This document shows, piece by piece, positions 1 to 64,000 of a stretch of 64,000 bases of DNA (positions are counted from its first letter, which is position 1; every line of letters starts with the position of its first letter). The translations under genes were made by a program, and so were the position numbers. This DNA is from a virus (lineage: Duplodnaviria > Heunggongvirae > Uroviricota > Caudoviricetes). The notes under the pieces were generated by a model. The model did no database searches. It was not told the origin of the DNA and saw only the letters and a program-made list of their open reading frames with translations. Where the stretch lies: positions 1-64,000 of the IMG/VR virus record IMGVR_UViG_3300003973_000001; one strand, 5' to 3'.

Positions 1-51
1 AAAGATGATATTCTAACCAGCTTAACACGAGAAGACTCCTTGGAAGAATAA
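1..51 (+). CDS. 3' end of an upstream CDS (partial)
   Basis: Open frame from position 1 to a TAA at 49-51; no start inside the window. Confidence 0.3.
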   Translation, partial: KDDILTSLTREDSLEE

Positions 52-101
52 AGTATCGCTGCTCTTATTCCCCCTTTTCGGGGGGATGGGCAAAAACACC
101 C

Positions 102-359
102 ATGATGAAGGTTACCAGACAAGTGTGTATGGCAAGTATGCGCCTTGGTAGAAATGGCACTTTTATTGAAGGGAAGAAGTACTGGTGTAGACATTCAAGA
201 TTTGGAACTTCAATTTTGATGCTAAGCGAAGAGAAACAATGGATTAGAGTAATGGATTCTAAGATGACAACAGGCATTCAGCCTATATCTTACTTCACGT
301 TTACTGACATGTTCTTTGTAAAAGACAAGAAAGAGCTGAACGAATTAATTCAAAACTAA
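102..359 (+). CDS. hypothetical protein
   Basis: ORF track; weak RBS. Confidence 0.3.
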   Translation: MMKVTRQVCMASMRLGRNGTFIEGKKYWCRHSRFGTSILMLSEEKQWIRVMDSKMTTGIQPISYFTFTDMFFVKDKKELNELIQN

Positions 360-380
360 TATAAGTAGGAGGCAGTTATT

Positions 381-644
381 ATGAGGCTAAAATTAAATGA
401 TAAAAGAGAATATATAGCTAAAAAAGGTGATGTAATTGTTTATGGCATGTACAATTATCTAATTGTTCAAGAAGGTGACGGAGATTACACGCTACTGAAT
501 CTCAATGTTGGTAATGTAATGACTAATATTAAAGCTCAGACTATACCATCGCTAATGAAAGAAGCTCAAAATATATTGGGAAACTTAGGTTTTGCAGAAC
601 TCATACCAGAAGAAGAGATAGAGATGAGACGAGTAAAGGCTTAA
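381..644 (+). CDS. hypothetical protein
   Basis: ORF with TAGGAGG RBS at 365-371. Confidence 0.55.
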   Translation: MRLKLNDKREYIAKKGDVIVYGMYNYLIVQEGDGDYTLLNLNVGNVMTNIKAQTIPSLMKEAQNILGNLGFAELIPEEEIEMRRVKA

Positions 645-685
645 TAAAATCCATATTTTAATAATTATTACGGAGGTAAAGTGAT

Positions 686-838
686 ATGACAGTTGAAGAG
701 CTTATTGAGGAGCTAAAGCAATTAAATCCTAAGGAAACGCCTTTCTGGGTTGACGAGTATGGGAATAAGCGCATTATCAGCTCTGTGTCTGAAATTGATG
801 GCGACACAATGTTTGACTTAGATTACGAAGAAGAATAA
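686..838 (+). CDS. small hypothetical protein (50 aa)
   Basis: GGAGGT RBS at 673-678, then ATG at 686. Translation MTVEELIEELKQ... Too short for the ORF track. Confidence 0.4.
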   Translation: MTVEELIEELKQLNPKETPFWVDEYGNKRIISSVSEIDGDTMFDLDYEEE

Positions 839-849
839 ATCAAATTACA

Positions 850-868
850 TTAAACAAAAGTATTGCAC
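850..868 (+). promoter_or_regulatory. 19-bp conserved motif, class A (TTAAACAAAAGTATTGCAC); its TTGCAC followed 17 bp later by TATAAT (886-891)
   Basis: Exact-word repeat; see findings. Confidence 0.6.
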
Positions 869-896
869 AAAATAACAGGAAGAGGTATAATAACTT

Positions 897-1253
897 ATGA
901 AGACAAAAGCAGAACTTAAAAGAGAGCAGATTTTAACACGATTACGCAACCGAGGAGAGGTTGGAGCTACTAATGCAGAGCTTTCACACATCTCATTACG
1001 ATATGGTGCACATCTTGGAACACTGTATCAAATGGGTTACAAAATCGAGAAGGAATCTCTTGGAGAAGGTTTATACCGCTACATTTTAAAAGAAGAGCCA
1101 GAAGAAGGATTTGCTAAGATGCCAAAAGCATTAGAAGCTCTAAAGCAACATCTATTAGGACTTGGATATCCAGTTCTAACAAGCAACCTTGACTCTATTC
1201 TTGAAGATGTCGGCATTGCAGTAAAATACAAACCAAATACTTATAACAACTAA
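897..1253 (+). CDS. hypothetical protein
   Basis: ORF preceded by the 19-bp motif (850-868), a TATAAT at 886-891 and an RBS. Confidence 0.6.
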   Translation: MKTKAELKREQILTRLRNRGEVGATNAELSHISLRYGAHLGTLYQMGYKIEKESLGEGLYRYILKEEPEEGFAKMPKALEALKQHLLGLGYPVLTSNLDSILEDVGIAVKYKPNTYNN

Positions 1254-1269
1254 TCTGGAGGATGATAGT

Positions 1270-1548
1270 ATGAAACGCACTATGGATGATTTAACTAACT
1301 GTTTTAACGAAGCAAGTGAAGCAAATTCAAATTATGTATGTGTAGTAGTCAGTATGGCAGGTTTCCCAAAAGAAGAGGTTATTATTAACCAAAGAGAGAA
1401 CTTTGAAGCGAAGCTTAAATACTATCAAAACGTGTATGACAAAGGGTTAGACCACAAGCATGCCACAGGGGTTAAAATCATTGGATTCTCTCATGGCAAC
1501 ACATTTAATCAGATTCAAAAAGAGTTAGCTTTTAAAAACTTACTCTAA
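1270..1548 (+). CDS. hypothetical protein
   Basis: ORF with GGAGG RBS. Confidence 0.6.
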   Translation: MKRTMDDLTNCFNEASEANSNYVCVVVSMAGFPKEEVIINQRENFEAKLKYYQNVYDKGLDHKHATGVKIIGFSHGNTFNQIQKELAFKNLL

Positions 1549-1564
1549 AACAAAAGTATTGCAG
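1546..1564 (+). promoter_or_regulatory. 19-bp motif class A
   Basis: taaaacaaaagtattgcag overlapping the upstream stop codon; RBS follows directly. Confidence 0.55.
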
Positions 1565-1576
1565 AAGAGGTGTAAC

Positions 1577-1706
1577 ATGTTTTCAGCATTCGTACTTCTA
1601 GTGTTATTCATACTCCTTTTAACAGGGGTATGGTACACGCTAGGCAAATTAAACGTATTTGAGAAAATCGGAAACTTTATTTTAAATCTAAAAAATCTAT
1701 TTAACG
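1577..1706 (+). CDS. small hydrophobic membrane peptide (43 aa)
   Basis: AGAGGTG RBS then ATG. Translation MFSAFVLLVLFILLLTGVWYTLGKL... has a single TM segment. Lies immediately upstream of the SPFH gene. Confidence 0.35.
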
Positions 1707-1722
1707 AAAAGGAGTAATTATT

Positions 1723-2556
1723 ATGTCAATCAAAGCAAAAGTTGGAGCAGTAGTAGTAGCAGGAGGATTATTAGCAGGTGGAGTTTTAGGGATTATGTCT
1801 TTAACAGTTATTGACCAGGGACATGCAGGTGTTATCTATTCACGTTCAACAGGTGTACAGGAGCAAACATTAGGTCAAGGATGGCACATGGTTAGCCCAT
1901 TCGAGCGTGTAACAGAGTATCCAGTAGCAACAGAAACAGTTAAGGTAGACACATTTAAGGCTCAAACGAAAGATGGTAAGGCTTTAGAAGTTAGTATGTC
2001 TTATGACTACTCAAATGAATTAGAGAAGTTGCCACACATCTACAATAAATTCAAAGGTCAAGACCCAGATACTATTGAGGAAAGTTGGTTACAAACTCGT
2101 ATTAAGAAGGCTACATTGAATGTATTCTCTAAATACTCAGTTCTAGATGTATTCCAAAAGCAAGGTGAAATTAACGCTGAAGTCGAGAAAGAGTTCCGCG
2201 ACATGGTATCTAAACATGGATTCCGAGTTGATTCTGTAACAGTTGATTCTCCAACTCCAGATAAGAAGACTCGTGAAGCTATCCAAGCAGTAGTTAATGC
2301 ACAACAAGAACTTGAGCGTTCTGAAATCAAGAAGAAACAGGCTATCATCGATGCTGAAAAATCTGTAGAAGAAGCTCGTGGACAAGCTGAATCTGAGCGT
2401 GTTAAAGCTGAAGGCACTGCAAAAGCAAACCAATTACTACGTGAGTCATTAACTCCAGAAGTAATCCAGAACAAAACTATTGAGAAGTGGGACGGTAAAT
2501 TACCACAGGTAACTGGTGGTTCAACGCCAATGATTACAGTTCCACAAGCTAAGTAA
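1723..2556 (+). CDS. SPFH/band-7 (stomatin/prohibitin/HflC-like) membrane protein
   Basis: N-terminal TM segment followed by the SPFH-type block GVIYSRSTGVQEQTLGQGWHMVSPFERV, then a coiled-coil C-terminus. Confidence 0.75.
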   Translation: MSIKAKVGAVVVAGGLLAGGVLGIMSLTVIDQGHAGVIYSRSTGVQEQTLGQGWHMVSPFERVTEYPVATETVKVDTFKAQTKDGKALEVSMSYDYSNELEKLPHIYNKFKGQDPDTIEESWLQTRIKKATLNVFSKYSVLDVFQKQGEINAEVEKEFRDMVSKHGFRVDSVTVDSPTPDKKTREAIQAVVNAQQELERSEIKKKQAIIDAEKSVEEARGQAESERVKAEGTAKANQLLRESLTPEVIQNKTIEKWDGKLPQVTGGSTPMITVPQAK

Positions 2557-2663
2557 TGAAGAAGCGTAATAAGAGAAAGGGGAGCGCCATTGGGGCGTTC
2601 TTCGAATTTCTCGGAGCAATTCTAGAAGCTATATTCGAAGGATTATTTAAGATATTCGATTGA
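2556..2663 (+). CDS. small ORF (35 aa)
   Basis: ATG overlaps the SPFH stop. Basic N-terminus then a hydrophobic stretch. Confidence 0.25.
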   Translation: MKKRNKRKGSAIGAFFEFLGAILEAIFEGLFKIFD

Positions 2664-2673
2664 GGTGATTATA

Positions 2674-2832
2674 TTGGAAAAGACAGTAACAATGCAACTT
2701 AATAAGCAGGAGATACTTATTATCTCTAAAGCTCTAACTAAGGAGCAGTTATCAAAGATGCAATTTGACCCAGAGCTAGATGAGATTACAACTAAGATGG
2801 CTGTATCATATATGGAACTAACAAAAGAATAG
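2674..2832 (+). CDS. small hypothetical protein
   Basis: GAGGTGA RBS then a TTG start; in-frame ATG at 2692. Confidence 0.3.
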   Translation: MEKTVTMQLNKQEILIISKALTKEQLSKMQFDPELDEITTKMAVSYMELTKE

Positions 2833-2850
2833 AGAAGGGAGAGGAAGGCT

Positions 2851-3420
2851 CTGAAGCAGTTTTTAATACGCTATGATGAACTTCCTCCTTCTGTAAACAG
2901 CTACATTAAACCGAGTGCAAAGGTTATGGGTGGCAAGGCGATTGTACATATGTATGAAACGTCTCAAGCAAAGGATTTTAAAAAGAGATTTCAAGCTTAT
3001 TTAAAGCGAGAAGTGGCTAAACAGGGATGGGATAAGTCATCTACTGCAGAAGGACACTTTTACTTGGATTGCGTATTCTACCAGTCCAGAACAAATCAAG
3101 ATAACAATAACTACTACAAAATACTATGTGATGCACTAACTGGAATCGTAATTGAGGATGATAAGAACATTCTAGTCCGTACCCAATGGGTTATGTACGA
3201 TGCTAAGAATCCGCGTTTTATGGCTGTATTACGACCAGTTGAATACAAAGGAATATTTAGAAACCAAGAGTCCTATGGCAGATTCTTTGAGGATAACTGC
3301 TTCAATTGTAAGAAAGATAGCGAGAAATGTGCTATTCTTCGTAAGGCAAAAGAAGGTAGGGTTCAAGAAGATATCGAACAGGATAATAAGGGGTTTGTTT
3401 GCAAAAAGAGGAAGAGATAA
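2851..3420 (+). CDS. rusA: RusA-like Holliday-junction resolvase
   Basis: Motif YYKILCDALTGIVIEDDKNI matches the RusA catalytic region. The track ORF starts at ATG 2926, but the conserved RusA N-terminal motif (ELPPSVNSYIKP) is encoded in-frame upstream without an ATG. Start uncertain: CTG at 2851 or ATG at 2926. Confidence 0.7.
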   Translation: MKQFLIRYDELPPSVNSYIKPSAKVMGGKAIVHMYETSQAKDFKKRFQAYLKREVAKQGWDKSSTAEGHFYLDCVFYQSRTNQDNNNYYKILCDALTGIVIEDDKNILVRTQWVMYDAKNPRFMAVLRPVEYKGIFRNQESYGRFFEDNCFNCKKDSEKCAILRKAKEGRVQEDIEQDNKGFVCKKRKR

Positions 3421-3510
3421 TCTTTCTCTTTTTTTTATTGACTATAGTTGATTCTTGTGTGTTAGTGTGATACTATGTAATTAGAACATGAGGTTAGGAG
3501 AGGGTGATAA

Positions 3511-4548
3511 TTGGTAACAGAAATTGAGAAGATGCTACTCATCGATAATAGAACCAAGAAGAGAATCGGTAGCAATATCTTCTCTCGTGCATCTACAAGA
3601 AAAGGTGGGACTAACCAAGCGTTAAGAACGCCATATTTATATATGTCTACAAAAGAACGTAAAGCACTAAATGGGGAGGTTAAGAGATACAATATGAATG
3701 ATATTATTTCTTACAAAGACTTTAAAACAAAAGATTTACAAGAGAAAAAGAGGTTGATGAACTACTGGAGAGCTAATTATAAAGTTATTGATATCAAGAA
3801 GCAGATGGGTGGAATCACTGACTACATTTTCTACAAAATATTAGACGAGCTTGATATGGATAGAACTCCTTCTGGAGGCGGAGACCATAGAGAGATATTA
3901 GAGATTTCTCCAGAAGAACTTGAACAATATAAGAAGGAGTTTATAGATTATGAAATGTTCAAGCATCTCTCTAGAGAGACCCAATACGAATTGTTTAGTG
4001 TTTACTACGCGAAGACACCTGTTGTTAGTGAACTTGTTAGACAGTGGGAAGGCGCAGAGGCAGGTTATTTATACAACGTTAAAAGTAAGTGGATGAAATT
4101 TATGAAGGCGCAGAAAGCTGAAAAAGATACCAAAGAAGCTCCTAAATCAGAAGGAACTCCAGTTATCAAGGAAGAGAATCCTGCCAAAGAAGAGATTAAG
4201 GAACTGGGACAATCTATTGTAGAGAAATCTCCAGAAGTCTTTGAGAAGAAACCAGAGCCAGTAGCAGTAGTAGAAGAGCTTTCAGAAGATACAGTAGAGA
4301 TAAACGAACCTATAGGTACGGAAGAATCGTCCGAACCAGTAGTAGAAGTTCCAGAAGAGAAGGTAGTTGAGCAAGAAATCAAAGAAGATAAAGAAGATAA
4401 GTCTTCTTCAAATAAGAACAAGTTATCATTTGAGTTAAAAGGAAATTACAGTACAAGTGCTATTATGAAGTGTCTTCAATTTACTTTGGAAACGCTAGAG
4501 CAAGAAGAATCATTAACAGATATAGAAATCAAGGTTAAGAAGAAATAG
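3511..4548 (+). CDS. hypothetical acidic protein (345 aa)
   Basis: TTG start after AGGAGAGGGTGA RBS. Sigma-A-like promoter upstream (TTGACT at 3437, extended -10 TGTGATACT). E/K/P-rich low-complexity C-terminus. Confidence 0.55.
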   Translation: MVTEIEKMLLIDNRTKKRIGSNIFSRASTRKGGTNQALRTPYLYMSTKERKALNGEVKRYNMNDIISYKDFKTKDLQEKKRLMNYWRANYKVIDIKKQMGGITDYIFYKILDELDMDRTPSGGGDHREILEISPEELEQYKKEFIDYEMFKHLSRETQYELFSVYYAKTPVVSELVRQWEGAEAGYLYNVKSKWMKFMKAQKAEKDTKEAPKSEGTPVIKEENPAKEEIKELGQSIVEKSPEVFEKKPEPVAVVEELSEDTVEINEPIGTEESSEPVVEVPEEKVVEQEIKEDKEDKSSSNKNKLSFELKGNYSTSAIMKCLQFTLETLEQEESLTDIEIKVKKK

Positions 4549-4557
4549 GGGATAGAT

Positions 4558-4986
4558 ATGGTTGAAATACTGAGGATGAATTATGAAGAAAGTGTTAGAG
4601 TACACGAAGAGAATGGAATAATGTTAGAAAAGAAAATGTGCTACAACAATGTATTTAATGTATTATCTTATCATACTGGAAAGTTTCGCAGTGGAGAATG
4701 GCGCGTTGCATACGGATATTGGACTGCAATAGATGGTATTATGGCTAGACATTGTTATATAGTTGATAAGGATAATAATGTAATTGACCCTACAGCACCA
4801 CTTTCTACTGACGAAAATGTCAAAGATAAGAAGTATCTCACATTCAAAATAATTGACGGTCTAGATTCATATCTAGACCTTATAAATGAACATGACAGAG
4901 AACCTGCTCTATATAGAGCTTTCCTAGAAGAAGAAAAGGAAGCTCACGAATATGCTATGAAGAATAACTTAATTCTTATAACATGA
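4558..4986 (+). CDS. hypothetical protein
   Basis: ORF track. Confidence 0.55.
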   Translation: MVEILRMNYEESVRVHEENGIMLEKKMCYNNVFNVLSYHTGKFRSGEWRVAYGYWTAIDGIMARHCYIVDKDNNVIDPTAPLSTDENVKDKKYLTFKIIDGLDSYLDLINEHDREPALYRAFLEEEKEAHEYAMKNNLILIT

Positions 4987-5113
4987 GTATCATCTGTAGT
5001 CATCAATGTCATGAAGCCTATTGTATAAGAATTGGCTTTGTGACATAATATGGTTACAGATATACTATATAGTATATACTGTTACCATTAGAGACACTAA
5101 GGAGGATACGAGT

Positions 5114-5281
5114 ATGAGTAGCAAAAAGAGAGTACTCAATCCAGTAGAAATTAAAAAAGATGTAGATTACATTCCACTAGGAAGAGCATTCGATTTCTGG
5201 AACAACGAGGGAGACGATATTTATGACGAAGTCTATGGGGAAGACAGTGAATCAGGGCGAGGTATGGATAGCAAACGTTAA
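5114..5281 (+). CDS. small acidic ORF (55 aa), antitoxin candidate
   Basis: TAAGGAGG RBS at 5098-5105, ATG at 5114. Overlaps the MazF-like gene in another frame. Acidic C-terminus (DDIYDEVYGEDSESG). Confidence 0.3.
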   Translation: MSSKKRVLNPVEIKKDVDYIPLGRAFDFWNNEGDDIYDEVYGEDSESGRGMDSKR

Positions 5282-5567
5282 GTTCGTCCAAGATAATCAA
5301 ACCAAAGTCAGACCAGTCTTAGCAATAAGCTTAGAAATCGATGGGGATGACGATGTTGTCGTCCTCCCTGTCACTTCTCAGAATCCAAGAAATGACTACG
5401 ATGTAGAAGTTTCGGATTACAAAGGGACTGGATTGTTAAAACAACCATCGTACATAAGAACATCAAAGCCATTAACAATCGAAAAGAGAGAGCTTAAAAG
5501 AAAAATAGGCGAAATCAAAGATGTTGACCTAGCGAACGCATTGGAAAAGTTTCGTTCATTATTTTAA
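5223..5567 (+). CDS. MazF/PemK-like (CcdB/MazF fold) toxin endoribonuclease
   Basis: GEVWIANVKF...TKVRPVLAIS...VVVLPVTSQ...YIRTSKPLTIEKREL matches the MazF/PemK pattern (GDI-WxxxF...KxRPxLVxS...xxPxTS). Start is ATG 5223 or ATG 5235. Confidence 0.6.
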   Translation: MTKSMGKTVNQGEVWIANVKFVQDNQTKVRPVLAISLEIDGDDDVVVLPVTSQNPRNDYDVEVSDYKGTGLLKQPSYIRTSKPLTIEKRELKRKIGEIKDVDLANALEKFRSLF

Positions 5568-5573
5568 GCAGAA

Positions 5574-5612
5574 AAGATGGAAGATTCATAGTCTTTCATC
5601 TTTTTATTTTTC
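5574..5612 (+). terminator. rho-independent terminator after the MazF-like gene
   Basis: GATGGAAGA-ttcata-GTCTTTCATC stem followed by TTTTTATTTTT. Confidence 0.55.
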
Positions 5613-5616
5613 TCTG

Positions 5617-5728
5617 ATATCTCAAAAGACAAGTATTCTCTACTCTATGAGATATGATACCAATTTCATAATTATACTTAATATCTCATAAATATAAGTA
5701 ATCTTAACTTTCTGAGATGTCTTACAAC
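5617..5728. repeat. four operator-like half-site repeats (TGAGATAT / ATATCTCA) in alternating orientation
   Basis: gatatctca (5621), tgagatatg (5649), atatctcat (5685), tgagatgtc (5716). Confidence 0.4.
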
Positions 5729-5794
5729 CTCAAAAAATGACTACCTATAATAAAGCTTATGTAAACTAACTAAAAGTAAGTAGGTAAATAAAGC

Positions 5795-5831
5795 AAAACC
5801 CTCCTGCATGAACAGGAAGGCTGTTTTAGGA
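5795..5831 (-). terminator. rho-independent terminator for the small minus-strand gene
   Basis: CCTTCCTG-ttcatg-CAGGAGGG then TTTTGCTTTATTT on the minus strand. Confidence 0.5.
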
Positions 5832-5950
5832 TTCTGTATATTTTGTTGTATATTTGTTATGTAGATTTTACATAGCTATATGCTACCAGAGCGTCCTCTG
5901 GTGTATCGATACTCCCCTATTGTACTAAATGAGAGAGCGAATATCAATAT

Positions 5951-6112
5951 CTAATTTTTAGTTGCTTTCTTAGCAATATTATTAAATTTCTTAACTTCCT
6001 CAATATTCAAATCTTTTAGTTCTACATCTCTAACAGAACCATCCGTATATATCCCTACAGGTATAAGATGACCGTTCTCGTCTTTTCTTGCTCCAATAGT
6101 TACTCTAATCAT
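5951..6112 (-). CDS. small hypothetical protein (53 aa)
   Basis: Strong AGGAGAGG RBS, ATG at 6110-6112. Own rho-independent terminator at 5795-5831. Divergent from the XRE gene. Confidence 0.45.
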   Translation of the reverse strand: MIRVTIGARKDENGHLIPVGIYTDGSVRDVELKDLNIEEVKKFNNIAKKATKN

Positions 6113-6241
6113 TTATACTTCACCTCTCCTCATTTTATATAATAGCAAAAAATAGCCTCGCTCACTAACTTAACTTTTCTTGACCAATCGGTTAAGTTTT
6201 GTTAAGATAGCCTTACTATAATTTTACAAAGGAGAATCTAC

Positions 6242-6595
6242 ATGTCCGATATTGCTCATGTCACCGCAAAAAGAGTTAAAATGTTAAGATTAAAGAAAGG
6301 ATTGACTCAAAAGAGTCTTGGGGAATTGGTTGGGGTATCTGAAGCATTTATATCCATGATAGAATCTAGGTCATCTACTAACAAGAGACCATCTGGGAAA
6401 ACTATATCTCTTATAGCAGAAGCCTTAAACGTATCAACTGATTACTTATTAGGATTATCTAATACAGAAGATTTATTACCTTACTCTGATACAAGAAGAG
6501 AATTTGAAGCAATCATTGAAAAGGTCGAGCAGTTAGATGAGGATAAGCGTGTGATGGTCATAAAGATGATTCAATCTATGGTCAAAACATTATAA
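6242..6595 (+). CDS. XRE-family helix-turn-helix transcriptional regulator (CI/Cro-like)
   Basis: HTH block LTQKSLGELVGVSEAFISMIE. Sigma-A-like promoter upstream (TTGACC-17-TAAGAT and a TATAAT at 6216). Confidence 0.8.
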   Translation: MSDIAHVTAKRVKMLRLKKGLTQKSLGELVGVSEAFISMIESRSSTNKRPSGKTISLIAEALNVSTDYLLGLSNTEDLLPYSDTRREFEAIIEKVEQLDEDKRVMVIKMIQSMVKTL

Positions 6596-6651
6596 TTGCT
6601 GTTAGCGCATAATATTACGATACAATGGCTACACTTCTATTGGAGGTGTAT

Positions 6652-6889
6652 CATGTTATTTAAGAAGAGTAAGTCCCAGAAGGAAAAGGAGTTTAAGGCA
6701 ATTGAGGATATGTTAGTTAGCTCCAAGATAAAGTACGATGCGTATACTCTCGATTTGGTTAATGTCAAACATGATGAGACAAAGGAATTACTATCCAGAG
6801 AAATCGTTCATCTAAGAGAACTAATCGACACTCTGAAAATTACATATGTGGAATATGAGAAGAAGCATTTAAAGCGCAGAGAGAAATAG
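6652..6889 (+). CDS. hypothetical coiled-coil protein
   Basis: GGAGGTG RBS then ATG 6652. The track ORF from 6596 looks over-extended. Confidence 0.45.
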
Positions 6890-6926
6890 CATGGTATAAT
6901 ATGTATGAGTCGCGTCATTTTTCATT

Positions 6927-6958
6927 GCCTTGGCTAACCCCCAAGGTTTCTTTTTAAT
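6927..6958 (+). terminator. rho-independent terminator
   Basis: CCTTGG-ctaaccc-CCAAGG followed by TTTCTTTTTAATT. Confidence 0.55.
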
Positions 6959-7021
6959 TATCCCAATATTCTGAATAATATTGAAAAATAAGGCTATTTC
7001 ACTTTCGCTTCATTCTCCTAC

Positions 7022-7040
7022 TATATAATAGGAAGAAACA
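7022..7040 (+). promoter_or_regulatory. TATATAATAGGAAGAAAC promoter-like element (copy 1, upstream of rap)
   Basis: Perfect TATAAT plus conserved downstream AGGAAGAAAC. Same 18-mer at 10261 and (one base shorter) at 55133. Confidence 0.45.
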
Positions 7041-7071
7041 TGACATATATATATGGATGAAGGAGGATACT

Positions 7072-8166
7072 ATGAACGTCCCAGTCAAAGGAAACGAAAA
7101 GATTACGCAGTTATTAAACGAATGGTACATTGAAATTCGTGCCAGACGAATTGGTCAAGCTCATAGATTGAAAGAAGAGATTGATAAAAAGATTGATAGT
7201 ATAGAAAAAGACCAAACTCTACTATTGTATTACTCTCTCTTAGACTTTCGATACCAGTACATTTTAGACAATCTAGGAGTCTCTGTTAACAGCTTTGATA
7301 AGGTTGAAGAGTTTGAGATTCCAACGAACAACTTTTTAACTTATTACTACCACTTTTTTAAGGCTATTCATGCTTCTGGTATTGGTAACTACATGATAGC
7401 AAAAGAACACTTTGACAAAGCTGAATCTCTTCTTGAATTAGTTCCAGATGAGATTGAAAAAGCTGAGTTCTACTACAAATTAGGCGCTTTCCACTATGAC
7501 ATCTACGAATCACTTAACTCAGTTAAATATACTTCAAAGGCAAAGGAAATCTTTGAGCAACATGAAAATTACGAGCGAAACATAGGTTTCTGCGAGAATC
7601 TTCTTGGAACTGCTTGTACAAAGCTAAGAGAATGGGCTTTGTCAGAAGAGCATCTTATTAAGGCTATGGATATTTTCAGTAAGCATGGAGAAGAAAAATA
7701 TGTTCTAATGGTTAGACATAACTTAGGATATATGTATTCTAGTCAGAACTTATCTCCACTAGCAATTAGATATTTATCAGAGGTGACAAACCACAATCCT
7801 AGACATCACAAAGCTTTATTCTTACAAGCTAGAGAGCATTACAAATTAGATGAGCTTGATATCGCAAAAGATTTGGCTGATAGAGGATATAGTATCTGTC
7901 TTGAGTTGGGGAATATAGAGTATAAGCACCTTTTTGCAATTCTGAAATGTCTTATCTCGAATGTGTCTAGTGATGAATTGGAGAAGGTTACAATTGAAGG
8001 AATATCTTACTTTGAAGGCGAATCATTATATGAGTATATAGAAGAGAGTCAAGAGTATATGGCTGTTAAGTTCTATGAAGAAGGCAACCATACTAAATCT
8101 AGTGAATACTTCTATCTAGCTTCAAAAACGAGACAAAAAATTAAGGAAAGGGAGTCTTTAAAATGA
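7072..8166 (+). CDS. rap: Rap-family (RNPP) TPR quorum-sensing regulator/phosphatase
   Basis: About 365 aa. N-terminus ...KITQLLNEWYIEIRARRIGQAHRLKEEIDK...LLLYYSLLDFRYQYIL resembles Bacillus Rap N-termini. TPR-like repeats throughout. AAGGAGG RBS before ATG 7072. Confidence 0.8.
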   Translation: MNVPVKGNEKITQLLNEWYIEIRARRIGQAHRLKEEIDKKIDSIEKDQTLLLYYSLLDFRYQYILDNLGVSVNSFDKVEEFEIPTNNFLTYYYHFFKAIHASGIGNYMIAKEHFDKAESLLELVPDEIEKAEFYYKLGAFHYDIYESLNSVKYTSKAKEIFEQHENYERNIGFCENLLGTACTKLREWALSEEHLIKAMDIFSKHGEEKYVLMVRHNLGYMYSSQNLSPLAIRYLSEVTNHNPRHHKALFLQAREHYKLDELDIAKDLADRGYSICLELGNIEYKHLFAILKCLISNVSSDELEKVTIEGISYFEGESLYEYIEESQEYMAVKFYEEGNHTKSSEYFYLASKTRQKIKERESLK

Positions 8167-8297
8167 AAAAAGTAGCATTGGGCTTAATGGGAATTTTAAC
8201 AGCTTTAACTATGATTGTGAGCGTTCAGTCTAATAGTGATAGTAAGCCTGCATCTCCTACTATTATGATGATGGAACATGGAGACCATGGTGGTTGA
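8163..8297 (+). CDS. phr: Phr-like secreted signalling peptide precursor (44 aa)
   Basis: ATG overlaps the rap stop (ATGA). Translation MKKVALGLMGILTALTMIVSVQSNSDSKPASPTIMMMEHGDHGG has a signal peptide plus a short polar tail. Canonical rap-phr arrangement. Confidence 0.55.
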   Translation: MKKVALGLMGILTALTMIVSVQSNSDSKPASPTIMMMEHGDHGG

Positions 8298-8313
8298 TAA
8301 GAATATAAAATGA

Positions 8314-8365
8314 AATAGCCAACCCACATTATATAGAGTGGGATTGGCTATTATTTTCCTTAAAT
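8314..8365. terminator. bidirectional terminator between phr (+) and the papain-like gene (-)
   Basis: Long hairpin AATAGCCAACCCAC-(11 nt loop)-GTGGGATTGGCTATT with T-runs on both sides. The minus-gene stop codon sits in the loop. Confidence 0.55.
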
Positions 8366-8844
8366 TTCTTTACGTATTTTATAAAATCGTATAGTTGGTT
8401 TGGGGTCATATCTATTCCACGAGTTCCGCCTCTAAGAGAAAGTTCTTTTAAAGTTCCTGCCTCTTCCAATACGACAAATACTAGCTCGGAACATATGTAA
8501 TTATTAGGATTATTAAATTTATTCTTACCCTTTAGCCTTAATAACTTGCTAATCATATACCAGATAATTTGCATATAATCGTATTTTTTACCAACCATTT
8601 TCGTTCCTATATCTACTACCCTACTTCTCTCTTCTTTGTTAAGCTCTAAATCAATTACTTCTATTATATTATATTGTTCCCTATCGAATGGGACTATAGA
8701 AACTCTTGTATCAAAATCCGCCTCCAATATATGAGTATTAGACATGGCGATTGCTACGTGACTAAATGTTCCCTTATCGAAGAATCGTACAGCTTTTGAT
8801 ATAAAGCTTTTGCCTTGTAGAAATACTACGTCACCTTGTTTCAA
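8329..8844 (-). CDS. permuted papain-like (NlpC/P60 superfamily, YiiX/DUF830-like) putative peptidase
   Basis: Pattern MKxGDVVF...SxxI...SHVAIA...YICSELV is typical of permuted papain-fold amidases. Lies in the lysis neighbourhood. Confidence 0.45.
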   Translation of the reverse strand: MKQGDVVFLQGKSFISKAVRFFDKGTFSHVAIAMSNTHILEADFDTRVSIVPFDREQYNIIEVIDLELNKEERSRVVDIGTKMVGKKYDYMQIIWYMISKLLRLKGKNKFNNPNNYICSELVFVVLEEAGTLKELSLRGGTRGIDMTPNQLYDFIKYVKKFKENNSQSHSI

Positions 8845-8858
8845 AGGAATCTCCCTTT

Positions 8859-9140
8859 CTATTTGCGCTTACGATATTTTAATAGCAATGAAAATTCAAT
8901 CGAACATAAAGTTAATGCAATCGTATTTGTAATCATAAATGCCCCTGCTGTATGAAGCACAAACCACATGTAGATAGCATAAGCCTCCATAAATGCTACA
9001 CCTAAACAGATTCCGCCTAGATAGGTTACACTAAAGTCGTCTACCGATTTTGTACGAATGAATTTAATGATTTGAGGAATGTATCCGAAACTCAATATTA
9101 ATCCACCTATTAACTGTAAAGTATTAAAAAATTCTGTCAT
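8859..9140 (-). CDS. PQ-loop (SemiSWEET-like) small membrane protein, putative holin
   Basis: 93 aa with 3 predicted TM segments. GYIPQIIKFIRTK PQ-motif. Adjacent to the endolysin. Confidence 0.45.
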   Translation of the reverse strand: MTEFFNTLQLIGGLILSFGYIPQIIKFIRTKSVDDFSVTYLGGICLGVAFMEAYAIYMWFVLHTAGAFMITNTIALTLCSIEFSLLLKYRKRK

Positions 9141-9235
9141 TATTTATATATCTCCTTATCTTTTCTTCCATTTAAAAGGTTCGAACATAGCGTTAGCTAC
9201 ATCCGAACCAATAGATTAATAAAATCTAAGTTTTA

Positions 9236-10213
9236 TTACTTAACGTGTACGTATGAAGGACTTGCAGTAATGTAGAAATACTTACATCTGTACATCTTAG
9301 AACCGTTAACTGTTAATTCCTCAAGGATTGTAAATGCTTCGCCCTTCGGAACAGTTTTTTCTTTTGCATTCCAATCTGGAGCTGAGTAGACCCATAACTC
9401 TGGAGCATCTACTACAACTAATTTCCCTACATTGCTAGTTTGTCTACGTGCAAAACGAGTGTAGCTAGGGTCTCCATATATCCACTGGTCTCCACCAAGG
9501 TTTAGCCATCCATCCTTTTCTGCCCATACAACATAGTCTTCTGGAGAGTTTAAGTAGCGAATAAATTCTCCACTTGTGCTTGGAGACTTACGCAATTTAA
9601 TGTTAGTACCTTCGATATAAACGATACCTAAACCTTGCGTTCCTGCATCCCCACCGCCAGTTGGAGGAGCGATTGTGTTACCGCCACCAGAGCCATTGCT
9701 GCCTTGAACCATACTCTTGAATCCTTCGAATCCACCAGAACGATTTAAGATTGGTCGTGGGCAATATTTACCAGACCAACGTTGGTGAGGTACTACATTT
9801 CCAATGCCGATACCAGTCTGTCCCATTAAGAACTTAACTAATTTAGCACAGTTTGCTAATGCTTTCTCAAAGTTGCCATCTGAGTTTTCAGCAGTTTCGA
9901 TACCGATTGATTGGCGATTACCTGTTCCACTGCCACCATCTCCTGCATGCCAACCATTTTCATTAAGTGGTAAATGCTGAATGATACGTTTGTCATCTAC
10001 TGTAAAGTGCCAAGACACTCCTGCCGAACCGCCACCATTGTTAACAAAGTTAGAGTGAGCTAAAGCATCTGCTCCTTTGTCAGTGTTTTCAGTTGTATGA
10101 ACTGTAATGTACTTAGCTGTCATTGCATGTGCAGGACGATTACTATTACCCTTTGGAATTTCTCTAACTTCGAAAGGTACTCCACCAATGCTTGATACGT
10201 TTAAAAATGTCAT
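9236..10213 (-). CDS. endolysin: N-acetylmuramoyl-L-alanine amidase (Amidase_2/PGRP) with SH3b-like C-terminal binding domain
   Basis: Amidase_2 signature residues (H..H...E, CPRP) in the N-terminal 160 aa. C-terminal W/Y-rich SH3-like module. Confidence 0.85.
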   Translation of the reverse strand: MTFLNVSSIGGVPFEVREIPKGNSNRPAHAMTAKYITVHTTENTDKGADALAHSNFVNNGGGSAGVSWHFTVDDKRIIQHLPLNENGWHAGDGGSGTGNRQSIGIETAENSDGNFEKALANCAKLVKFLMGQTGIGIGNVVPHQRWSGKYCPRPILNRSGGFEGFKSMVQGSNGSGGGNTIAPPTGGGDAGTQGLGIVYIEGTNIKLRKSPSTSGEFIRYLNSPEDYVVWAEKDGWLNLGGDQWIYGDPSYTRFARRQTSNVGKLVVVDAPELWVYSAPDWNAKEKTVPKGEAFTILEELTVNGSKMYRCKYFYITASPSYVHVK

Positions 10214-10260
10214 ATAAATCTCCTTCTCTTGCTCTTTGGCAAGCTCTTATTTTTGTTTTA

Positions 10261-10292
10261 TATATAATAGGAAGAAACTCGGTTTAAATCGG
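10261..10292 (+). promoter_or_regulatory. TATATAATAGGAAGAAACTCGGTTTAAATCGG element (copy 2), antisense within the minus-strand late block
   Basis: 30-bp similarity to the copy at 55133. Preceded by hairpin CTTGC-TCTTTG-GCAAG plus a T-run. Confidence 0.4.
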
Positions 10293-10310
10293 CTCTCCCT
10301 ATTGATATCT

Positions 10311-10329
10311 CTGCAATACTTTTGTTTAA
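10311..10329 (-). promoter_or_regulatory. 19-bp motif class A (upstream of endolysin)
   Basis: Plus-strand ctgcaatacttttgtttaa. Confidence 0.55.
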
Positions 10330-10333
10330 TAAT

Positions 10334-10972
10334 CTATTTTGTATAAGTGATTTTTAACTGAGGCGCACCCCAATCACCATATCCATTGAAGATACCGTAG
10401 TATTCTCCGTTACCAGTATTAGCAAATATACTAACACCTTTATAATAGCCATCTCGAATCCCATAACCTAGAGCTACTGGAAGGTTAACCCATCCTGCAC
10501 TTCCGCGATTATAGAACTTCTGATAAGCTTTACCATATTCTGAATGGCTGAATGTATTTGGCTTACTGCCATGATTGTGGAATCCTGCGACTACAGTACC
10601 ACCTGCATAATAGTACCAATGCTCATTCTGTAAATACAACTCTACCTTATCGATACGCGCTCCTTGTAATTCGTTACGGATTCTTGAACCGTCATCAAAT
10701 CCAATTAGAGAACGCATGATTCCCCAAGGCTCATAAACATATCGACCTTGACAAATCTTTTCTGAGCGATAATCGGTACGTTTTGTACCTGCTTCACGAT
10801 AAGTTTGAGTAAATGTACAACCCCACGTTTTTGTATATGTTTGAGAGGTCATATTAGACCATCCAGAGCCATTCCATTTATACACTTTAGCATCTTGCCA
10901 ACTAGAGCCATTCCATGCCTTCACGCTTGCATCGTACCATTCAGAACCGCTCCATCTTTTGATATTACTCAC
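10334..10972 (-). CDS. hypothetical W/G/Y-rich protein (tail fibre or wall-binding associated)
   Basis: ORF. Repeated WNGS-type motifs. Confidence 0.5.
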   Translation of the reverse strand: MSNIKRWSGSEWYDASVKAWNGSSWQDAKVYKWNGSGWSNMTSQTYTKTWGCTFTQTYREAGTKRTDYRSEKICQGRYVYEPWGIMRSLIGFDDGSRIRNELQGARIDKVELYLQNEHWYYYAGGTVVAGFHNHGSKPNTFSHSEYGKAYQKFYNRGSAGWVNLPVALGYGIRDGYYKGVSIFANTGNGEYYGIFNGYGDWGAPQLKITYTK

Positions 10973-10987
10973 AACAACACTCCCTCT

Positions 10988-12358
10988 CTACACTTGAATC
11001 CAAATGTCTCCATAAGAAGCGCCAGATGGGGCATCCCCTCGAATATGAAGTCTTTTACCTTGTATTCTAATCTGGTTATTGAATTCCATCATGTTTTCAT
11101 TTCTGTTTGCAGTAAAGAAGTATCTGTCGTTATTCCAGTCGTACATGCCCAATTGTTTTGTATTATTGTTCATATAGAACCCCATACCCTTGTCGCCATC
11201 ATCTGCTCGGAACTTAAGGTCAGTTTCCTTATTCTTACTATTAAATTCCATTCCATACTCTGAAGTAATTACTCCATCATGTCGAACTCTCATATCTCCA
11301 TAGAATTGAGAACGCAGAACTAAAGTTCCGTTAGAATCAACGAATACACGACCAATTTCTCCATTACCGCCTTCTGCGAATACAAGGTCTCCAGAATTCA
11401 TAGAGCCTGCAGGCGCACGAAGAACGATGTCTTTACCATCTGTCATGATAAGATTCTTTTGGAAGTTAGGCTCTTCATCAACCCTAGCAAATTGATTAGC
11501 ATGAATGCCATCTAGCTTATCTGCATCTAAGCCACTTCCACTACCCATTTTCCCTGTATGCCAAACAGAATGTTCTTCTATTCCATCGTAGAACTTTAGA
11601 GTCTTTTTAGTATTAGTGTGAATGACTGTTTGAGCGCTCGTATCACCAATGATAACTGCATTGGCTACGCTGATTCTACCGATATTTATTGCTGAGCCAC
11701 CAGTATTTTTACCAGAGATTGACTGATTGTTTGCTACTGAAAGACCACCACTTAATGAACCGCCAGATAACTTAAGATAAGTATTATCGTGGTTATGATT
11801 AGTAGAATCCTTGCCCAATTGAGCGATAGCTGTCGCATTATCAGATGCTTTCTTTAGAGCTACATCTACCTCTGTTTGAACCTCATTTACTGCGCTTACA
11901 ACGCTAGTTTTATCAGAAGTTTTTAAGCTTGCTATTGAGCCGATGCTCGCATTGATAGTAGCAATTGCATCATTTGTTTTCTTACCGCCTGCGCTCCACG
12001 CACCAACTGTGTTGCCTACGATTGCTCTTTGGTGAGTATCGTTTCCTGCATGGTCGTAAAATGTTTGTAGAGCGACTGTATCTACAGCATCCACCTTCAT
12101 AAGATAAGTAGTTGTAGTCACCATACCAGACGGAGAATTTGTACAACCTTTAACTCGGTATAATCCATTCTCTTTGACTGTATTTAGGTTAACGCCTTGT
12201 AGTAGTTTACCTAGAAGGAACATTTCATTAAAATCTGATGTGATACCGCTAGTACCAACGATTTTAACCTGTTCCGCTTGTGTTTCATAATGGAGAGTAT
12301 CATAATCTGTTCCATTATGGATTTTAGCTTTAGACTTTTTAATTACCAAGTCTATCAT
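10988..12358 (-). CDS. putative tail fibre / receptor-binding protein
   Basis: 456 aa, G/S/T/N-rich beta-type sequence. Position is distal in the tail module. Confidence 0.5.
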   Translation of the reverse strand: MIDLVIKKSKAKIHNGTDYDTLHYETQAEQVKIVGTSGITSDFNEMFLLGKLLQGVNLNTVKENGLYRVKGCTNSPSGMVTTTTYLMKVDAVDTVALQTFYDHAGNDTHQRAIVGNTVGAWSAGGKKTNDAIATINASIGSIASLKTSDKTSVVSAVNEVQTEVDVALKKASDNATAIAQLGKDSTNHNHDNTYLKLSGGSLSGGLSVANNQSISGKNTGGSAINIGRISVANAVIIGDTSAQTVIHTNTKKTLKFYDGIEEHSVWHTGKMGSGSGLDADKLDGIHANQFARVDEEPNFQKNLIMTDGKDIVLRAPAGSMNSGDLVFAEGGNGEIGRVFVDSNGTLVLRSQFYGDMRVRHDGVITSEYGMEFNSKNKETDLKFRADDGDKGMGFYMNNNTKQLGMYDWNNDRYFFTANRNENMMEFNNQIRIQGKRLHIRGDAPSGASYGDIWIQV

Positions 12359-12367
12359 TCTCCTTTC

Positions 12368-12754
12368 TTATTCAATCTCTAATATTACGTTTATTGGCAT
12401 TTGCAATTCTTCATCCCATAACTGCTCTATAGAACTTACAATTCTATTTTCAACGTCATCATAGATATGGAACATATCTTGATTAATAGATGAGATTACG
12501 CCTTGAACAATCTTCTGGGCATTGTTATTTCCGATATCCTGCACGATTACAATGTCGTCAATATCAACAAATGAAACTAGATTATGAGGTATAATACATT
12601 CAGATTCACTGCCAAATACTTCAACTACACATCGTAAACCTTTTACATCTCTTACAATGCCAGTGTATGACTTTGTAAAGTTTACATTTTTAAGTCTTTC
12701 ACCTGCTAAAATCCGTACAGTTTCTAGCAGGCTATTTTGGATATCCTTCATCAC
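12368..12754 (-). CDS. hypothetical protein (paralog of the next gene)
   Basis: ORF. Shares the C..VE..G.E..C..P..L......D.V.VQD..NN..K..VQ pattern with 12751..13026. Confidence 0.5.
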   Translation of the reverse strand: MMKDIQNSLLETVRILAGERLKNVNFTKSYTGIVRDVKGLRCVVEVFGSESECIIPHNLVSFVDIDDIVIVQDIGNNNAQKIVQGVISSINQDMFHIYDDVENRIVSSIEQLWDEELQMPINVILEIE

Positions 12755-13026
12755 TGTTTCGTACCAATCTTACTTTGCACGAATTTTTTAACACTGTTGT
12801 TATACAGGTCTTGCACAATAACAATATCTCCTACACCTATTTCCGTATGGAGATGCTCTGGTACTTTGCATGTTTCCTCATTCCCATATAACTCTACAAT
12901 GCAATCAAAGCCCATTAATTTCTTAACAAGACCAACATGAGAAGATGTGTAAGATGTACTCTTAACCGCCTCATCTACCATGATTTGAATTGCATCTATT
13001 AAACTAGTTTGTAGGTTTTTGTCCAC
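12751..13026 (-). CDS. hypothetical protein (tandem paralog)
   Basis: ORF. Overlaps the previous gene by 4 nt. Confidence 0.5.
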   Translation of the reverse strand: MDKNLQTSLIDAIQIMVDEAVKSTSYTSSHVGLVKKLMGFDCIVELYGNEETCKVPEHLHTEIGVGDIVIVQDLYNNSVKKFVQSKIGTKQ

Positions 13027-13040
13027 CTTACATCACCTCT

Positions 13041-13733
13041 TTAGTCAATAATTTCAATCCACATTAGACCTTCTTGCTGAACAGCAGGAGCAGTTTTACT
13101 TGCAATAAATCTATCAAACAAGAACCAATACGTCACATCAGTAGGCGCTTTACCTGCTGTCGTGTCTTTAGAGCAATAGAATAAGTTCCCTTGATAAGAT
13201 ACTGCATCCCCTACTTTGTAAGTAGCAGTTGCGCTGTATTGCCCACGATAATAGGTATTTAATCCAACGTCACCCTTATCACCTTTTGTAGAAACCTTTT
13301 GCCAGTAGCCAGTGTTTGTTGGAACTGTACCTGCAGGCGTATTCTTTGTACATAAGTACAGGTCGCCATTATACGTAACCATATTTTGAAACTTGTATCC
13401 TACAGATGCACTGTATACGCCTTTATGAACAAAGTCATTTACGTATGTAGCCCACTCTGCTTGCTTCGTATTAATGTATCCATCTACCTTATCTTTAAAG
13501 AACGTTTCTACATTGACGATACAATCAGCCATCTTATTAAACGTTTCTGGAGTAATAATATAGCTATTTAATTGAGATGTTAAACCATTCAATTCATTTT
13601 GCTCCGTCTGATTTAACGTAGGCTTAAGCTTTAATTCTTGATATCGCTTAGCTTGATTAAACTTACTAGGAGGCATGTCAAAAAGTTCGACAAATGAATC
13701 TACTTTACTTGGAAATTGACTTCTATTAGCCAA
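13041..13733 (-). CDS. tail-associated protein
   Basis: TTG start after AAAGGA RBS. Preceded by motif, hairpin, motif. Confidence 0.5.
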   Translation of the reverse strand: MANRSQFPSKVDSFVELFDMPPSKFNQAKRYQELKLKPTLNQTEQNELNGLTSQLNSYIITPETFNKMADCIVNVETFFKDKVDGYINTKQAEWATYVNDFVHKGVYSASVGYKFQNMVTYNGDLYLCTKNTPAGTVPTNTGYWQKVSTKGDKGDVGLNTYYRGQYSATATYKVGDAVSYQGNLFYCSKDTTAGKAPTDVTYWFLFDRFIASKTAPAVQQEGLMWIEIID

Positions 13734-13748
13734 AATACTTCATCCTTT

Positions 13749-13767
13749 CTGCAAATCTTTCGTTTAA
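13749..13767 (-). promoter_or_regulatory. 19-bp motif class B (TTAAACGAAAGATTTGCAG)
   Basis: Plus-strand ctgcaaatctttcgtttaa, 15 nt before the TTG start. Confidence 0.55.
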
Positions 13768-13826
13768 TAACCTCCATACGACACTACTTAAATGTCTACT
13801 ACCATGATATCATATATTGGAGGTTA

Positions 13827-13846
13827 TTGCAATACTTTTGTTTTAA
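13827..13846 (-). promoter_or_regulatory. 19-bp motif class A, directly after the stop of the upstream gene
   Basis: ttgcaatacttttgttttaa. Separated from the class-B copy by a 9-bp-stem hairpin (13776-13826). Confidence 0.55.
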
Positions 13847-13848
13847 AT

Positions 13849-15966
13849 TTATGGACGGTCAAAATCAACAGAAAATCCATAAGATGTGATACCATTTGCT
13901 TCACTATTTTTGAAAATATCTTCAGCATTTAATGGAATTGTTCCGCGATGGTCTGAGCCACCGATTGAACCAGTATCTAATTCGTCACCTGTTAAATTTA
14001 GCGATACGCCTGTCTTTACATAATTAACTGCATTAGCAGAGAAGTTATTTACAAAGTCTGCAAATGTTCCAAACGGTGTATGAGCCACAATGGCATCCTT
14101 AATTAATTCATTCGCCTTATAACCCTTCTTATCAGAATCCTTTATGTGCTTCATAATATCCTTCATAGTTTTACCACTAGAAAGCTTCTTATCTAAATAC
14201 TTCATGATAATGTATCCTGCTCCATAATCATCTGATAAGCTTTCCCATTGTCCACCGTTCAACAACTTTGTAGCTCTTGTAATTAAAGCATCCAGTCTCG
14301 TGTCGGAAATTTTACCGCCCTCAACAATAATAGTCTTTAATCGCTCATCAGCCCCATGAATAAACTCACCAGAACCCTCTTTAAACCATTCTTGCATATA
14401 CATCGTTTTATCCATACCGAATGAGCTATTCATAACAGCATGAACCATTTCGTGACCGAGAATACGGTCATTGTGGTCGCCTTTGCCCAGTTCGTTATCT
14501 CCACTCTCTCCTACTCCTGTGCCGAAATCTGCTAGGTCAATAGTTAAGGTTTGGATATCGAACCCTAAGTACCCAGTTACATATGCTGTAGTGCCACCTA
14601 CTGATTGATGTTCGAATCTCACAAACATCTTGGAATTATTCCCTTCTAATCCATAGAAATCTTTAACTCTCTTTTCTCCTAATGAGAGCCATCCCTTATT
14701 TTCAATACCATCGATAACTAGTTCGATAGCTTCCTTGTATTTCTCAGAGGCATCTTCCCCATCAAAAGCAGTATCATAATACATCTTATGACAGCCTATC
14801 TGCATCGTGTCGCTAACTCCTAGACCAAGAGAAATTGAATCAATAAGATATTCTTCAAGTTCTTTCGTGGCATGGTTTGTTACGAGAATAATGTTATTAG
14901 CATCTAGGTAATAGATAGGTAGCGAATCAATATTTAGCTTTTCTTGCATATTACTATTCTTAAACAACTCAAATCTAGCGCGAGATTGACATTGCTCTGG
15001 AAGACTATAATTGCCATCAGATACAACCATCTTTCTTAATCCGATTTCATCCTCATGAAAAGGAGATTCTATATTCGTAATAGACGATTCTGCCTTAGGT
15101 GCAATGCCTGTTGTACTATTTACTTGACCAACTACAACCACTTTATTTTTGACACTCTTATACGAAAATGTTTCAGAGAAGCTCGTGATTAAATCACCTT
15201 CGTCTGAGAAATTCCACATAGTAGGCTCTCCGCCTTTTCTCTGGATTTTCATCTTTCTAAAAATGAACTTACCACTTACATCGTAGAAGGCTTCCCAATC
15301 CATATATAAGTCTCTTATTTTTGTAATCATGTCTACAACGTTTTGACCTTCATTAAACTCCAATGTGTAAGGAACTGTGAGGTCTGTCCACTCTATAGAC
15401 GTATTAAATTCTCCATTCTGATTCAACACCATGCTCATTGCAATATGAATAGGTGTACCTGCAGGAATTACAACTTTATTTTCTAAAGGTGAATCTTCCC
15501 ATTTCATCATATAATCCTGTAAGTTGATTGTGATTGAGCGACTGTCATTCCCAATACTTATGCTAGGCTCTGTAATAAAGAATGTTCCTAAACAGAAATG
15601 TGTAACTGTATTATCTTGTGTTGCCAAATTCTCGACACCTGCATAAACACGAAGTTTATTCGTCATCCATAAGAGACTCTGTCTTCTTGGAAGTAGAGAA
15701 TCAAAGAGGACGAAGGACAGAGAACCTGTCCGTCTAATTAAGCTACCGCCCTCAATATTGATATTCCCACCTGTCGATAAGCCTTGAATCGTCTCAATGA
15801 CCTTATCGCTCTTATCAATCACCTCTACAGTGATATGAAGTCTTCTAATGGATTGTAAATGCAAGTTCGCATATTCGACTATCTTACTATGAACATCTTG
15901 ATTGTTCATAACGATATTTCCTTGAATATAATTGCTAGATTGCACTCTCAATCTCTCCTTCGTCAT
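13849..15966 (-). CDS. tail protein with HExxH zinc-metallopeptidase motif (Tal-like / tail endopeptidase candidate)
   Basis: 705 aa. GHEMVHAV motif. Confidence 0.55.
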   Translation of the reverse strand: MTKERLRVQSSNYIQGNIVMNNQDVHSKIVEYANLHLQSIRRLHITVEVIDKSDKVIETIQGLSTGGNINIEGGSLIRRTGSLSFVLFDSLLPRRQSLLWMTNKLRVYAGVENLATQDNTVTHFCLGTFFITEPSISIGNDSRSITINLQDYMMKWEDSPLENKVVIPAGTPIHIAMSMVLNQNGEFNTSIEWTDLTVPYTLEFNEGQNVVDMITKIRDLYMDWEAFYDVSGKFIFRKMKIQRKGGEPTMWNFSDEGDLITSFSETFSYKSVKNKVVVVGQVNSTTGIAPKAESSITNIESPFHEDEIGLRKMVVSDGNYSLPEQCQSRARFELFKNSNMQEKLNIDSLPIYYLDANNIILVTNHATKELEEYLIDSISLGLGVSDTMQIGCHKMYYDTAFDGEDASEKYKEAIELVIDGIENKGWLSLGEKRVKDFYGLEGNNSKMFVRFEHQSVGGTTAYVTGYLGFDIQTLTIDLADFGTGVGESGDNELGKGDHNDRILGHEMVHAVMNSSFGMDKTMYMQEWFKEGSGEFIHGADERLKTIIVEGGKISDTRLDALITRATKLLNGGQWESLSDDYGAGYIIMKYLDKKLSSGKTMKDIMKHIKDSDKKGYKANELIKDAIVAHTPFGTFADFVNNFSANAVNYVKTGVSLNLTGDELDTGSIGGSDHRGTIPLNAEDIFKNSEANGITSYGFSVDFDRP

Positions 15967-16888
15967 TAAATGTAAACTTGCCTAATTCAGCAGTTGAAAT
16001 CAAATCGTTCTTCAGCATATTGCCAAAGTTTAATTCGCCAATCTCTGTATAGTCAAATGATACCGATGCCAAATCTCTTAAAGCGCCTTCCTTATGTTGA
16101 GATGAAACGTTTTGCGTAGCCACCAGAATAAGAACTCCACTATCCATTCGTAATACTTTTGCTTTATGGTTATTTAAGAAGTCAAGCCAGTCTTGACGAT
16201 TGATTTGCTCTGCCAACTTATCAATTCCTCCGCCTGCCATAGCAATTGTTTCTCTAGACAATGGTAAGGTTGATAAGTTACCGCTTCTGTAATTACTGTT
16301 ACCAAATGTTACAATTGGATACGCACCATTAATAGGTTGATTTATGCTAGAAGCTTGGTTGTACGCTACATCTCCTAGTGAGATGTCGTATTCAAGTCTC
16401 TTGTTTTCTTTTCTATCAGTCAGGAAGATACCTTCGTACTCAGACTTAATCTGGTCTGATTTAAGCATATCCCCAATAACTTCATTCGCTACTGGAACAA
16501 TTGCGTACTGGTATGTAGCTCCATTCTGGACATATCTATCAATGTAGTTGTATACATTATACTCTTTGTTGTAATCGAATTGTGCGACTAAGTCCCACTT
16601 GTTACTTCCGTATACAGAGCGATATAGCTGAATGTGAGTTACTTTAAATCCTTCTGCACCAATAGAACCTGCATCTAAGTCTCCTGTAAATTTGGAGTCC
16701 ATGATAGTAGTTAGCGTCCACATAAATGGCTTCGCTGTGTCATTCGCGATTTGCGTGTTTAAATCGATATAGATTTCATCGTAAGTACCTTCGTTGATAT
16801 TTAACTCATCCATCATATCTGTACACACTGGCGTATCAAATATAGTTCCACCATGCTCATAATTGAAGAAATTATATCCAATAATCAC
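15935..16888 (-). CDS. tail protein
   Basis: ORF in the tail module. Confidence 0.5.
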   Translation of the reverse strand: MIIGYNFFNYEHGGTIFDTPVCTDMMDELNINEGTYDEIYIDLNTQIANDTAKPFMWTLTTIMDSKFTGDLDAGSIGAEGFKVTHIQLYRSVYGSNKWDLVAQFDYNKEYNVYNYIDRYVQNGATYQYAIVPVANEVIGDMLKSDQIKSEYEGIFLTDRKENKRLEYDISLGDVAYNQASSINQPINGAYPIVTFGNSNYRSGNLSTLPLSRETIAMAGGGIDKLAEQINRQDWLDFLNNHKAKVLRMDSGVLILVATQNVSSQHKEGALRDLASVSFDYTEIGELNFGNMLKNDLISTAELGKFTFNDEGEIESAI

Positions 16889-16901
16889 ATTATCACCTCT
16901 C

Positions 16902-17996
16902 TTATAAAATCTTTAATTCTACATCAATTCTATGCTCTATTACTTTTACATAAAGCATGAAAGCTGTTCCTTTAGGGATTGTTACGATATTTGAACAATA
17001 TCTAGCTCTTACTCCCTTATATTCTTTGATGGCAAGAACTCTATCTTTATACTTCCATAGTTGGATAGGAAGGTCATTTTTAACGCCCTTCTGACTTATC
17101 TCTAGAAACATTTTATCGTCTGGGATATCTTTGCACCAAACCTTCATAACGAAGTCTGAGGCGCGATTCATGCCCAATCCTTTAAACATGATTGGTCTTT
17201 CTTTTGGAACAACAATCCAATCATTGTCGAGATATTTATAGTTGTTACTATCCATACCATCGTCATCTACTTGCGGTGTACCTTCTACTTGCGTACCAAG
17301 AATCTGCTTTAAGTTGGATGCAATTCTAACGAATCCCTCTTCAGAATCGTTTCTAGTAGATATGACACCATTGATAGAAGGAACGATATATAGGGGAATG
17401 AATCTCTCTCTGTGAGAGTGGATGAACCCATTCGTAGTTTCTACGATACATTCTATAAAGTATCCTTTACTCTTCTCTAAGCCAGTTACTGTTTCCGATA
17501 GTCGATTCGGAGAATTTGTAGGCATTCTTAAAGGGAATTTCTGAATTACATCTTCATGCTCATCATATAGAATGAATCTATAATTCTTTACAGCCTCACC
17601 ATTCGCTTGTGAATACTTCGCTATGAAAGTTACGTTAGCATTGTACACATGTCCCAAACCATCAATATTATCAATGTCGAGAATAGGAGTTTTGACTGTC
17701 GCAAACACTACTTCTTGTGAATAAGGAGAGTATGTTGAATCAGAGAACTTTACTCTGATTTTTGCTACATATTTTTTACCATTTTGTAATGCCCCATCTG
17801 GTATGTGATGAACTCGCTCAAAGCTACTCCACTCATGGTCGTATACAGCCATACCTGTACTCTTGTCGTAGATATGGAGATTATTAACCATCGATTGCTG
17901 ACTTCCAGTGTATGTAAAATAAACACTAGTACCCTTGGTTGCATCAAACGGTTCTATTCTTTGTAAAAATGGTTGAATCTCTTGAACCTCTGCCAT
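16902..17996 (-). CDS. distal tail protein (Dit)-like
   Basis: Immediately downstream of the TMP. 364 aa. Confidence 0.5.
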   Translation of the reverse strand: MAEVQEIQPFLQRIEPFDATKGTSVYFTYTGSQQSMVNNLHIYDKSTGMAVYDHEWSSFERVHHIPDGALQNGKKYVAKIRVKFSDSTYSPYSQEVVFATVKTPILDIDNIDGLGHVYNANVTFIAKYSQANGEAVKNYRFILYDEHEDVIQKFPLRMPTNSPNRLSETVTGLEKSKGYFIECIVETTNGFIHSHRERFIPLYIVPSINGVISTRNDSEEGFVRIASNLKQILGTQVEGTPQVDDDGMDSNNYKYLDNDWIVVPKERPIMFKGLGMNRASDFVMKVWCKDIPDDKMFLEISQKGVKNDLPIQLWKYKDRVLAIKEYKGVRARYCSNIVTIPKGTAFMLYVKVIEHRIDVELKIL

Positions 17997-18011
17997 TTAA
18001 ACACCCTTTCT

Positions 18012-18030
18012 CTGCAAATCTTTTGCTTAA
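18012..18030 (-). promoter_or_regulatory. 19-bp motif class B (upstream of the Dit-like gene)
   Basis: ctgcaaatcttttgcttaa; RBS begins immediately after. Confidence 0.55.
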
Positions 18031-18060
18031 GAGGAGTGATTAAACTCCCCTAAGCATCAA

Positions 18061-21000
18061 TTATAGTTTATTCTTGCTTTTTTGTAAAGCAATTTGTGGA
18101 AGAGATAGAATCGCATCCTTAATTCCGTCAGCAGTCTTAATATTAGGGAATTCAATATTGTCGATAGTGATTTGAGTTGGAGAACTCGCAACACTTCTAG
18201 ATACCGCCTGTCCATTAAATGTGTTCGGCATTCGAGAAAGTAATGCATCCGCGAACACTTTCCCTAGCTCACTGCTGATTTCAGTAAATGTCTTTTTCAA
18301 TTCATTGTTAAAGTCATTAGAAATAGGCTTCATAATGTCTTTTACTGGTAATTTAGACAATACATCTTCGTTGCCTTTGATATACTTAGAATACGCATCT
18401 ACCAGTTCTTTAACATAGTCTGATTGGATTTGTGGAAAGTCTCCTAAGATAGACTCAAATGCATCTCCAAGTTTTCCAATTGCATCTTCAAACTCTTTAA
18501 CAGATTCGTAGTCGCCCTCTTTAGCATTAGAAAGAATCTTATCTAACTGACTCAAGTAATCCTCTTTTGCCTTCTCCTCCATTTTCTGAAGTTCTAGCTG
18601 AGCTTTCTCAAGGTCTTCTTTAGCCTTATCAAGTTCCTTCTGGTCTGCTTCATAAACCCAGTCCCATTGACCCAATTCATTCTGCTTTAACGTCTGAACT
18701 TTCTTCTCTTGGTTAAGATTATTAATCTTATTCTGAAGCTCAACAATATCAAGCTGTTTGTTTAGATAGTCCATTTCGAACTTGCTTAGCTTTTCCTGCT
18801 TGTCAAGAAGTGCTAATTTATCCTCGTTAATACTAGTGCCAAGGTCAGCCATTCTCTTATACATTTTCTCTAATGCAATTTCTCGTTCTAAACCTTCTAT
18901 CCATAATTCTTGATGTTGCTTCCAAGCCTTCTGAGTCTTGCCTCCGAAGAACTCTTTCTCCATTCTTCCAGTGATATTATCGAATGAGTTATCCATAATA
19001 CTCTTGTTAATCTGAAGCAGTTCTTTATTACTATCATTAAGTTGCTTATTGTATTGCTCAACTTGTGCATTGATTAGATTCCACTCGAAACTTCCTTTTT
19101 CATACAGACCAAGCTGTTGATTCAAGTAGTTTAGGGATTTTTTAATTTCAGCATTCTTGTTTTGCTCCACATTAAGCTGTTCGCCTAGAATAGTACCCTT
19201 TGTTGCTGTATTATTCTTGTCTAGTAAGTTAACGATACTTGTGAGGTAATCTAGACTAGCAGATGCCTTGTCATACTCTTTAACAGCTTTGCTAAGTAAA
19301 CTAAATTCAAATTCAAATCGCTTTTTAATAGAATCTTTGATACTATTTTGAGCGCCTACATTATCCTTTTCATAATTAACAATTTGCTGTTTAATTTTCT
19401 CTACTTGGTCATCTGTTAAACTTGTATCTTGTAACTGACGATTTAACTCTTCAATTGCCTCATTATTGCCCATAATATTAGCTCTCAGATACTTTTCTTG
19501 TATCTTCATACTATCGATAATATATTTGTTTGTAAGGGATTCTTTGTCATCTGGGCTGAAAGCTGAGGCAAGATTGCGCTCATACTCTTTTAAAAGTGAC
19601 GATTGCTCTTTCTGAACCTCTTTTATATACTTCGTAAGCTGTCCTGCTACAAGAGTACCGTAGCCTCTATCAATCTTATTAATGTCTCCCATATCTCCTA
19701 GTACTGAATATGATATTTTTGACATCGAGAAGTCTTGACCATTCTTATAGGCATTCTCTAAGCTTAAAAGTTGATTATACATTTGTTTGTTGATATCCAA
19801 TGTAGAATTGGCAACCCACTCTGTTCTCTCAACGTTTTTCTTAGCATATCCTGCCAATGCTTCTTGGACTTCTTTTTCAAGATTAATGCGCTCTATAGCC
19901 ATCTGCTGAAGTCTATTGTCTCTAGATAGGTCAAGCTCAGTAATATTGGAGCTATATAAGTCTCCAACTCCTGTTCTGCTTAAAAGACCATCTTGCAAGT
20001 TCTTTACAACATTATCAATCTTAGAGTTATTTTCATCGATTGCAGAATTAAATTTAGTCATATCTTCAGTAACACGACTAATTTCAATATCATTCATCGC
20101 TTGACGATACTTCATAACAGCATCTGCCTGAGCTAGAATTGCAGAACTAACCTTCTGTAGCTGAGACTGAATTGTAGAGCCATTCTCCTTGAATTGTACC
20201 GACATGGTAGATAATCGATTGAACTCATTAATCAATTCAGACATGTTCTGCTTAGACTCATTTAAAGCTCTTGCATTAAGATGTAGAGCAAGCTCCTTAT
20301 CTTGTGAACCAACGAATCCAAGCTTCTTAGAAGTTATAGTGTCAGAGTTTGTTACTTTTGTAAGTACCGCATCTACTCTCTTCATTACAGGTTCAAGTTT
20401 TTTCAGTTCTTCAGCGATTCTAGATTTTTCAATCGTGTCATCTAAGCCTTTTATATTAGAGTTTAGAGTAGCAATTGTATCTTGTAAGCCATTCATCTCC
20501 CCAAACAAAGACTTCCATCTATTAAGAAGTTCCTCAGCCTTTTGAGCCGACTCCCCTTTGAGACCTCTAGCATGGTCAAGGTTATTGATTTTATTAGAGT
20601 TTGTATCTACTGAGAACCCATAACCTCTAAGCTTATTAAGGATATCATTCATCTCATTATCTTTACTGCTATATAAAGATTGATTATAAGAGATTTGTTG
20701 ACGCATCAGAGATTGCTGTTGTTTATAAAGCTGAATAAGTTTCGTTTGGTCGTCTTTTGCATCAGTGATTGCACGAGTAAGCTCTTTTAATTGCTTCTCA
20801 AGGTCTCCACCTCTATATGTTTCTTGCCCCCAGTAGCGCCAAACAGCTTCGCTCACCGTAGCATTCTCATTCGCAGAGTTATCTCTGTCTGAATTATATT
20901 TAGAAACACCAGATACGCTTCTACCAACGCCTTTTACTGGAACTCCATTGGCGCTTATAGAAGAGCTTCGACTAGAAGAGACATTTGCTACACTTGAAGA

Positions 21001-24000
21001 TTTACCTTGCTCTGGAGTAGCTGATACAGACTTGTCAACTTTCGCACCAGTTCCACTTCCTGCAACTTTGTCCAACCAACTCTTAGCCGATTTAGCCTGT
21101 TCGATTATCCAGTCAAGACCTTTAGCAACAACGGTAGTTACAACTTCTTTAGGAATTTCACCGTACTTTGTATTAAGAATACCAATCTTCTTTTCTGTTT
21201 CTGAGGCTTGCTTTCCGCTTCCCTTAATTTCCGCTTGAACCTCTTTCTCCGCACCTATATGATTACCAATGGCTATAAGAGCTTCTTCAGCAGTCTTAAT
21301 AGTTGTGCCTTTTTCTTTTATCTTAGCATCAATATTATTCTGAATTTCTTTTTGTAAATTTTTGTCAGCCGCGATTTTCTCTGGAGCAATACCTGCATAT
21401 TGTTGAAGTTCCGCACCTAAAAGTTCGGTTTCTTCTTTAGAAAGTGCAGTTCCTTCAGCAACCTTTTTCTGAACATTAGCTAAATCATCAGAAGATTTAC
21501 GCATATTGCGGTACTGAGCAATCATGGCAGGATAAACCGTAGTAGCTTGCTCTGCTGTTAAGTTAGAAGCCTTCATATTCTTACCTTGTTTTAAAAGTGC
21601 TTCCGCAGATGCATTGATAGAATGTTGTGCAGTTTCATATTCTTTACCTGCAGTGTTGATTTTCTTACCTAATCCATCGTATTCACCTTGCAAAGTCTTA
21701 AGTGTTGCTTGCCACATTTTACGCTTTTGGTCATCTTCTGGAGACGTTCCTAACTTGCCCATAGCCTCTTCAATCTCATTCATCTTCTTCTTGACGTTAT
21801 CTTGCTCACCTTTTAACTCTGCAATAGTTTGCTTGGATGTTTCAAGCTTTTCCCAGTCTCCAGTCATCTGGGAAACGATTTCAACAGTAGATTTCTCAGC
21901 TAACTTATCTTTTCTCTTTTGCAACTCATCTATCTTAGACTGAATTTCATCGTAGTTGTTAAATGTAAGCTTAATATCTATCCCAAGGTCTTGACCTTGT
22001 TTTTCTATCTCTTCTTTAATTTTCACAAACTCATCTTGTTCCAACCAAGATTGCGTACCTTCTTGGTTAGGGTCTTTATCGGTTTGTCTTGCCTTGTCTA
22101 GCTTCTCTTGTAACTTATCAAGGTTGGCTTGAGTCTTTTCAATCATACCGTTGACAATAAAGTTTGTTGCTTCGAATTTCTTAACCGACTGGTCGTACTC
22201 TAGAGCTTGTTTTTCAGCGCTCTTAAATAGGTTGTCGTAAGCCTTACCCATATTTTCAAATACAGGAACTCCAACGAAATCTAGTAATAGCAAGGCATCC
22301 CCAACTAAAGGAATCATGCCAAGTACCTTACCAATCCCCTTACCTACTGCAGAAATCTTGCTACTGGTCGCATCCAACGCTGTACTTGCATTTGTTGCGC
22401 TTTGAACAGCATTTCTAGTACCATTATTTCTGTCAGCATCAGCGTTGTTGTTACTATTATTATTTCTGCCACCAGAGTTAACGTTTCTTGAACCGCCATT
22501 ATTAATATCTACAGTAGATACATTGGCTAATCTTGCCTCTTGATTATATCTCCGCTGTGCATTTGTTGCATCGCCAATTTTACCTGTAAGAGTTCCAAAG
22601 TAATTACCTACTTGAGACAGGTCTCTCATAATATTACCTGCACCAGTTCTCATAGTGTCTGTTAACTGTCTCATACCATTGCTCATAGCATGGATACCAA
22701 CAGCAAATGCAGTGAACTTTAAAGCTTCCATGAACTTCTCATTCGTTGCTACATCTGCAAGCTTTTGAAGTGCCACAGTTACAGCATCAACTAATCCTGT
22801 AAGACCTGTAGAATTTCCGATATTATTCATTAATTCCATCCAAGCGTTCTTTAACTCTACTAACTTGAACTTAAGAGATGATGCCTGTTTCGCATGCTCT
22901 AGGTATGCAGAACCATTTGTACCTTGACCAAGTTGGTTATTCGTTTCTCCTGCAACCTGTTCAACTCGTTCCCATTGGTCGATGATACCACCAAGAATTT
23001 CGGCATGCTCCTTACCTGCTAGATAGAATTTTGCAGTACCTTTTTGTTCTTGAGAAAGAGAATCCCACTTTTTAACTAGGTCTCCTAAGATTGCATCACC
23101 TTCACGCATCTGACCATTAGAATCTTTAAAGTCTACTCCGATTTGTTTGAACCATCCAAATTTCTTTTGAGTATCTGGAGTCAACTGAGAAGTGATATTA
23201 GTCATGTTCATGGCAATCGTCTTAATACCTGTACCAATACGTTCCCCACCCTTACGAGTAGCCTCCTGCGCTCCTGTAATCATACCTGTTAAGTATCCAA
23301 AGTCGATACCAGTATCTTTTGCAGTATTTGCAGAACGAACATAAGCTTTCCCAAGGTCATCCATTTCGATGGCATGGTTATTGGCAGTTTCGTTCATTAC
23401 GTTGATTACGTCATTGGTTTCAAGACCCTGCTTTTTGAACGCGTTTAATGGAACTGACATGTATTTAACCATGTCGTCTGGCTTTAAGTTACCTACGAAA
23501 GAACCGACTAGCGATACTTTCGCTTTCTCTTGAGCCTGCATAAATGTCTCACCAGATGTTACCCACGTTTCTACAGCCTTCATATAATCAGAGGCAGTTA
23601 CCCCTAAAGTAGAACCTACATCAAAGGCTGTATCTTTAAAGCTATTTAAATCGGCTTCTGATGCCTGTGCAACCTTAGACACACCAATAAACGCTTCATC
23701 AAGCTCTTTCATTGGCTCTATAATAGCTCGAATAGCTTGCTCGGCATTTGCATATGCAGAATAGAAATCAATAACACCATGAGCATCGTTACTCATTCTA
23801 TCTCTCTCTCTGGCTTCCGAGCGAAGACGATTTAATCTTTGTTGGGCATCTTGAGCCTGTTCAATAGCATGAATTTCTCTCATTCGTTCTTGCACAAGTG
23901 AATTTTGGGCTGACAGTGATGCTTTCATTGCTTCAGCTTTTGACTTTTCTCCAGAAAGCGCTCTTTCAATCTCAGCTCTTTCTCTTGTGCCTGCGAAAGC

Positions 24001-25563
24001 TAAATCTCTACTAAGCTGATTAATGTTTCGCATTACAGTTTCATATTCTTTAAGTTTAGCAGTAACCGCATCTTGCTCTGCTCTATGTTTAGCTGTAATT
24101 TGGCTACGTTCCATCTCTCGCTGATTAATCTTGCCTGTCTCAGTTAATTGCTTCTGCATTTCGCGAGTAACAAGCTGAACACTTTCAAACATTTGTCTGT
24201 TTGCCTGTTGGTTTCGTTCTGCCAGTACAAGTTGTTCACGCAATGCTCTTAATTGAGAATTCTCTGCAACGCCTGCGTTCCCCATACTCTTTTTAGTATC
24301 TAACTCAGCAATTTTCATCTTTAAGCGATGAACATCTTGAAGGTCTGCTTTCATAACAGCTAGAGCTTCTTTTTGTTCCTGTTTGGTTTTTCTTTCTTCT
24401 TCAGTAAGCTTCTTGGCATCAGCCAATGCTTGCTTTTTAGCTTCAGCTTGTTGGACTTGCAACATACCAATCGTTCTGAGATTGTCCATCTCATCTTTTT
24501 GAGCAGAGGTCATCTTATCTTGGAGATTATGTTTCTCTTTAATCTTATTTTGAGCCTTCTCATAATAACCGAACAACTCTTGCTGAGAAGCCTTTTCTTT
24601 CTCTGTCGCATTAACCATTTGTACAGCAAGAGCATTTTTCTTAGCTTCTAATTGAGCAATTTTTGATACAGCCTGTGCAATTTCATTATTAGCTTGCTTC
24701 TCCTGTTGTTTTAACGCCAATAGCATCTTGGTTTCTAACGCAACCTCTTGTTGACGTTTAAGCTCCGCCATAGAGCCATGCTGAAGGTCGAGTGCGCCAT
24801 ACTGATATTTCTGTTTGAATTGGTCTGACAAGATTCCCAATTGCTCTTTTTGAATACCGCGTTCTCTCTCAAGTATTTGGAAATGTTTCCCTTGTGCGTT
24901 TACCTGTTCCATCTCAATCTGATGGATTCTTCTAGCAACACCTTCAAGTTCTTTCATGGCTTTTAATCTATCTTCAACAACCTTTACGTCACTTGTTCCA
25001 TCTGGTTTATTAGTTGTCGTCTTGGATACGCCAGAGCCAACATTCTCTGTTACAACTTTTGTTTTTAACGTTGTAGTACTGCCATCTTGATTTCTAACCT
25101 GTCTAGACAGAGTACTAATTTTTGCCCATGCGCCTGCTTGCTCTTTTAACGCTTCCGTTTCGCCCTTAGTTTTAGACTTAAGGCTGTCCATAGCATCATT
25201 CATTCGTTTTGCGTCACTAAGAACTTCTTTTAGAGGAGCGTCTAAATCAATGCCTTTGACATCTATTTTTAATTCACGCTTCTTGGTTAGCTCTTGGTCG
25301 AGCTGTTTCAACTCTCTATGGAAAGTGTTTACAGCTTTTAAAGCATCGCTAACATCTGCCTTTAATTTAATTTCAAAGGCATCTTCTTTCAAAGCTGTTT
25401 TAATTTTAGCTCTTGCACTTTTTAGACTATTACCATCAATGTCAATGTTAATCTTACCTTCGAAACCATTCTTAACTTTTGCCCATTTCTGAGCTAATTG
25501 AGCCTGTAGTTCTCCAACCGTAGGGAATTCGACACCGACTTCAATTCCTATCTTATTTGACAC
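18061..25563 (-). CDS. tail tape-measure protein (about 2500 aa)
   Basis: Giant coiled-coil Q/E/K-rich protein with a central hydrophobic/glycine region. The track start (TTG at 25590) lies inside the 19-bp motif. A GTG at 25561-63, 10 nt after an AGGAAGG RBS, is more plausible. Confidence 0.85.
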   Translation of the reverse strand: MSNKIGIEVGVEFPTVGELQAQLAQKWAKVKNGFEGKINIDIDGNSLKSARAKIKTALKEDAFEIKLKADVSDALKAVNTFHRELKQLDQELTKKRELKIDVKGIDLDAPLKEVLSDAKRMNDAMDSLKSKTKGETEALKEQAGAWAKISTLSRQVRNQDGSTTTLKTKVVTENVGSGVSKTTTNKPDGTSDVKVVEDRLKAMKELEGVARRIHQIEMEQVNAQGKHFQILERERGIQKEQLGILSDQFKQKYQYGALDLQHGSMAELKRQQEVALETKMLLALKQQEKQANNEIAQAVSKIAQLEAKKNALAVQMVNATEKEKASQQELFGYYEKAQNKIKEKHNLQDKMTSAQKDEMDNLRTIGMLQVQQAEAKKQALADAKKLTEEERKTKQEQKEALAVMKADLQDVHRLKMKIAELDTKKSMGNAGVAENSQLRALREQLVLAERNQQANRQMFESVQLVTREMQKQLTETGKINQREMERSQITAKHRAEQDAVTAKLKEYETVMRNINQLSRDLAFAGTRERAEIERALSGEKSKAEAMKASLSAQNSLVQERMREIHAIEQAQDAQQRLNRLRSEARERDRMSNDAHGVIDFYSAYANAEQAIRAIIEPMKELDEAFIGVSKVAQASEADLNSFKDTAFDVGSTLGVTASDYMKAVETWVTSGETFMQAQEKAKVSLVGSFVGNLKPDDMVKYMSVPLNAFKKQGLETNDVINVMNETANNHAIEMDDLGKAYVRSANTAKDTGIDFGYLTGMITGAQEATRKGGERIGTGIKTIAMNMTNITSQLTPDTQKKFGWFKQIGVDFKDSNGQMREGDAILGDLVKKWDSLSQEQKGTAKFYLAGKEHAEILGGIIDQWERVEQVAGETNNQLGQGTNGSAYLEHAKQASSLKFKLVELKNAWMELMNNIGNSTGLTGLVDAVTVALQKLADVATNEKFMEALKFTAFAVGIHAMSNGMRQLTDTMRTGAGNIMRDLSQVGNYFGTLTGKIGDATNAQRRYNQEARLANVSTVDINNGGSRNVNSGGRNNNSNNNADADRNNGTRNAVQSATNASTALDATSSKISAVGKGIGKVLGMIPLVGDALLLLDFVGVPVFENMGKAYDNLFKSAEKQALEYDQSVKKFEATNFIVNGMIEKTQANLDKLQEKLDKARQTDKDPNQEGTQSWLEQDEFVKIKEEIEKQGQDLGIDIKLTFNNYDEIQSKIDELQKRKDKLAEKSTVEIVSQMTGDWEKLETSKQTIAELKGEQDNVKKKMNEIEEAMGKLGTSPEDDQKRKMWQATLKTLQGEYDGLGKKINTAGKEYETAQHSINASAEALLKQGKNMKASNLTAEQATTVYPAMIAQYRNMRKSSDDLANVQKKVAEGTALSKEETELLGAELQQYAGIAPEKIAADKNLQKEIQNNIDAKIKEKGTTIKTAEEALIAIGNHIGAEKEVQAEIKGSGKQASETEKKIGILNTKYGEIPKEVVTTVVAKGLDWIIEQAKSAKSWLDKVAGSGTGAKVDKSVSATPEQGKSSSVANVSSSRSSSISANGVPVKGVGRSVSGVSKYNSDRDNSANENATVSEAVWRYWGQETYRGGDLEKQLKELTRAITDAKDDQTKLIQLYKQQQSLMRQQISYNQSLYSSKDNEMNDILNKLRGYGFSVDTNSNKINNLDHARGLKGESAQKAEELLNRWKSLFGEMNGLQDTIATLNSNIKGLDDTIEKSRIAEELKKLEPVMKRVDAVLTKVTNSDTITSKKLGFVGSQDKELALHLNARALNESKQNMSELINEFNRLSTMSVQFKENGSTIQSQLQKVSSAILAQADAVMKYRQAMNDIEISRVTEDMTKFNSAIDENNSKIDNVVKNLQDGLLSRTGVGDLYSSNITELDLSRDNRLQQMAIERINLEKEVQEALAGYAKKNVERTEWVANSTLDINKQMYNQLLSLENAYKNGQDFSMSKISYSVLGDMGDINKIDRGYGTLVAGQLTKYIKEVQKEQSSLLKEYERNLASAFSPDDKESLTNKYIIDSMKIQEKYLRANIMGNNEAIEELNRQLQDTSLTDDQVEKIKQQIVNYEKDNVGAQNSIKDSIKKRFEFEFSLLSKAVKEYDKASASLDYLTSIVNLLDKNNTATKGTILGEQLNVEQNKNAEIKKSLNYLNQQLGLYEKGSFEWNLINAQVEQYNKQLNDSNKELLQINKSIMDNSFDNITGRMEKEFFGGKTQKAWKQHQELWIEGLEREIALEKMYKRMADLGTSINEDKLALLDKQEKLSKFEMDYLNKQLDIVELQNKINNLNQEKKVQTLKQNELGQWDWVYEADQKELDKAKEDLEKAQLELQKMEEKAKEDYLSQLDKILSNAKEGDYESVKEFEDAIGKLGDAFESILGDFPQIQSDYVKELVDAYSKYIKGNEDVLSKLPVKDIMKPISNDFNNELKKTFTEISSELGKVFADALLSRMPNTFNGQAVSRSVASSPTQITIDNIEFPNIKTADGIKDAILSLPQIALQKSKNKL

Positions 25564-25584
25564 TAAGCTAACACCTTCCTTTTT

Positions 25585-25603
25585 CTGCAATACTTTAGTT
25601 TAA
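25585..25603 (-). promoter_or_regulatory. 19-bp motif class A variant (upstream of TMP)
   Basis: ctgcaatactttagtttaa. Confidence 0.5.
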
Positions 25604-25612
25604 GAGAGGATA

Positions 25613-26644
25613 TTACTCCTCCCTGTTTTTCTCTCTGAGCTTCTTCATCTTATCGCGAATCTCAGCCTTAGACTTAGGTTTCACATAATGTTTTTGAGTT
25701 GTGCTAACATCGGAATGGTTAAGAAATTCCTGAGCTAATGTTAAATCCCCTGTTTCATCAACGATTCTATTTCCTGCTGTTTTACGAAGACAGTGAGGGT
25801 GTAAGTCTGGTAATCCTAAGATAGTACCAATCTTTCTAACTCGCATATAAATTGAAGTCTGAGACATCTTTTTATATTCTCCATCTTTCTTAACAAGGAA
25901 AATTCCATCGCATTCTAGATTATCCATAGACTCACGTTTTACCTTCCACTCTTCTAGCAACTTAGCAGAACCTTCTTCAAAAGCAACCTCTACCATCTTA
26001 CCGCGCTTCTCTCTGATATCTAAGAACATCATATTCTCGGCATCTAAACTAGACCACGTAAGCTTAGAAATAGCTCCATTTCGGTTTCCACTTTCAATCA
26101 TGATATGCCAGATTAATAGGTCTTGAATATCAAACTTTCTTCCCTTTTCTTTCTGGTAATCTTCATGAAGATATTTTGTTACAACATCAATCTGCTCTTG
26201 ATTTAAGAAGTAGTGGTTAATAAGCTTTTCATCATTAGCACCCTTCATTCTGTCTAGCTTTCTATCAAATGGATGAGCCTCGATAATACCTCGCTTCATA
26301 GCCCATAAGTAGTAACTAGATACAGCAGAAAGCTTTGTGTTAATTACTTTCTTGTTATTACCAAGCGTATCTTGACAGAAGCCAATGTACCCTTCCATAA
26401 TATCTACAGCATTTTCCATATACTCTTCATCATGAATGAAAATGTTTTCCCATTCCTCTTCCATGTATACAAGGAATTGATTGAAGTAATTTTGGTAAAC
26501 CTTGTAAGTTGTCTCTTTCACATCTTTGTTCTTAATAATGTTGGAGCGAAGGTATTTTTCATAAGCTTTAACACTCTTCTGATTAACCTTTGCCAACTTA
26601 TCTTTTGTAAAATAACGTTTATAAACTCGTTTCTGAGCCATCAA
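25613..26644 (-). CDS. tyrosine site-specific recombinase/integrase
   Basis: Catalytic signature: R (GNRNGA), HxxR (LHPHCLRK), H...Y (QKHY). Confidence 0.8.
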   Translation of the reverse strand: MMAQKRVYKRYFTKDKLAKVNQKSVKAYEKYLRSNIIKNKDVKETTYKVYQNYFNQFLVYMEEEWENIFIHDEEYMENAVDIMEGYIGFCQDTLGNNKKVINTKLSAVSSYYLWAMKRGIIEAHPFDRKLDRMKGANDEKLINHYFLNQEQIDVVTKYLHEDYQKEKGRKFDIQDLLIWHIMIESGNRNGAISKLTWSSLDAENMMFLDIREKRGKMVEVAFEEGSAKLLEEWKVKRESMDNLECDGIFLVKKDGEYKKMSQTSIYMRVRKIGTILGLPDLHPHCLRKTAGNRIVDETGDLTLAQEFLNHSDVSTTQKHYVKPKSKAEIRDKMKKLREKNREE

Positions 26645-26685
26645 TACACCTCTATTCTTGAGTAGTATGATAGCCTCCTAAATTC

Positions 26686-27189
26686 CTAAAATACCTTTAC
26701 GTCCCATCCTTCTCTACGAAGAGCCATTGCTAACTCTTTAGGAATGTCAGCGTCTAATTTATGGTAAGATTTCTCCATATAATGAGCGCCATCTCTATCC
26801 CATAAAGAACCACTTGTACCTTCTTCAACCCACATTGGAATGTATTCGCTAGTATCTTCTGTATATGAAACATCCGCATGGGCATTCCATCCGACTCCAC
26901 CAAAAGCTCCATTTCTGTTATGAGCATTGATTTTATCTGTATCCATAATGATTTCAAATGTAGCGAATTTAGTTCCAATTTTCAGATTATCGATGGTCAC
27001 ACTATTCATTAATTCGAACGTTCTATCATAGGCGTATTCACCTTGAGGCACATACGTGTCATAAACATTCTTCTTTACATTCTCCTGCACAACTTTGATG
27101 CAGATGTTTGTAATCTGATTCTGTATAGTATCGATAATGGAACGTTTTAGGTGAGCATGAAGAGCAGAGACACTATCGAACTTCCGCAC
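26686..27189 (-). CDS. hypothetical protein
   Basis: GTG start with GAGGTA RBS. Overlaps the upstream gene by 17 nt. Confidence 0.5.
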   Translation of the reverse strand: MRKFDSVSALHAHLKRSIIDTIQNQITNICIKVVQENVKKNVYDTYVPQGEYAYDRTFELMNSVTIDNLKIGTKFATFEIIMDTDKINAHNRNGAFGGVGWNAHADVSYTEDTSEYIPMWVEEGTSGSLWDRDGAHYMEKSYHKLDADIPKELAMALRREGWDVKVF

Positions 27190-27820
27190 CGTCTGCTACC
27201 TCATATTCTGTTTTCCCAGTTTTTAATTGAATTGTATCTTCCATTTGAGTAATGCTTGATTCTGCATTTTTCAACTCTTCTTCTCTTCTTAACATCTCTG
27301 TTTTTGCAAGATTCTCAATGTCTTGTGTAGTCTTTTCAATCTTATCTAAGTTTTCTTTTACCTTTGGATTGTAATTAGCATGGTTTAATAATGCTGAAGG
27401 GATAGAATTGATTAGTTCTGATTGAGCCAAGATGCTATCTGCGCTTATGATTTCAGACTTCATATTTTCAGCATAAAGCTTATTAATCTCTGAGATAATT
27501 TGAGCTACGATATTTTGTGCAATCAATAGGTGAACTGAAGGATTGTCAATTGTCTTATTAATCTCTTCATCCGACATATCGCTAACGTCAATATTCGTTA
27601 GTAATGGGAATACATCTTTCATCATTGTCATTCCATCGAATATGATTTTGTCATTTTCTAAACCCATTCCTTTTGCGTTCTGCAAATCGATGATTGCATT
27701 CGCATCAACTAAAGTTGGTTCATAAATTTCAATATTTCCTTGTGGAGCGTTAACGTATTCGCGAATCTTTCGAACTCCCTCTTGAGCTACTTGAAGTGAA
27801 TCTAATTTAATTTTTGTCAT
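27173..27820 (-). CDS. hypothetical protein
   Basis: AGGAGG RBS. Preceded by a motif copy. Confidence 0.5.
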   Translation of the reverse strand: MTKIKLDSLQVAQEGVRKIREYVNAPQGNIEIYEPTLVDANAIIDLQNAKGMGLENDKIIFDGMTMMKDVFPLLTNIDVSDMSDEEINKTIDNPSVHLLIAQNIVAQIISEINKLYAENMKSEIISADSILAQSELINSIPSALLNHANYNPKVKENLDKIEKTTQDIENLAKTEMLRREEELKNAESSITQMEDTIQLKTGKTEYEVADGAEVR

Positions 27821-27839
27821 AATTATGTATCCTCCTTGT

Positions 27840-27858
27840 TTGCAAATCTTTTGCTTAA
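27840..27858 (-). promoter_or_regulatory. 19-bp motif class B
   Basis: ttgcaaatcttttgcttaa upstream of 27173..27820. Confidence 0.55.
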
Positions 27859-27917
27859 TTAAATAATATCAAAAAAGATGGCATGCGTCAACACATACCA
27901 CCAAACTTTTTGATATT

Positions 27918-27936
27918 CTGCAAATCTTTTGTTCAA
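27918..27936 (-). promoter_or_regulatory. 19-bp motif class B variant
   Basis: ctgcaaatcttttgttcaa. A terminator-like hairpin plus T-run (27860-27900) lies between the two copies. Confidence 0.5.
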
Positions 27937-28058
27937 CCTAACAGCTTACAACGCTCACCATAGTTCGCGCTTGGGTTTTCCCATATGTAATGAGGCAGGG
28001 TTACTGGTTTGTCGAACTACTAATACTAACCCTTTTTCGTAATAAAACCGCTCTTTTA

Positions 28059-28514
28059 TTAATTCTTATCGTTCATAGAATCAAATTTGCCATCTTTAAA
28101 ATTGGCGCGGTCTCCACCTTTTCCTTTAACCTGTGACAATCTGTCAACAATACCTTGAGGAATTGGAACTCCTAAAGACGCTAGGTTTTCTAATACAGAT
28201 ACTCCCTCTACGAAGATATAGAACCATACAGCAACTGTTCTAAGCAGTGGCGCGGTCTCTGGCATTAAACCATCGAACATTGTAGCTAACATAATTACAA
28301 TGAAGTATCCAATTTTAGTTGTGAATCCTTCTCTCATTCTTTGGCTAGAGAAACTCTTATCTCTCCATCCTTTTAGCATTCCTGTTAAAATATCCAGAAT
28401 AACACAAGCAACAATTACCTGTAATGGTTTATCCCATCCTCCAAGTAATGCTGTTAATCCTGTCATACCGCCTGCAAAAATAACAGATACCTCATTTAAG
28501 TTTTCGAACTTCAA
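28059..28514 (-). CDS. holin (3-TM Bacillus phage holin type)
   Basis: 151 aa. Three hydrophobic segments and a charged C-terminus. Confidence 0.65.
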   Translation of the reverse strand: MKFENLNEVSVIFAGGMTGLTALLGGWDKPLQVIVACVILDILTGMLKGWRDKSFSSQRMREGFTTKIGYFIVIMLATMFDGLMPETAPLLRTVAVWFYIFVEGVSVLENLASLGVPIPQGIVDRLSQVKGKGGDRANFKDGKFDSMNDKN

Positions 28515-28776
28515 ATCATAACACCCTTCCGTTTTATAATAACCATTTATCTCTTAATGGATATTAATGATTGCAGGGTCTCCTATATCTCGTTTACTTG
28601 CTACCGTTCTTTAATTGCTCAATCTCTTGTTGCTGTGTAAAGATAACCGCATCTTTAACAGCATTGTCTCTAGTCAATTCTGCAATCTTTACGCTTAAAT
28701 TTTCAACCACTACAGCAAGGTCAACATTCATATTCATCTGCACCTACGTCACCACCTTTCTGTTTTAAGGAAACTA

Positions 28777-29325
28777 CTATTCAGACTTCGTTAGAACTGC
28801 TTCCTTTTTCTCTTCTTCTTTCTTTGGTGGCTCATTCCAGTTGATAAGAACTATTTCTGCATGAGTTGTTGCATTGTTGATTTTTGTCTTGCGCTCGCTA
28901 TACTTAAATAACTGAGTTTTCTTATGCATAAACGCCTCTCTATACACGTTATTCAACCACTCGTCTCTTGAATGTTCAATGTAGTCAACATCTTCGGTTA
29001 GCCAAGGGATTACTTGAGTTTCTTTGTCGAAGAAGATTAGCTCATGAGCTTGCCCTATGAAGTTAATTTGGTCTTCATTTTTCATTCTATATGTGTGTCC
29101 ATTAGTGGACTTAAATCCCTTTACAATAGCATCGTCACATATTTCAGACAACATTTCACTCTTTAGCTTTTTATGATGATTTAATATATATCCTTCTGTG
29201 ATTTGTGAGAGGACTGCGCCCTCCTTTCTTGCCAGTGTCGTAATAAGTTCATTCTTTTGCTCCATTGTCATTCTATCGAATCCAATGTCTACTAGTGTCT
29301 TTTCAATCTGAGAATCGAACAACAC
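28777..29325 (-). CDS. hypothetical protein
   Basis: ORF. Confidence 0.5.
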   Translation of the reverse strand: MLFDSQIEKTLVDIGFDRMTMEQKNELITTLARKEGAVLSQITEGYILNHHKKLKSEMLSEICDDAIVKGFKSTNGHTYRMKNEDQINFIGQAHELIFFDKETQVIPWLTEDVDYIEHSRDEWLNNVYREAFMHKKTQLFKYSERKTKINNATTHAEIVLINWNEPPKKEEEKKEAVLTKSE

Positions 29326-29337
29326 TTAATCATCTCC

Positions 29338-32300
29338 TTATCTGTTGTTTAATTGGTTTTTAAGGTATCTCACCTGCTCCGAAAGCTCTTGTATTGCCTT
29401 CCAAGCTAATGTTGTCATCCCATAACCATCTACTGTTTTACCATCTTTCCCTTGAATTAATTTAGGTGCTTCTTCTGCAATTAATCCAATGTTCAACTTT
29501 TCACTGTCATCTTGACTATTGTAGTGGTATAGCCTAGCCTTAGAAGCATTGATTATATCTAATGCACTTCTTTCAAAAGCCGAGATATTCTTCTTATAAT
29601 CTCTAGAAGAAGTATTCTCTATAATACCTGCTAATCTCGCCCAATCAGTATCATTCCCATTACGAGTTTCAAAGCGACCCATAGTTTGTTGATACTTGAA
29701 GATTGCATGAGTGCCATACTGTTGCATGTAGTTAGCCCCTTGAATCCAATAACCCATTAAACGGCTTCCATTTTGGTTAAAAGATATACCGCCACCATAT
29801 GCGTTTATTTCAGTTGACTGGTCTGCATTCTTGCCAATACCAGTTAAGAACTTAACACGACCATTTGCATCCTTAATCGACCAAGTTGCATATTTATCTG
29901 AATTGGGATTACCTACAATATTTCCCCAACCATTAATAATTGCTGATTGATAGCTTTGAAATTGAATAGCAGGTTCGTCCGCATTCTTGCCATGAATCTC
30001 GATTCCTGATTCAGTGGTAAACATTAATCCTGCGCCCGAACCATTTGATAAACCTTGAAACTCAACCGTAGACTTTACAGACCCAACGCTAAATTCAAGA
30101 ATTGACGGAAAGACCTTCGTGTTTCGACTACCATGCGTAACAGTCATTACTGAAGGCTGTATAGCAGTACCTTTATCACCAAAAGGCGAGCCACTTTCAG
30201 CCATTTCAAAGACCTTAACAAGACCTTCTTTTAACTCAGCGTAGTTCTGCTTCGTACCATCAGAAGCACCGTAACTTTTAAATGTGTTACCCTCAATGAC
30301 AGCCTTAATTTTAGGATTTGAAGCGTTAATACTTTGATAAGTAACACCCTTAATCGTACCACCGACAACTTTATCACCACTGATATTCTGAGATTTAAGA
30401 TTATTGATAAAAGCAGTATGAGCGAATAGGCTTGCTACATCTAACTGTTGAGCCTTAATAGAGCCATCAACAATTAATTCTCCAGTGTATCGTTTGCGAA
30501 CTTCTATATCTCTAATATAGTAATATCCACTAGTTCCACCATCTTTTTCAAAGAATAATTGGATACGAGAAATTGTCTTCGTGTCATCTGGAGCAGTCGT
30601 AATCTTAAGGTTCTTAATTACACGAGTGTCTGCTGTTGTAGGAAGAGCAGATATCGCCCCTGCATTTACCCAAGTACCATCAGTGTAATGATATCGCATA
30701 ATTAGATTAAGACTTGTTACACCTGCATCACGATACCCATTGAAGGCAATGTAATACTCATCGTTAACCTTAAACTCAACATAAGTATTGTCCATTATTG
30801 TAAGTGAAGCATAAGCTCCATTCCCAATTTTGAAGAATCTCTTATTGCTTAATAGAACCGTAGGATATCCATTAGGATTTTTCTCTTCGTTAATCTGAGA
30901 CAAGTTAGTAAAGTCGCCAATCGCAATCTGCTGAGCGAAGATTGTATTTGTGGCAATTTTTCCACCATTGATTAACGTTGTCCCTGATTTCCAAGAGTCT
31001 AGTAGGCTCTTTGCACCATTCCAGTTAGAAGCAGAAGAGATTTGTGCATCAAGGATAGTTCCACTTAACTTACTTGAGTTAAATGTTCCATTAGAGTTGA
31101 TATTAGAAGCTCTGTCCCATGTAGCCTTGTTACTATTGATAGCATTGTTTGCTGTGTTTGCTGTATTATTTGCCGTATTGGCAGTTCCTTGAGCGCCATC
31201 AGCTAATGACTTAGCTTTCTGATTAATTACCTTGACTAACTGTGCTTTCTTATCATAATAGTCATCAAATTGACCTCGGAATGTAGCGCCAGTAACAGCA
31301 GAAGTCGTTGTCATATTCGTTAGAATACCGCCAGTACCATTAAGAACAGTGTTTAGAGTGTTATAGGAATTAACAAAGTTTGTCTTCTCTGTTGTGATAC
31401 CATATGTTGTAGCCAATACTTCGTACTGAGGTTTCTCAGAAAGCATTACAGCCCACTCTTTCTTCAATTGAACTTTTTCCACTGGAGTAATCTTACTGTC
31501 AGAAGACATGTCTGCGATAGAGTTTTTAGCCTCTTGAGCTTTTGCATCTGCCCCAGTTCCAATACTTCTAGACAATTCATTAATCTTTCTAACCAGTTGA
31601 GCCTTCTTATCATAGTAGTCATCAAACGTATTTCTAAATGTTTGACCATTGACATCGCTTGTTATAGTAATGTTAGAGATAAGAGGTGAAAGGAGAGTAT
31701 TTAACGCATTATAAGAATTAACGTAATTTGTCTTTTCAGTAGTGATGCCGAAAGTATTTGACAATGCCTCATACTGAGGTTTCTCTGCTGAAATCGTTGC
31801 CCACTCTTTTTTTAACTGTTGCTTCTCAAGTGGAGTTAACTTATTATCATTTGACATATCTGTGATAGAGTAGTCATAGTCTGTAGCATCAATAACTGTC
31901 GCGTATGCAACATGCCAAGTTAAAGGTAATGTTCCACCTTCTAGGTTGAAGAAGTTCGTTGAACTGAAAGTTCCTGCTGAACCGCATTCTATTCTAAATA
32001 AGTATTCTTCCCACTTACCTGTACCTGCTGTTGGAGTTAACCACTCTTGCTTACCGCCTGTTCCAGTTGAATTACTAGCAAATACAAGCTTAGAACCAAC
32101 AGGTATTTTCGCGACAATTCTAGTTATAAAAATAGCATTTGCTCTAGAAGCAGTTTGGAATGAGAACCCACCGTAAGCAGGAGAGATAGGTAATGCAAGA
32201 GATTTTATCTCCAAGACATGTGTTGAATTCGTTGGAGCATCACTTGGCTTAGCAACCCTAGTTACTGTTACGTTTGTATTAGCTGAGTTGTTATATACTT

Positions 32301-35300
32301 TAACGTCATTAAGTCCATTCTTAAACATTGGGTCGCTGTATAAGACTTTCCCATTTAACCCTTGAGTTAATGTTCTCGACAACTCATTAATCTTTCTGAC
32401 TAATTGAGATTTTCTATCGTAGTAATCATCAAACTGCGCTCTAAACGTTGCACCAGTTACACTAGAAGTTGTCGTCATGTTTGTAAGTATTCCGCCACTT
32501 CCATTTAATGCTGTATTCAGAGTGTTGTACGCGTTAACGTAATTATTCTTTTCGGTAGTAACACCAAATCCATTCCCCAAAGCTTCGAATTGAGGCTTCT
32601 CGGCGACCATCACAGCCCATTCCTTTTTAAGCTGAACCTTTTCTACAGGAGTGATTTTGCTATCGCTAGACATATCTGCAATAGAGTTCTGAGCTGTTTG
32701 AGCTTTACTGTCCGCATTAGTACCAATCGTTCTAGCTAGTTCATTAATCTTTTTAACCAATTGTGACATCTTGTCGTAATAATCATCAAATGTATTTCTG
32801 AATGTCGCTCCGTTGATATCACTAGTCACTGTTGTATTAGCGATGATAGGAGTAACTGCTGTATTCAAAGTATTATAAGCATTGACATAGTTCGTTTTCT
32901 CAGTAGTAATTCCATAGATAGTAGCAAGTGCTTCATACTGTGGCTTTTCCGCTACGATTGTCGCCCATTCCTTTTTCAACTGTTGTTTTTCTAAAGGAGT
33001 AGCTTTATTGTCGTTTGACATATCGGCAATAGCACTTTGACTACTTTGAGCCTTTTTATCAACGTCAGCAACTAACTTATCGTAATCCTCTGGAGCTAAA
33101 GTGAAATCAGTTTTTCTGTTACCTTTTTCGAGTTTCATTCTCTTAACATAGAATTCTACTCCATTAGCAAGTGCTGTCGTATAGAAGATGACTGTTCCAT
33201 TTCCTACACCAGTCCCCTTGAATGTATGAGAATATTCTCTCCAAGTAGTGTCAACGTCTACTGTTTTAACGTCAATACTCTCTGCGCCAATGTGAAGCTT
33301 ATGATTTCCTGTACTAGCCTTCATCATTACGCTAACAGTGTACTCTTGGTCTTTCTCAAATACTTTAGTAGCAGAAGAACCGCCACCCAATCTCTGATAA
33401 ATACCTGCTCTTCCTGCTCCAGTGTTAGGAGTAAACTTGAAAGCCTTATCCTCTCCATCGTCTACAACTGCAGTTTGAGCCACGTTTGAATACCAGTTAG
33501 TAGCACCTTGAAGCAATCCTGCATTTAGGAATATGTTCCTACCACCGACAGACATGTTGTCGAGATTTCCTTGAACTCTGGCAATAGCCTCATCAATATC
33601 CTCTTGAGCCAAGCTGTAATCTGTAACTACGTTTCCTAGCTCACCTTTTACATTTCTTATTTTAAACGTAACAGGCGCACCGCTATTATTAACTAATCCA
33701 ATGTTAGATTGGTCGTATAAATCACTAGTGTAGTTATCCTTGTTCTTCCAAGTAAACCAACATTTAGTCCACGTATTAGCTTTTAAGCTTTTGCTAGAAG
33801 TCTGTCTCAATGCAGTATCGTCATTATCATTAGATGTGGACGTTCCAGTCACAGGGAAGTTATTTACATCAGCATTCCAAGTAGTATCGATAGGAGAATA
33901 AATCTCAAAGCTAACCGCGAACCAACTCCCAATAGGAACTACAGAAGTTTTATCGATTATTCTTACGCCTGCACCCCATGAACCACCTGCTCCACTATTA
34001 GCAGTTAAAGTCCAAGTATTTGTAGCTTCATCATATGATGAAGAGGTTACGTTTATAGGAGATATCTGTTTCTTTCTAACAATGTTTTTCGCACCGAATT
34101 GCATTCCATCGATTTTATCCTTAGCATCAGTACCTGCGTTAACTTTACCTTGCATAGCAGGGTCTAAGCTTTGGAATGTAACAGCTCCTGTGATATCAAG
34201 ATGTTTGCCAAGGATTTTAACACCTTCTGCACTAGCGTTGATAGAAGTTTTTACATTACCCTTCTTAACAACATTGATAGCAATCTCTTCAGCGGTTTGT
34301 TTAATTTGAGTTCCTTGAGATTCAACAGTTGTTTTCATACCGTCTACATCTTTTTTAACATCAGTAACAGTCTGTGAAATCCCCTTAGTAGTAACTTCGA
34401 TTTCTGATTTCAACTTAGTCGCAGATTCAGTAATCTTCCCATTTGCTTGCTCTATCGTATATACTTTATCAGCTTCAGCTTTAAGTGCAATACTTTTGTT
34501 TAATAATGTAATAGATGTATTATGCTCTTCAATAGCTGTTCCTTGTTGTGTAACAGACTTACTTAAATCCGTTACGGACTGCCTAATCTTTCCTGCGTCC
34601 TGTTCGATTGCTGTTGTTTTCTTTCCTAAATTATCTAATTCAGTTACGGTAAGTGAAATTTTATCATTCGCGACTTTAAGTGCGCCTTCTGCAACTTCGA
34701 CTCTTCCGTTTAGTTTGTCAACTTTTTCATCAGATGCCTTAAGTTCAATAGATTCGTCTAGTTGCTCTAATTTTGTTTGTTGTGTAGAGTATTTATCATT
34801 CAACTCATCAAAGTCTTTTTTCTCTACCGTATTAACTATCTTACCTTCTAAAATTTCAACGCTAGATTCCGCAGTCTCTAATCTATTAGAGTACTCATTA
34901 AATCTTTCCGTTTCTACTTTGGATTTAATAGCATCGCTTAATACCTCCATAGAAGATGATTGTGACTCCACTTTATTACCTAGCTCTGTCACTTCATCTT
35001 TTGTAGCCATAAGCTTAATACTATCTTCTGTCTGTTTGAGAGATGTTTCAGCCTCTCTTAGTCGAGCATCATTCTTGTCCCCAACGCCAATCACTGCAGT
35101 TAGCTTATCGACCTGCGTAGATAATTTAACGCCTAGATTCATAACTGGCGCTCCTGTGCGATTCCCATGGAGAATATCCACTGTATTCCATCCTGCATTA
35201 AATCCAAGAGCAACTTTAGTTCCAATAGTACTCATATGAGCATTTTCGTATATTTTAGCTCCATTCATATAGATGGTCAAACTATCTTCATGAACAACAT

Positions 35301-35988
35301 TAAAGTATACGGTTTTTCTATCTTTTAAATTTACGTTAGTAAAATAATGAGTGATAATATTGTCACCTGCGAAAGCTACCATACTTGAAGCATCTGGGGA
35401 TTCATTTACTTCCTTTGCGTTAAGACCTTTGATTAAGGAAAAAGATGGAGCTGTATTATCGAAATCAGTTCCTGCAACTTCATATTTTGAAGCAACCCAC
35501 TTGTTTAAGCCTAAATCATGCTCATATGTAGTTCTACTTACCTTTTGCTCAAGCGCTCCATTAATATTCTCGACAGATACATTTAAATTATCAACATCTT
35601 TCCCTACTTTTTGAAACTCTGTTAAGTCAGCCTTGTCTCTTAACTTACTTGTTACGTCTTCATATTCTTTCTCGTAATCCTCAACGTTAACCTTACTGCC
35701 AATCTCTGACTCCATATCCGCAACTTTTCCTTTTAGCTCGTTCCCAACTGTCGATATAGCTTCAACTTCATTATTCAAGGTATTAATTAGGTCTTGTGCG
35801 GTTTTAATGAGTTCGGCTTGTTTAATTTGCTCATCTACTACATCAGCCATTCCACCATCAATTAATGAATTAATTGCTGTTACCACATCAGTCTTTGCTA
35901 ATGTTTTGAGTTTAGATATGTCTCCAACATCTTTTACTGAAGCGTACTTCCATTCATTATTTTCTTTGTAACGAATATAACGTGACAT
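29338..35988 (-). CDS. giant tail fibre (2216 aa) with C-terminal intramolecular-chaperone (S74-like) domain
   Basis: Four internal repeats of about 125 aa (DMSNDNKxTPLEKQQLKKEWA...YGITTEKTNYVN...). C-terminal ...GLIAEEAP...YGMTTLAWKAIQEL matches the self-cleaving chaperone domain. Confidence 0.75.
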   Translation of the reverse strand: MSRYIRYKENNEWKYASVKDVGDISKLKTLAKTDVVTAINSLIDGGMADVVDEQIKQAELIKTAQDLINTLNNEVEAISTVGNELKGKVADMESEIGSKVNVEDYEKEYEDVTSKLRDKADLTEFQKVGKDVDNLNVSVENINGALEQKVSRTTYEHDLGLNKWVASKYEVAGTDFDNTAPSFSLIKGLNAKEVNESPDASSMVAFAGDNIITHYFTNVNLKDRKTVYFNVVHEDSLTIYMNGAKIYENAHMSTIGTKVALGFNAGWNTVDILHGNRTGAPVMNLGVKLSTQVDKLTAVIGVGDKNDARLREAETSLKQTEDSIKLMATKDEVTELGNKVESQSSSMEVLSDAIKSKVETERFNEYSNRLETAESSVEILEGKIVNTVEKKDFDELNDKYSTQQTKLEQLDESIELKASDEKVDKLNGRVEVAEGALKVANDKISLTVTELDNLGKKTTAIEQDAGKIRQSVTDLSKSVTQQGTAIEEHNTSITLLNKSIALKAEADKVYTIEQANGKITESATKLKSEIEVTTKGISQTVTDVKKDVDGMKTTVESQGTQIKQTAEEIAINVVKKGNVKTSINASAEGVKILGKHLDITGAVTFQSLDPAMQGKVNAGTDAKDKIDGMQFGAKNIVRKKQISPINVTSSSYDEATNTWTLTANSGAGGSWGAGVRIIDKTSVVPIGSWFAVSFEIYSPIDTTWNADVNNFPVTGTSTSNDNDDTALRQTSSKSLKANTWTKCWFTWKNKDNYTSDLYDQSNIGLVNNSGAPVTFKIRNVKGELGNVVTDYSLAQEDIDEAIARVQGNLDNMSVGGRNIFLNAGLLQGATNWYSNVAQTAVVDDGEDKAFKFTPNTGAGRAGIYQRLGGGSSATKVFEKDQEYTVSVMMKASTGNHKLHIGAESIDVKTVDVDTTWREYSHTFKGTGVGNGTVIFYTTALANGVEFYVKRMKLEKGNRKTDFTLAPEDYDKLVADVDKKAQSSQSAIADMSNDNKATPLEKQQLKKEWATIVAEKPQYEALATIYGITTEKTNYVNAYNTLNTAVTPIIANTTVTSDINGATFRNTFDDYYDKMSQLVKKINELARTIGTNADSKAQTAQNSIADMSSDSKITPVEKVQLKKEWAVMVAEKPQFEALGNGFGVTTEKNNYVNAYNTLNTALNGSGGILTNMTTTSSVTGATFRAQFDDYYDRKSQLVRKINELSRTLTQGLNGKVLYSDPMFKNGLNDVKVYNNSANTNVTVTRVAKPSDAPTNSTHVLEIKSLALPISPAYGGFSFQTASRANAIFITRIVAKIPVGSKLVFASNSTGTGGKQEWLTPTAGTGKWEEYLFRIECGSAGTFSSTNFFNLEGGTLPLTWHVAYATVIDATDYDYSITDMSNDNKLTPLEKQQLKKEWATISAEKPQYEALSNTFGITTEKTNYVNSYNALNTLLSPLISNITITSDVNGQTFRNTFDDYYDKKAQLVRKINELSRSIGTGADAKAQEAKNSIADMSSDSKITPVEKVQLKKEWAVMLSEKPQYEVLATTYGITTEKTNFVNSYNTLNTVLNGTGGILTNMTTTSAVTGATFRGQFDDYYDKKAQLVKVINQKAKSLADGAQGTANTANNTANTANNAINSNKATWDRASNINSNGTFNSSKLSGTILDAQISSASNWNGAKSLLDSWKSGTTLINGGKIATNTIFAQQIAIGDFTNLSQINEEKNPNGYPTVLLSNKRFFKIGNGAYASLTIMDNTYVEFKVNDEYYIAFNGYRDAGVTSLNLIMRYHYTDGTWVNAGAISALPTTADTRVIKNLKITTAPDDTKTISRIQLFFEKDGGTSGYYYIRDIEVRKRYTGELIVDGSIKAQQLDVASLFAHTAFINNLKSQNISGDKVVGGTIKGVTYQSINASNPKIKAVIEGNTFKSYGASDGTKQNYAELKEGLVKVFEMAESGSPFGDKGTAIQPSVMTVTHGSRNTKVFPSILEFSVGSVKSTVEFQGLSNGSGAGLMFTTESGIEIHGKNADEPAIQFQSYQSAIINGWGNIVGNPNSDKYATWSIKDANGRVKFLTGIGKNADQSTEINAYGGGISFNQNGSRLMGYWIQGANYMQQYGTHAIFKYQQTMGRFETRNGNDTDWARLAGIIENTSSRDYKKNISAFERSALDIINASKARLYHYNSQDDSEKLNIGLIAEEAPKLIQGKDGKTVDGYGMTTLAWKAIQELSEQVRYLKNQLNNR

Positions 35989-36073
35989 CTTATAGCATTC
36001 CTCCTTTTCGATATTTTACGTGGACGAAAGTCCCATATATTCATATATTCATTATAGCAGTCTGACAAAGTTA

Positions 36074-36092
36074 CTGCAATACTTTTGTTTAA
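36074..36092 (-). promoter_or_regulatory. 19-bp motif class A (upstream of the giant fibre); TTGCAG-17-TATAAT
   Basis: ctgcaatacttttgtttaa. On the gene strand TTGCAG is followed by 17 nt then TATAAT. Confidence 0.6.
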
Positions 36093-36123
36093 TAAAATTC
36101 AGATTTTATTAGGTCAATATGAT

Positions 36124-36160
36124 ACAAAAAAAATTGGGAAGACACATTATTATGTCTTCC
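36124..36160 (-). terminator. rho-independent terminator after the major-tail-protein extension
   Basis: GGGAAGACA-taataatg-TGTCTTCCC then A-ATTTTTTTT on the minus strand. Confidence 0.6.
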
Positions 36161-36335
36161 CAAAATCCTACTTATCTTCAGTAATAATTGATTCTTTTTC
36201 GGATGCGGTTTTTACACCACCAGAATTCTCTTCCCCACTCGTATCAGAACCAGTTTCTGGCTCTGAAGGAGTAGTTTCCTCCTCTTCGATTGGTGGAGGA
36301 GTCGGAATTACAGGAGGAGAGACTGGCTCATCCTC

Positions 36336-37094
36336 TCATTCACCGATGATTTTGTAAGTAGCCATATTCTTGTCTTTATCTGGGAACAAGTCAAATGTTA
36401 CTTCAAGCTTTGTAGGCTCTGTAGCAGACATTGTGATTGTAAAGTTAGATTGTGGACGAGCGTTTGGATACTCAATTTGTACGAACTCATCAGTTCCAGT
36501 TTCTTTTTCACGCATTAAAGCATCAGCAACAATGCGGTAAGCTTTAGGGAACTTATCTGCTGAGATAGAGATAGTACGAGCTTGAGCGTCTTTTACTAAG
36601 TAGTAAATAGCGTAAGCGTCACCTACAACTGCATCTGTAGCGAAAGTGATGTCAGAACCAGTGATAGTGAACTGACCTGCTGTTGGAGAAGCAGTAACCT
36701 TGTTTAAAGGCTCATCGATATGCTCGATTTGGTCTCCACCAACTTTGATAATTGTTACAGAATCAGCTACTGGAGCGCCTGCTAATGTAACTTTCTTAGT
36801 AGAAGGAATACGCACAACTTCACGTTTAGCGATGTTAGTTTCACCCTTAACAATTTCTGAACCTGCTACCATAGCTAACCATTGTAGTTCGAATACTTCC
36901 ATTTCAACTTTTAACGTACCTTGACGGTCAGCGTCCCAAGCGATAGAACGTACTCCTTTTGCGTTTGCGAATACACGCTCTGCTTGCCATTCGTTAGTAG
37001 CAACGTTAGCATAGTCAGAGAATACTGCAGGTTTTCCTGTTGCTAATTCAAAAAGACTTAAATTAGCGCAATCTTTAATACCGTAAATAGCCAC
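36336..37094 (-). CDS. major tail (tube) protein
   Basis: GTG start with AGAGGTG RBS. 252 aa, beta-rich. Position between the head-tail genes and the tail. An open in-frame extension follows its TGA stop (see findings). Confidence 0.65.
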   Translation of the reverse strand: MAIYGIKDCANLSLFELATGKPAVFSDYANVATNEWQAERVFANAKGVRSIAWDADRQGTLKVEMEVFELQWLAMVAGSEIVKGETNIAKREVVRIPSTKKVTLAGAPVADSVTIIKVGGDQIEHIDEPLNKVTASPTAGQFTITGSDITFATDAVVGDAYAIYYLVKDAQARTISISADKFPKAYRIVADALMREKETGTDEFVQIEYPNARPQSNFTITMSATEPTKLEVTFDLFPDKDKNMATYKIIGE

Positions 37095-37131
37095 GAAACA
37101 ACACCTCTTGTTTTCTTATAATTTTTAGCTT

Positions 37132-37150
37132 CTGCAAATCTTTTGCTTAA
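37132..37150 (-). promoter_or_regulatory. 19-bp motif class B (upstream of the major tail protein)
   Basis: ctgcaaatcttttgcttaa. Confidence 0.55.
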
Positions 37151-37180
37151 GCGTTTATATAATAAAAGACATATAGTCTT

Positions 37181-37939
37181 TTACTTTCCGATTTTCAATG
37201 TTTCTGTCCAGTGTTTGATAGTATCTTTCATATCAAACTTTTGACTTAATTTGTAGCTCATATTAATGTTGAAAGAATCTAATCCTACAACACTCTTATA
37301 AGCGTTCTGCAATTGATAATAAGTCATAATATCAATCTGTGTGAGCGGTATAAATGTCGAACCGCCAAAAGCAGTAAAGTTTATAATATCTTGAAGATAT
37401 ATAGCTTCCCTTTCGGCTTTTCTTCTTCTACCCTTTTGAAGTTTATCCCAAATATCTTTCTGTCTAGGAGTCATATTTTTAGGAGGCTTTTCAACCTCAA
37501 TATCTTTACGCCCCACAACACTTTGAATAGCATTCCGAACTGTGTTAAACTCAGCCTCATCAATTAGATAAGAATTGTTAACAATTATCTTCATTCTATT
37601 CTCTAATATTTCGATATCGTCAGTCTTAAAGAAGAATTGAAGACTTTCTTTAAGTACGCCCAAAGCGCTCTTCCCATCAAAAATACCATCTAGAAATCCA
37701 CCCTCTTCAGTCTTAGCAAAGAATAACTGAAATACAGTAAACTTCTCTATTAACTCTTCTTCATTCTCAACGCCACTAAATATAGCATCTAGAGTCAAAG
37801 TGTAAGGCATAATATATTCACTAAAACCTTTTTCTCCAATGTCAACAACATCGCTGATTAATGGTTGGTGAATAAATATATTATGCTCTTCACTTACAGA
37901 GATAGGTCTTCCCATCAATAACTTTAACTTATCCATCAC
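37181..37939 (-). CDS. hypothetical head-tail/tail protein
   Basis: ORF. Confidence 0.5.
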   Translation of the reverse strand: MMDKLKLLMGRPISVSEEHNIFIHQPLISDVVDIGEKGFSEYIMPYTLTLDAIFSGVENEEELIEKFTVFQLFFAKTEEGGFLDGIFDGKSALGVLKESLQFFFKTDDIEILENRMKIIVNNSYLIDEAEFNTVRNAIQSVVGRKDIEVEKPPKNMTPRQKDIWDKLQKGRRRKAEREAIYLQDIINFTAFGGSTFIPLTQIDIMTYYQLQNAYKSVVGLDSFNINMSYKLSQKFDMKDTIKHWTETLKIGK

Positions 37940-37944
37940 ATCAC

Positions 37945-38460
37945 CTACTTAAAGTCAGTAACAGTGAATGCAATAGAGTAACCGCCAAACTTGTTATTAT
38001 GCATCCATAGTTCATTTACATATCGCATTTTTAGTTCGCCCATTCCTAGACCTTTCGTTCCTTCGAACATTTTAACGATTTCACCAAGCATTAAATCTTG
38101 TCTAACACCAGTGTCTGTACGCATTAAGTCGTGATGAGTAAATAAGTAGAAATATAGCTCTCCACTCAGATAGTCATCGAAGGTTTTAAATCCCTCTTGA
38201 TGTCGCCTAAAACCGTTAACACCCAACGTTAAAAACGTCTTCTGTTCATCAACGGTAGCAGGGACAAATCGATAAGGGAATACGTGCGTATGCATTAATT
38301 CGTATGGGTCTTCTAAACTAGGTTTGAATAAAGCATCTCTAGTGCTGTACTTTATTAATTTTGTCAATTTATCAGATTCAAGTACGCGATTTAAGATTTC
38401 CATCTTGTACTCGCTAAGTTTTTCAACTGTTGATAATCCAAGCTTTGTCAACTTTTTCAC
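37945..38460 (-). CDS. hypothetical head-tail protein
   Basis: ORF. Confidence 0.5.
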   Translation of the reverse strand: MKKLTKLGLSTVEKLSEYKMEILNRVLESDKLTKLIKYSTRDALFKPSLEDPYELMHTHVFPYRFVPATVDEQKTFLTLGVNGFRRHQEGFKTFDDYLSGELYFYLFTHHDLMRTDTGVRQDLMLGEIVKMFEGTKGLGMGELKMRYVNELWMHNNKFGGYSIAFTVTDFK

Positions 38461-38468
38461 CCTTTCTA

Positions 38469-39467
38469 CTAATATGGACTAACGATTCGAACCGTCTTAG
38501 AGCCAACTGTACCGTCCTTAGATGTGGCAACTACGTTAATAGTTAAGCCAACTTTTCTAAAGTCTTTGACAATTCTAAGCTTGATACTATTCGCTGTCTG
38601 CTCAACTATTTCAGCAGATGAATCTATATCGGCAATTGTCCAATCGACTTCTTCCTCGACCTCTTTTCCATCATGGAAAACCTTAGCCTCATACTGTACA
38701 AGAGCGCCTATTCTAGCATTGTCCGCACCACTAACAATAACTTCTTTAGCTACGTTAGAAGGCTTTTCCTCTACATCCTTATCTGGATTAACAACATCGT
38801 AATAATCCGCAATTTCAAGTTCAACATTATCTCTACTAGGATTAACGAAGTCTTGCTCTAAAAGATAGTTGATTAAACCTTTACGAGAAACATAATCTTT
38901 GAACATTACTTGGAACACCATGCCACCAATAAAGATACGTTGACCAATTTTAATAGCCATCGTTTCCGCATTGTTCTGCATGTACATCATCATCTTTCCG
39001 TTTACAATCCAAGAGTAGTAACCACTTGTACTAACCCCTAATGTGTATAGAGTCTGGTTCTGAATGAACGCAGGAACGCCACTACCATTACCACAAACTT
39101 TTCCATCGACCATCCATTTGATGACTTGGTTAGAAGACTTCATCTTCCCTTGCTTGTGTGAGTTAATAGTTTTATATTCTTCTGTGAAGACCATCCAAGT
39201 TTTATCTCGCCAATCAACATAAGAGCCAACTTTCATATTACTATCGTTTTCAGTGATGATATATTTATCATCCGACAGGTCTTTATTGTTGTTCTGGTTG
39301 ACATCTTGGAAAACAGCAGGTTGCTCAATCCCATCGATTCTAACCAATTCTCTATTAATTGTATTTTCGAAATATAGCCCAAATTCTCTTTTCTGTTGAT
39401 TTAAACTTCTTTCAAATGCAGTATTACCCTTAAGACTCATTCTCTTTCTAAAAGTAGAATAAGACAT
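38469..39467 (-). CDS. structural protein with C-terminal Ig-like domain
   Basis: C-terminal about 90 aa (VVSGADNARIGALVQYEAKV...VVATSKDGTVGSKTV) resembles bacterial Ig-like Big_2 domains. Confidence 0.5.
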   Translation of the reverse strand: MSYSTFRKRMSLKGNTAFERSLNQQKREFGLYFENTINRELVRIDGIEQPAVFQDVNQNNNKDLSDDKYIITENDSNMKVGSYVDWRDKTWMVFTEEYKTINSHKQGKMKSSNQVIKWMVDGKVCGNGSGVPAFIQNQTLYTLGVSTSGYYSWIVNGKMMMYMQNNAETMAIKIGQRIFIGGMVFQVMFKDYVSRKGLINYLLEQDFVNPSRDNVELEIADYYDVVNPDKDVEEKPSNVAKEVIVSGADNARIGALVQYEAKVFHDGKEVEEEVDWTIADIDSSAEIVEQTANSIKLRIVKDFRKVGLTINVVATSKDGTVGSKTVRIVSPY

Positions 39468-39468
39468 A

Positions 39469-39903
39469 TTACCACCCCTCTAGTGAGAAGTTTTTATATG
39501 TGTACTCAACTGCGTATCTACGAACCTCATCTTCCATGTCTTTATCAAGTTTAGATAGTTCCTTTAAATACGTAGTACCTTGCACAGCCTTAAAGTCTCT
39601 GTCGCCAACCGTTTTACTCATTAAGTCGGCACTATTCTTCTTAGTAGATAACCAAGCTCTTTTCATGCCAAGTGCTAAAATAAATTGCTCTTGAGAACTT
39701 AAATCCTCTGCAAATTCACCTATACCATTTTCTTCAACAATGTTTTCTAGGTCTTTTTTGCATTGAGGAAAATACAAGCTTCTAGCCGTATCAAGAAAAC
39801 CAAAGAGAACTTCGCTCAACTCAGCATCACCAAGCAAGCCAAATTCATAGTCATCGATAGAGCCTAGAAACTTGTCATAAATAGAATCAAAAGATGTCGC
39901 CAC
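39469..39903 (-). CDS. hypothetical head-tail connector-type protein
   Basis: ORF. Confidence 0.5.
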   Translation of the reverse strand: MATSFDSIYDKFLGSIDDYEFGLLGDAELSEVLFGFLDTARSLYFPQCKKDLENIVEENGIGEFAEDLSSQEQFILALGMKRAWLSTKKNSADLMSKTVGDRDFKAVQGTTYLKELSKLDKDMEDEVRRYAVEYTYKNFSLEGW

Positions 39904-39917
39904 TGCAACACCCCCTA

Positions 39918-40553
39918 TTAAATTTCAATTTCATCATCGATTTCAGTTTCTTCTGCATCATCGAATAGGTCTTCGTTAACATATTCTTCGATTACTTTCA
40001 TCTTTGTGTAATCTCCGAACTCATCAAGTTTGAATAGTTTAACAGATGTTTCAATAACTTTAGCGCGTAATTTAGGACTCATAGACTCCATGACTTCCTT
40101 AAATTTCTTCGCACTTGTTCTCTGAATGAAGTTTTTGATAGCGTCTGGGTCAGCATCTCCATTAGACAGTGCATATAGCTCATCGTATACTTTAGTCAAT
40201 CCAAGGTATCCAAGGACATCCTCTAACGTATATTCTGGGTCTAGCACCTCTGTAATAATGATTGAGAAACCTTCCAAGTTTTTTCTACCAGAGTTAACCA
40301 ATGCTCGTAAATCGCCTACTGAAACTTCTGTTTCATCACCATGTTTCTCCATATCAATTCGTTCAGTCATTCTAGCATTCTCATAGAAGAATTGACCAAA
40401 TGAATTGTTCACGACAATACACATAGTATCTCGGTCTACATTTACGCGTCTTCGAACTGGTTTCTTTTCTAATAGTTCACGATTCTGTCTTTCATTTGAT
40501 TGAAAGCGCCCTTTCGGCTTACTTTTATTGTTGCTATAATTACGTTTTTCCAT
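39918..40553 (-). CDS. hypothetical protein
   Basis: Start moved to ATG 40551-40553 (MEKRNYS), downstream of the motif copy and an AGAGGGAGAG RBS. The track start at 40580 lies inside the motif. Confidence 0.5.
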   Translation of the reverse strand: MEKRNYSNNKSKPKGRFQSNERQNRELLEKKPVRRRVNVDRDTMCIVVNNSFGQFFYENARMTERIDMEKHGDETEVSVGDLRALVNSGRKNLEGFSIIITEVLDPEYTLEDVLGYLGLTKVYDELYALSNGDADPDAIKNFIQRTSAKKFKEVMESMSPKLRAKVIETSVKLFKLDEFGDYTKMKVIEEYVNEDLFDDAEETEIDDEIEI

Positions 40554-40574
40554 AACACAACTCTCCCTCTCTTT

Positions 40575-40593
40575 GTGCAATACTTTTGTTTAA
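40575..40593 (-). promoter_or_regulatory. 19-bp motif class A
   Basis: gtgcaatacttttgtttaa, 21 nt before ATG 40553. Confidence 0.55.
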
Positions 40594-40652
40594 ATATAGA
40601 GGGGCTGTATTGTTTAACCCCTCTATGATAGAATACCACAAACTTTCAAAGC

Positions 40653-40671
40653 CTGCAATACTTTTGTTTAA
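40653..40671 (-). promoter_or_regulatory. 19-bp motif class A, 2 nt after the MCP stop
   Basis: ctgcaatacttttgtttaa. Hairpin 40597-40625 lies between the two copies. Confidence 0.55.
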
Positions 40672-40673
40672 AA

Positions 40674-41657
40674 CTATTGGATTTTGTACATTCCGTAAAC
40701 TGCAGAACGAACTACACCAAGACCGAATTTCTTCATTAATTGGTGTTCCATTTGTTGGTCGTTACGCGCTCCTGCTTCAGCAGTTTCAAGCATAATAGAC
40801 TCACCCTCAACAACAACCTTGATTAATTTTTCCCCTTGAGGAACAACTAATAGCATATTGTCGTCTACAGCGAATTCTTCTGTACCAACTTTGTAAGCTT
40901 GTGGAAGCAAGATTAAATCAGTTCCAGAGAAAGTACCAATGTAACCAACTTGGTTCATTTTATCTTTCATACCGTCTGAAAGGTCTAACGCTTTAGAAAT
41001 CTTACGTAAAGCTTTCTTAGTTCCCATTACAACAGCTTTCTTCCCTGACTTCGTTTCAACGTGTTGAATCATGTTGAATAACTTGTCTTCATCGTAAGCT
41101 CCAGTTACACCGAAAGTAGCATTTAGTGTAGTGTAAGACTTAGCGATACCTTCATAGATACGAGTACCCATGTCGTTAACGTAAGATTGAGCAATACGGT
41201 CAACCATAGCAGTCCAATCAACTAAACCTGCGATGAACATCTCAAGTTCAGAGTAGATTTTCGTACCGAACCAGTCAGTGTCTACAGTGAAGTTACCGTT
41301 TAGTAATTTCTGTCTACGGAAGTCGTTGTTTCCGCCTGCTACACGCGAGATACGGAATAGAGATTTATCTTCCACAGTAAATACTAATTTGTCGCCAGTA
41401 GCGATATTACGTACTTCTGCTAAGCTATCAAATTGATTTGTTACAATGATTCCAGTTACTACGTCTACTGCTTCCGTGATAACGCGGAATAATTTGTATT
41501 TGTTTTCTTGGTAGTTGTAGAAGTTAAATTCTCCACCTACTGCGTCAAGAATAATATTGCGAAGTGCATCTTCGCCTGTTACATCATTAAATTTAACGTT
41601 TTTGCCTTGATATACATCTAAAGCTAAGCGCTGTAATTCAGTCATTTTTGCTTTCAT
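40674..41657 (-). CDS. major capsid protein (HK97-fold type)
   Basis: 327 aa. Position after the protease-scaffold and a decoration-like gene. Confidence 0.7.
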   Translation of the reverse strand: MKAKMTELQRLALDVYQGKNVKFNDVTGEDALRNIILDAVGGEFNFYNYQENKYKLFRVITEAVDVVTGIIVTNQFDSLAEVRNIATGDKLVFTVEDKSLFRISRVAGGNNDFRRQKLLNGNFTVDTDWFGTKIYSELEMFIAGLVDWTAMVDRIAQSYVNDMGTRIYEGIAKSYTTLNATFGVTGAYDEDKLFNMIQHVETKSGKKAVVMGTKKALRKISKALDLSDGMKDKMNQVGYIGTFSGTDLILLPQAYKVGTEEFAVDDNMLLVVPQGEKLIKVVVEGESIMLETAEAGARNDQQMEHQLMKKFGLGVVRSAVYGMYKIQ

Positions 41658-41767
41658 AAAGCGTATTCACCTTCCGTTGTTAAATATAGTTTTATTATTT
41701 TTTTACAGGAGTTACCCCAAACCTACTATTCTTTCACTTCTGGAGGAGTAGTAGGTTCTTCAGTAAT

Positions 41768-42211
41768 TCACTTAGTAGAAATGCGGATAACAGCCATTTC
41801 TCCTGCATACATGTCTTTATCGATAGCGATAACTTCACCATGTAAGCCTGCAGGTGTACCAACTTTGAATCCATTAGCATCTGGAACTACAAGAGCGCCT
41901 TTTGCTAGAGCGCCAGAAACGCCTTTCTTCTCAATAGAGATAACGTCTCCTTCTTCAAGAACGAACGCACGACCAACTTTTCCTTTTTCAAGAACGAAGT
42001 CTAGTTCATTTTGGCGTTCCCAGTAAGTTAATGGTACAGAAACGTGGAATACTAATTTCTTAGTAACATCTCCAGATGGAGTAACTTTGCGAGCCTCTCC
42101 GTCAGCTTCTAATGCTCCAAGAGCAAGGAATTGACCATTCACTAAATCTGTATCAGCGATAACAGACTCGATGTGGGCAGTTGATTTAATCTTGTCTAAA
42201 ATTACGTACAC
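41768..42211 (-). CDS. hypothetical head protein (decoration/auxiliary)
   Basis: ORF between the scaffold and the MCP. Confidence 0.45.
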   Translation of the reverse strand: MYVILDKIKSTAHIESVIADTDLVNGQFLALGALEADGEARKVTPSGDVTKKLVFHVSVPLTYWERQNELDFVLEKGKVGRAFVLEEGDVISIEKKGVSGALAKGALVVPDANGFKVGTPAGLHGEVIAIDKDMYAGEMAVIRISTK

Positions 42212-42239
42212 TAATATGCACCCTTTCTAATCTTCTAAA

Positions 42240-43631
42240 TTATTTTGTGAAATATGTTGATAGCGAACCATACGGTTGATTTGCATCTGTATTAGTCGCA
42301 TGAACACGATTTCGAGTCTCTTGCGTATTAGCAGAGAATTTATCTTTCTTAAGAAGCATGAATCCAATTTCTTTCTCGATTTCTACCATAGAGAAAGTAG
42401 CTAGATTTGCTTCAATTGCCTCAAACTCATCCTTAGATAAAGCAGACGCATAACTAGCAAGCTTGTCTTTCTTCTCAGCCAATTCAACATTAGCTTTGAA
42501 GGTACGAAGTTCATTAGCTTCGTCCGTTAAAGTCTGATACTTAGCTTTTAAATCAGCTAATTCAGTCTCTACAGCTTCAAACTTTTTCTTCTCTTCGTCT
42601 TCTTTAGACTTGTCAGCCTTAGACTTTTTCTCGTCCTCATCTTCCTCATCGTCAGAAGCAAACTTTTTCTTTTCGTCCTCATCTTCGTCCTCAGACTCAT
42701 TAGATTTAGAAGCTTTTTTAGCCTCTTTATCTTTCTCGTCTTCGTCATCATCAGCAAACTTTTTCTTAGCCTTCTCTTTTTCTTTTTCTTCTTCCTCTTT
42801 TGCTTTAGCTTTCGCTTCTTCTTCATCGGAATTAGCTTCTGGAGATTTAGCTTTGGCTTTCTCAGCCTCTAATTTTTTCTTTTCTTCCTCATCCTTCGTA
42901 GTGAAGTCTGGGTTAGTATTCAGTTTTGTCAAAGTTACACCACCTTCGGAATTGTTATTTGCAGAGAAGTGACTATTAAACTCTGCAAGAAGTTCTTTCA
43001 TCTCAGATTTAACATTGTTAGCAACTGAGAATCGCTCAACGGTACTTGATACCATTGCAGGAGTAACACCTTCACCCAAAATGCAAGCGCCTTCAAACTT
43101 AGCTTGTGTAAACACAAATAAGCCTTCATCATCAACGTAACCTTTGATGCTTGAAGGAGATAACTCCATTGACTGTGACTTTAAGCCACCGTCTCTATCA
43201 AAAATCTCAGATACCTCTTTGAATTTGTTCCAAAGAACTCCATCAACAACAAGGTATTCTCTTTCAATGCCATCTTCACCATATTTGGTTTCAAATCTAG
43301 CATTGTTTGCCTCTGGAATTACACCGTAGGCATGACCGACATATTTGATGTGAAACTCTCCACCTTCTATTACAAGTCGCTCTTCGTGACCTGCAAAATC
43401 AGTGCCAATCTCCTCTGTTGAAGTTAAATATCCAAGAATAGGAGTATTGGCGAGGGATGGAATCATAGATTCTAAAACCTGCTTTGAGAAGATGGAATTG
43501 TTTCTGTTTTCACCAACATGTGCAATCCAAATTTTCACTGTCATGAATCTGTCATCTAGAACATTTTTCATCTGTTCAAATTTAATTGGTAGACTAGTAT
43601 TAACTAATTTCACCATTTCACCACCCTTCAC
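42240..43631 (-). CDS. prohead protease fused to scaffold-like coiled-coil/KE-rich domain
   Basis: N-terminal about 180 aa resemble HK97-family prohead proteases. The rest is extremely acidic/lysine-rich low complexity plus coiled coil. Confidence 0.6.
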   Translation of the reverse strand: MKGGEMVKLVNTSLPIKFEQMKNVLDDRFMTVKIWIAHVGENRNNSIFSKQVLESMIPSLANTPILGYLTSTEEIGTDFAGHEERLVIEGGEFHIKYVGHAYGVIPEANNARFETKYGEDGIEREYLVVDGVLWNKFKEVSEIFDRDGGLKSQSMELSPSSIKGYVDDEGLFVFTQAKFEGACILGEGVTPAMVSSTVERFSVANNVKSEMKELLAEFNSHFSANNNSEGGVTLTKLNTNPDFTTKDEEEKKKLEAEKAKAKSPEANSDEEEAKAKAKEEEEKEKEKAKKKFADDDEDEKDKEAKKASKSNESEDEDEDEKKKFASDDEEDEDEKKSKADKSKEDEEKKKFEAVETELADLKAKYQTLTDEANELRTFKANVELAEKKDKLASYASALSKDEFEAIEANLATFSMVEIEKEIGFMLLKKDKFSANTQETRNRVHATNTDANQPYGSLSTYFTK

Positions 43632-45163
43632 TATTCGGCATCTTTAATACGAACAGTGGTATCAGTTGGCTTTTCTGATTGCGGTCTTCCCTTCTCTTTT
43701 TCTTGAGCTTCGTTTCCGCTCATTGTATGAGAAGTCTGTTTCGCAATCATAAGGTCATCAATCGTTAGAACTTGCTGTTCAAAGACTAATATCATAGCAA
43801 ATTCTATTGGAGTCATTCCGCAATAAGCTAAGTACTCCATACGAGAACCACCAAATGAAAGTTGGTCTTTAGCAGTCTTAATTGCTTCATCTCTATCGAA
43901 GTGTGAAATATTTAAGAATTTCGTTTTCCAAGTGACTGACTTTTTGCTTGCCTTCTTCAGTTCATAATTGTAATAATTAGTAAACATAGGAAGCAGGAAA
44001 CTGTACAGCCATTGGCAATCTACTTGAATAGAACGTTCTAAAGCTTGAGAGCTAGAGTTGTCGTCCGCGAATAACTGAGGTGATACACCTGCACCCTTAT
44101 AAAGTTGCTCAGATGTTTTATCTAGCAACGAGAATTTACCGTCTTTACCAGTTCCGTTAAGCGTAATACCTCTCGTATCGAAAGGATTCGTAATCGCTAC
44201 AGAACCTTCTGGTAAACTCTTTTTAAGAGCATTATGATATTCGTGAACTACTGGAAGCTCCATTAAAGGTCTTCCCTTGTCATCGGTCTCAATTTTAGAA
44301 TGAACAATTTTGGAATTATCCAGTTTATCTGTATCTTCCATTTTGTCTTTTGCATTCTCAATCTTGATTGCATCGATAAGAGCGTTGGCAATCGGTGGCA
44401 AAGCCATACCTCCGTTAGCTAAAACATCGGTATCGATTGTGAATGCTACACCTTTATCCGATACTTGATACCATCGTCCTTCAATCAACTTTTCAGTTTG
44501 ACCGTTTTTGTAAGACGTATAAGCATTCTGTAGCTCTTTTGGAAATACTTCAAAAGTAGCATCAGAAATCTTTGTTACGTCAAATTGGAATCGATATACG
44601 CCATCTTCCACGTATCCAACGCGACAGAAAGCAGGAGCAATATCTTGATAAACAACACCCTTTGAATCTTCCAATTTATACTGATATGTAACACCAGTAG
44701 TAAACAGTTTTTCTGTAAAGATTGGAAGATTGTACTTAGGGTTTAATCTATCTAAATAGACTGCTGTATTAACAAATGATTCCTGCGTTTTCTTCATATC
44801 GCTAGATTTAATCTTCATAGGATTCGTAAGAATTGGGTAAAGCACATGGTCAAATGTTAGCAAGCTACTCATATACTTTATGATTCTCTTGTACATACCA
44901 TTGACCTGTTTCATAGAAGACGATAGCCCTGCAACTTGCACAGCACTCTTAGCAGGGTCTTGAAGCATTGTCTTGAGACGAGATTCGCTCATACCTCTTG
45001 CTCCGTTATTACCACCACTAGAGCCTTTAAAGTTTGCTGAGGCTGATGCGAACTTAGAATGTTCTAGCACCGAATTCGGCTTCTCGCTATTATTCTTGCG
45101 TCTTCGCTTGTAATAATTGTTAGTATTACGATTATTCAACGCTTCTTCACCTACCATAAGCAA
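43631..45163 (-). CDS. portal protein
   Basis: 510 aa, immediately downstream of TerL. Confidence 0.65.
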   Translation of the reverse strand: MLMVGEEALNNRNTNNYYKRRRKNNSEKPNSVLEHSKFASASANFKGSSGGNNGARGMSESRLKTMLQDPAKSAVQVAGLSSSMKQVNGMYKRIIKYMSSLLTFDHVLYPILTNPMKIKSSDMKKTQESFVNTAVYLDRLNPKYNLPIFTEKLFTTGVTYQYKLEDSKGVVYQDIAPAFCRVGYVEDGVYRFQFDVTKISDATFEVFPKELQNAYTSYKNGQTEKLIEGRWYQVSDKGVAFTIDTDVLANGGMALPPIANALIDAIKIENAKDKMEDTDKLDNSKIVHSKIETDDKGRPLMELPVVHEYHNALKKSLPEGSVAITNPFDTRGITLNGTGKDGKFSLLDKTSEQLYKGAGVSPQLFADDNSSSQALERSIQVDCQWLYSFLLPMFTNYYNYELKKASKKSVTWKTKFLNISHFDRDEAIKTAKDQLSFGGSRMEYLAYCGMTPIEFAMILVFEQQVLTIDDLMIAKQTSHTMSGNEAQEKEKGRPQSEKPTDTTVRIKDAE

Positions 45164-46902
45164 TATTGAAGTAAGTCATCGTTTCCACCAGTTTTTAAGA
45201 TGTCATTCTCTAATAGAGTCGCTACATAGTTTCCATATCCAATAGAGGAGTATCTATCCTTTGTAGTTGTTCCGACTTCTTTAATCTTGATGTAACCATT
45301 TCTAACTTCGTATACAAGGTTAACTAGCTCGTTCGTTAAAGCAGTTGTCTGCATAAACGGTCTTAGCATGTGAACCTGTTCTTCCGTTGTTTTCTTCATA
45401 TAACCCTTGCGCTCGATTAAATCTTCTTTCGCTTCAATATCATTGATAAGTAAGCGAATTTTGCGCTTCTCAAAAGCAATTCGTAATCCTGTAGCAACCT
45501 TATGGTTTAACTCAGAATTACCTTTAATGGAATAGATGATTGGAATGGCGTTAGCGTCAATTTTACGCTCATCCATTGCCTCATCATTAATTACTGTCCA
45601 AGCAGGATATTCTTCATCTCTATCTTTGTCATAGAGTATTTTTGTACAAGAATCATAGATTGCTATACCATTACCATTTGTATCCATGCCAACAAAGTCA
45701 GCTTCGAAATCATAGAATAGTTGTTTTAATCTAATTGCTTGAAGTTCAGCATGTTGTCCTGCCATACTCTCTAAGTAAACTACGTCGCGTCTAAATTCTT
45801 CGCCTTGTGGCAATAATCTCATTAACGTGAAAGCAGTTGTATCATTTCTAACCGATTTACTGCTACCCATTAAGGCAATATCCATACTTACAATACGGAT
45901 TTCTCCTGCCTGTTTAGGCATGTTCGTAAGTTTCTTCCTACTACCCTTGTTTTCTACAAACTCTCGGTCTGTAGGAGGATAGAAAGGTTTAGGAAGTGTT
46001 CTACACTTCTGAATATCATCTAATTTGTAGTAAGCGTTCTCATTTTCACCAACGAAAAGCGCCTCATATTCCATGTCCCAGCTCATCTGGTCAAAGTCTT
46101 CTTCTGTTCTTTGCTGTTCTACACGCTTCTTAGATAAGAGCTTGTGATACACAGATAACTGCCAAGGCAGTACAGCAACGAAGTAATCTTTGCCTGCCAT
46201 CATTTGTTTTATATACGAATTGAAAGATTCATATATCCAATGATTTTTATACCACGCTGAAGAGATATAAATTTCCTTATTCTCTTCTTCTAAGTGTTGG
46301 TATTTTGGATTTGCTAAGTACGGTGGAGTACGGTTTACGTTCAAGAATGGACGTAAAATAGTATCGATTGTTTCTTTTGATATCAACCTAAACTCGTCAA
46401 CTATTAATATATTAGCGCGGTATCCGCGAGCTGAGTCGCCTGACGTTACGGCTGTAATTTTAGAGCCATTAAAGAAGACTACGTAACATTCGTTAGCACT
46501 AGTCTTGAATTCTTTTATTTCTCGCTCAACATTTTTAGAGTTGTTTTTAAGAGCGAATATCTTCTCTGTGATTATTAATCTCGCTTGTCCTTTTGTACCA
46601 GATGCAAGCACGATATTAGAGCCTGGGAAAAGTATAGCCCTAATTACACAGTAAACTGCGATTAGGTAAGACTTCCCTTGTCCGCGCGCCGCCAAATACA
46701 TAAAGAAACCATAGTGGTTCATCGCCCACAATAGAATCTTCTGATATAGAAACAAGTGTATTCCGAGATAATCCTTTGCAAATCGTTGTGGATTTGCTCT
46801 ATAGAACGATGTCCATAATTTAAAGCCATCTCTCAGCTTATCTGTTTTTGTTTTAGTTTCTTGGGAATTTTTAGTAACCTTAGACATATCAGTCTTCACC
46901 AT
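45151..46902 (-). CDS. terL: terminase large subunit
   Basis: Walker A (AARGQGKS), ATPase then nuclease domain order. 583 aa. Confidence 0.85.
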   Translation of the reverse strand: MVKTDMSKVTKNSQETKTKTDKLRDGFKLWTSFYRANPQRFAKDYLGIHLFLYQKILLWAMNHYGFFMYLAARGQGKSYLIAVYCVIRAILFPGSNIVLASGTKGQARLIITEKIFALKNNSKNVEREIKEFKTSANECYVVFFNGSKITAVTSGDSARGYRANILIVDEFRLISKETIDTILRPFLNVNRTPPYLANPKYQHLEEENKEIYISSAWYKNHWIYESFNSYIKQMMAGKDYFVAVLPWQLSVYHKLLSKKRVEQQRTEEDFDQMSWDMEYEALFVGENENAYYKLDDIQKCRTLPKPFYPPTDREFVENKGSRKKLTNMPKQAGEIRIVSMDIALMGSSKSVRNDTTAFTLMRLLPQGEEFRRDVVYLESMAGQHAELQAIRLKQLFYDFEADFVGMDTNGNGIAIYDSCTKILYDKDRDEEYPAWTVINDEAMDERKIDANAIPIIYSIKGNSELNHKVATGLRIAFEKRKIRLLINDIEAKEDLIERKGYMKKTTEEQVHMLRPFMQTTALTNELVNLVYEVRNGYIKIKEVGTTTKDRYSSIGYGNYVATLLENDILKTGGNDDLLQYCLW

Positions 46903-47725
46903 CTAGCTTAACTATGTCTTCATCTTTAATTAATCCGAATACACGCTTGATTTGCGTTACGAACCATCGGTCAACGTATTTCTTAATACCGTCAACATCT
47001 CTTAGGTCTTCGGATGCTTCTGGAATAGGCTCGGTTTCCTCAATTTTCTTTACCCAAGAACCCCAGTCATTCAGTCCACTATCTTGAGCGTTACCTGTAT
47101 CTTGAACTGGTTTTAAGTTAGCATCATTCATCTGCTTCGATAAAGTATTCATTAACTTCTCGAACTTGCTTACGTCACCGTCATCTAGTGCGGTGTTAGC
47201 TAACCATTGAGTGCGTGCCATATTCTTATAGATGTTCTCTTGGATTGGGGTATCACATCCATATGCGATTGCGAGTCTATCGAACTCTTCTTGTAAGAAC
47301 ATATAATCGTCCTTTTGCAAGTTTCTTCCCCATCTCTTGACAATAGTTTCGGTTACCTCGAAATCTTTATATTCGATTTCGGTCAGTTCGGCTCTATTTG
47401 TTCTTCCTGTTAAATCATCACTATCTTTGAATCTCTTTTCTTGATTCTGTTTCAGTGAATTGATATTTTTGAAGTAAGTGCCGACTGTCTCTGTACTAGC
47501 GTCATTCGCTACTTTCCATTGTGATTTGAAATACGGAATATCCATTGTCCGTAAGAAATCAACCATTGTGTCCATGTCGTCTAAATCGACATTCTCTTTC
47601 ACACATTTTTTACAGAATCCAAATTGTTCATTTATTAACGGATTCCTGTGTGAATAAAACGAAGAAACCGCATATTCTTTACCGCATTTCAAACAAGTCT
47701 TTTTTTCTGATGGCTGTCGTGCCAT
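46889..47725 (-). CDS. putative terminase small subunit / zinc-ribbon DNA-binding protein
   Basis: CxxC...CxxC N-terminus. Sits directly upstream of TerL. Confidence 0.4.
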   Translation of the reverse strand: MARQPSEKKTCLKCGKEYAVSSFYSHRNPLINEQFGFCKKCVKENVDLDDMDTMVDFLRTMDIPYFKSQWKVANDASTETVGTYFKNINSLKQNQEKRFKDSDDLTGRTNRAELTEIEYKDFEVTETIVKRWGRNLQKDDYMFLQEEFDRLAIAYGCDTPIQENIYKNMARTQWLANTALDDGDVSKFEKLMNTLSKQMNDANLKPVQDTGNAQDSGLNDWGSWVKKIEETEPIPEASEDLRDVDGIKKYVDRWFVTQIKRVFGLIKDEDIVKLDGED

Positions 47726-47779
47726 ACTATCACCGCCTTGTGAAACACGAATAAAAAGAAAGGAGATTACTCCCCTTCC

Positions 47780-48220
47780 TTAAATGTTTTCTGAAATATT
47801 TATTACATCTGTTAATGCTTCATAAACAGATTCTAGTTTTAATTCAATTCTAAATTTACTACCACTACCAAAGTGTTCTTTAACCTCTTGCGGTAAGTAA
47901 TGCGGTAGAATCATAATGTCTGACTCATGGTCAATGTATTTCTTGTTAACGCCTTTGATATCATCTGCGTAAAAGGCATTGCCTTCTTCTCCAATATCAG
48001 AGGTAACAAGAAAGTATTCTTTAGCGCCTAAGTCAATAGCCTTTTCATCATATAATGATAGGTCGATTACTTTTAAAAGCTCAAGCGTATCATTCTTATC
48101 TAAGACGATTGCAATATTGCGCTTTGTTTCTCCATATGGATGTCCACCAATGAAGTAAGCGATATGTTCCATCGCTATTTTATGTGAGTCTACTGGCATT
48201 TCATATTTAACTTGGTTCAC
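47780..48220 (-). CDS. hypothetical protein
   Basis: ORF. Confidence 0.5.
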   Translation of the reverse strand: MNQVKYEMPVDSHKIAMEHIAYFIGGHPYGETKRNIAIVLDKNDTLELLKVIDLSLYDEKAIDLGAKEYFLVTSDIGEEGNAFYADDIKGVNKKYIDHESDIMILPHYLPQEVKEHFGSGSKFRIELKLESVYEALTDVINISENI

Positions 48221-48410
48221 CGTTAAGTAACCTCCCTGCTTCTAAATGATAAGAAGATTCTGCAATATTTTTCTGCATTTCAACATATCGTTGCATATCA
48301 GAGATTTGTTTAATATCAATGTTTTCGTGACTCTTAATGTCATTAATTTTCTCTTGAACGAATTCCCAGTTTGAATCTAGGGACTCTTTTTTTGTTTTAA
48401 TGTCTTTCAT
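48207..48410 (-). CDS. hypothetical protein
   Basis: ORF. Confidence 0.4.
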   Translation of the reverse strand: MKDIKTKKESLDSNWEFVQEKINDIKSHENIDIKQISDMQRYVEMQKNIAESSYHLEAGRLLNGEPS

Positions 48411-48429
48411 GTCTGTGTTCCCTCTCTCT

Positions 48430-48660
48430 CAATAAGACATTTCTACAGTGCGTTAGGCTGTGAAGCACGAGACTTCACAAGATAAACACAAAGGAGTGTG
48501 CGAGAATAACGAGTGCAACTAAAGATAAATAACTTAAATACACAAAGGATTGGTGTACTACACACCCTAACGCACTGCAGAATGCTTTGGTCTAATACGA
48601 TTTAAAAGACCCAGATAATAAGACCTCTCTTGGAGGAATTCAAAGCACCGCATAGCAGTG
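48430..48660. other. structured non-coding region between the late operon and the tRNA island
   Basis: 12-bp long-range inverted repeat CAGTGCGTTAGG (48446) / CCTAACGCACTG (48567) enclosing local hairpins (TGTGAAG-cacgaga-CTTCACA, GGTGT-actac-ACACC) and repeated ACACAAAGGA words. Confidence 0.35.
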
Positions 48661-48682
48661 CAACATAATATTTAGTTGTCAA

Positions 48683-48753
48683 CAGGGGTTGTAGGAATCG
48701 AACCCACACTGGAGGTTTTGGAGACCTCTGTTCTACCGTTAAACTAAACCCCT
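48683..48753 (-). tRNA. tRNA-Trp (anticodon CCA)
   Basis: Hand-folded cloverleaf. Acceptor AGGGGTT/AACCCCT, anticodon loop CTCCAAA, T-loop GGTTCGATTCC. CCA not encoded. Confidence 0.75.
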
Positions 48754-48757
48754 AAGA

Positions 48758-48834
48758 TGGCATCCCATACAGGATTCGAACCTGCGAATGCTCGATAGAA
48801 AGTCGAGTGTGTTAGCCAATTTCACCAATGGGAC
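48758..48834 (-). tRNA. tRNA-Glu (anticodon TTC), CCA encoded
   Basis: Cloverleaf with anticodon stem CTCGA/TCGAG and loop CTTTCTA. Position 37 is U, which is unusual. Confidence 0.6.
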
Positions 48835-48965
48835 ATAAAGCACAAGGGTTGTTTACGTTTTTTGTTTTGGACACCCAAGAAACATAAAACTTTCTATAAT
48901 TAGTGACGAATCAAGGCATTGCCTTTGCGTTTTTTTGAATAGAAAGAAACGTATTAAGTCCATAA

Positions 48966-49039
48966 TGCCGACTGTAGGAATCGAACCCACGACCTGTTGC
49001 TTACAAGGCAACCGCTCTAACCTGCTGAGCTAAGTCGGC
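48966..49039 (-). tRNA. tRNA-Thr (anticodon TGT)
   Basis: Acceptor GCCGACT/AGTCGGC. Anticodon stem-loop GTTGC CTTGTAA GCAAC. Confidence 0.75.
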
Positions 49040-49094
49040 AAAACTGAGGACTAGCCTCAGAAATCATAGTAAGGAGGGCTTACAAATGAATAAA

Positions 49095-49166
49095 AGGGAC
49101 ATGAGGGAATCGAACCCTCGTCATCTGGTTGGAAGCCAGAGATAATAGCCTCTATACGAATGCCCC
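49095..49166 (-). tRNA. tRNA-Gly (anticodon TCC)
   Basis: Anticodon stem-loop TCTGG CTTCCAA CCAGA. T-loop GGTTCGATTCC. Confidence 0.7.
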
Positions 49167-49167
49167 A

Positions 49168-49244
49168 TGGAGGAGAGAGTGAGATTCAAACTCACGAATA
49201 ATAGGGTTGCAACCTATCGCGTTAAGCCACTTCGCCATCTCTCC
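49168..49244 (-). tRNA. tRNA-Cys (anticodon GCA), CCA encoded
   Basis: Acceptor GGAGAGA/TCTCTCC. Anticodon stem-loop ATAGG TTGCAAC CCTAT. Confidence 0.7.
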
Positions 49245-49247
49245 ATA

Positions 49248-49334
49248 TGGTGGGAAAGGTAGGATTCGAACCTACGAAACTTGTAAGGTAACAGATTTAC
49301 AGTCTGCCTGCTTTAACCCCTTGCATACTCGCCC
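49248..49334 (-). tRNA. tRNA-Tyr (anticodon GTA), long variable arm, CCA encoded
   Basis: Anticodon loop CTGTAAA. 87 nt, class II. Confidence 0.7.
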
Positions 49335-49342
49335 AAATAAAA

Positions 49343-49372
49343 TAGCGCCCATATTTCAGAGCGCTGTTATGT
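49343..49372 (-). terminator. hairpin terminator after 49374..49637, immediately upstream of tRNA-Tyr
   Basis: AGCGC-(12 nt)-GCGCT followed by ATTTTATTT. Confidence 0.45.
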
Positions 49373-49373
49373 T

Positions 49374-49637
49374 TTAATCTAATTCTACAAATTTATTAAT
49401 CTTGGCTTTAAATCGAGCATTTTGCTCTTTGCCTGCTTTTGCACTATTTACAGAAGATTGAAGTTTATCAATTTCGGCTTGCTTCTTGGCGATTTCGCCT
49501 TGGGCATCCTTAATAATAACGTCAAATTCAGCATCTGATTTATCTACTGATGCAATCGCATCTGCAAAAACCGTTTGTGCATTTTTAAAAGTATTTTCTG
49601 CTTTCGCAATCTTTTGTTCATGATTCATCTTTAGCAT
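49374..49637 (-). CDS. hypothetical coiled-coil protein embedded in the tRNA island
   Basis: ORF with a downstream hairpin terminator (49343-49372). Confidence 0.5.
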   Translation of the reverse strand: MLKMNHEQKIAKAENTFKNAQTVFADAIASVDKSDAEFDVIIKDAQGEIAKKQAEIDKLQSSVNSAKAGKEQNARFKAKINKFVELD

Positions 49638-49660
49638 AACTCTCTCATTCTCCCTTGTTT

Positions 49661-49735
49661 GCTAATTTAATGGTACAGGTGGCAGGATTTGAACCTGCGT
49701 GACCTCCGCCCCAAACGGAGTGACTGACCTCTAGC
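49661..49735 (-). tRNA. tRNA-Pro (anticodon TGG), CCA encoded
   Basis: Anticodon stem-loop CTCCG TTTGGGG CGGAG. Acceptor has two G-U pairs. Confidence 0.6.
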
Positions 49736-49851
49736 CTACACCCATATAATAAAAGCTACCGTTATTTTAAGCTTCTATAGTCCTCTTAATAAGAGTCCAG
49801 AAGTGTGCTTTCATGAGAACCGTAGCGAAACTCAGTGTGTGTGAAAAATAT

Positions 49852-49938
49852 AAGTAAGGAAAGGAGAATACAGGATTCGAACCTGTGGGAGCATTCAGTC
49901 TCCACTTCTTTAGCAAAGAAGCACAATAAGCCACTCTG
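49852..49938 (-). tRNA. tRNA-Ser (anticodon GCT), class II
   Basis: Acceptor GGAGAAT/ATTCTCC. Anticodon stem-loop CTTCT TTGCTAA AGAAG. Long variable arm. Confidence 0.7.
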
Positions 49939-50017
49939 ACAATTCTCCACGTTGGTACTCGTTTTATTCGGAACACGAGTATACATTCCACTCATCGATG
50001 ACAATGCTAGGTGAGCA

Positions 50018-50091
50018 ATCGCATAAGCTTCGGAGGAAGGGGTCGAACCTCCACGTTCTTGGGTCAAAGCCAAGTGACTTTACCAATTTGT
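50018..50091 (-). tRNA. tRNA-Gln (anticodon TTG)
   Basis: Acceptor TTCGGAG/CTCCGAA. Anticodon stem-loop CTTGG CTTTGAC CCAAG. Confidence 0.65.
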
Positions 50092-50097
50092 CTACTC

Positions 50098-50187
50098 CGA
50101 AATAATGTGGCGGAGAGTGAGGGACTTGAACCCCCATCGGCTTTCACACCTACGCTAGTTTTCAAGACTAGTCTCTTACCAATTAGA
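50098..50187 (-). tRNA. tRNA-Ser (anticodon TGA), class II, CCA encoded
   Basis: Acceptor GGAGAGT/ACTCTCC. Anticodon stem-loop CTAGT CTTGAAA ACTAG. Confidence 0.7.
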
Positions 50188-50192
50188 GTAAC

Positions 50193-50267
50193 TCTCCACA
50201 TTTGGCGAGGATAACGAGATTCGAACTCGTGCTACATGGTAGACAGCCATGTGTGTTGACCACTACA
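50193..50267 (-). tRNA. tRNA-Asp (anticodon GTC), CCA encoded
   Basis: Acceptor GGGGATA/TATCCTC. Anticodon stem-loop CATGG CTGTCTA CCATG (U37 again). Confidence 0.65.
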
Positions 50268-50374
50268 CTATATCCCCAAAGCTGTTCTAGCCACCACAGC
50301 TAGAACAGGAGGTAGGAGGTTTTAAAATGAACCAAGATTTAGGTGTTTATAGATTGGATTTAACCAATGCCTAA

Positions 50375-50455
50375 ACATATTAAGAGCCGAGTGCAGGAAT
50401 CGAACCTGCGACCAAAAGTCTGTTACTGAGCGCTCCTTATCGCTTTACCACTAAG
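50375..50455 (-). pseudogene. tRNA-like element (81 nt) lacking a canonical anticodon arm
   Basis: Perfect acceptor GCCGAGT/ACTCGGC, D-arm GCTT/AAGC and T-arm GCAGG-TTCGATT-CCTGC. The 31 nt between them contain a GAGCGCTC palindrome and no 5-7-5 anticodon hairpin. Confidence 0.4.
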
Positions 50456-50521
50456 CTAACTCGGCATAATGTGGAGCAGGAAGTGAGGGACGACCTCATA
50501 GACAATCGTTAATTGCAACCT

Positions 50522-50618
50522 GCATATGGAGTTCTGTAGGTGGGAGTCGAACCCACATGACAAATACTTGACCCTTTCTTTCCCATTTGGGATTACTCGA
50601 ACCTTTCAATATCGCTGA
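50522..50618 (-). ncRNA. oversized tRNA-like element (about 97-100 nt)
   Basis: Acceptor-type terminal pairing GTTCTGT(G)/(C)ACAGAAC and perfect T-arm GTGGG-TTCGACT-CCCAC (the selC-type T-loop). The internal region is too long for a standard tRNA and I could not fold it by eye. Confidence 0.35.
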
Positions 50619-50624
50619 CCTTCA

Positions 50625-50701
50625 CAGAACATAATGGCGTGTCTAGATGGACTTGAACCAACGACCCTCCGCTTAACAGGCGGATGCTCTAACCAACTGA
50701 G
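50625..50701 (-). tRNA. tRNA-Asn (anticodon GTT), CCA encoded
   Basis: D-arm GCTCAGTTGGTTAGAGC. Anticodon stem-loop TCCGC CTGTTAA GCGGA. Confidence 0.7.
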
Positions 50702-50921
50702 CTACAGACACAAATTTGAGGATAGTACCGTTCCTATCCTCAATAACATATATAGTAGGAGGAAAATACATGTCGAGAAAAACAAGCAGGTTGTAACTGG
50801 ATTTGCACCAGTCATCATCCATCTAGGACAACCATGAAAAGAAGCCACGCCAATCAGCATGACTCCTTGGGTATGTTTTGGGGAGTAGCTATCGCATTTC
50901 CCCAGTTATGTTTGTTTTAAA

Positions 50922-51191
50922 TTAGAATTTACGTAATGATTTTGCTAATTTAGCAGATGCTTTACGGTGAGCAGGAACAGTGATTGCTTCGCCAGTTTGT
51001 GGATTACGACCAGTGCCTTCAGCAACTTCTTTTGATACGAATGAAGCTAAACCTTTAAGTTCTACATCTTCTCCGCGAGTTACAGCGCCAACAATTACTT
51101 CTTTAAAAGCATCGAAATGTGCCTTCGCGTCTTTCTTAGTTCCACCTGTAATTTCTGCCATTGCGTTTACTACTTCTGTTGTTTTCATCAT
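50922..51191 (-). CDS. HU/IHF-family histone-like DNA-binding protein (SPO1 TF1-like)
   Basis: MMKTTEVVNAMAEITGGTKKDAKAHFDAFKEVI...GRNPQTGEAITVPA matches the HU fold signature (GRNPQTGE). Start set at ATG 51189-91 after an AAAGGGAGAT RBS. Confidence 0.8.
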   Translation of the reverse strand: MMKTTEVVNAMAEITGGTKKDAKAHFDAFKEVIVGAVTRGEDVELKGLASFVSKEVAEGTGRNPQTGEAITVPAHRKASAKLAKSLRKF

Positions 51192-51275
51192 AATTTGATA
51201 TCTCCCTTTCTCTCTCATTCCATTATGAGATTTAATAAAATATTTGTTTTATTAGTTTTGTAATAATTTTGTTTG

Positions 51276-51346
51276 AGCCGAAGGTGGGAATCGAACCCAC
51301 TCTACCACCTTGCGATGATAAGCTTTCCATATACTTCTCTTTCGGC
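51276..51346 (-). pseudogene. tRNA-like element (71 nt) with a degenerate anticodon arm
   Basis: Acceptor GCCGAAA/CTTCGGC and T-arm GTGGG-TTCGATT-CCCAC are intact. No convincing D or anticodon stems. Confidence 0.35.
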
Positions 51347-51445
51347 ATAATAAGAAGCCCAAGCTAGGAGACTTGGGCAAATTTGAGATACAACGATTTA
51401 GGAGGCAATCATTAATTGCTAAGTTTTTAAATCCATTAACCACTT

Positions 51446-51464
51446 CTGCAAATCTTTTGCTTAG
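51446..51464 (-). promoter_or_regulatory. 19-bp motif class B variant (downstream of the sigma gene, upstream of the tRNA/HU unit)
   Basis: ctgcaaatcttttgcttag. Confidence 0.5.
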
Positions 51465-51525
51465 TGGCTTACACTATATATAGCAGTAGCCTCCAAAATA
51501 GTTCGTATCATTTCTCATATTTTTT

Positions 51526-52584
51526 TTATTTATTTTTGATGGCGATTTTATAAAGCTCTTTAACGTAGAATTCTGCTGACTTTTTAGCGATTCGTGTAAT
51601 CGTCTCTGAAACAGTATTCTTCTTGATTCCCAGTAATTCCTCTAGTTCTTCTTGTGCATATCCCTGTCTGAATAAGTCAACAATACTTTGCTCACGAACA
51701 GTCAGAACCATTCTATCTAGCATTCTATTGTAGTCATATATAATGATTCCTAATCCATCTTCATCCATCATATCTTCTCTATTAAGCATTCTGAGAAGCT
51801 CTTTGTTATTTACAATATCAGCGAAATCAATAACATCTAACTTGTTTGCCACACCCTCATCCTTAAGTAGATTCTTAAATTCGATAGGACGCTTGATAGC
51901 TTTCTTGATAGCAATCTGATTATCTTTCGCCTCGCGAATCCAACGAGTTACATAGCCTTTGACGTTTTTGCGAATCTTTAGGAGCTTCGCACGAGCCTCT
52001 TCTTCCATTATAATAGGAAGAGATGCGTCAATTCGATTTTCAATCATCTTCACAAACGAGTCGTCTCCTGCCTTTTCGACTAAGTCTTGCAGTCTGCCAA
52101 TCTCTACTATTTCTCTAATATCCTTAGAAAGTATACTCATACCCTTGACTAGCTTCTGATTTTTATCTTCATTAGAATAGAACATATCGAATACTTCTAC
52201 TTCTGAATTGCCATCTCCACTTTCAAATGCTGAAGCTACAACGTTCTCAGACTCTTTATATTGCTTGAACTCTCTCTCACTCTTCCAAAATCGGTACTCT
52301 ACCTTTCTGTTAGTGTCGATATCTTTTGCATTAAGAAGATATGTACCTAGCATCTCTAACGTTCGGCATACAGCATCCTGCTCAGCCATCCAACCTTGTT
52401 GCGTTGGGCTTACATCGTAATATTCACCAAAGTATGCAGAGAAGAATTCATGTACATTCCCTTCTCCATCACCAATCACTTCATTTATTACCTCTAATCT
52501 ATCATGAAACTTCTCAACTGAATAATCCTGCTGTTGGAAATCCACCAATTTTTTACCTGCAATTGAACTACTGAAGTACTTCAC
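51526..52584 (-). CDS. phage-encoded sigma-70-family sigma factor
   Basis: C-terminal region-4 HTH (QSIVDLFRQGYAQEELEELLGIKKNTVSETITRIAKK). 352 aa. Confidence 0.6.
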   Translation of the reverse strand: MKYFSSSIAGKKLVDFQQQDYSVEKFHDRLEVINEVIGDGEGNVHEFFSAYFGEYYDVSPTQQGWMAEQDAVCRTLEMLGTYLLNAKDIDTNRKVEYRFWKSEREFKQYKESENVVASAFESGDGNSEVEVFDMFYSNEDKNQKLVKGMSILSKDIREIVEIGRLQDLVEKAGDDSFVKMIENRIDASLPIIMEEEARAKLLKIRKNVKGYVTRWIREAKDNQIAIKKAIKRPIEFKNLLKDEGVANKLDVIDFADIVNNKELLRMLNREDMMDEDGLGIIIYDYNRMLDRMVLTVREQSIVDLFRQGYAQEELEELLGIKKNTVSETITRIAKKSAEFYVKELYKIAIKNK

Positions 52585-52789
52585 GTTTCATCTCTCCTTG
52601 TGCTTTTCTATATGTTTTCATCTTTGTAATAAATCTAGCTGTTGCTTGTAGTTGTTTTTCTCGCTCAATATCGTCATACATTTTATCTAGCTCTCCACTA
52701 AGATATAATTCATTCATCTCATCTGGTGACAATGTCCCTAGATAGTTCTCTAATGGTATGTATGAACCAAACTCTCTCATCATTTCCAT
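52568..52789 (-). CDS. hypothetical protein
   Basis: ORF overlapping the sigma start by 17 nt. Confidence 0.4.
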   Translation of the reverse strand: MEMMREFGSYIPLENYLGTLSPDEMNELYLSGELDKMYDDIEREKQLQATARFITKMKTYRKAQGEMKREVLQ

Positions 52790-52871
52790 ACTTTTGTTTA
52801 ACTCCTTTGTTTAAAATTCACCTTTGTTTTATTCGCCTTTGTGTGTACATTATATAACGTTTCTTTAATTT

Positions 52872-52890
52872 CTGCAATACTTTTGTTTAA
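52872..52890 (-). promoter_or_regulatory. 19-bp motif class A
   Basis: ctgcaatacttttgtttaa. Confidence 0.55.
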
Positions 52891-52926
52891 GGTGAAACTA
52901 GCCAGAAGCTCAAGGCTTCTATAGGC

Positions 52927-53313
52927 TTATTTCATCTTCGGTTCTTTAAGAATTCCCATCTCTTTAAGCTGTTCAGTAGATTTTAGATATGTCTCTCTAT
53001 CCATTCTAAGCTCTTTATGGAACATTTCTTTACCATACTCATCTCTCTTAACAGATTTATTCGTATTCTTATCTGTAGAACGGTAAGCGAAAATCATTTC
53101 GTACATTCTCTCAGTTGGTGTCTGTATATATTCAATCAACTTTTGTACTAGCACTCCACTTGGCGCACTTCTGTTCCCAATACAGTTCATATAGTAGTTA
53201 TAGTTAACCTCGAAAACGTCAGTAAACTCTCTCTTAGATACGTTTTCTGCAGTACGTTTAATTTCTCCTAATCGAAGAATTTCTCTTCCATCCATTGTTT
53301 CTAGTAAGTTCAT
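52927..53313 (-). CDS. hypothetical protein
   Basis: ORF. Confidence 0.5.
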   Translation of the reverse strand: MNLLETMDGREILRLGEIKRTAENVSKREFTDVFEVNYNYYMNCIGNRSAPSGVLVQKLIEYIQTPTERMYEMIFAYRSTDKNTNKSVKRDEYGKEMFHKELRMDRETYLKSTEQLKEMGILKEPKMK

Positions 53314-53372
53314 TTGTAATTCCTCCGTTAACCTTATGTGTTATAGTGTTAGTGTAACACAATCACACTAGA

Positions 53373-53822
53373 TTAACAACTGCTTTTTTGGATTACTTTT
53401 CTTAATTCCTCAATTTCTTTCTCGCGGTTCTTTATTTCCTTCTCAGCTTTAACCTTAATTCCTTTTAATATAATGAATCTAAGATTCTCCATTATATATA
53501 GAAACTTCTCGTCATCAAGGAAACTAGCATATATCTCATTAGCAATGATATGACTAACCTTATGAAGAATGAAATCATCTTTACTATTATGGTAAGGAAG
53601 CTCCTCATAATCTTCTCTAGACATTGGATATACGGAATCTACAAATTCATAAAATCCGTCTTCCATATCGTATACGCCTGCAAGGTCGATAATTTCAAAT
53701 ACACGTTTAACTCGTGTATCTTTTAGGTCTCGATATTCGTCCATGAAAGTTGTCCATAGTTCTAATATCTCACCTTTCTTCTGTTTATATTGCTTTGTCG
53801 TTCCATTTTTAATTACTGCCAA
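53373..53822 (-). CDS. hypothetical protein
   Basis: ORF. Confidence 0.5.
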   Translation of the reverse strand: MAVIKNGTTKQYKQKKGEILELWTTFMDEYRDLKDTRVKRVFEIIDLAGVYDMEDGFYEFVDSVYPMSREDYEELPYHNSKDDFILHKVSHIIANEIYASFLDDEKFLYIMENLRFIILKGIKVKAEKEIKNREKEIEELRKVIQKSSC

Positions 53823-54593
53823 CTATTCCACCTCATTAATAGGATTGTTATTTCTATCTAATACTTGGATATAATGAGTCTCATTACTATAGCCCAGTTT
53901 ATCCATAGCATCTTGAATATAGATAAAAATTGATTTTGCACTATCCCCTACTCTCCAGTAGAAGTTGTGCGTCTTAGAAATGCTCTTGCCTTTAATTTGC
54001 TTCTTGGCTGTAAATCTCATCTTTCTAAAGTCAATGACACTGAGTTCATCTTTTAATATGTAGATGTACTTTGATACGGTTTTGTCACTAATGCCTGTTT
54101 CAAACTGAATTGTTCCTTGAGAAATCCAAGACACCTTGCAACTTGATTCGCTCTCGAATATAGGAGATACGATACTAGCATATACAGAGAATACTCCAAA
54201 CTTCTTCTTCTTATCCAACGTCATGAACTTCTTGATAATATCCACATCAAACATTGTGAAGTATCCACCCTTGTTAGGCTCTACCATTTTAATAAAGTAT
54301 AGTGTAGAAGGTCTCATCTTAGATGCCTCTATCCTGCACATTTCCGCTTGGTCTTCGTATACTTCAATAAATTGATGAACTTCTAGATTAGTAACGAATC
54401 CTTTCATCTTAGATTTATTTCTACTGTCCGAATGATTCATTCCCATCTGTTTGAGAAGATTTGTAATACTAACCGTTGCAGAGCCAGTTGGATTATTGGC
54501 TCGAATGACAGCGTATGTAAATTTCTCTTCTGATGTAATTACTTCGTGTTTAATTAGGGAGTCGCTAATTTTAATAAAGTTATTATTTTTCAA
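53823..54593 (-). CDS. hypothetical protein adjacent to the iteron region (possible DNA-binding/replication function)
   Basis: ORF. Motif copy 14 nt upstream. Confidence 0.5.
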   Translation of the reverse strand: MKNNNFIKISDSLIKHEVITSEEKFTYAVIRANNPTGSATVSITNLLKQMGMNHSDSRNKSKMKGFVTNLEVHQFIEVYEDQAEMCRIEASKMRPSTLYFIKMVEPNKGGYFTMFDVDIIKKFMTLDKKKKFGVFSVYASIVSPIFESESSCKVSWISQGTIQFETGISDKTVSKYIYILKDELSVIDFRKMRFTAKKQIKGKSISKTHNFYWRVGDSAKSIFIYIQDAMDKLGYSNETHYIQVLDRNNNPINEVE

Positions 54594-54613
54594 ATTCTAT
54601 CATATTCTCCTTC

Positions 54614-54632
54614 CTGCAATACTTTTATTTAA
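54614..54632 (-). promoter_or_regulatory. 19-bp motif class A variant
   Basis: ctgcaatacttttatttaa, 20 nt before the start of 53823..54593. Confidence 0.55.
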
Positions 54633-54649
54633 TGAAGTGTGTGAAAGTC

Positions 54650-54740
54650 GAAAGCGCCACTGCGCGCGACCACCCACTTATCTCTCTCTTCTTAATATGG
54701 TTCTTTTCTGCTTAAATGGTTCTCTTTTATTAGACCCCCA
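54650..54740. repeat. GC-rich segment (GCGCCACTGCGCGCGACCACCCAC...TTAGACCCCCA) duplicated at 54948-55016
   Basis: About 80-bp imperfect direct repeat preceding each iteron array. GC-rich, unlike the flanking AT-rich DNA. Confidence 0.5.
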
Positions 54741-54862
54741 GATTTACACCAATAGGGGGTGTGTATTTCCGTATACCTGTCGGAGATTTACACCCCCTAT
54801 TGGTGTAAAAATCCGTATACCCTCGGAGATATACACTAGCAGGGGGTGTAAATCTCCGTATA
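54741..54862. repeat. iteron array 1: at least 3 copies of a ~22-bp unit TATACGGAGATTTACACCCCCT (some as inverted pairs)
   Basis: Direct and inverted copies of GGTGTAAATCTCCGTAT / TACACCCCCTATTGGTGTA. Confidence 0.6.
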
Positions 54863-54903
54863 CTTTAACTCATGGATAAATTTTAACAGAGAATAAGAAA
54901 TAC

Positions 54904-54922
54904 TGCAATACTTTTGTTTAAA
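54904..54922 (-). promoter_or_regulatory. 19-bp motif class A heading the first iteron unit
   Basis: ctgcaatacttttgtttaa. Confidence 0.55.
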
Positions 54923-55016
54923 GGAATACGTTTCAGTAGTGGGAAAAGAGCGCCACCGCGCGACCCCACTACTATCTCTCTCTGCTTCGTCTGGTTCTCT
55001 TATTATTAGACCCCCA

Positions 55017-55094
55017 CATTTACACCCCCTAGTGGTGTAAATCTCCGTATGGTATGCGGAAATACGCACCCCTAGAGGGTGTAAATCTCCGTAT
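55017..55094. repeat. iteron array 2: 2-3 copies of the same unit
   Basis: atttacaccccctagtggtgtaaatctccgtat ... agagggtgtaaatctccgtat. Confidence 0.6.
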
Positions 55095-55132
55095 CAGTGA
55101 GATGTATAGAAATTTGGGTGAGTGATTTTTGC

Positions 55133-55165
55133 TATATAATAGAAGAAACTCGATTTGAATCGAAT
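55133..55165 (+). promoter_or_regulatory. TGCTATATAATAGAAGAAACTCGATTTGAATCGA element (copy 3), upstream of the winged-helix gene
   Basis: Extended -10-like TGCTATATAAT plus a hairpin TCGATT-TG-AATCGA. Confidence 0.45.
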
Positions 55166-55410
55166 GAACCAGAAATTTATTGTCAGATTGAAGGGGATTC
55201 TGCTACAATGAATACAACAAACAAATCTTGAAAAAGCAAAAACGCCCTATCCTTTGTAAGTTTGGCGACCTGCAAGGATAAAGCGTTCGAAAGATAAAAC
55301 ATAGAATTCAGTTTTTTGTTACCTCAATAATATCATACATATAATATGTATGCAAAGGAATTCTATGATTTTTTCTTCCTGCTTTTTCTATAAAAATGGG
55401 GGAATTGAAT

Positions 55411-56445
55411 ATGGCTAGACCAGATGGTTATGATGTAGAAGGTTACATCCACTTTATTAAGAAGAGAGTAGATGGGACTCATTGGGTTGGCAAAGGAGAG
55501 AGTGCTAGAGAGATGCCTAATAAAGAAGCGTATGAAGTGCCTTTTGAATCTATCGAAAACTTAGACCTTAATAGGATTGGTAATGAGATTTCTTATCTTA
55601 ATAGCAATGTCTGGAATGTAGAAAGATATATGGCTTATTTCTGGAAGCAAATAATGGATGCTGATTCTATTTTCGTTTGGAAGCATCTGTGGGAATATGC
55701 AAATGAAGCAGAGAATATTGATATGTGTTATCCGAAAATGTCTGAATTGATGCAGAGATGCGGATTATCGAGACCCACCCTAATTGACAAGATAAAGAAA
55801 CTGGAAGAGAACAACTTCCTTATTCAAATACATAGATTAAACAAGAAGTCCGATAATAAAAAAGAAGACAGCCCATTATTCAAATTAAGAAGAACTATAC
55901 CTCTGCTGTCGAAAGAACAGGTTGAAAAGCTTACTCCTTTTATGAAGAAAAAGCATGACGATTACATGAATAAGTTTGCTAGTAAATCTAGTCTAGAATG
56001 GTTCTCTGCGAGCGGTAAAGAAACTGTTGATAATCTTATAGAGACTTCTGGAGACAGAATCGTATCTAGCAAGGCAAGACAGGAAATCAAGAATCTGCTA
56101 AAGAACGAGGAAGAAGAAGGTTATATAATTGTGAACCTCCCTCCTCATATGCAGGACACATTAAAAGATTCTAATTCACTACATGAGGCTCTTATGAAGA
56201 ACGGATTTAGTAAACCGTCAGTAGAATTGCTATTTGGAGACGTAATGTCTACATATGATAGTGAGACATCTACTGCACATATTATTACCAGAAAAAGTTC
56301 TCAGAAAGAGTATTATGAGAAAAATATGGAAGATAAGTATAAAGACATGCTATTCTCATCACTAATTGAAATGTACGATTCTGTTGGAGATATAAAGTAC
56401 TTCACTACAGAACAATATATAATTACAATTCTGAAGGGCAAATAA
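55411..56445 (+). CDS. winged-helix DNA-binding protein flanked by repeat arrays (replication initiator / origin-binding candidate)
   Basis: HTH-like segment PKMSELMQRCGLSRPTLIDKIKKLEENNFL. Iterons upstream, DnaA-box/palindrome array downstream. Start moved to ATG 55411 (GGGGGA RBS). Confidence 0.55.
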   Translation: MARPDGYDVEGYIHFIKKRVDGTHWVGKGESAREMPNKEAYEVPFESIENLDLNRIGNEISYLNSNVWNVERYMAYFWKQIMDADSIFVWKHLWEYANEAENIDMCYPKMSELMQRCGLSRPTLIDKIKKLEENNFLIQIHRLNKKSDNKKEDSPLFKLRRTIPLLSKEQVEKLTPFMKKKHDDYMNKFASKSSLEWFSASGKETVDNLIETSGDRIVSSKARQEIKNLLKNEEEEGYIIVNLPPHMQDTLKDSNSLHEALMKNGFSKPSVELLFGDVMSTYDSETSTAHIITRKSSQKEYYEKNMEDKYKDMLFSSLIEMYDSVGDIKYFTTEQYIITILKGK

Positions 56446-56493
56446 GCCCTTCTTTTTTTTATCTATTTTCGTTCACATTTTAGACACATTTGG

Positions 56494-56720
56494 TTATCCG
56501 CCTAGTGTAAAGAAATTTTATACTATGATTTTCGCCTAGTATAAAGAAATTTTATACTATACCATAAAGAAATTTTATACTATAGTGTAAAGAAATTTTA
56601 CACTATAGAAACACTCACTTATCCCCAGATTCTGTGGATAACCTAGTATAAAGTTTTTTTATACTATAAAACCCTAGTGTAAAATTTCTTTATAGTCCCC
56701 CTAAAGAATCTTTACACCCT
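56494..56720. repeat. array of at least 6 palindromic 24-bp repeats (TAGTRTAAAGAAATTTTATACTAT) flanked by three DnaA-box-like 9-mers
   Basis: TTATCCGCC at 56494, TTATCCCCA at 56619, perfect TTATCCACA (complement) at 56634-56642. Each repeat is itself an inverted repeat TAGTATAAA/TTTATACTA. Confidence 0.6.
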
Positions 56721-56979
56721 ATATCTTTATGATTCTATATATCTTTTTATTATTAATTAATATAAGATTCCATAAGAATCATTAGTGTAGAATTTTCAGA
56801 AAATACAAGTCTCCAGAAATACGAATCTCGAATCGGTAGACATATAGACCCTCCAGAATACTCCTCTCACCTCCATACTGACTCACTGACACGTTCTACG
56901 AACGAAGTAATCCAAATATATCTGTAAAAATAGCCCCTCCCCTACGGAGCGCTACCTATCTTAAAATTTATTATTTTTA

Positions 56980-56998
56980 TTAAACAAAAGTATTGCAA
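56980..56998 (+). promoter_or_regulatory. 19-bp motif class A (upstream of the antirepressor)
   Basis: ttaaacaaaagtattgcaa. Confidence 0.55.
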
Positions 56999-57053
56999 AG
57001 ATATAGGGTTATGGTGTAGTATGAAAACAACAACAAAACACAGGAGGTTCTAT

Positions 57054-57818
57054 ATGGACAAATTACAAGTATTCAACAATGACGAACTCGGACAGGTTCG
57101 AACGGTTACTATCGGAGAGGAAGCTTGGTTCGTAGCGAAAGATGTTTGCGATGTCTTATCAATCGGCAATATTACAAAAACGATTTCGCGACTGGATGAA
57201 GATGAGTTTACTACTAGTAAAGTCACCGATTCTACAGGAAGAAACCAAGATACATTCGTTGTAAACGAAAGTGGTCTTTACTCTATTATTATGACTAGTC
57301 GTAAACCGCAGGCAAAAGTATTTAAGAAGTGGGTTACATCAGAAGTGTTGCCGATGATTCGCAAAACTGGCGGTTACGTAAATAACGATGAGATATTCGT
57401 TAATACATATCTGGCTCATGCGGATGAAATGACAAAGACATTATTTAAATCAACATTAGAAACGGTGCGTAAGCAAAACGAAAAGATTGCTGTACTAGAA
57501 CCGAAAGCCGAATATCACGACAATGTACTTGATAGCAAAAACTCATTTACAATCACAGAGATTGCTAATGACTTGGGAATGACAGCTCGTAAATTGAACT
57601 CCCTACTACACCAATTAGGAGTGCAGAGAAAAGTTGGGGCAACATGGGTGTTGTACGCGGAACATCAGAATAAAGGCTACATCGATACAAAGACTTATGT
57701 ATATGATGGCGGTAACGAAGGATTCCAAACAGCCATGCATACACGATGGACTCAGAAAGGTCGCAAGTTCATTATTGATTTAATGACTGAGATGGGTCTT
57801 CAAAAAACATTTTACTAA
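57054..57818 (+). CDS. antirepressor (Bro-N N-terminal domain + KilA-C/ANT C-terminal domain)
   Basis: Bro-N-like LQVFNNDELGQVRTV...WFVAKDVCDVL...ESGLYSIIM...KVFKKWVTSEVLP. C-terminal TITEIANDLGMTARKLNSLL. AGGAGG RBS before ATG 57054. Confidence 0.75.
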   Translation: MDKLQVFNNDELGQVRTVTIGEEAWFVAKDVCDVLSIGNITKTISRLDEDEFTTSKVTDSTGRNQDTFVVNESGLYSIIMTSRKPQAKVFKKWVTSEVLPMIRKTGGYVNNDEIFVNTYLAHADEMTKTLFKSTLETVRKQNEKIAVLEPKAEYHDNVLDSKNSFTITEIANDLGMTARKLNSLLHQLGVQRKVGATWVLYAEHQNKGYIDTKTYVYDGGNEGFQTAMHTRWTQKGRKFIIDLMTEMGLQKTFY

Positions 57819-57833
57819 ACAAAAGTATTGCAG
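57815..57833 (+). promoter_or_regulatory. 19-bp motif class A overlapping the antirepressor stop (upstream of the helicase)
   Basis: ctaaacaaaagtattgcag. Confidence 0.55.
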
Positions 57834-57885
57834 AAAATGTGACGATGTGTTAGTATAACATTAACGATAACTAGGAGGAATCATT

Positions 57886-59850
57886 ATGAAATTAACAACA
57901 GAACAACAATTGGCAGTAGATACTATTGACGGAAACGTTTGTACAATCGCGAGTGCAGGCTCTGGAAAAACTAGCGCCTTCACTACTCGTATTGCGAACA
58001 TGGTAAACAATCACTATATCAATCCTACATGTATTCTAGGAATCACGTTTACGAAGAAGGCATCCGAGGAAATGCAGAAGCGACTTGCCAAGCTTATTGG
58101 TAAGGAAACAGCAAAGAAGGTCGTGCTTAGTACATTCCACAGCATCGCTTACCGATTACTAAAGGTTTTAGATTCAGAGTTTGATAAATTACAAATTGCC
58201 CCAGATTGGTGGAAGATGTCGCGCCTTAACGACTTGTGTAAGCCTCGCGATGAGCGAAACCATTTAGGTATGAATCTAGGAATCAAGGCAGGCGAACTTG
58301 CCCAGTTTATTTCTTACCAGAAAGCGAATATGGTGAAGCCGACTGACAATCTCATTATCAATGAGCAAGTCGAATTTGTAGACGGAGTGTCAGAACCACT
58401 TCTCAGAGAGGCATACGCCACGTATGAGCGACTTAAAACAGAATCTAGACAAGTAGACTTCGATGACATGTTATTGCGATTCTACGAGAAACTGAGAGAC
58501 GACAGCGTATTCCGTTCTCGCATTGCTAAACAGTATCAGTACATCATGATAGACGAATACCAAGATACTTCAACTATCGTGCTTGAAATTGTTAAGCTTA
58601 TCAACTCTCGAAACGTATTCGTAGTTGGCGATTTCCGCCAATCCATCTATGCATTCATCAATGCGAATGTTGAGAATATCCTTAACTTCAAAGATGAATT
58701 TGAGAATGTTAAGCTAATTGAATTGAACAAAAATTTCCGCTCAACGCAGAATATTGTTCACCTATCAAACAAAATTATTGAAAACAGTTCGATTGAAAAA
58801 TACAAGCAATTCAAGCCATCCGAGAGTGTTGGCGAAGTTGGAGATAAAGTTAAGTTTTCTCTATACCAAGACGAAGGAAAACAGATTCTTGGAATCGCTA
58901 ATCAGATTCAAGATTTAGTAGATGGCGGTATGCCATATAAGGAGATTGCTATTCTAGTTCGCGCAAATGCGGATACAGCAATCATTGAGGAAGTACTGGC
59001 AGATAAGGATATTCCTTACGATGTATCCAAATCCCTATCCTTCTTCGACAGAAAGGAAATCTTAGATTTACTAAGCTACGGAAGACTTGTAGTAGATAGC
59101 GAAGACGACAGCAGTTTCCGCAGAATCATCAATTCACCGAATCGATATTTAGGAAAGCAGTTTGTCGAGGAACTGGAGCGATTTGCAGGTTCGCACGATA
59201 TGAACTTAATGCAGGCGCTACGCGTAACTCCTCAGAATGGTGAGTGGAAATTCAAGCGAGGAATCGATAACTTCACTAAGATTATTAGCGATTTGCACTA
59301 TCAATCTAATTCTAGTACGAATGCAGGGCGATTCCTTCGCAATGTAATTAAAGCGACTCGCTACATTGAGTTTGTGAATGAGACGACTCCTAACGCATCT
59401 TCTATTGATGAGAAATTGGAATCTATCGAAAAGCTTTGCACTATGGCTTCTAAATTCCCTAATATCAAAGCGTTCTTGGCTCACGTTTCTACCATTAAAG
59501 ACAAACAAGCGAAGTCTAAAGGTAAAGATGCGGTGCAGGTAATGACTAGCCATGCATCTAAAGGATTGGAATTTGACGCGGTATTCGTTCCGAATGCTAA
59601 TGAAGGGCTTATTCCTCACAAGATGAATCCAGACGAGGAAGAAGAGCGAAGACTGTTTTACGTATCATGTTCTCGCCCTCGTAAGCACCTATATATCAGT
59701 TGGTTCTTTTACGATGCCGAAGCCATGCTTCAAAATGAGAGTATCTTCGTACAGGAATTGCTTGGAGAAGATACGATTCTAGAAATGAAGAAAGACCTCT
59801 TCCGAGGCAAATCGGAGACCCATGTGTGGTATCCTTCAAAAACTAGCTAA
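57886..59850 (+). CDS. UvrD/PcrA-like superfamily-1 DNA helicase
   Basis: Walker A AGSGKT. Motif II DEYQD. 654 aa. Confidence 0.8.
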   Translation: MKLTTEQQLAVDTIDGNVCTIASAGSGKTSAFTTRIANMVNNHYINPTCILGITFTKKASEEMQKRLAKLIGKETAKKVVLSTFHSIAYRLLKVLDSEFDKLQIAPDWWKMSRLNDLCKPRDERNHLGMNLGIKAGELAQFISYQKANMVKPTDNLIINEQVEFVDGVSEPLLREAYATYERLKTESRQVDFDDMLLRFYEKLRDDSVFRSRIAKQYQYIMIDEYQDTSTIVLEIVKLINSRNVFVVGDFRQSIYAFINANVENILNFKDEFENVKLIELNKNFRSTQNIVHLSNKIIENSSIEKYKQFKPSESVGEVGDKVKFSLYQDEGKQILGIANQIQDLVDGGMPYKEIAILVRANADTAIIEEVLADKDIPYDVSKSLSFFDRKEILDLLSYGRLVVDSEDDSSFRRIINSPNRYLGKQFVEELERFAGSHDMNLMQALRVTPQNGEWKFKRGIDNFTKIISDLHYQSNSSTNAGRFLRNVIKATRYIEFVNETTPNASSIDEKLESIEKLCTMASKFPNIKAFLAHVSTIKDKQAKSKGKDAVQVMTSHASKGLEFDAVFVPNANEGLIPHKMNPDEEEERRLFYVSCSRPRKHLYISWFFYDAEAMLQNESIFVQELLGEDTILEMKKDLFRGKSETHVWYPSKTS

Positions 59851-59866
59851 AACAAAAGTATTGCAC
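59847..59866 (+). promoter_or_regulatory. 19-bp motif class A overlapping the helicase stop
   Basis: ctaaaacaaaagtattgcac. Confidence 0.55.
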
Positions 59867-59883
59867 AAGAAAAGGAGAATCGC

Positions 59884-60130
59884 TATGAAAATTATTCCAG
59901 TGTTAGCGCCAAGCTACCAAGAGTTCAGATATTTTGTTCAAGACAATCAATTGAAGTTTCAGCAATTTGCTTATATCACAACGGAAGATAACCTTAGAGG
60001 ATATGGCGGTATCGTCATAGTTCTACCTAATTGGAAGAGAAATGATAAGTATGACGTAAACTTCAGACGTAGGCTGATTGAAATGGAAGTATTAAAACAT
60101 ATCTTTTTATCGAGACATGTAGAAATCTAG
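59884..60130 (+). CDS. hypothetical protein
   Basis: AAGGAGA RBS then ATG 59884. The track start at 59822 lies inside the upstream gene/motif. Confidence 0.5.
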
Positions 60131-60196
60131 GGAGGTGTGGGCAATTCGCCCTCCCCTGTCCTTCAATACTTTTGCTCTATAAATCTCTATTTTTTG

Positions 60197-60247
60197 GACG
60201 AAAGTATTGCGAGGCATTTTATACAATTAAACTAAACTATTGCGAGG
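60197..60247 (+). promoter_or_regulatory. two degenerate tandem motif copies (GACGAAAGTATTGCGAGG and AAACTAAACTATTGCGAGG)
   Basis: Upstream of 60257..60520. Confidence 0.35.
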
Positions 60248-60256
60248 ACTGATAGA

Positions 60257-60520
60257 ATGGAAACGACAAAAAATATAATGATGACAGCTATATTAGTAGA
60301 TGGTAGAAATGTAGTAATACGCCCATCCCCTACTAGCAATGAAGAAATGCTATGGAGATTTACGAATGGATTTGACGATGAAGAGAATGCAGGCATTGCA
60401 TTTATCTATCAATGGAACAAAGCTAAAATCATGGGCAAGGCTAAGGTATTTAAGAATACTACAACCTGCTACATTGAAATTAAAGGCAACAATATCGTAC
60501 TTAACTTGCTAGAGGACTAG
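60257..60520 (+). CDS. hypothetical protein
   Basis: ORF. Confidence 0.5.
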   Translation: METTKNIMMTAILVDGRNVVIRPSPTSNEEMLWRFTNGFDDEENAGIAFIYQWNKAKIMGKAKVFKNTTTCYIEIKGNNIVLNLLED

Positions 60521-60711
60521 AAATAGTCTTCTTTTTTATTTTGTACCACTTTTAGACCAATAATTGGTACATAGGGTGGTCAATCTATTATTTTTTCTAT
60601 ATTTTTTTCATCTATCAAACTCTTCAGTACCAAGGCTTGGCACTGAGGGTGGTCTAATTTCTGTCTTTCGGGTATTGCAAAGTAGAGAAATGCGTGATTT
60701 AATATAGACAA
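60521..60711. repeat. repeat sites upstream of the ParM-like gene: two palindromes each followed by AGGGTGGTC(A/T)AAT
   Basis: GACCAATAATTGGTACATAGGGTGGTCAATC and ACCAAGGCTTGGCACTGAGGGTGGTCTAATTTC. Confidence 0.45.
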
Positions 60712-60738
60712 ATGGTAAATGAAGGAGAGATTGGCAAA

Positions 60739-61878
60739 ATGGTCAAGAAAACTGCGTTAAAAGTTACTATGAAATACGATAGAGTTATTGGAATCGACTT
60801 AGGTAACGGTCTTGTAAAGATTAGAAGTGTTTACAAAAGCGGTGAATTATATGAACTGACTCTTCCAAGCGCATTCGGAAAACTGATTGATGTAGGGAAC
60901 AGTGTTGGGGGAGAAGAGCTAGATTTAGATACATATAGAATTAATGGCATCGATTATGTATGGGGAGAAGATATCACTAGACTTCGAGACAAGATGAAGC
61001 CTTGCTACGGTCATCAAGGAAGATATGAATCTGAAGCATATAAGATTATGGCTCAAATCGCTATGTCTAGAGTTGTAAAGGATTTAGGAATCGATGCAAC
61101 GGAAAAGGTTTTAGTAGTAACTGGAGTTCCTTCTATTGAAACTGATACAGAGTGCGAGACTGATATAGCGAATGCTTTCTATGGAGAAAGCTCTGGATTC
61201 TTCGAAACAGTAGTAAATGGACAAGAGTACAGCTACAGATTAGCTCACGTACAGGTTACAGCACAGGCTCTGGCAACTGTAATTGGAAGATATATAGATG
61301 AGGTTGGAAGAGTATTAAATTCGGATTATGAGAAGATTAAGGTAGCTGTAGTTGATATCGGTGCAGGCACAACGGATTTAGATGCTGTATTTGAGCTTCG
61401 TAGACAATCGAACTACCATAGTATCCAACGAGGATTCAGAGATGTTTATGAGGATATCAGAACGTATATTAGAAAGTATCATCCTTCTCATGTTGTTACG
61501 GACTACGATATCTTAGAAATCATCGAAGAAGTAGGGGATATGAGGAAGAGGCAGGAACTTGAAGCTTCTATTAGCAAGAAGAAGAAAGAGGATATTCGAT
61601 ATGAATACACTCCTTCAAAGAGAAGCGCACCAGTAGATTTCACTGATGTATTCCTTAATTCATTATATGAGCTTGCAATGGATATTCAGCAGGCTATACT
61701 TGATAAGTGGAAGAATACACTTGAATTTGATGAAATATTAATCGTTGGAGGAAGCGCAGAACACTTCTCTGACATGATGTTAAAGATTGTTAAGGATGCA
61801 ATTATCCCAGAGAACAATGGAGATAGTAACGTAGAGGGTTATTACAGATTGGGCGTAAGTATCGCACTGGCAGGATAA
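60739..61878 (+). CDS. ParM/StbA-like actin-fold partition ATPase
   Basis: N-terminal phosphate-1 motif VIGIDLGNGLVKI. DIGAGTTD phosphate-2 motif. GAAGGAGAG RBS then ATG 60739. Confidence 0.7.
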   Translation: MVKKTALKVTMKYDRVIGIDLGNGLVKIRSVYKSGELYELTLPSAFGKLIDVGNSVGGEELDLDTYRINGIDYVWGEDITRLRDKMKPCYGHQGRYESEAYKIMAQIAMSRVVKDLGIDATEKVLVVTGVPSIETDTECETDIANAFYGESSGFFETVVNGQEYSYRLAHVQVTAQALATVIGRYIDEVGRVLNSDYEKIKVAVVDIGAGTTDLDAVFELRRQSNYHSIQRGFRDVYEDIRTYIRKYHPSHVVTDYDILEIIEEVGDMRKRQELEASISKKKKEDIRYEYTPSKRSAPVDFTDVFLNSLYELAMDIQQAILDKWKNTLEFDEILIVGGSAEHFSDMMLKIVKDAIIPENNGDSNVEGYYRLGVSIALAG

Positions 61879-61890
61879 GGAGTGTAAAGA

Positions 61891-62178
61891 ATGTCTATAT
61901 ATAAGCTACCATTAGATGATGATGTTGATGTGGATATACAGAAGTGGATGGACAAGATACCTAGAAACAAGAAGGCTGAAGTTATACGACACGCTATAAG
62001 GCTGTATAAGAGCCAACTGAAAGAAGGGGAATTCTTCTATTATCCTACTGGAGAAGGCGTGTATAAGGTCAATAATACGCAAGAGGAAGTTATTGAAGAG
62101 GAAGAGATAGAAGAAGAGAGACCGATGGCTAATCCTGCATTCTTAGCTAGTATGCACAAGGCGAAGGGTGATAAATAA
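61891..62178 (+). CDS. ParR-like ribbon-helix-helix adaptor (putative)
   Basis: 95 aa. KKAEVIRHAIRLY RHH-like N-terminus, acidic C-terminus. Immediately downstream of the ParM-like gene. Confidence 0.45.
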   Translation: MSIYKLPLDDDVDVDIQKWMDKIPRNKKAEVIRHAIRLYKSQLKEGEFFYYPTGEGVYKVNNTQEEVIEEEEIEEERPMANPAFLASMHKAKGDK

Positions 62179-62384
62179 TGAGAAGAGTCTTTTATGAAAT
62201 GAACGTTATGACCAAGGGTGAGACGTTCACTAAGAAATTCTCTATAGAATACGATAGGGAAGAGTACGATAGTAATTCTGAGAATTTAGATGCTGAGATT
62301 ATTTCATATAAATGGAGCGAACTAGTTAAGGAGTACGGTATAGATGCATTTCTAGTTAGCTATTCAATAGAAAGAGAACTTTAA
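62178..62384 (+). CDS. hypothetical protein
   Basis: ORF. ATG overlaps the upstream stop. Terminator hairpin at 62388-62420. Confidence 0.45.
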   Translation: MRRVFYEMNVMTKGETFTKKFSIEYDREEYDSNSENLDAEIISYKWSELVKEYGIDAFLVSYSIEREL

Positions 62385-62387
62385 GTC

Positions 62388-62420
62388 GAGTAGAGATACT
62401 CGGCTTTTGTTTATGTTTGG
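62388..62420 (+). terminator. rho-independent terminator
   Basis: CGAGTA-gaga-TACTCG followed by GCTTTTGTTTATGTTT. Confidence 0.55.
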
Positions 62421-62478
62421 ATATATTTGGGTAGTATAAATAATGCGATTTATATAATGAAAAAGGGGAGGGATTTAC

Positions 62479-62739
62479 TTGCTTAGCGATAAGGAGATAG
62501 TGATTGCAAACTTTGCATTTAATGATATTCGCAAGAATTGTTTTGAGGAAGATAGTCCTATGACTGCATACGCAGGCGAGAAATTGATAAAGGACTTGTG
62601 TAATTCGTTATTTAAAAGAGGTGCTACAGTAGAAGAGATAGAGATTATTATGAAAAATAATGGATTCGACATGATAATAAATGTTAAAGATGTAGATGAG
62701 TTAACAATGAAAAGGTTGAAGAAGACAGAGGAGATGTAG
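62479..62739 (+). CDS. hypothetical protein
   Basis: TTG start after GGGGAGGGA RBS. Confidence 0.45.
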   Translation: MLSDKEIVIANFAFNDIRKNCFEEDSPMTAYAGEKLIKDLCNSLFKRGATVEEIEIIMKNNGFDMIINVKDVDELTMKRLKKTEEM

Positions 62740-62741
62740 GT

Positions 62742-62990
62742 ATGAATTTTCCAGTTGGTCTTACAAGTGGGGCTAAATATCTATTAGAACTTTACACTGA
62801 CAGAAATAGAGATAAGATGGATATCTCTCTAGCTGAGTTGGTGGGTAAGTATTATGATGGAGAATCTGCGATGGATTACTCTGCGGTGATGCTTGGAAAT
62901 CATGTCTTGGTAGGGTATGAGAACAAAGAAGGCAAGTTTATGGCTGAAACTCTTGATGAAATTGTAATGAGAATGAAGGAAACTGGCTAA
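62742..62990 (+). CDS. hypothetical protein
   Basis: ORF. Confidence 0.45.
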   Translation: MNFPVGLTSGAKYLLELYTDRNRDKMDISLAELVGKYYDGESAMDYSAVMLGNHVLVGYENKEGKFMAETLDEIVMRMKETG

Positions 62991-62999
62991 AATATAGCA

Positions 63000-64000
63000 A
63001 ACCGAGACGATTTTGTGGTAAAATTGTAGCAAATAATGCTGTGATAAGCCCAGATTCGTCTTATTTTTGTTATTATGAGTCGAAACAGGGTTAAAAAGGT
63101 GTAAAAGCGTGACAAAAGTGCTAAATAACGCTTAATAAGGCTTATTTATGGCTTATTATAGGCGTATCGGTGAATATATGATGAAATATCGTTAAAATAG
63201 CTTTCGAACGACCTTAACGTACAGAGGTAGATGGTAGAAGGGGTTAGTTGTATTTAAGTACCTATTTTATGTCGTAAATAACCCCTCTGGATGGTTAAAT
63301 AGGGTAGGGGAAGTAAGGATGTTGACGAGACGCTTTACGAGAGGGATAAAATAGCAAAAAAGTCAATGGTTGGTAAGATTAGGGTAGGATTAGTGGAGAT
63401 TCGTATCGGAATCGGTAAAATATTTGTGGTGTGTGGATGAGGGTACATAGGTCGGTTGGCTAGGAAAAGTCCCCCTAATATGTGGTAAATAGCCCCCCTA
63501 CGCCTGTCATCCTATTTCCTATTAGTGCGACACGTACACGCCACACATGCAGGCAGGCGCACACATACGCGCACACGTACACGCGCGAGCGCATGGAAGG
63601 AAATGGAAAAGTTGAGAGACTCCTTACAATGGGAATCATTTACTATACATTGTTTATGCATACGCTGAATAGCGCGCAGGAGGAGAGGGAAAATTCCACC
63701 GACCCAATAGGGATAGGCTTCTCGGTAAGGAATGCATGCGGTGTGGAACATGGAGCTACCATACATATTTATTCATTCTTACCACTCACCACGACACCAT
63801 ACAACCTCAATTAATCCCACGCTTTCCAACACCACAAACCCACTAATACCAATACTTCAACCACTATGACAACATACCATACAACTAACATCAATCACCA
63901 CTGTATAAACACTGCATATACAACGTTATACATTCCAACAATTACCAACAAGACTATATCAACTATACAACCTACTTGTATACATGGCATCATCGAATAC
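63000..64000. other. ORF-free region with extreme, polarity-switching strand composition and a (CA/CG)n core
   Basis: 63000-63500 is C-poor and G/T/A-rich on the plus strand. 63520-63600 has CACGTACACGC/CACACATACGCGCACACG microsatellite-like words. 63780-64000 is almost G-free and C/A-rich. No credible ORF. Confidence 0.5.

What the first reader, a model, noticed from the sequence alone, without database searches (positions are those of the whole stretch)
63000..64000. 1-kb ORF-free region with extreme strand asymmetry flipping around a (CA/CG)n core
From 63000 to about 63500 the plus strand is almost devoid of C (G/T/A-rich, with repeated GGTAAATARCCCC and AGGGTAGG words). Then 63520-63600 contains CACGTACACGC / CACACATACGCGCACACG low-complexity repeats. 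From 63780 to 64000 the plus strand is nearly G-free and C/A-rich. No ORF with an RBS is present. This composition is unlike any other part of the window. A polarity switch of this kind can mark a physical genome end or terminal repeat, a packaging or replication initiation/termination site, a telomere-like region of a linear plasmid-prophage, or a long structured ncRNA locus.
Basis: seen in the sequence. Interest (0 to 1): 0.65.

Follow-up and report, generated by a model that had tools for sequence, protein, structure and literature searches.

The report
SPbeta-type phage DNA packaging start region
The odd stretch is the left part of a large non-coding region that matches the experimentally mapped DNA-packaging start (the virion genome end) of SPbeta-like Bacillus phages, here in a plasmid-borne relative; the strand-composition flip falls where that DNA is predicted to be cut.

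Summary
Window 63000-64000 has no credible gene. Its G-poor right arm (63756-64000) has the most extreme GC skew in the 64 kb. Its 31-nt purine/pyrimidine-alternating tract is the longest, and its phased A-tracts are the strongest.

The window is an SPbeta-like phage carrying plasmid replication and partition genes. The finding covers the left ~1 kb of a 2.6-3.8 kb non-coding region, conserved in layout in eight related Bacillus cereus-group loci (seven elements).

The same layout occurs in SPbeta, phi3T and BUCT082: A-tracts, a G-rich arm, a ~250-bp neutral block, then a G-poor arm. There, published virion read mapping (PhageTerm) puts the genome opening point at the right edge of the block. 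That is where the G-poor arm begins. The linear BUCT082 record starts at that base.

A motif and ~125 nt around the block's left edge are shared with the window. Whole-fragment profile searches were not significant.

Best explanation: this is the pac (genome-opening) region, with the cut predicted near 63755/63756 and packaging running leftwards. Plasmid origin, linear-plasmid telomere and structured RNA readings are not supported. It is a new member of a known kind. The conserved strand polarity at the ends is not mentioned in the source read here and remains unexplained.

The parts
63001..63071 (+). Long hairpin (AGACGA...TCGTCT) followed by TTATTTTTG. It is a terminator-like end for the upstream small-gene transcript and marks the left border of the non-coding region.
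   Evidence: MFE fold. Conserved in L004, L006 and L018. The terminator scan did not call it because the loop is too long, so the terminator role is inferred.
63010..63230 (.). Array of about 18 units of 10-11 bp (G-N-N followed by an A/T tract). These phased A-tracts predict intrinsically curved DNA.
   Evidence: Strongest 10-11 bp AAA periodicity in the window (1.15; mean 0.06, sd 0.08). The syntenic array in the B. wiedmannii plasmid is the strongest in all 137.6 kb (5.5), and phi3T has its + strand top value in the first 70 kb at 55,001.
63256..63288 (+). Copy 1 of the 33-nt direct repeat, carrying the motif ATGTCGTAAATAACCCC.
63299..63317 (+). Box ATAGGGTAGGGGAAGTAAG in the G-rich arm.
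   Evidence: Matches the pattern ATAGGGTAGGGNAAGTAAG in all eight B. cereus-group loci where it was checked. phi3T and SPbeta have GAGAGTAGGGGAAAG at the equivalent place; this resemblance was judged by eye.
63423..63499 (+). Segment TTTGTGGTGTGTGGATGAGGGTACATAGG ... ATGTGGTAAATAGCCCCCC, which includes copy 2 of the 33-nt repeat. It is the counterpart of the left edge of the SPbeta ~250-bp pac block (GGGTGTGGAAATGGAAGT|GCTATGGGTACAT...GATGTAAATATACCCC).
   Evidence: The composite motif GGTAC-N25-38-ATGT..AA..TA..CCCC occurs once in the window, once in 70 kb of phi3T (inside the mapped block) and once in the 137.6-kb plasmid. The ATGT..CCCC part alone is expected 0.08 times per genome by chance. 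Local alignment z = 4.9 against phi3T and SPbeta, 0 of 500 shuffles.
63437..63755 (.). Compositionally neutral central block, the predicted counterpart of the ~250-bp block bounded by the two mapped ends in SPbeta-like phages. It contains the CA/CG core.
   Evidence: Skew near 0. Its position relative to the motif and the flip is the same in all loci. Block definition comes from supplementary item 11 of 10.1101/2021.11.22.469490.
63530..63587 (.). ACACGTACACGC three times, plus the 31-nt perfect purine/pyrimidine alternation at 63557-63587.
   Evidence: Long alternating tracts are present in every B. cereus-group relative with different sequences. They are absent from the phi3T block.
63740..63770 (.). 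Conserved block GGTGTGGAACATGGAG|CTACCATACATATTTATTC with the composition flip at 63755|63756. This is the predicted genome opening point, with packaging running towards lower coordinates.
   Evidence: The cumulative-skew maximum lies 246-276 nt after the motif in 8 of 9 B. cereus-group loci. In phi3T the mapped start is 214 nt after the motif, at the start of the G-poor arm. Compare BUCT082 ...AATCGAAG|ACATATTTTTTATAC. The exact base in the window is inferred, not measured.
63756..64000 (+). G-poor, C/A-rich arm (G 3-7%), cut off by the window end.
   Evidence: Most extreme skew in the window and in the whole B. wiedmannii plasmid. It continues about 1 kb in L018, L004 and L002. The corresponding arm is about 300 nt in phi3T and about 250 nt in SPbeta.
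45151..47725 (-). Packaging enzymes that would act on the site: the large terminase (45151-46902) and a YonG-like protein with CxxC pairs (46889-47725).
   Evidence: The terminase is 47% identical to that of phi3T and other SPbeta-like phages and 51% to Lysinibacillus phage LC76P1. The YonG-like protein is 29% identical to phi3T YonG, E = 6e-31.

Best explanation
Window 63000-64000 is the left ~1 kb of the pac (genome-opening) region of an SPbeta-like temperate phage. This phage is maintained as a plasmid in the Bacillus cereus group.

Proposed mechanism, by analogy with SPbeta, phi3T and Goe11-14:
1. The replicated phage DNA is a concatemer.
2. The terminase complex recognises this region.
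3. The phased A-tract array and the G-rich boxes on the left, and the G-poor arm on the right, flank a compositionally neutral block of about 320 bp.
4. The first cut is made at the right edge of that block, predicted at about 63755/63756.
5. DNA is then fed into the prohead leftwards, towards the rep/par module and the late genes, by a headful mechanism.

The strand-composition flip therefore marks a physical end of virion DNA.

Shown: the layout, its conservation, local sequence similarity to the mapped SPbeta block, and homologous terminase proteins.
Inferred: that the cut happens here in this element, its exact base, and the role of each arm.
For: (1) The element is SPbeta-like.
- TerL is 47% identical to that of phi3T and other SPbeta-like phages, and the YonG-like protein is 29% identical to phi3T YonG (E = 6e-31).
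- Gene order is the same: late genes on the minus strand, early genes on the plus strand.

(2) The opening point is mapped experimentally in SPbeta-like phages.
- Kohm et al. (bioRxiv 10.1101/2021.11.22.469490) ran PhageTerm on virion reads and placed the opening point between yonP and yonR.
- They give a ~250-bp block, GCTATGGGTACAT...AATCGAAG, with packaging starting at its last base and running counter-clockwise.

(3) In phi3T that block is 55,273-55,524.
- A G-rich arm lies directly to its left (skew +0.64).
- A G-poor arm lies directly to its right (skew -0.78).
- These are the two extreme skew values of the first 70 kb.
- The strongest + strand A-tract phasing lies just upstream.
- In SPBc2 the whole yonP-yonR spacer has the same layout.

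(4) Independent GenBank records agree.
- The linear BUCT082 record begins at the opening point, and its last 300 nt contain only 15 C.
- BUCT083 begins at the block's left edge.

(5) The window and eight B. cereus-group loci share the same order of parts: terminator, A-tract array, G-rich boxes, motif, neutral block, G-poor arm. In 8 of the 9 sequences the flip lies 246-276 nt after the motif.

(6) There is local sequence similarity.
- The composite motif is unique in each genome, and in phi3T it falls inside the mapped block.
- The ~125 nt around it align at z = 4.9 (window) and z = 6.9-8.0 (L002) against phi3T and SPbeta, with 0 of 500 shuffles reaching the score.

(7) The region is constrained. 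Within one clade its identity (78-96%, almost no indels) equals that of the flanking genes. Between the two B. cereus-group clades only the boxes and the composition survive.
Against: - No virion DNA or read data exist for this element or its B. cereus-group relatives, so no end has been observed here.
- nhmmer profiles do not give a significant match in either direction: the SPbeta block against the window and relatives, or the B. cereus-group boxes against phi3T.
- The motif was defined, and the aligned segments chosen, after I had seen both sequences. The shuffles were mononucleotide. The similarity statistics are therefore optimistic.
- The site lies about 15 kb from the terminase genes. 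An 8-kb rep/par module separates it from the late-operon start, whereas in SPbeta it abuts yonP.
- The G-poor arm is 1.0-1.3 kb here against 0.25-0.3 kb in SPbeta and phi3T. The purine/pyrimidine-alternating core is absent from phi3T. Neither is explained by packaging alone.
- The putative small protein next to the terminase (47780-48220) has no detectable similarity to phi3T YonH.
Confidence: 0.72

Rival explanations
1. Transcriptional boundary. The region insulates the constitutively expressed plasmid maintenance genes from the co-oriented phage early operon. A hairpin terminator comes first. It is followed by a long untranslated, unstructured, C-rich and G-poor stretch on which Rho would load and stop read-through. 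G-poor RNA cannot carry start codons or Shine-Dalgarno sites. The regulated early promoters lie at the far end.
For: - The region sits between the rep/par module and about 75 kb of co-oriented early genes.
- There are terminator-like hairpins, with compensatory stem changes between L002 and L003.
- G-poverty is conserved while the sequence is not.
- Beyond the window there are promoter-like sites and four TGTTACA iterons, a cluster unique in the 137.6-kb plasmid.
Against: - It does not explain the phased A-tracts, the G-rich arm, the shared motif, or why the flip coincides with the mapped DNA end in phi3T, SPbeta and BUCT082.
- In SPbeta the same layout sits between divergent genes, where no read-through insulation is needed.
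- It could be a secondary role of the long arm rather than a rival.
Confidence: 0.12
2. A replication or segregation site: a lytic origin, a second plasmid origin or copy-control locus, or the centromere for the Alp7A-like actin.
For: - Curved DNA, repeats and AT-rich stretches are typical of origins and centromeres.
- In L004 the AT-rich right part, outside the window, has perfect DnaA boxes.
- The 10-mer GGTACATAGG occurs only upstream of the actin gene and at 63442.
Against: - The plasmid origin is clearly elsewhere: about 7 iterons plus DnaA boxes at 56480-56780, next to the initiator gene.
- Global skew extremes are at 55 kb in the window, and at 120 and 28 kb in the circular relative.
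- The DnaA boxes in the region are not conserved in clade B.
- Words shared with the actin-gene upstream region are no more frequent than in shuffles.
- The likely centromere repeats lie upstream of the actin gene.
Confidence: 0.08
3. A long non-coding RNA. This could be a structured RNA from the central block, or a GU-rich minus-strand transcript through the G-poor arm.
For: - The minus strand of 63460-63800 folds better than shuffles: z = -3.06 in the window, -2.42 in L002 and -1.38 in L004. The plus strand does not.
- A conserved promoter-like site (TTGACA, 17-18 nt, TGnTAnnnT) points leftwards into the arm in L004, L002 and L003.
Against: - No Rfam family matches, even at E up to 1.
- The covariation term is near zero and few pairs have compensatory changes in either clade.
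- The folding excess can come from G-U pairing between oppositely skewed arms.
Confidence: 0.05
4. Telomere or terminal inverted repeat of a linear plasmid-prophage of the N15 type.
For: The composition is mirror-like around a core, and the left arm carries TTAGGG-like words.
Against: - The arms share no inverted repeat beyond chance: scores of 23-27 against shuffle means of 20-24.
- The core is not a palindrome.
- The complete relative is a circular 137.6-kb plasmid, and three further long contigs read straight through the region.
Confidence: 0.01

Closest known systems
pac / genome-opening region of Spbetavirus phages (SPbeta, phi3T, Goe11-14), mapped by PhageTerm between yonP and yonR (Kohm et al., bioRxiv 10.1101/2021.11.22.469490; earlier restriction mapping by Fink and Zahler 1982, as cited there and in PMC8270828)
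   Same: - Same phage type, with homologous TerL and YonG-like proteins.
- Gene-free region at the head of the plus-strand early block.
- Same order of parts: terminator, A-tracts, G-rich arm, motif GGTAC...ATGT..AA..TA..CCCC, neutral block, G-poor arm.
- The flip lies 214-276 nt after the motif.
- About 125 nt around the block's left edge are alignable.
   Different: - Overall sequence is not detectably similar by profile search.
- The region is 2.6-3.8 kb instead of about 1 kb.
- The G-poor arm is 3-4 times longer.
- A GC-rich purine/pyrimidine-alternating core is present.
- The motif repeat is duplicated in clade A.
- An 8-kb plasmid rep/par module separates it from the late operon.
- The host is the B. 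cereus group and the lifestyle is plasmid-borne.
- No ends have been mapped.
   Same: It works alike in outline. A cleavage point is flanked by two recognition arms, and one arm has phased A-tracts that curve the DNA for wrapping by the small terminase. Packaging is headful and unidirectional.
   Different: SPP1 pac lies at the small-terminase gene, spans about 270 bp and has no reported strand-composition flip. Kohm and Hertel report no sequence similarity between SPbeta and SPP1 pac (PMC8270828).
Telomere resolution site telRL of linear plasmid-prophages (N15, PY54, phiKO2)
   Same: It is a physical DNA end in a plasmid-borne prophage, with some mirror symmetry around a core.
   Different: It requires a long perfect palindrome and a protelomerase. 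Neither is found here, and the relatives are circular.
Eukaryotic-type telomere strand polarity (G/T-rich 3'-ending strand)
   Same: This is an analogy only. If the ends are as in SPbeta, both 3'-ending strands of the virion DNA are G/T-rich and C-poor just inside the terminal block.
   Different: There is no tandem repeat unit and no telomerase, and the DNA circularises after injection. The resemblance is compositional and may have an unrelated cause.

Membership tests
Spbetavirus pac / genome-opening region | The host genome is an SPbeta-like phage with homologous packaging proteins. | tested here: met
   TerL is 47% identical to that of phi3T and other SPbeta-like phages. The YonG-like protein is 29% identical to phi3T YonG, E = 6e-31. 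Gene order is shared.
Spbetavirus pac / genome-opening region | Gene-free region at the junction of the late (minus) and early (plus) blocks, on the early side of yonP. | tested here: met
   It lies at the head of the early plus-strand block, but 8 kb of rep/par genes are interposed. phi3T also has three small genes interposed; SPbeta has none.
Spbetavirus pac / genome-opening region | Sequence similarity to the mapped ~250-bp block. | tested here: inconclusive
   nhmmer profiles are not significant in either direction. The composite motif is unique per genome and falls inside the phi3T block. Local alignment of ~125 nt gives z = 4.9-8.0 with 0 of 500 shuffles, but the segments were chosen after inspection.
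Spbetavirus pac / genome-opening region | Layout of a G-rich arm, a neutral block, then a G-poor arm, with the opening point at the start of the G-poor arm. This feature was derived here, not taken from the literature. | tested here: met
   Window. phi3T. SPBc2. BUCT082.
Spbetavirus pac / genome-opening region | Virion DNA ends map to the site. | not testable with these tools
   No virion reads are available for this element. One relative's contig (IMGVR_UViG_2648501629_000001) breaks inside the A-tract array, several hundred nt left of the predicted cut; this is suggestive at most.
SPP1-type pac site | Located at or within the small-terminase gene. | tested here: not met
   The site is about 15 kb from the terminase genes at 45151-48220.
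SPP1-type pac site | An intrinsically bent arm with phased A-tracts beside the cleavage point. | tested here: met
Iteron-type plasmid or phage replication origin | Initiator iterons, DnaA boxes and an AT-rich unwinding element, coinciding with the skew switch. | tested here: not met
   These features are at 56480-56780. The skew minimum is at about 55 kb and at 120 kb in the relative. Nothing equivalent lies within 63000-64000.
Protelomerase telomere (N15 type) | A long palindrome or inverted arms, and a linear replicon. | tested here: not met
Known structured RNA families (Rfam 15) | A covariance-model match. | tested here: not met
   No match at E up to 1 in the window region or in L003/L004, apart from two chance-level miRNA hits.

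The most novel reading that the evidence does not exclude
The strand-composition flip may itself be a selected, functional property of SPbeta-type genome ends, not a by-product. In every lineage examined, the DNA just inside the terminal block is G/T-rich and C-poor on the strand that ends 3' at that terminus. This holds for the B. subtilis phages SPbeta, phi3T and BUCT082 and for two B. cereus-group phage-plasmid clades. It has persisted while the underlying sequence has turned over completely and the arm length has varied 4-fold.

This telomere-like polarity could serve several ends:
- It could orient arrays of terminase-binding words convergently around the cut.
- It could shape the 3' single strands exposed after injection, for recircularisation or for protection from host nucleases.
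- In the plasmid-borne forms, the G-poor arm could also act as a start-codon-free Rho-loading insulator.
Probability: 0.25. Interest if true: 0.6.

Novelty: new member of a known kind. Interest (0 to 1): 0.4.

Why it matters
- It predicts the packaging start and virion genome ends for a group of about 126-138 kb SPbeta-like phage-plasmids of the Bacillus cereus group, for which none has been mapped. The prediction can be tested to within a few bases.
- It shows that the SPbeta pac region can be recognised by structure when sequence similarity has almost vanished. The signs are the strongest A-tract phasing and the most extreme local GC-skew flip in the genome. These could serve as a cheap predictor of termini in related prophages.
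- It raises a specific open question: why both subterminal 3'-ending strands are kept G/T-rich.

Tried and rejected
- **DNA searches with the region.** The phage collection gave nothing in near or distant mode. The plasmid collection gave only the B. wiedmannii plasmid.
- **Genome-contig scans.** Both found nothing.
- **Rfam.** No hit.
- **Structured RNA.** Only the minus strand folds better than shuffles, and there is no covariation.
- **Binding sites shared with the actin-gene centromere.** Shared words are at chance level.
- **A second origin.** The TGTTACA iterons are unique to the region but lie outside the window. The DnaA boxes are not conserved.
- **An inverted duplication or telomere palindrome.** No similarity between the arms beyond chance.
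- **A specific repeated word in the G-poor arm** (MazF UACAU decoy, sigma-factor -10 boxes). No word is enriched beyond composition in both clades, except GTTACA and AAGCGCT.
- **Small proteins in the arm.** No conserved ORFs.
- **Properly oriented B. subtilis Chi (AGCGG) near the ends.** Not enriched.
- **nhmmer profiles linking SPbeta pac to the window.** Not significant.
- **phi3T YonH against the 146-aa protein next to the terminase.** No similarity.

Full report
**Observation.** I read 61500-64000 and profiled its composition.
- The last credible gene ends at 62990.
- From 63000 to about 63500 the plus strand has 6-16 C and 21-34 G per 100 nt.
- 63500-63755 is balanced.
- From 63756 to the window end G falls to 3-7 per 100, with 26-37 C.

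Among all 200-nt windows of the 64 kb (mean skew -0.08, sd 0.19), the two lowest are at 63751 and 63801 (-0.76 and -0.72). The next lowest anywhere is -0.50. The left arm is no more C-poor than the adjacent plus-strand genes.

- The CA/CG core is real: ACACGTACACGC occurs three times. 63557-63587 is a perfect 31-nt purine/pyrimidine alternation, and the runner-up in the window is 16 nt.
- The repeated words are real.
- There is no credible ORF. The 110-aa GTG ORF is frame-broken in L006 and not conserved as protein.

**What the window is.**
- Late structural genes lie on the minus strand at 9-48 kb, followed by 13 tRNA genes at 48.7-50.7 kb.
- A plus-strand module runs from 55.4 kb. It holds an initiator, an antirepressor, a UvrD-like helicase, an Alp7A-like actin, a 95-aa adaptor candidate and small ORFs.
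- The large terminase is 47% identical to that of phi3T and other SPbeta-like phages. A YonG-like protein is 29% identical to phi3T YonG.
- The closest complete relative is a circular 137.6-kb Bacillus wiedmannii plasmid.

The element is therefore an SPbeta-like phage that carries plasmid replication and partition genes.

**Extent and conservation.**
- Eight related loci from seven elements were recovered: L002, L001/L003, L004 (=L008), L005, L006, L007, L018 (=L020) and L019.
- All have a gene-free gap of 2.6-3.8 kb at the same place. The window shows only its left third.
- L018 is near-identical to the window here and continues it.
- The seven loci compared pairwise fall into two clades that are about 50% identical, which is close to unalignable.
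- A few boxes survive between the clades, for example the pattern ATAGGGTAGGGNAAGTAAG, which is present in all eight loci where it was checked.
- The order of structural features also survives: terminator-like hairpin, phased A-tract array, G-rich arm, neutral core with long alternating purine/pyrimidine runs, then about 1 kb of G-poor arm.
- In the full B. wiedmannii plasmid this region holds the strongest A-tract phasing and the most extreme skew of the whole 137.6 kb. It also holds every alternating run of 13 nt or more found in the 17-kb locus around it.
- Within a clade, identity (78-96%, almost no indels) matches that of the flanking genes.

**Readings that fail.**
- Plasmid origin. It lies at 56480-56780: about seven 23-nt iterons, DnaA boxes and an AT-rich stretch, next to the initiator gene. 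Cumulative skew turns at about 55 kb in the window, and at 120 and 28 kb in the circular relative. These are the gene-orientation switches, not this region.
- Telomere. The two arms are not an inverted repeat and the relatives are circular or read through, so a linear-plasmid telomere is excluded.
- Structured RNA. Rfam finds nothing. Only the minus strand folds somewhat better than shuffles, and covariation is absent.
- Specific motifs. Word enrichment, centromere-motif sharing, small ORFs and Chi orientation gave nothing.

**The key link.**
- I scanned the first 70 kb of phi3T for the same three extremes. Its extreme skew values (+0.64 and -0.78) lie 450-500 bp apart at 55,051 and 55,501-55,551. 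Its top plus-strand A-tract phasing is at 55,001. All fall in a gene-free 1-kb stretch.
- The literature places the SPbeta pac site there. Restriction mapping and later PhageTerm analysis of virion reads locate the genome opening point between yonP and yonR (PMC8270828; bioRxiv 10.1101/2021.11.22.469490).
- The supplement prints the ~250-bp block GCTATGGGTACAT...AATCGAAG. It states that packaging starts at its last base and runs counter-clockwise.
- In phi3T that block is 55,273-55,524. The G-rich arm ends at its left edge, and the G-poor arm begins at the base after the packaging start.
- The linear GenBank record of BUCT082 starts at exactly that base in reverse orientation. Its last 300 nt contain 15 C against 80 G.
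- BUCT083 starts at the block's left edge.
- In SPBc2 the whole yonP-yonR spacer has the same layout.

**Is the window's region the same thing?**
- Profile searches are not significant, so homology cannot be claimed for the whole region.
- Three other lines agree, however.
  - The composite motif GGTAC-N25-38-ATGT..AA..TA..CCCC occurs once in the window (63442-63497), once in phi3T (55,279-55,325, inside the block) and once in the 137.6-kb plasmid. The second half alone is expected 0.08 times per genome.
  - The ~125 nt around it align at z = 4.9 (window) and z = 6.9-8.0 (L002) against phi3T and SPbeta, with no shuffle out of 500 reaching the score.
  - The flip lies 246-276 nt after the motif in eight of nine B. 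cereus-group sequences. In phi3T the mapped start is 214 nt after it.
- Caveat: the motif and segments were chosen after inspection, and the shuffles were mononucleotide.

**Mechanism.** By analogy, the terminase recognises this region on concatemeric DNA. The curved A-tract array and the G-rich boxes form one arm, and the G-poor stretch forms the other. The cut is predicted at about 63755|63756 (GGAG|CTACC). DNA would enter the prohead leftwards by a headful mechanism. The cut position, the roles of the arms and the function of the purine/pyrimidine core are inferred.

**What stays unexplained.**
- The polarity itself. If the ends are as in SPbeta, both 3'-ending strands are G/T-rich and C-poor just inside the terminal block. 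This holds in all lineages despite complete sequence turnover.
- The arm is 3-4 times longer in the plasmid-borne forms. There it also separates the maintenance genes from about 75 kb of co-oriented early genes. A second role as a Rho-loading, start-codon-free insulator is plausible but untested.

**Verdict.** This is a diverged member of a known kind of site, with a compositional signature that is not mentioned in the parts of the source I read.

Noticed in passing
window 56480-56780: Textbook plasmid origin directly downstream of the initiator gene (55396-56445). It has about seven ~23-nt iterons (CTAGTGTAAAGAAATTTTATACTAT), DnaA boxes at 56620 and 56633, and an AT-rich stretch. The window's cumulative GC-skew minimum is nearby (~55 kb).
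   Followed up: partly
window 54640-55100: Two clusters of repeats (GGGGGTGTAAATCTCCGTATAC and its complement), plus a duplicated ~100-nt unit (gcgccac.gcgcgacc.cac...), between the divergent late and rep modules. They look like an operator array for the lysis/lysogeny switch or the late promoter.
   Followed up: no
window 48682-50711 (minus strand): Array of 13 tRNA genes upstream of the terminase genes. This explains the GC-rich, ORF-poor stretch there.
   Followed up: yes
window 60540-60660: Upstream of the Alp7A-like actin gene: a 26-nt direct repeat (60556-60581 and 60629-60654) containing palindromes GTACCAAnnnTTGGTAC followed by GGGTGGTC. Relatives have their own versions (CCAAGGCTTGG in L002, CCAAAACTTTGG in L008). 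This is probably the partition centromere or operator.
   Followed up: partly
L004:3155-3250, L002:11830-11920 (beyond the window end): Four TGTTACA iterons at 11/21/11-bp spacing. The cluster is unique in the 137.6-kb plasmid and conserved in both clades. It overlaps a plus-strand promoter-like site (GTTACA-17-TACAAT) and abuts a minus-strand one (TTGACA-17/18-TGnTAnnnT). It looks like a divergent, repressor-controlled early promoter.
   Followed up: partly
L001 end / L003 start (IMGVR_UViG_2648501629_000001): This 136.6-kb contig is broken inside the A-tract array, with about 46 nt missing relative to L002. This may be a coverage gap in very AT-rich DNA, or a hint of a physical discontinuity.
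   Followed up: no
window 60712-62384 versus L004:1-1577: Mosaicism. The actin protein is only 53% identical between the window and L004. The 68-aa ORF just downstream looks nearly identical (one amino-acid difference, read by eye), and the non-coding region is 85% identical. A recombination junction therefore lies near 62178. L004 also lacks the two small ORFs at 62479-62990.
   Followed up: partly
L018:13100-14600: In the window's closest relative the GP88-family gene that follows the region in L004, L002 and L019 is missing, and the gene-free gap is 3.8 kb. This may be a decayed gene.
   Followed up: no
SPbeta-like phages, ~250-bp block (phi3T 55,273-55,524): The published coverage block has sharp edges of equal size in all isolates, and two GenBank records start at its two edges. 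A short exact terminal repeat, rather than only a pac site with headful redundancy, seems worth testing.
   Followed up: no
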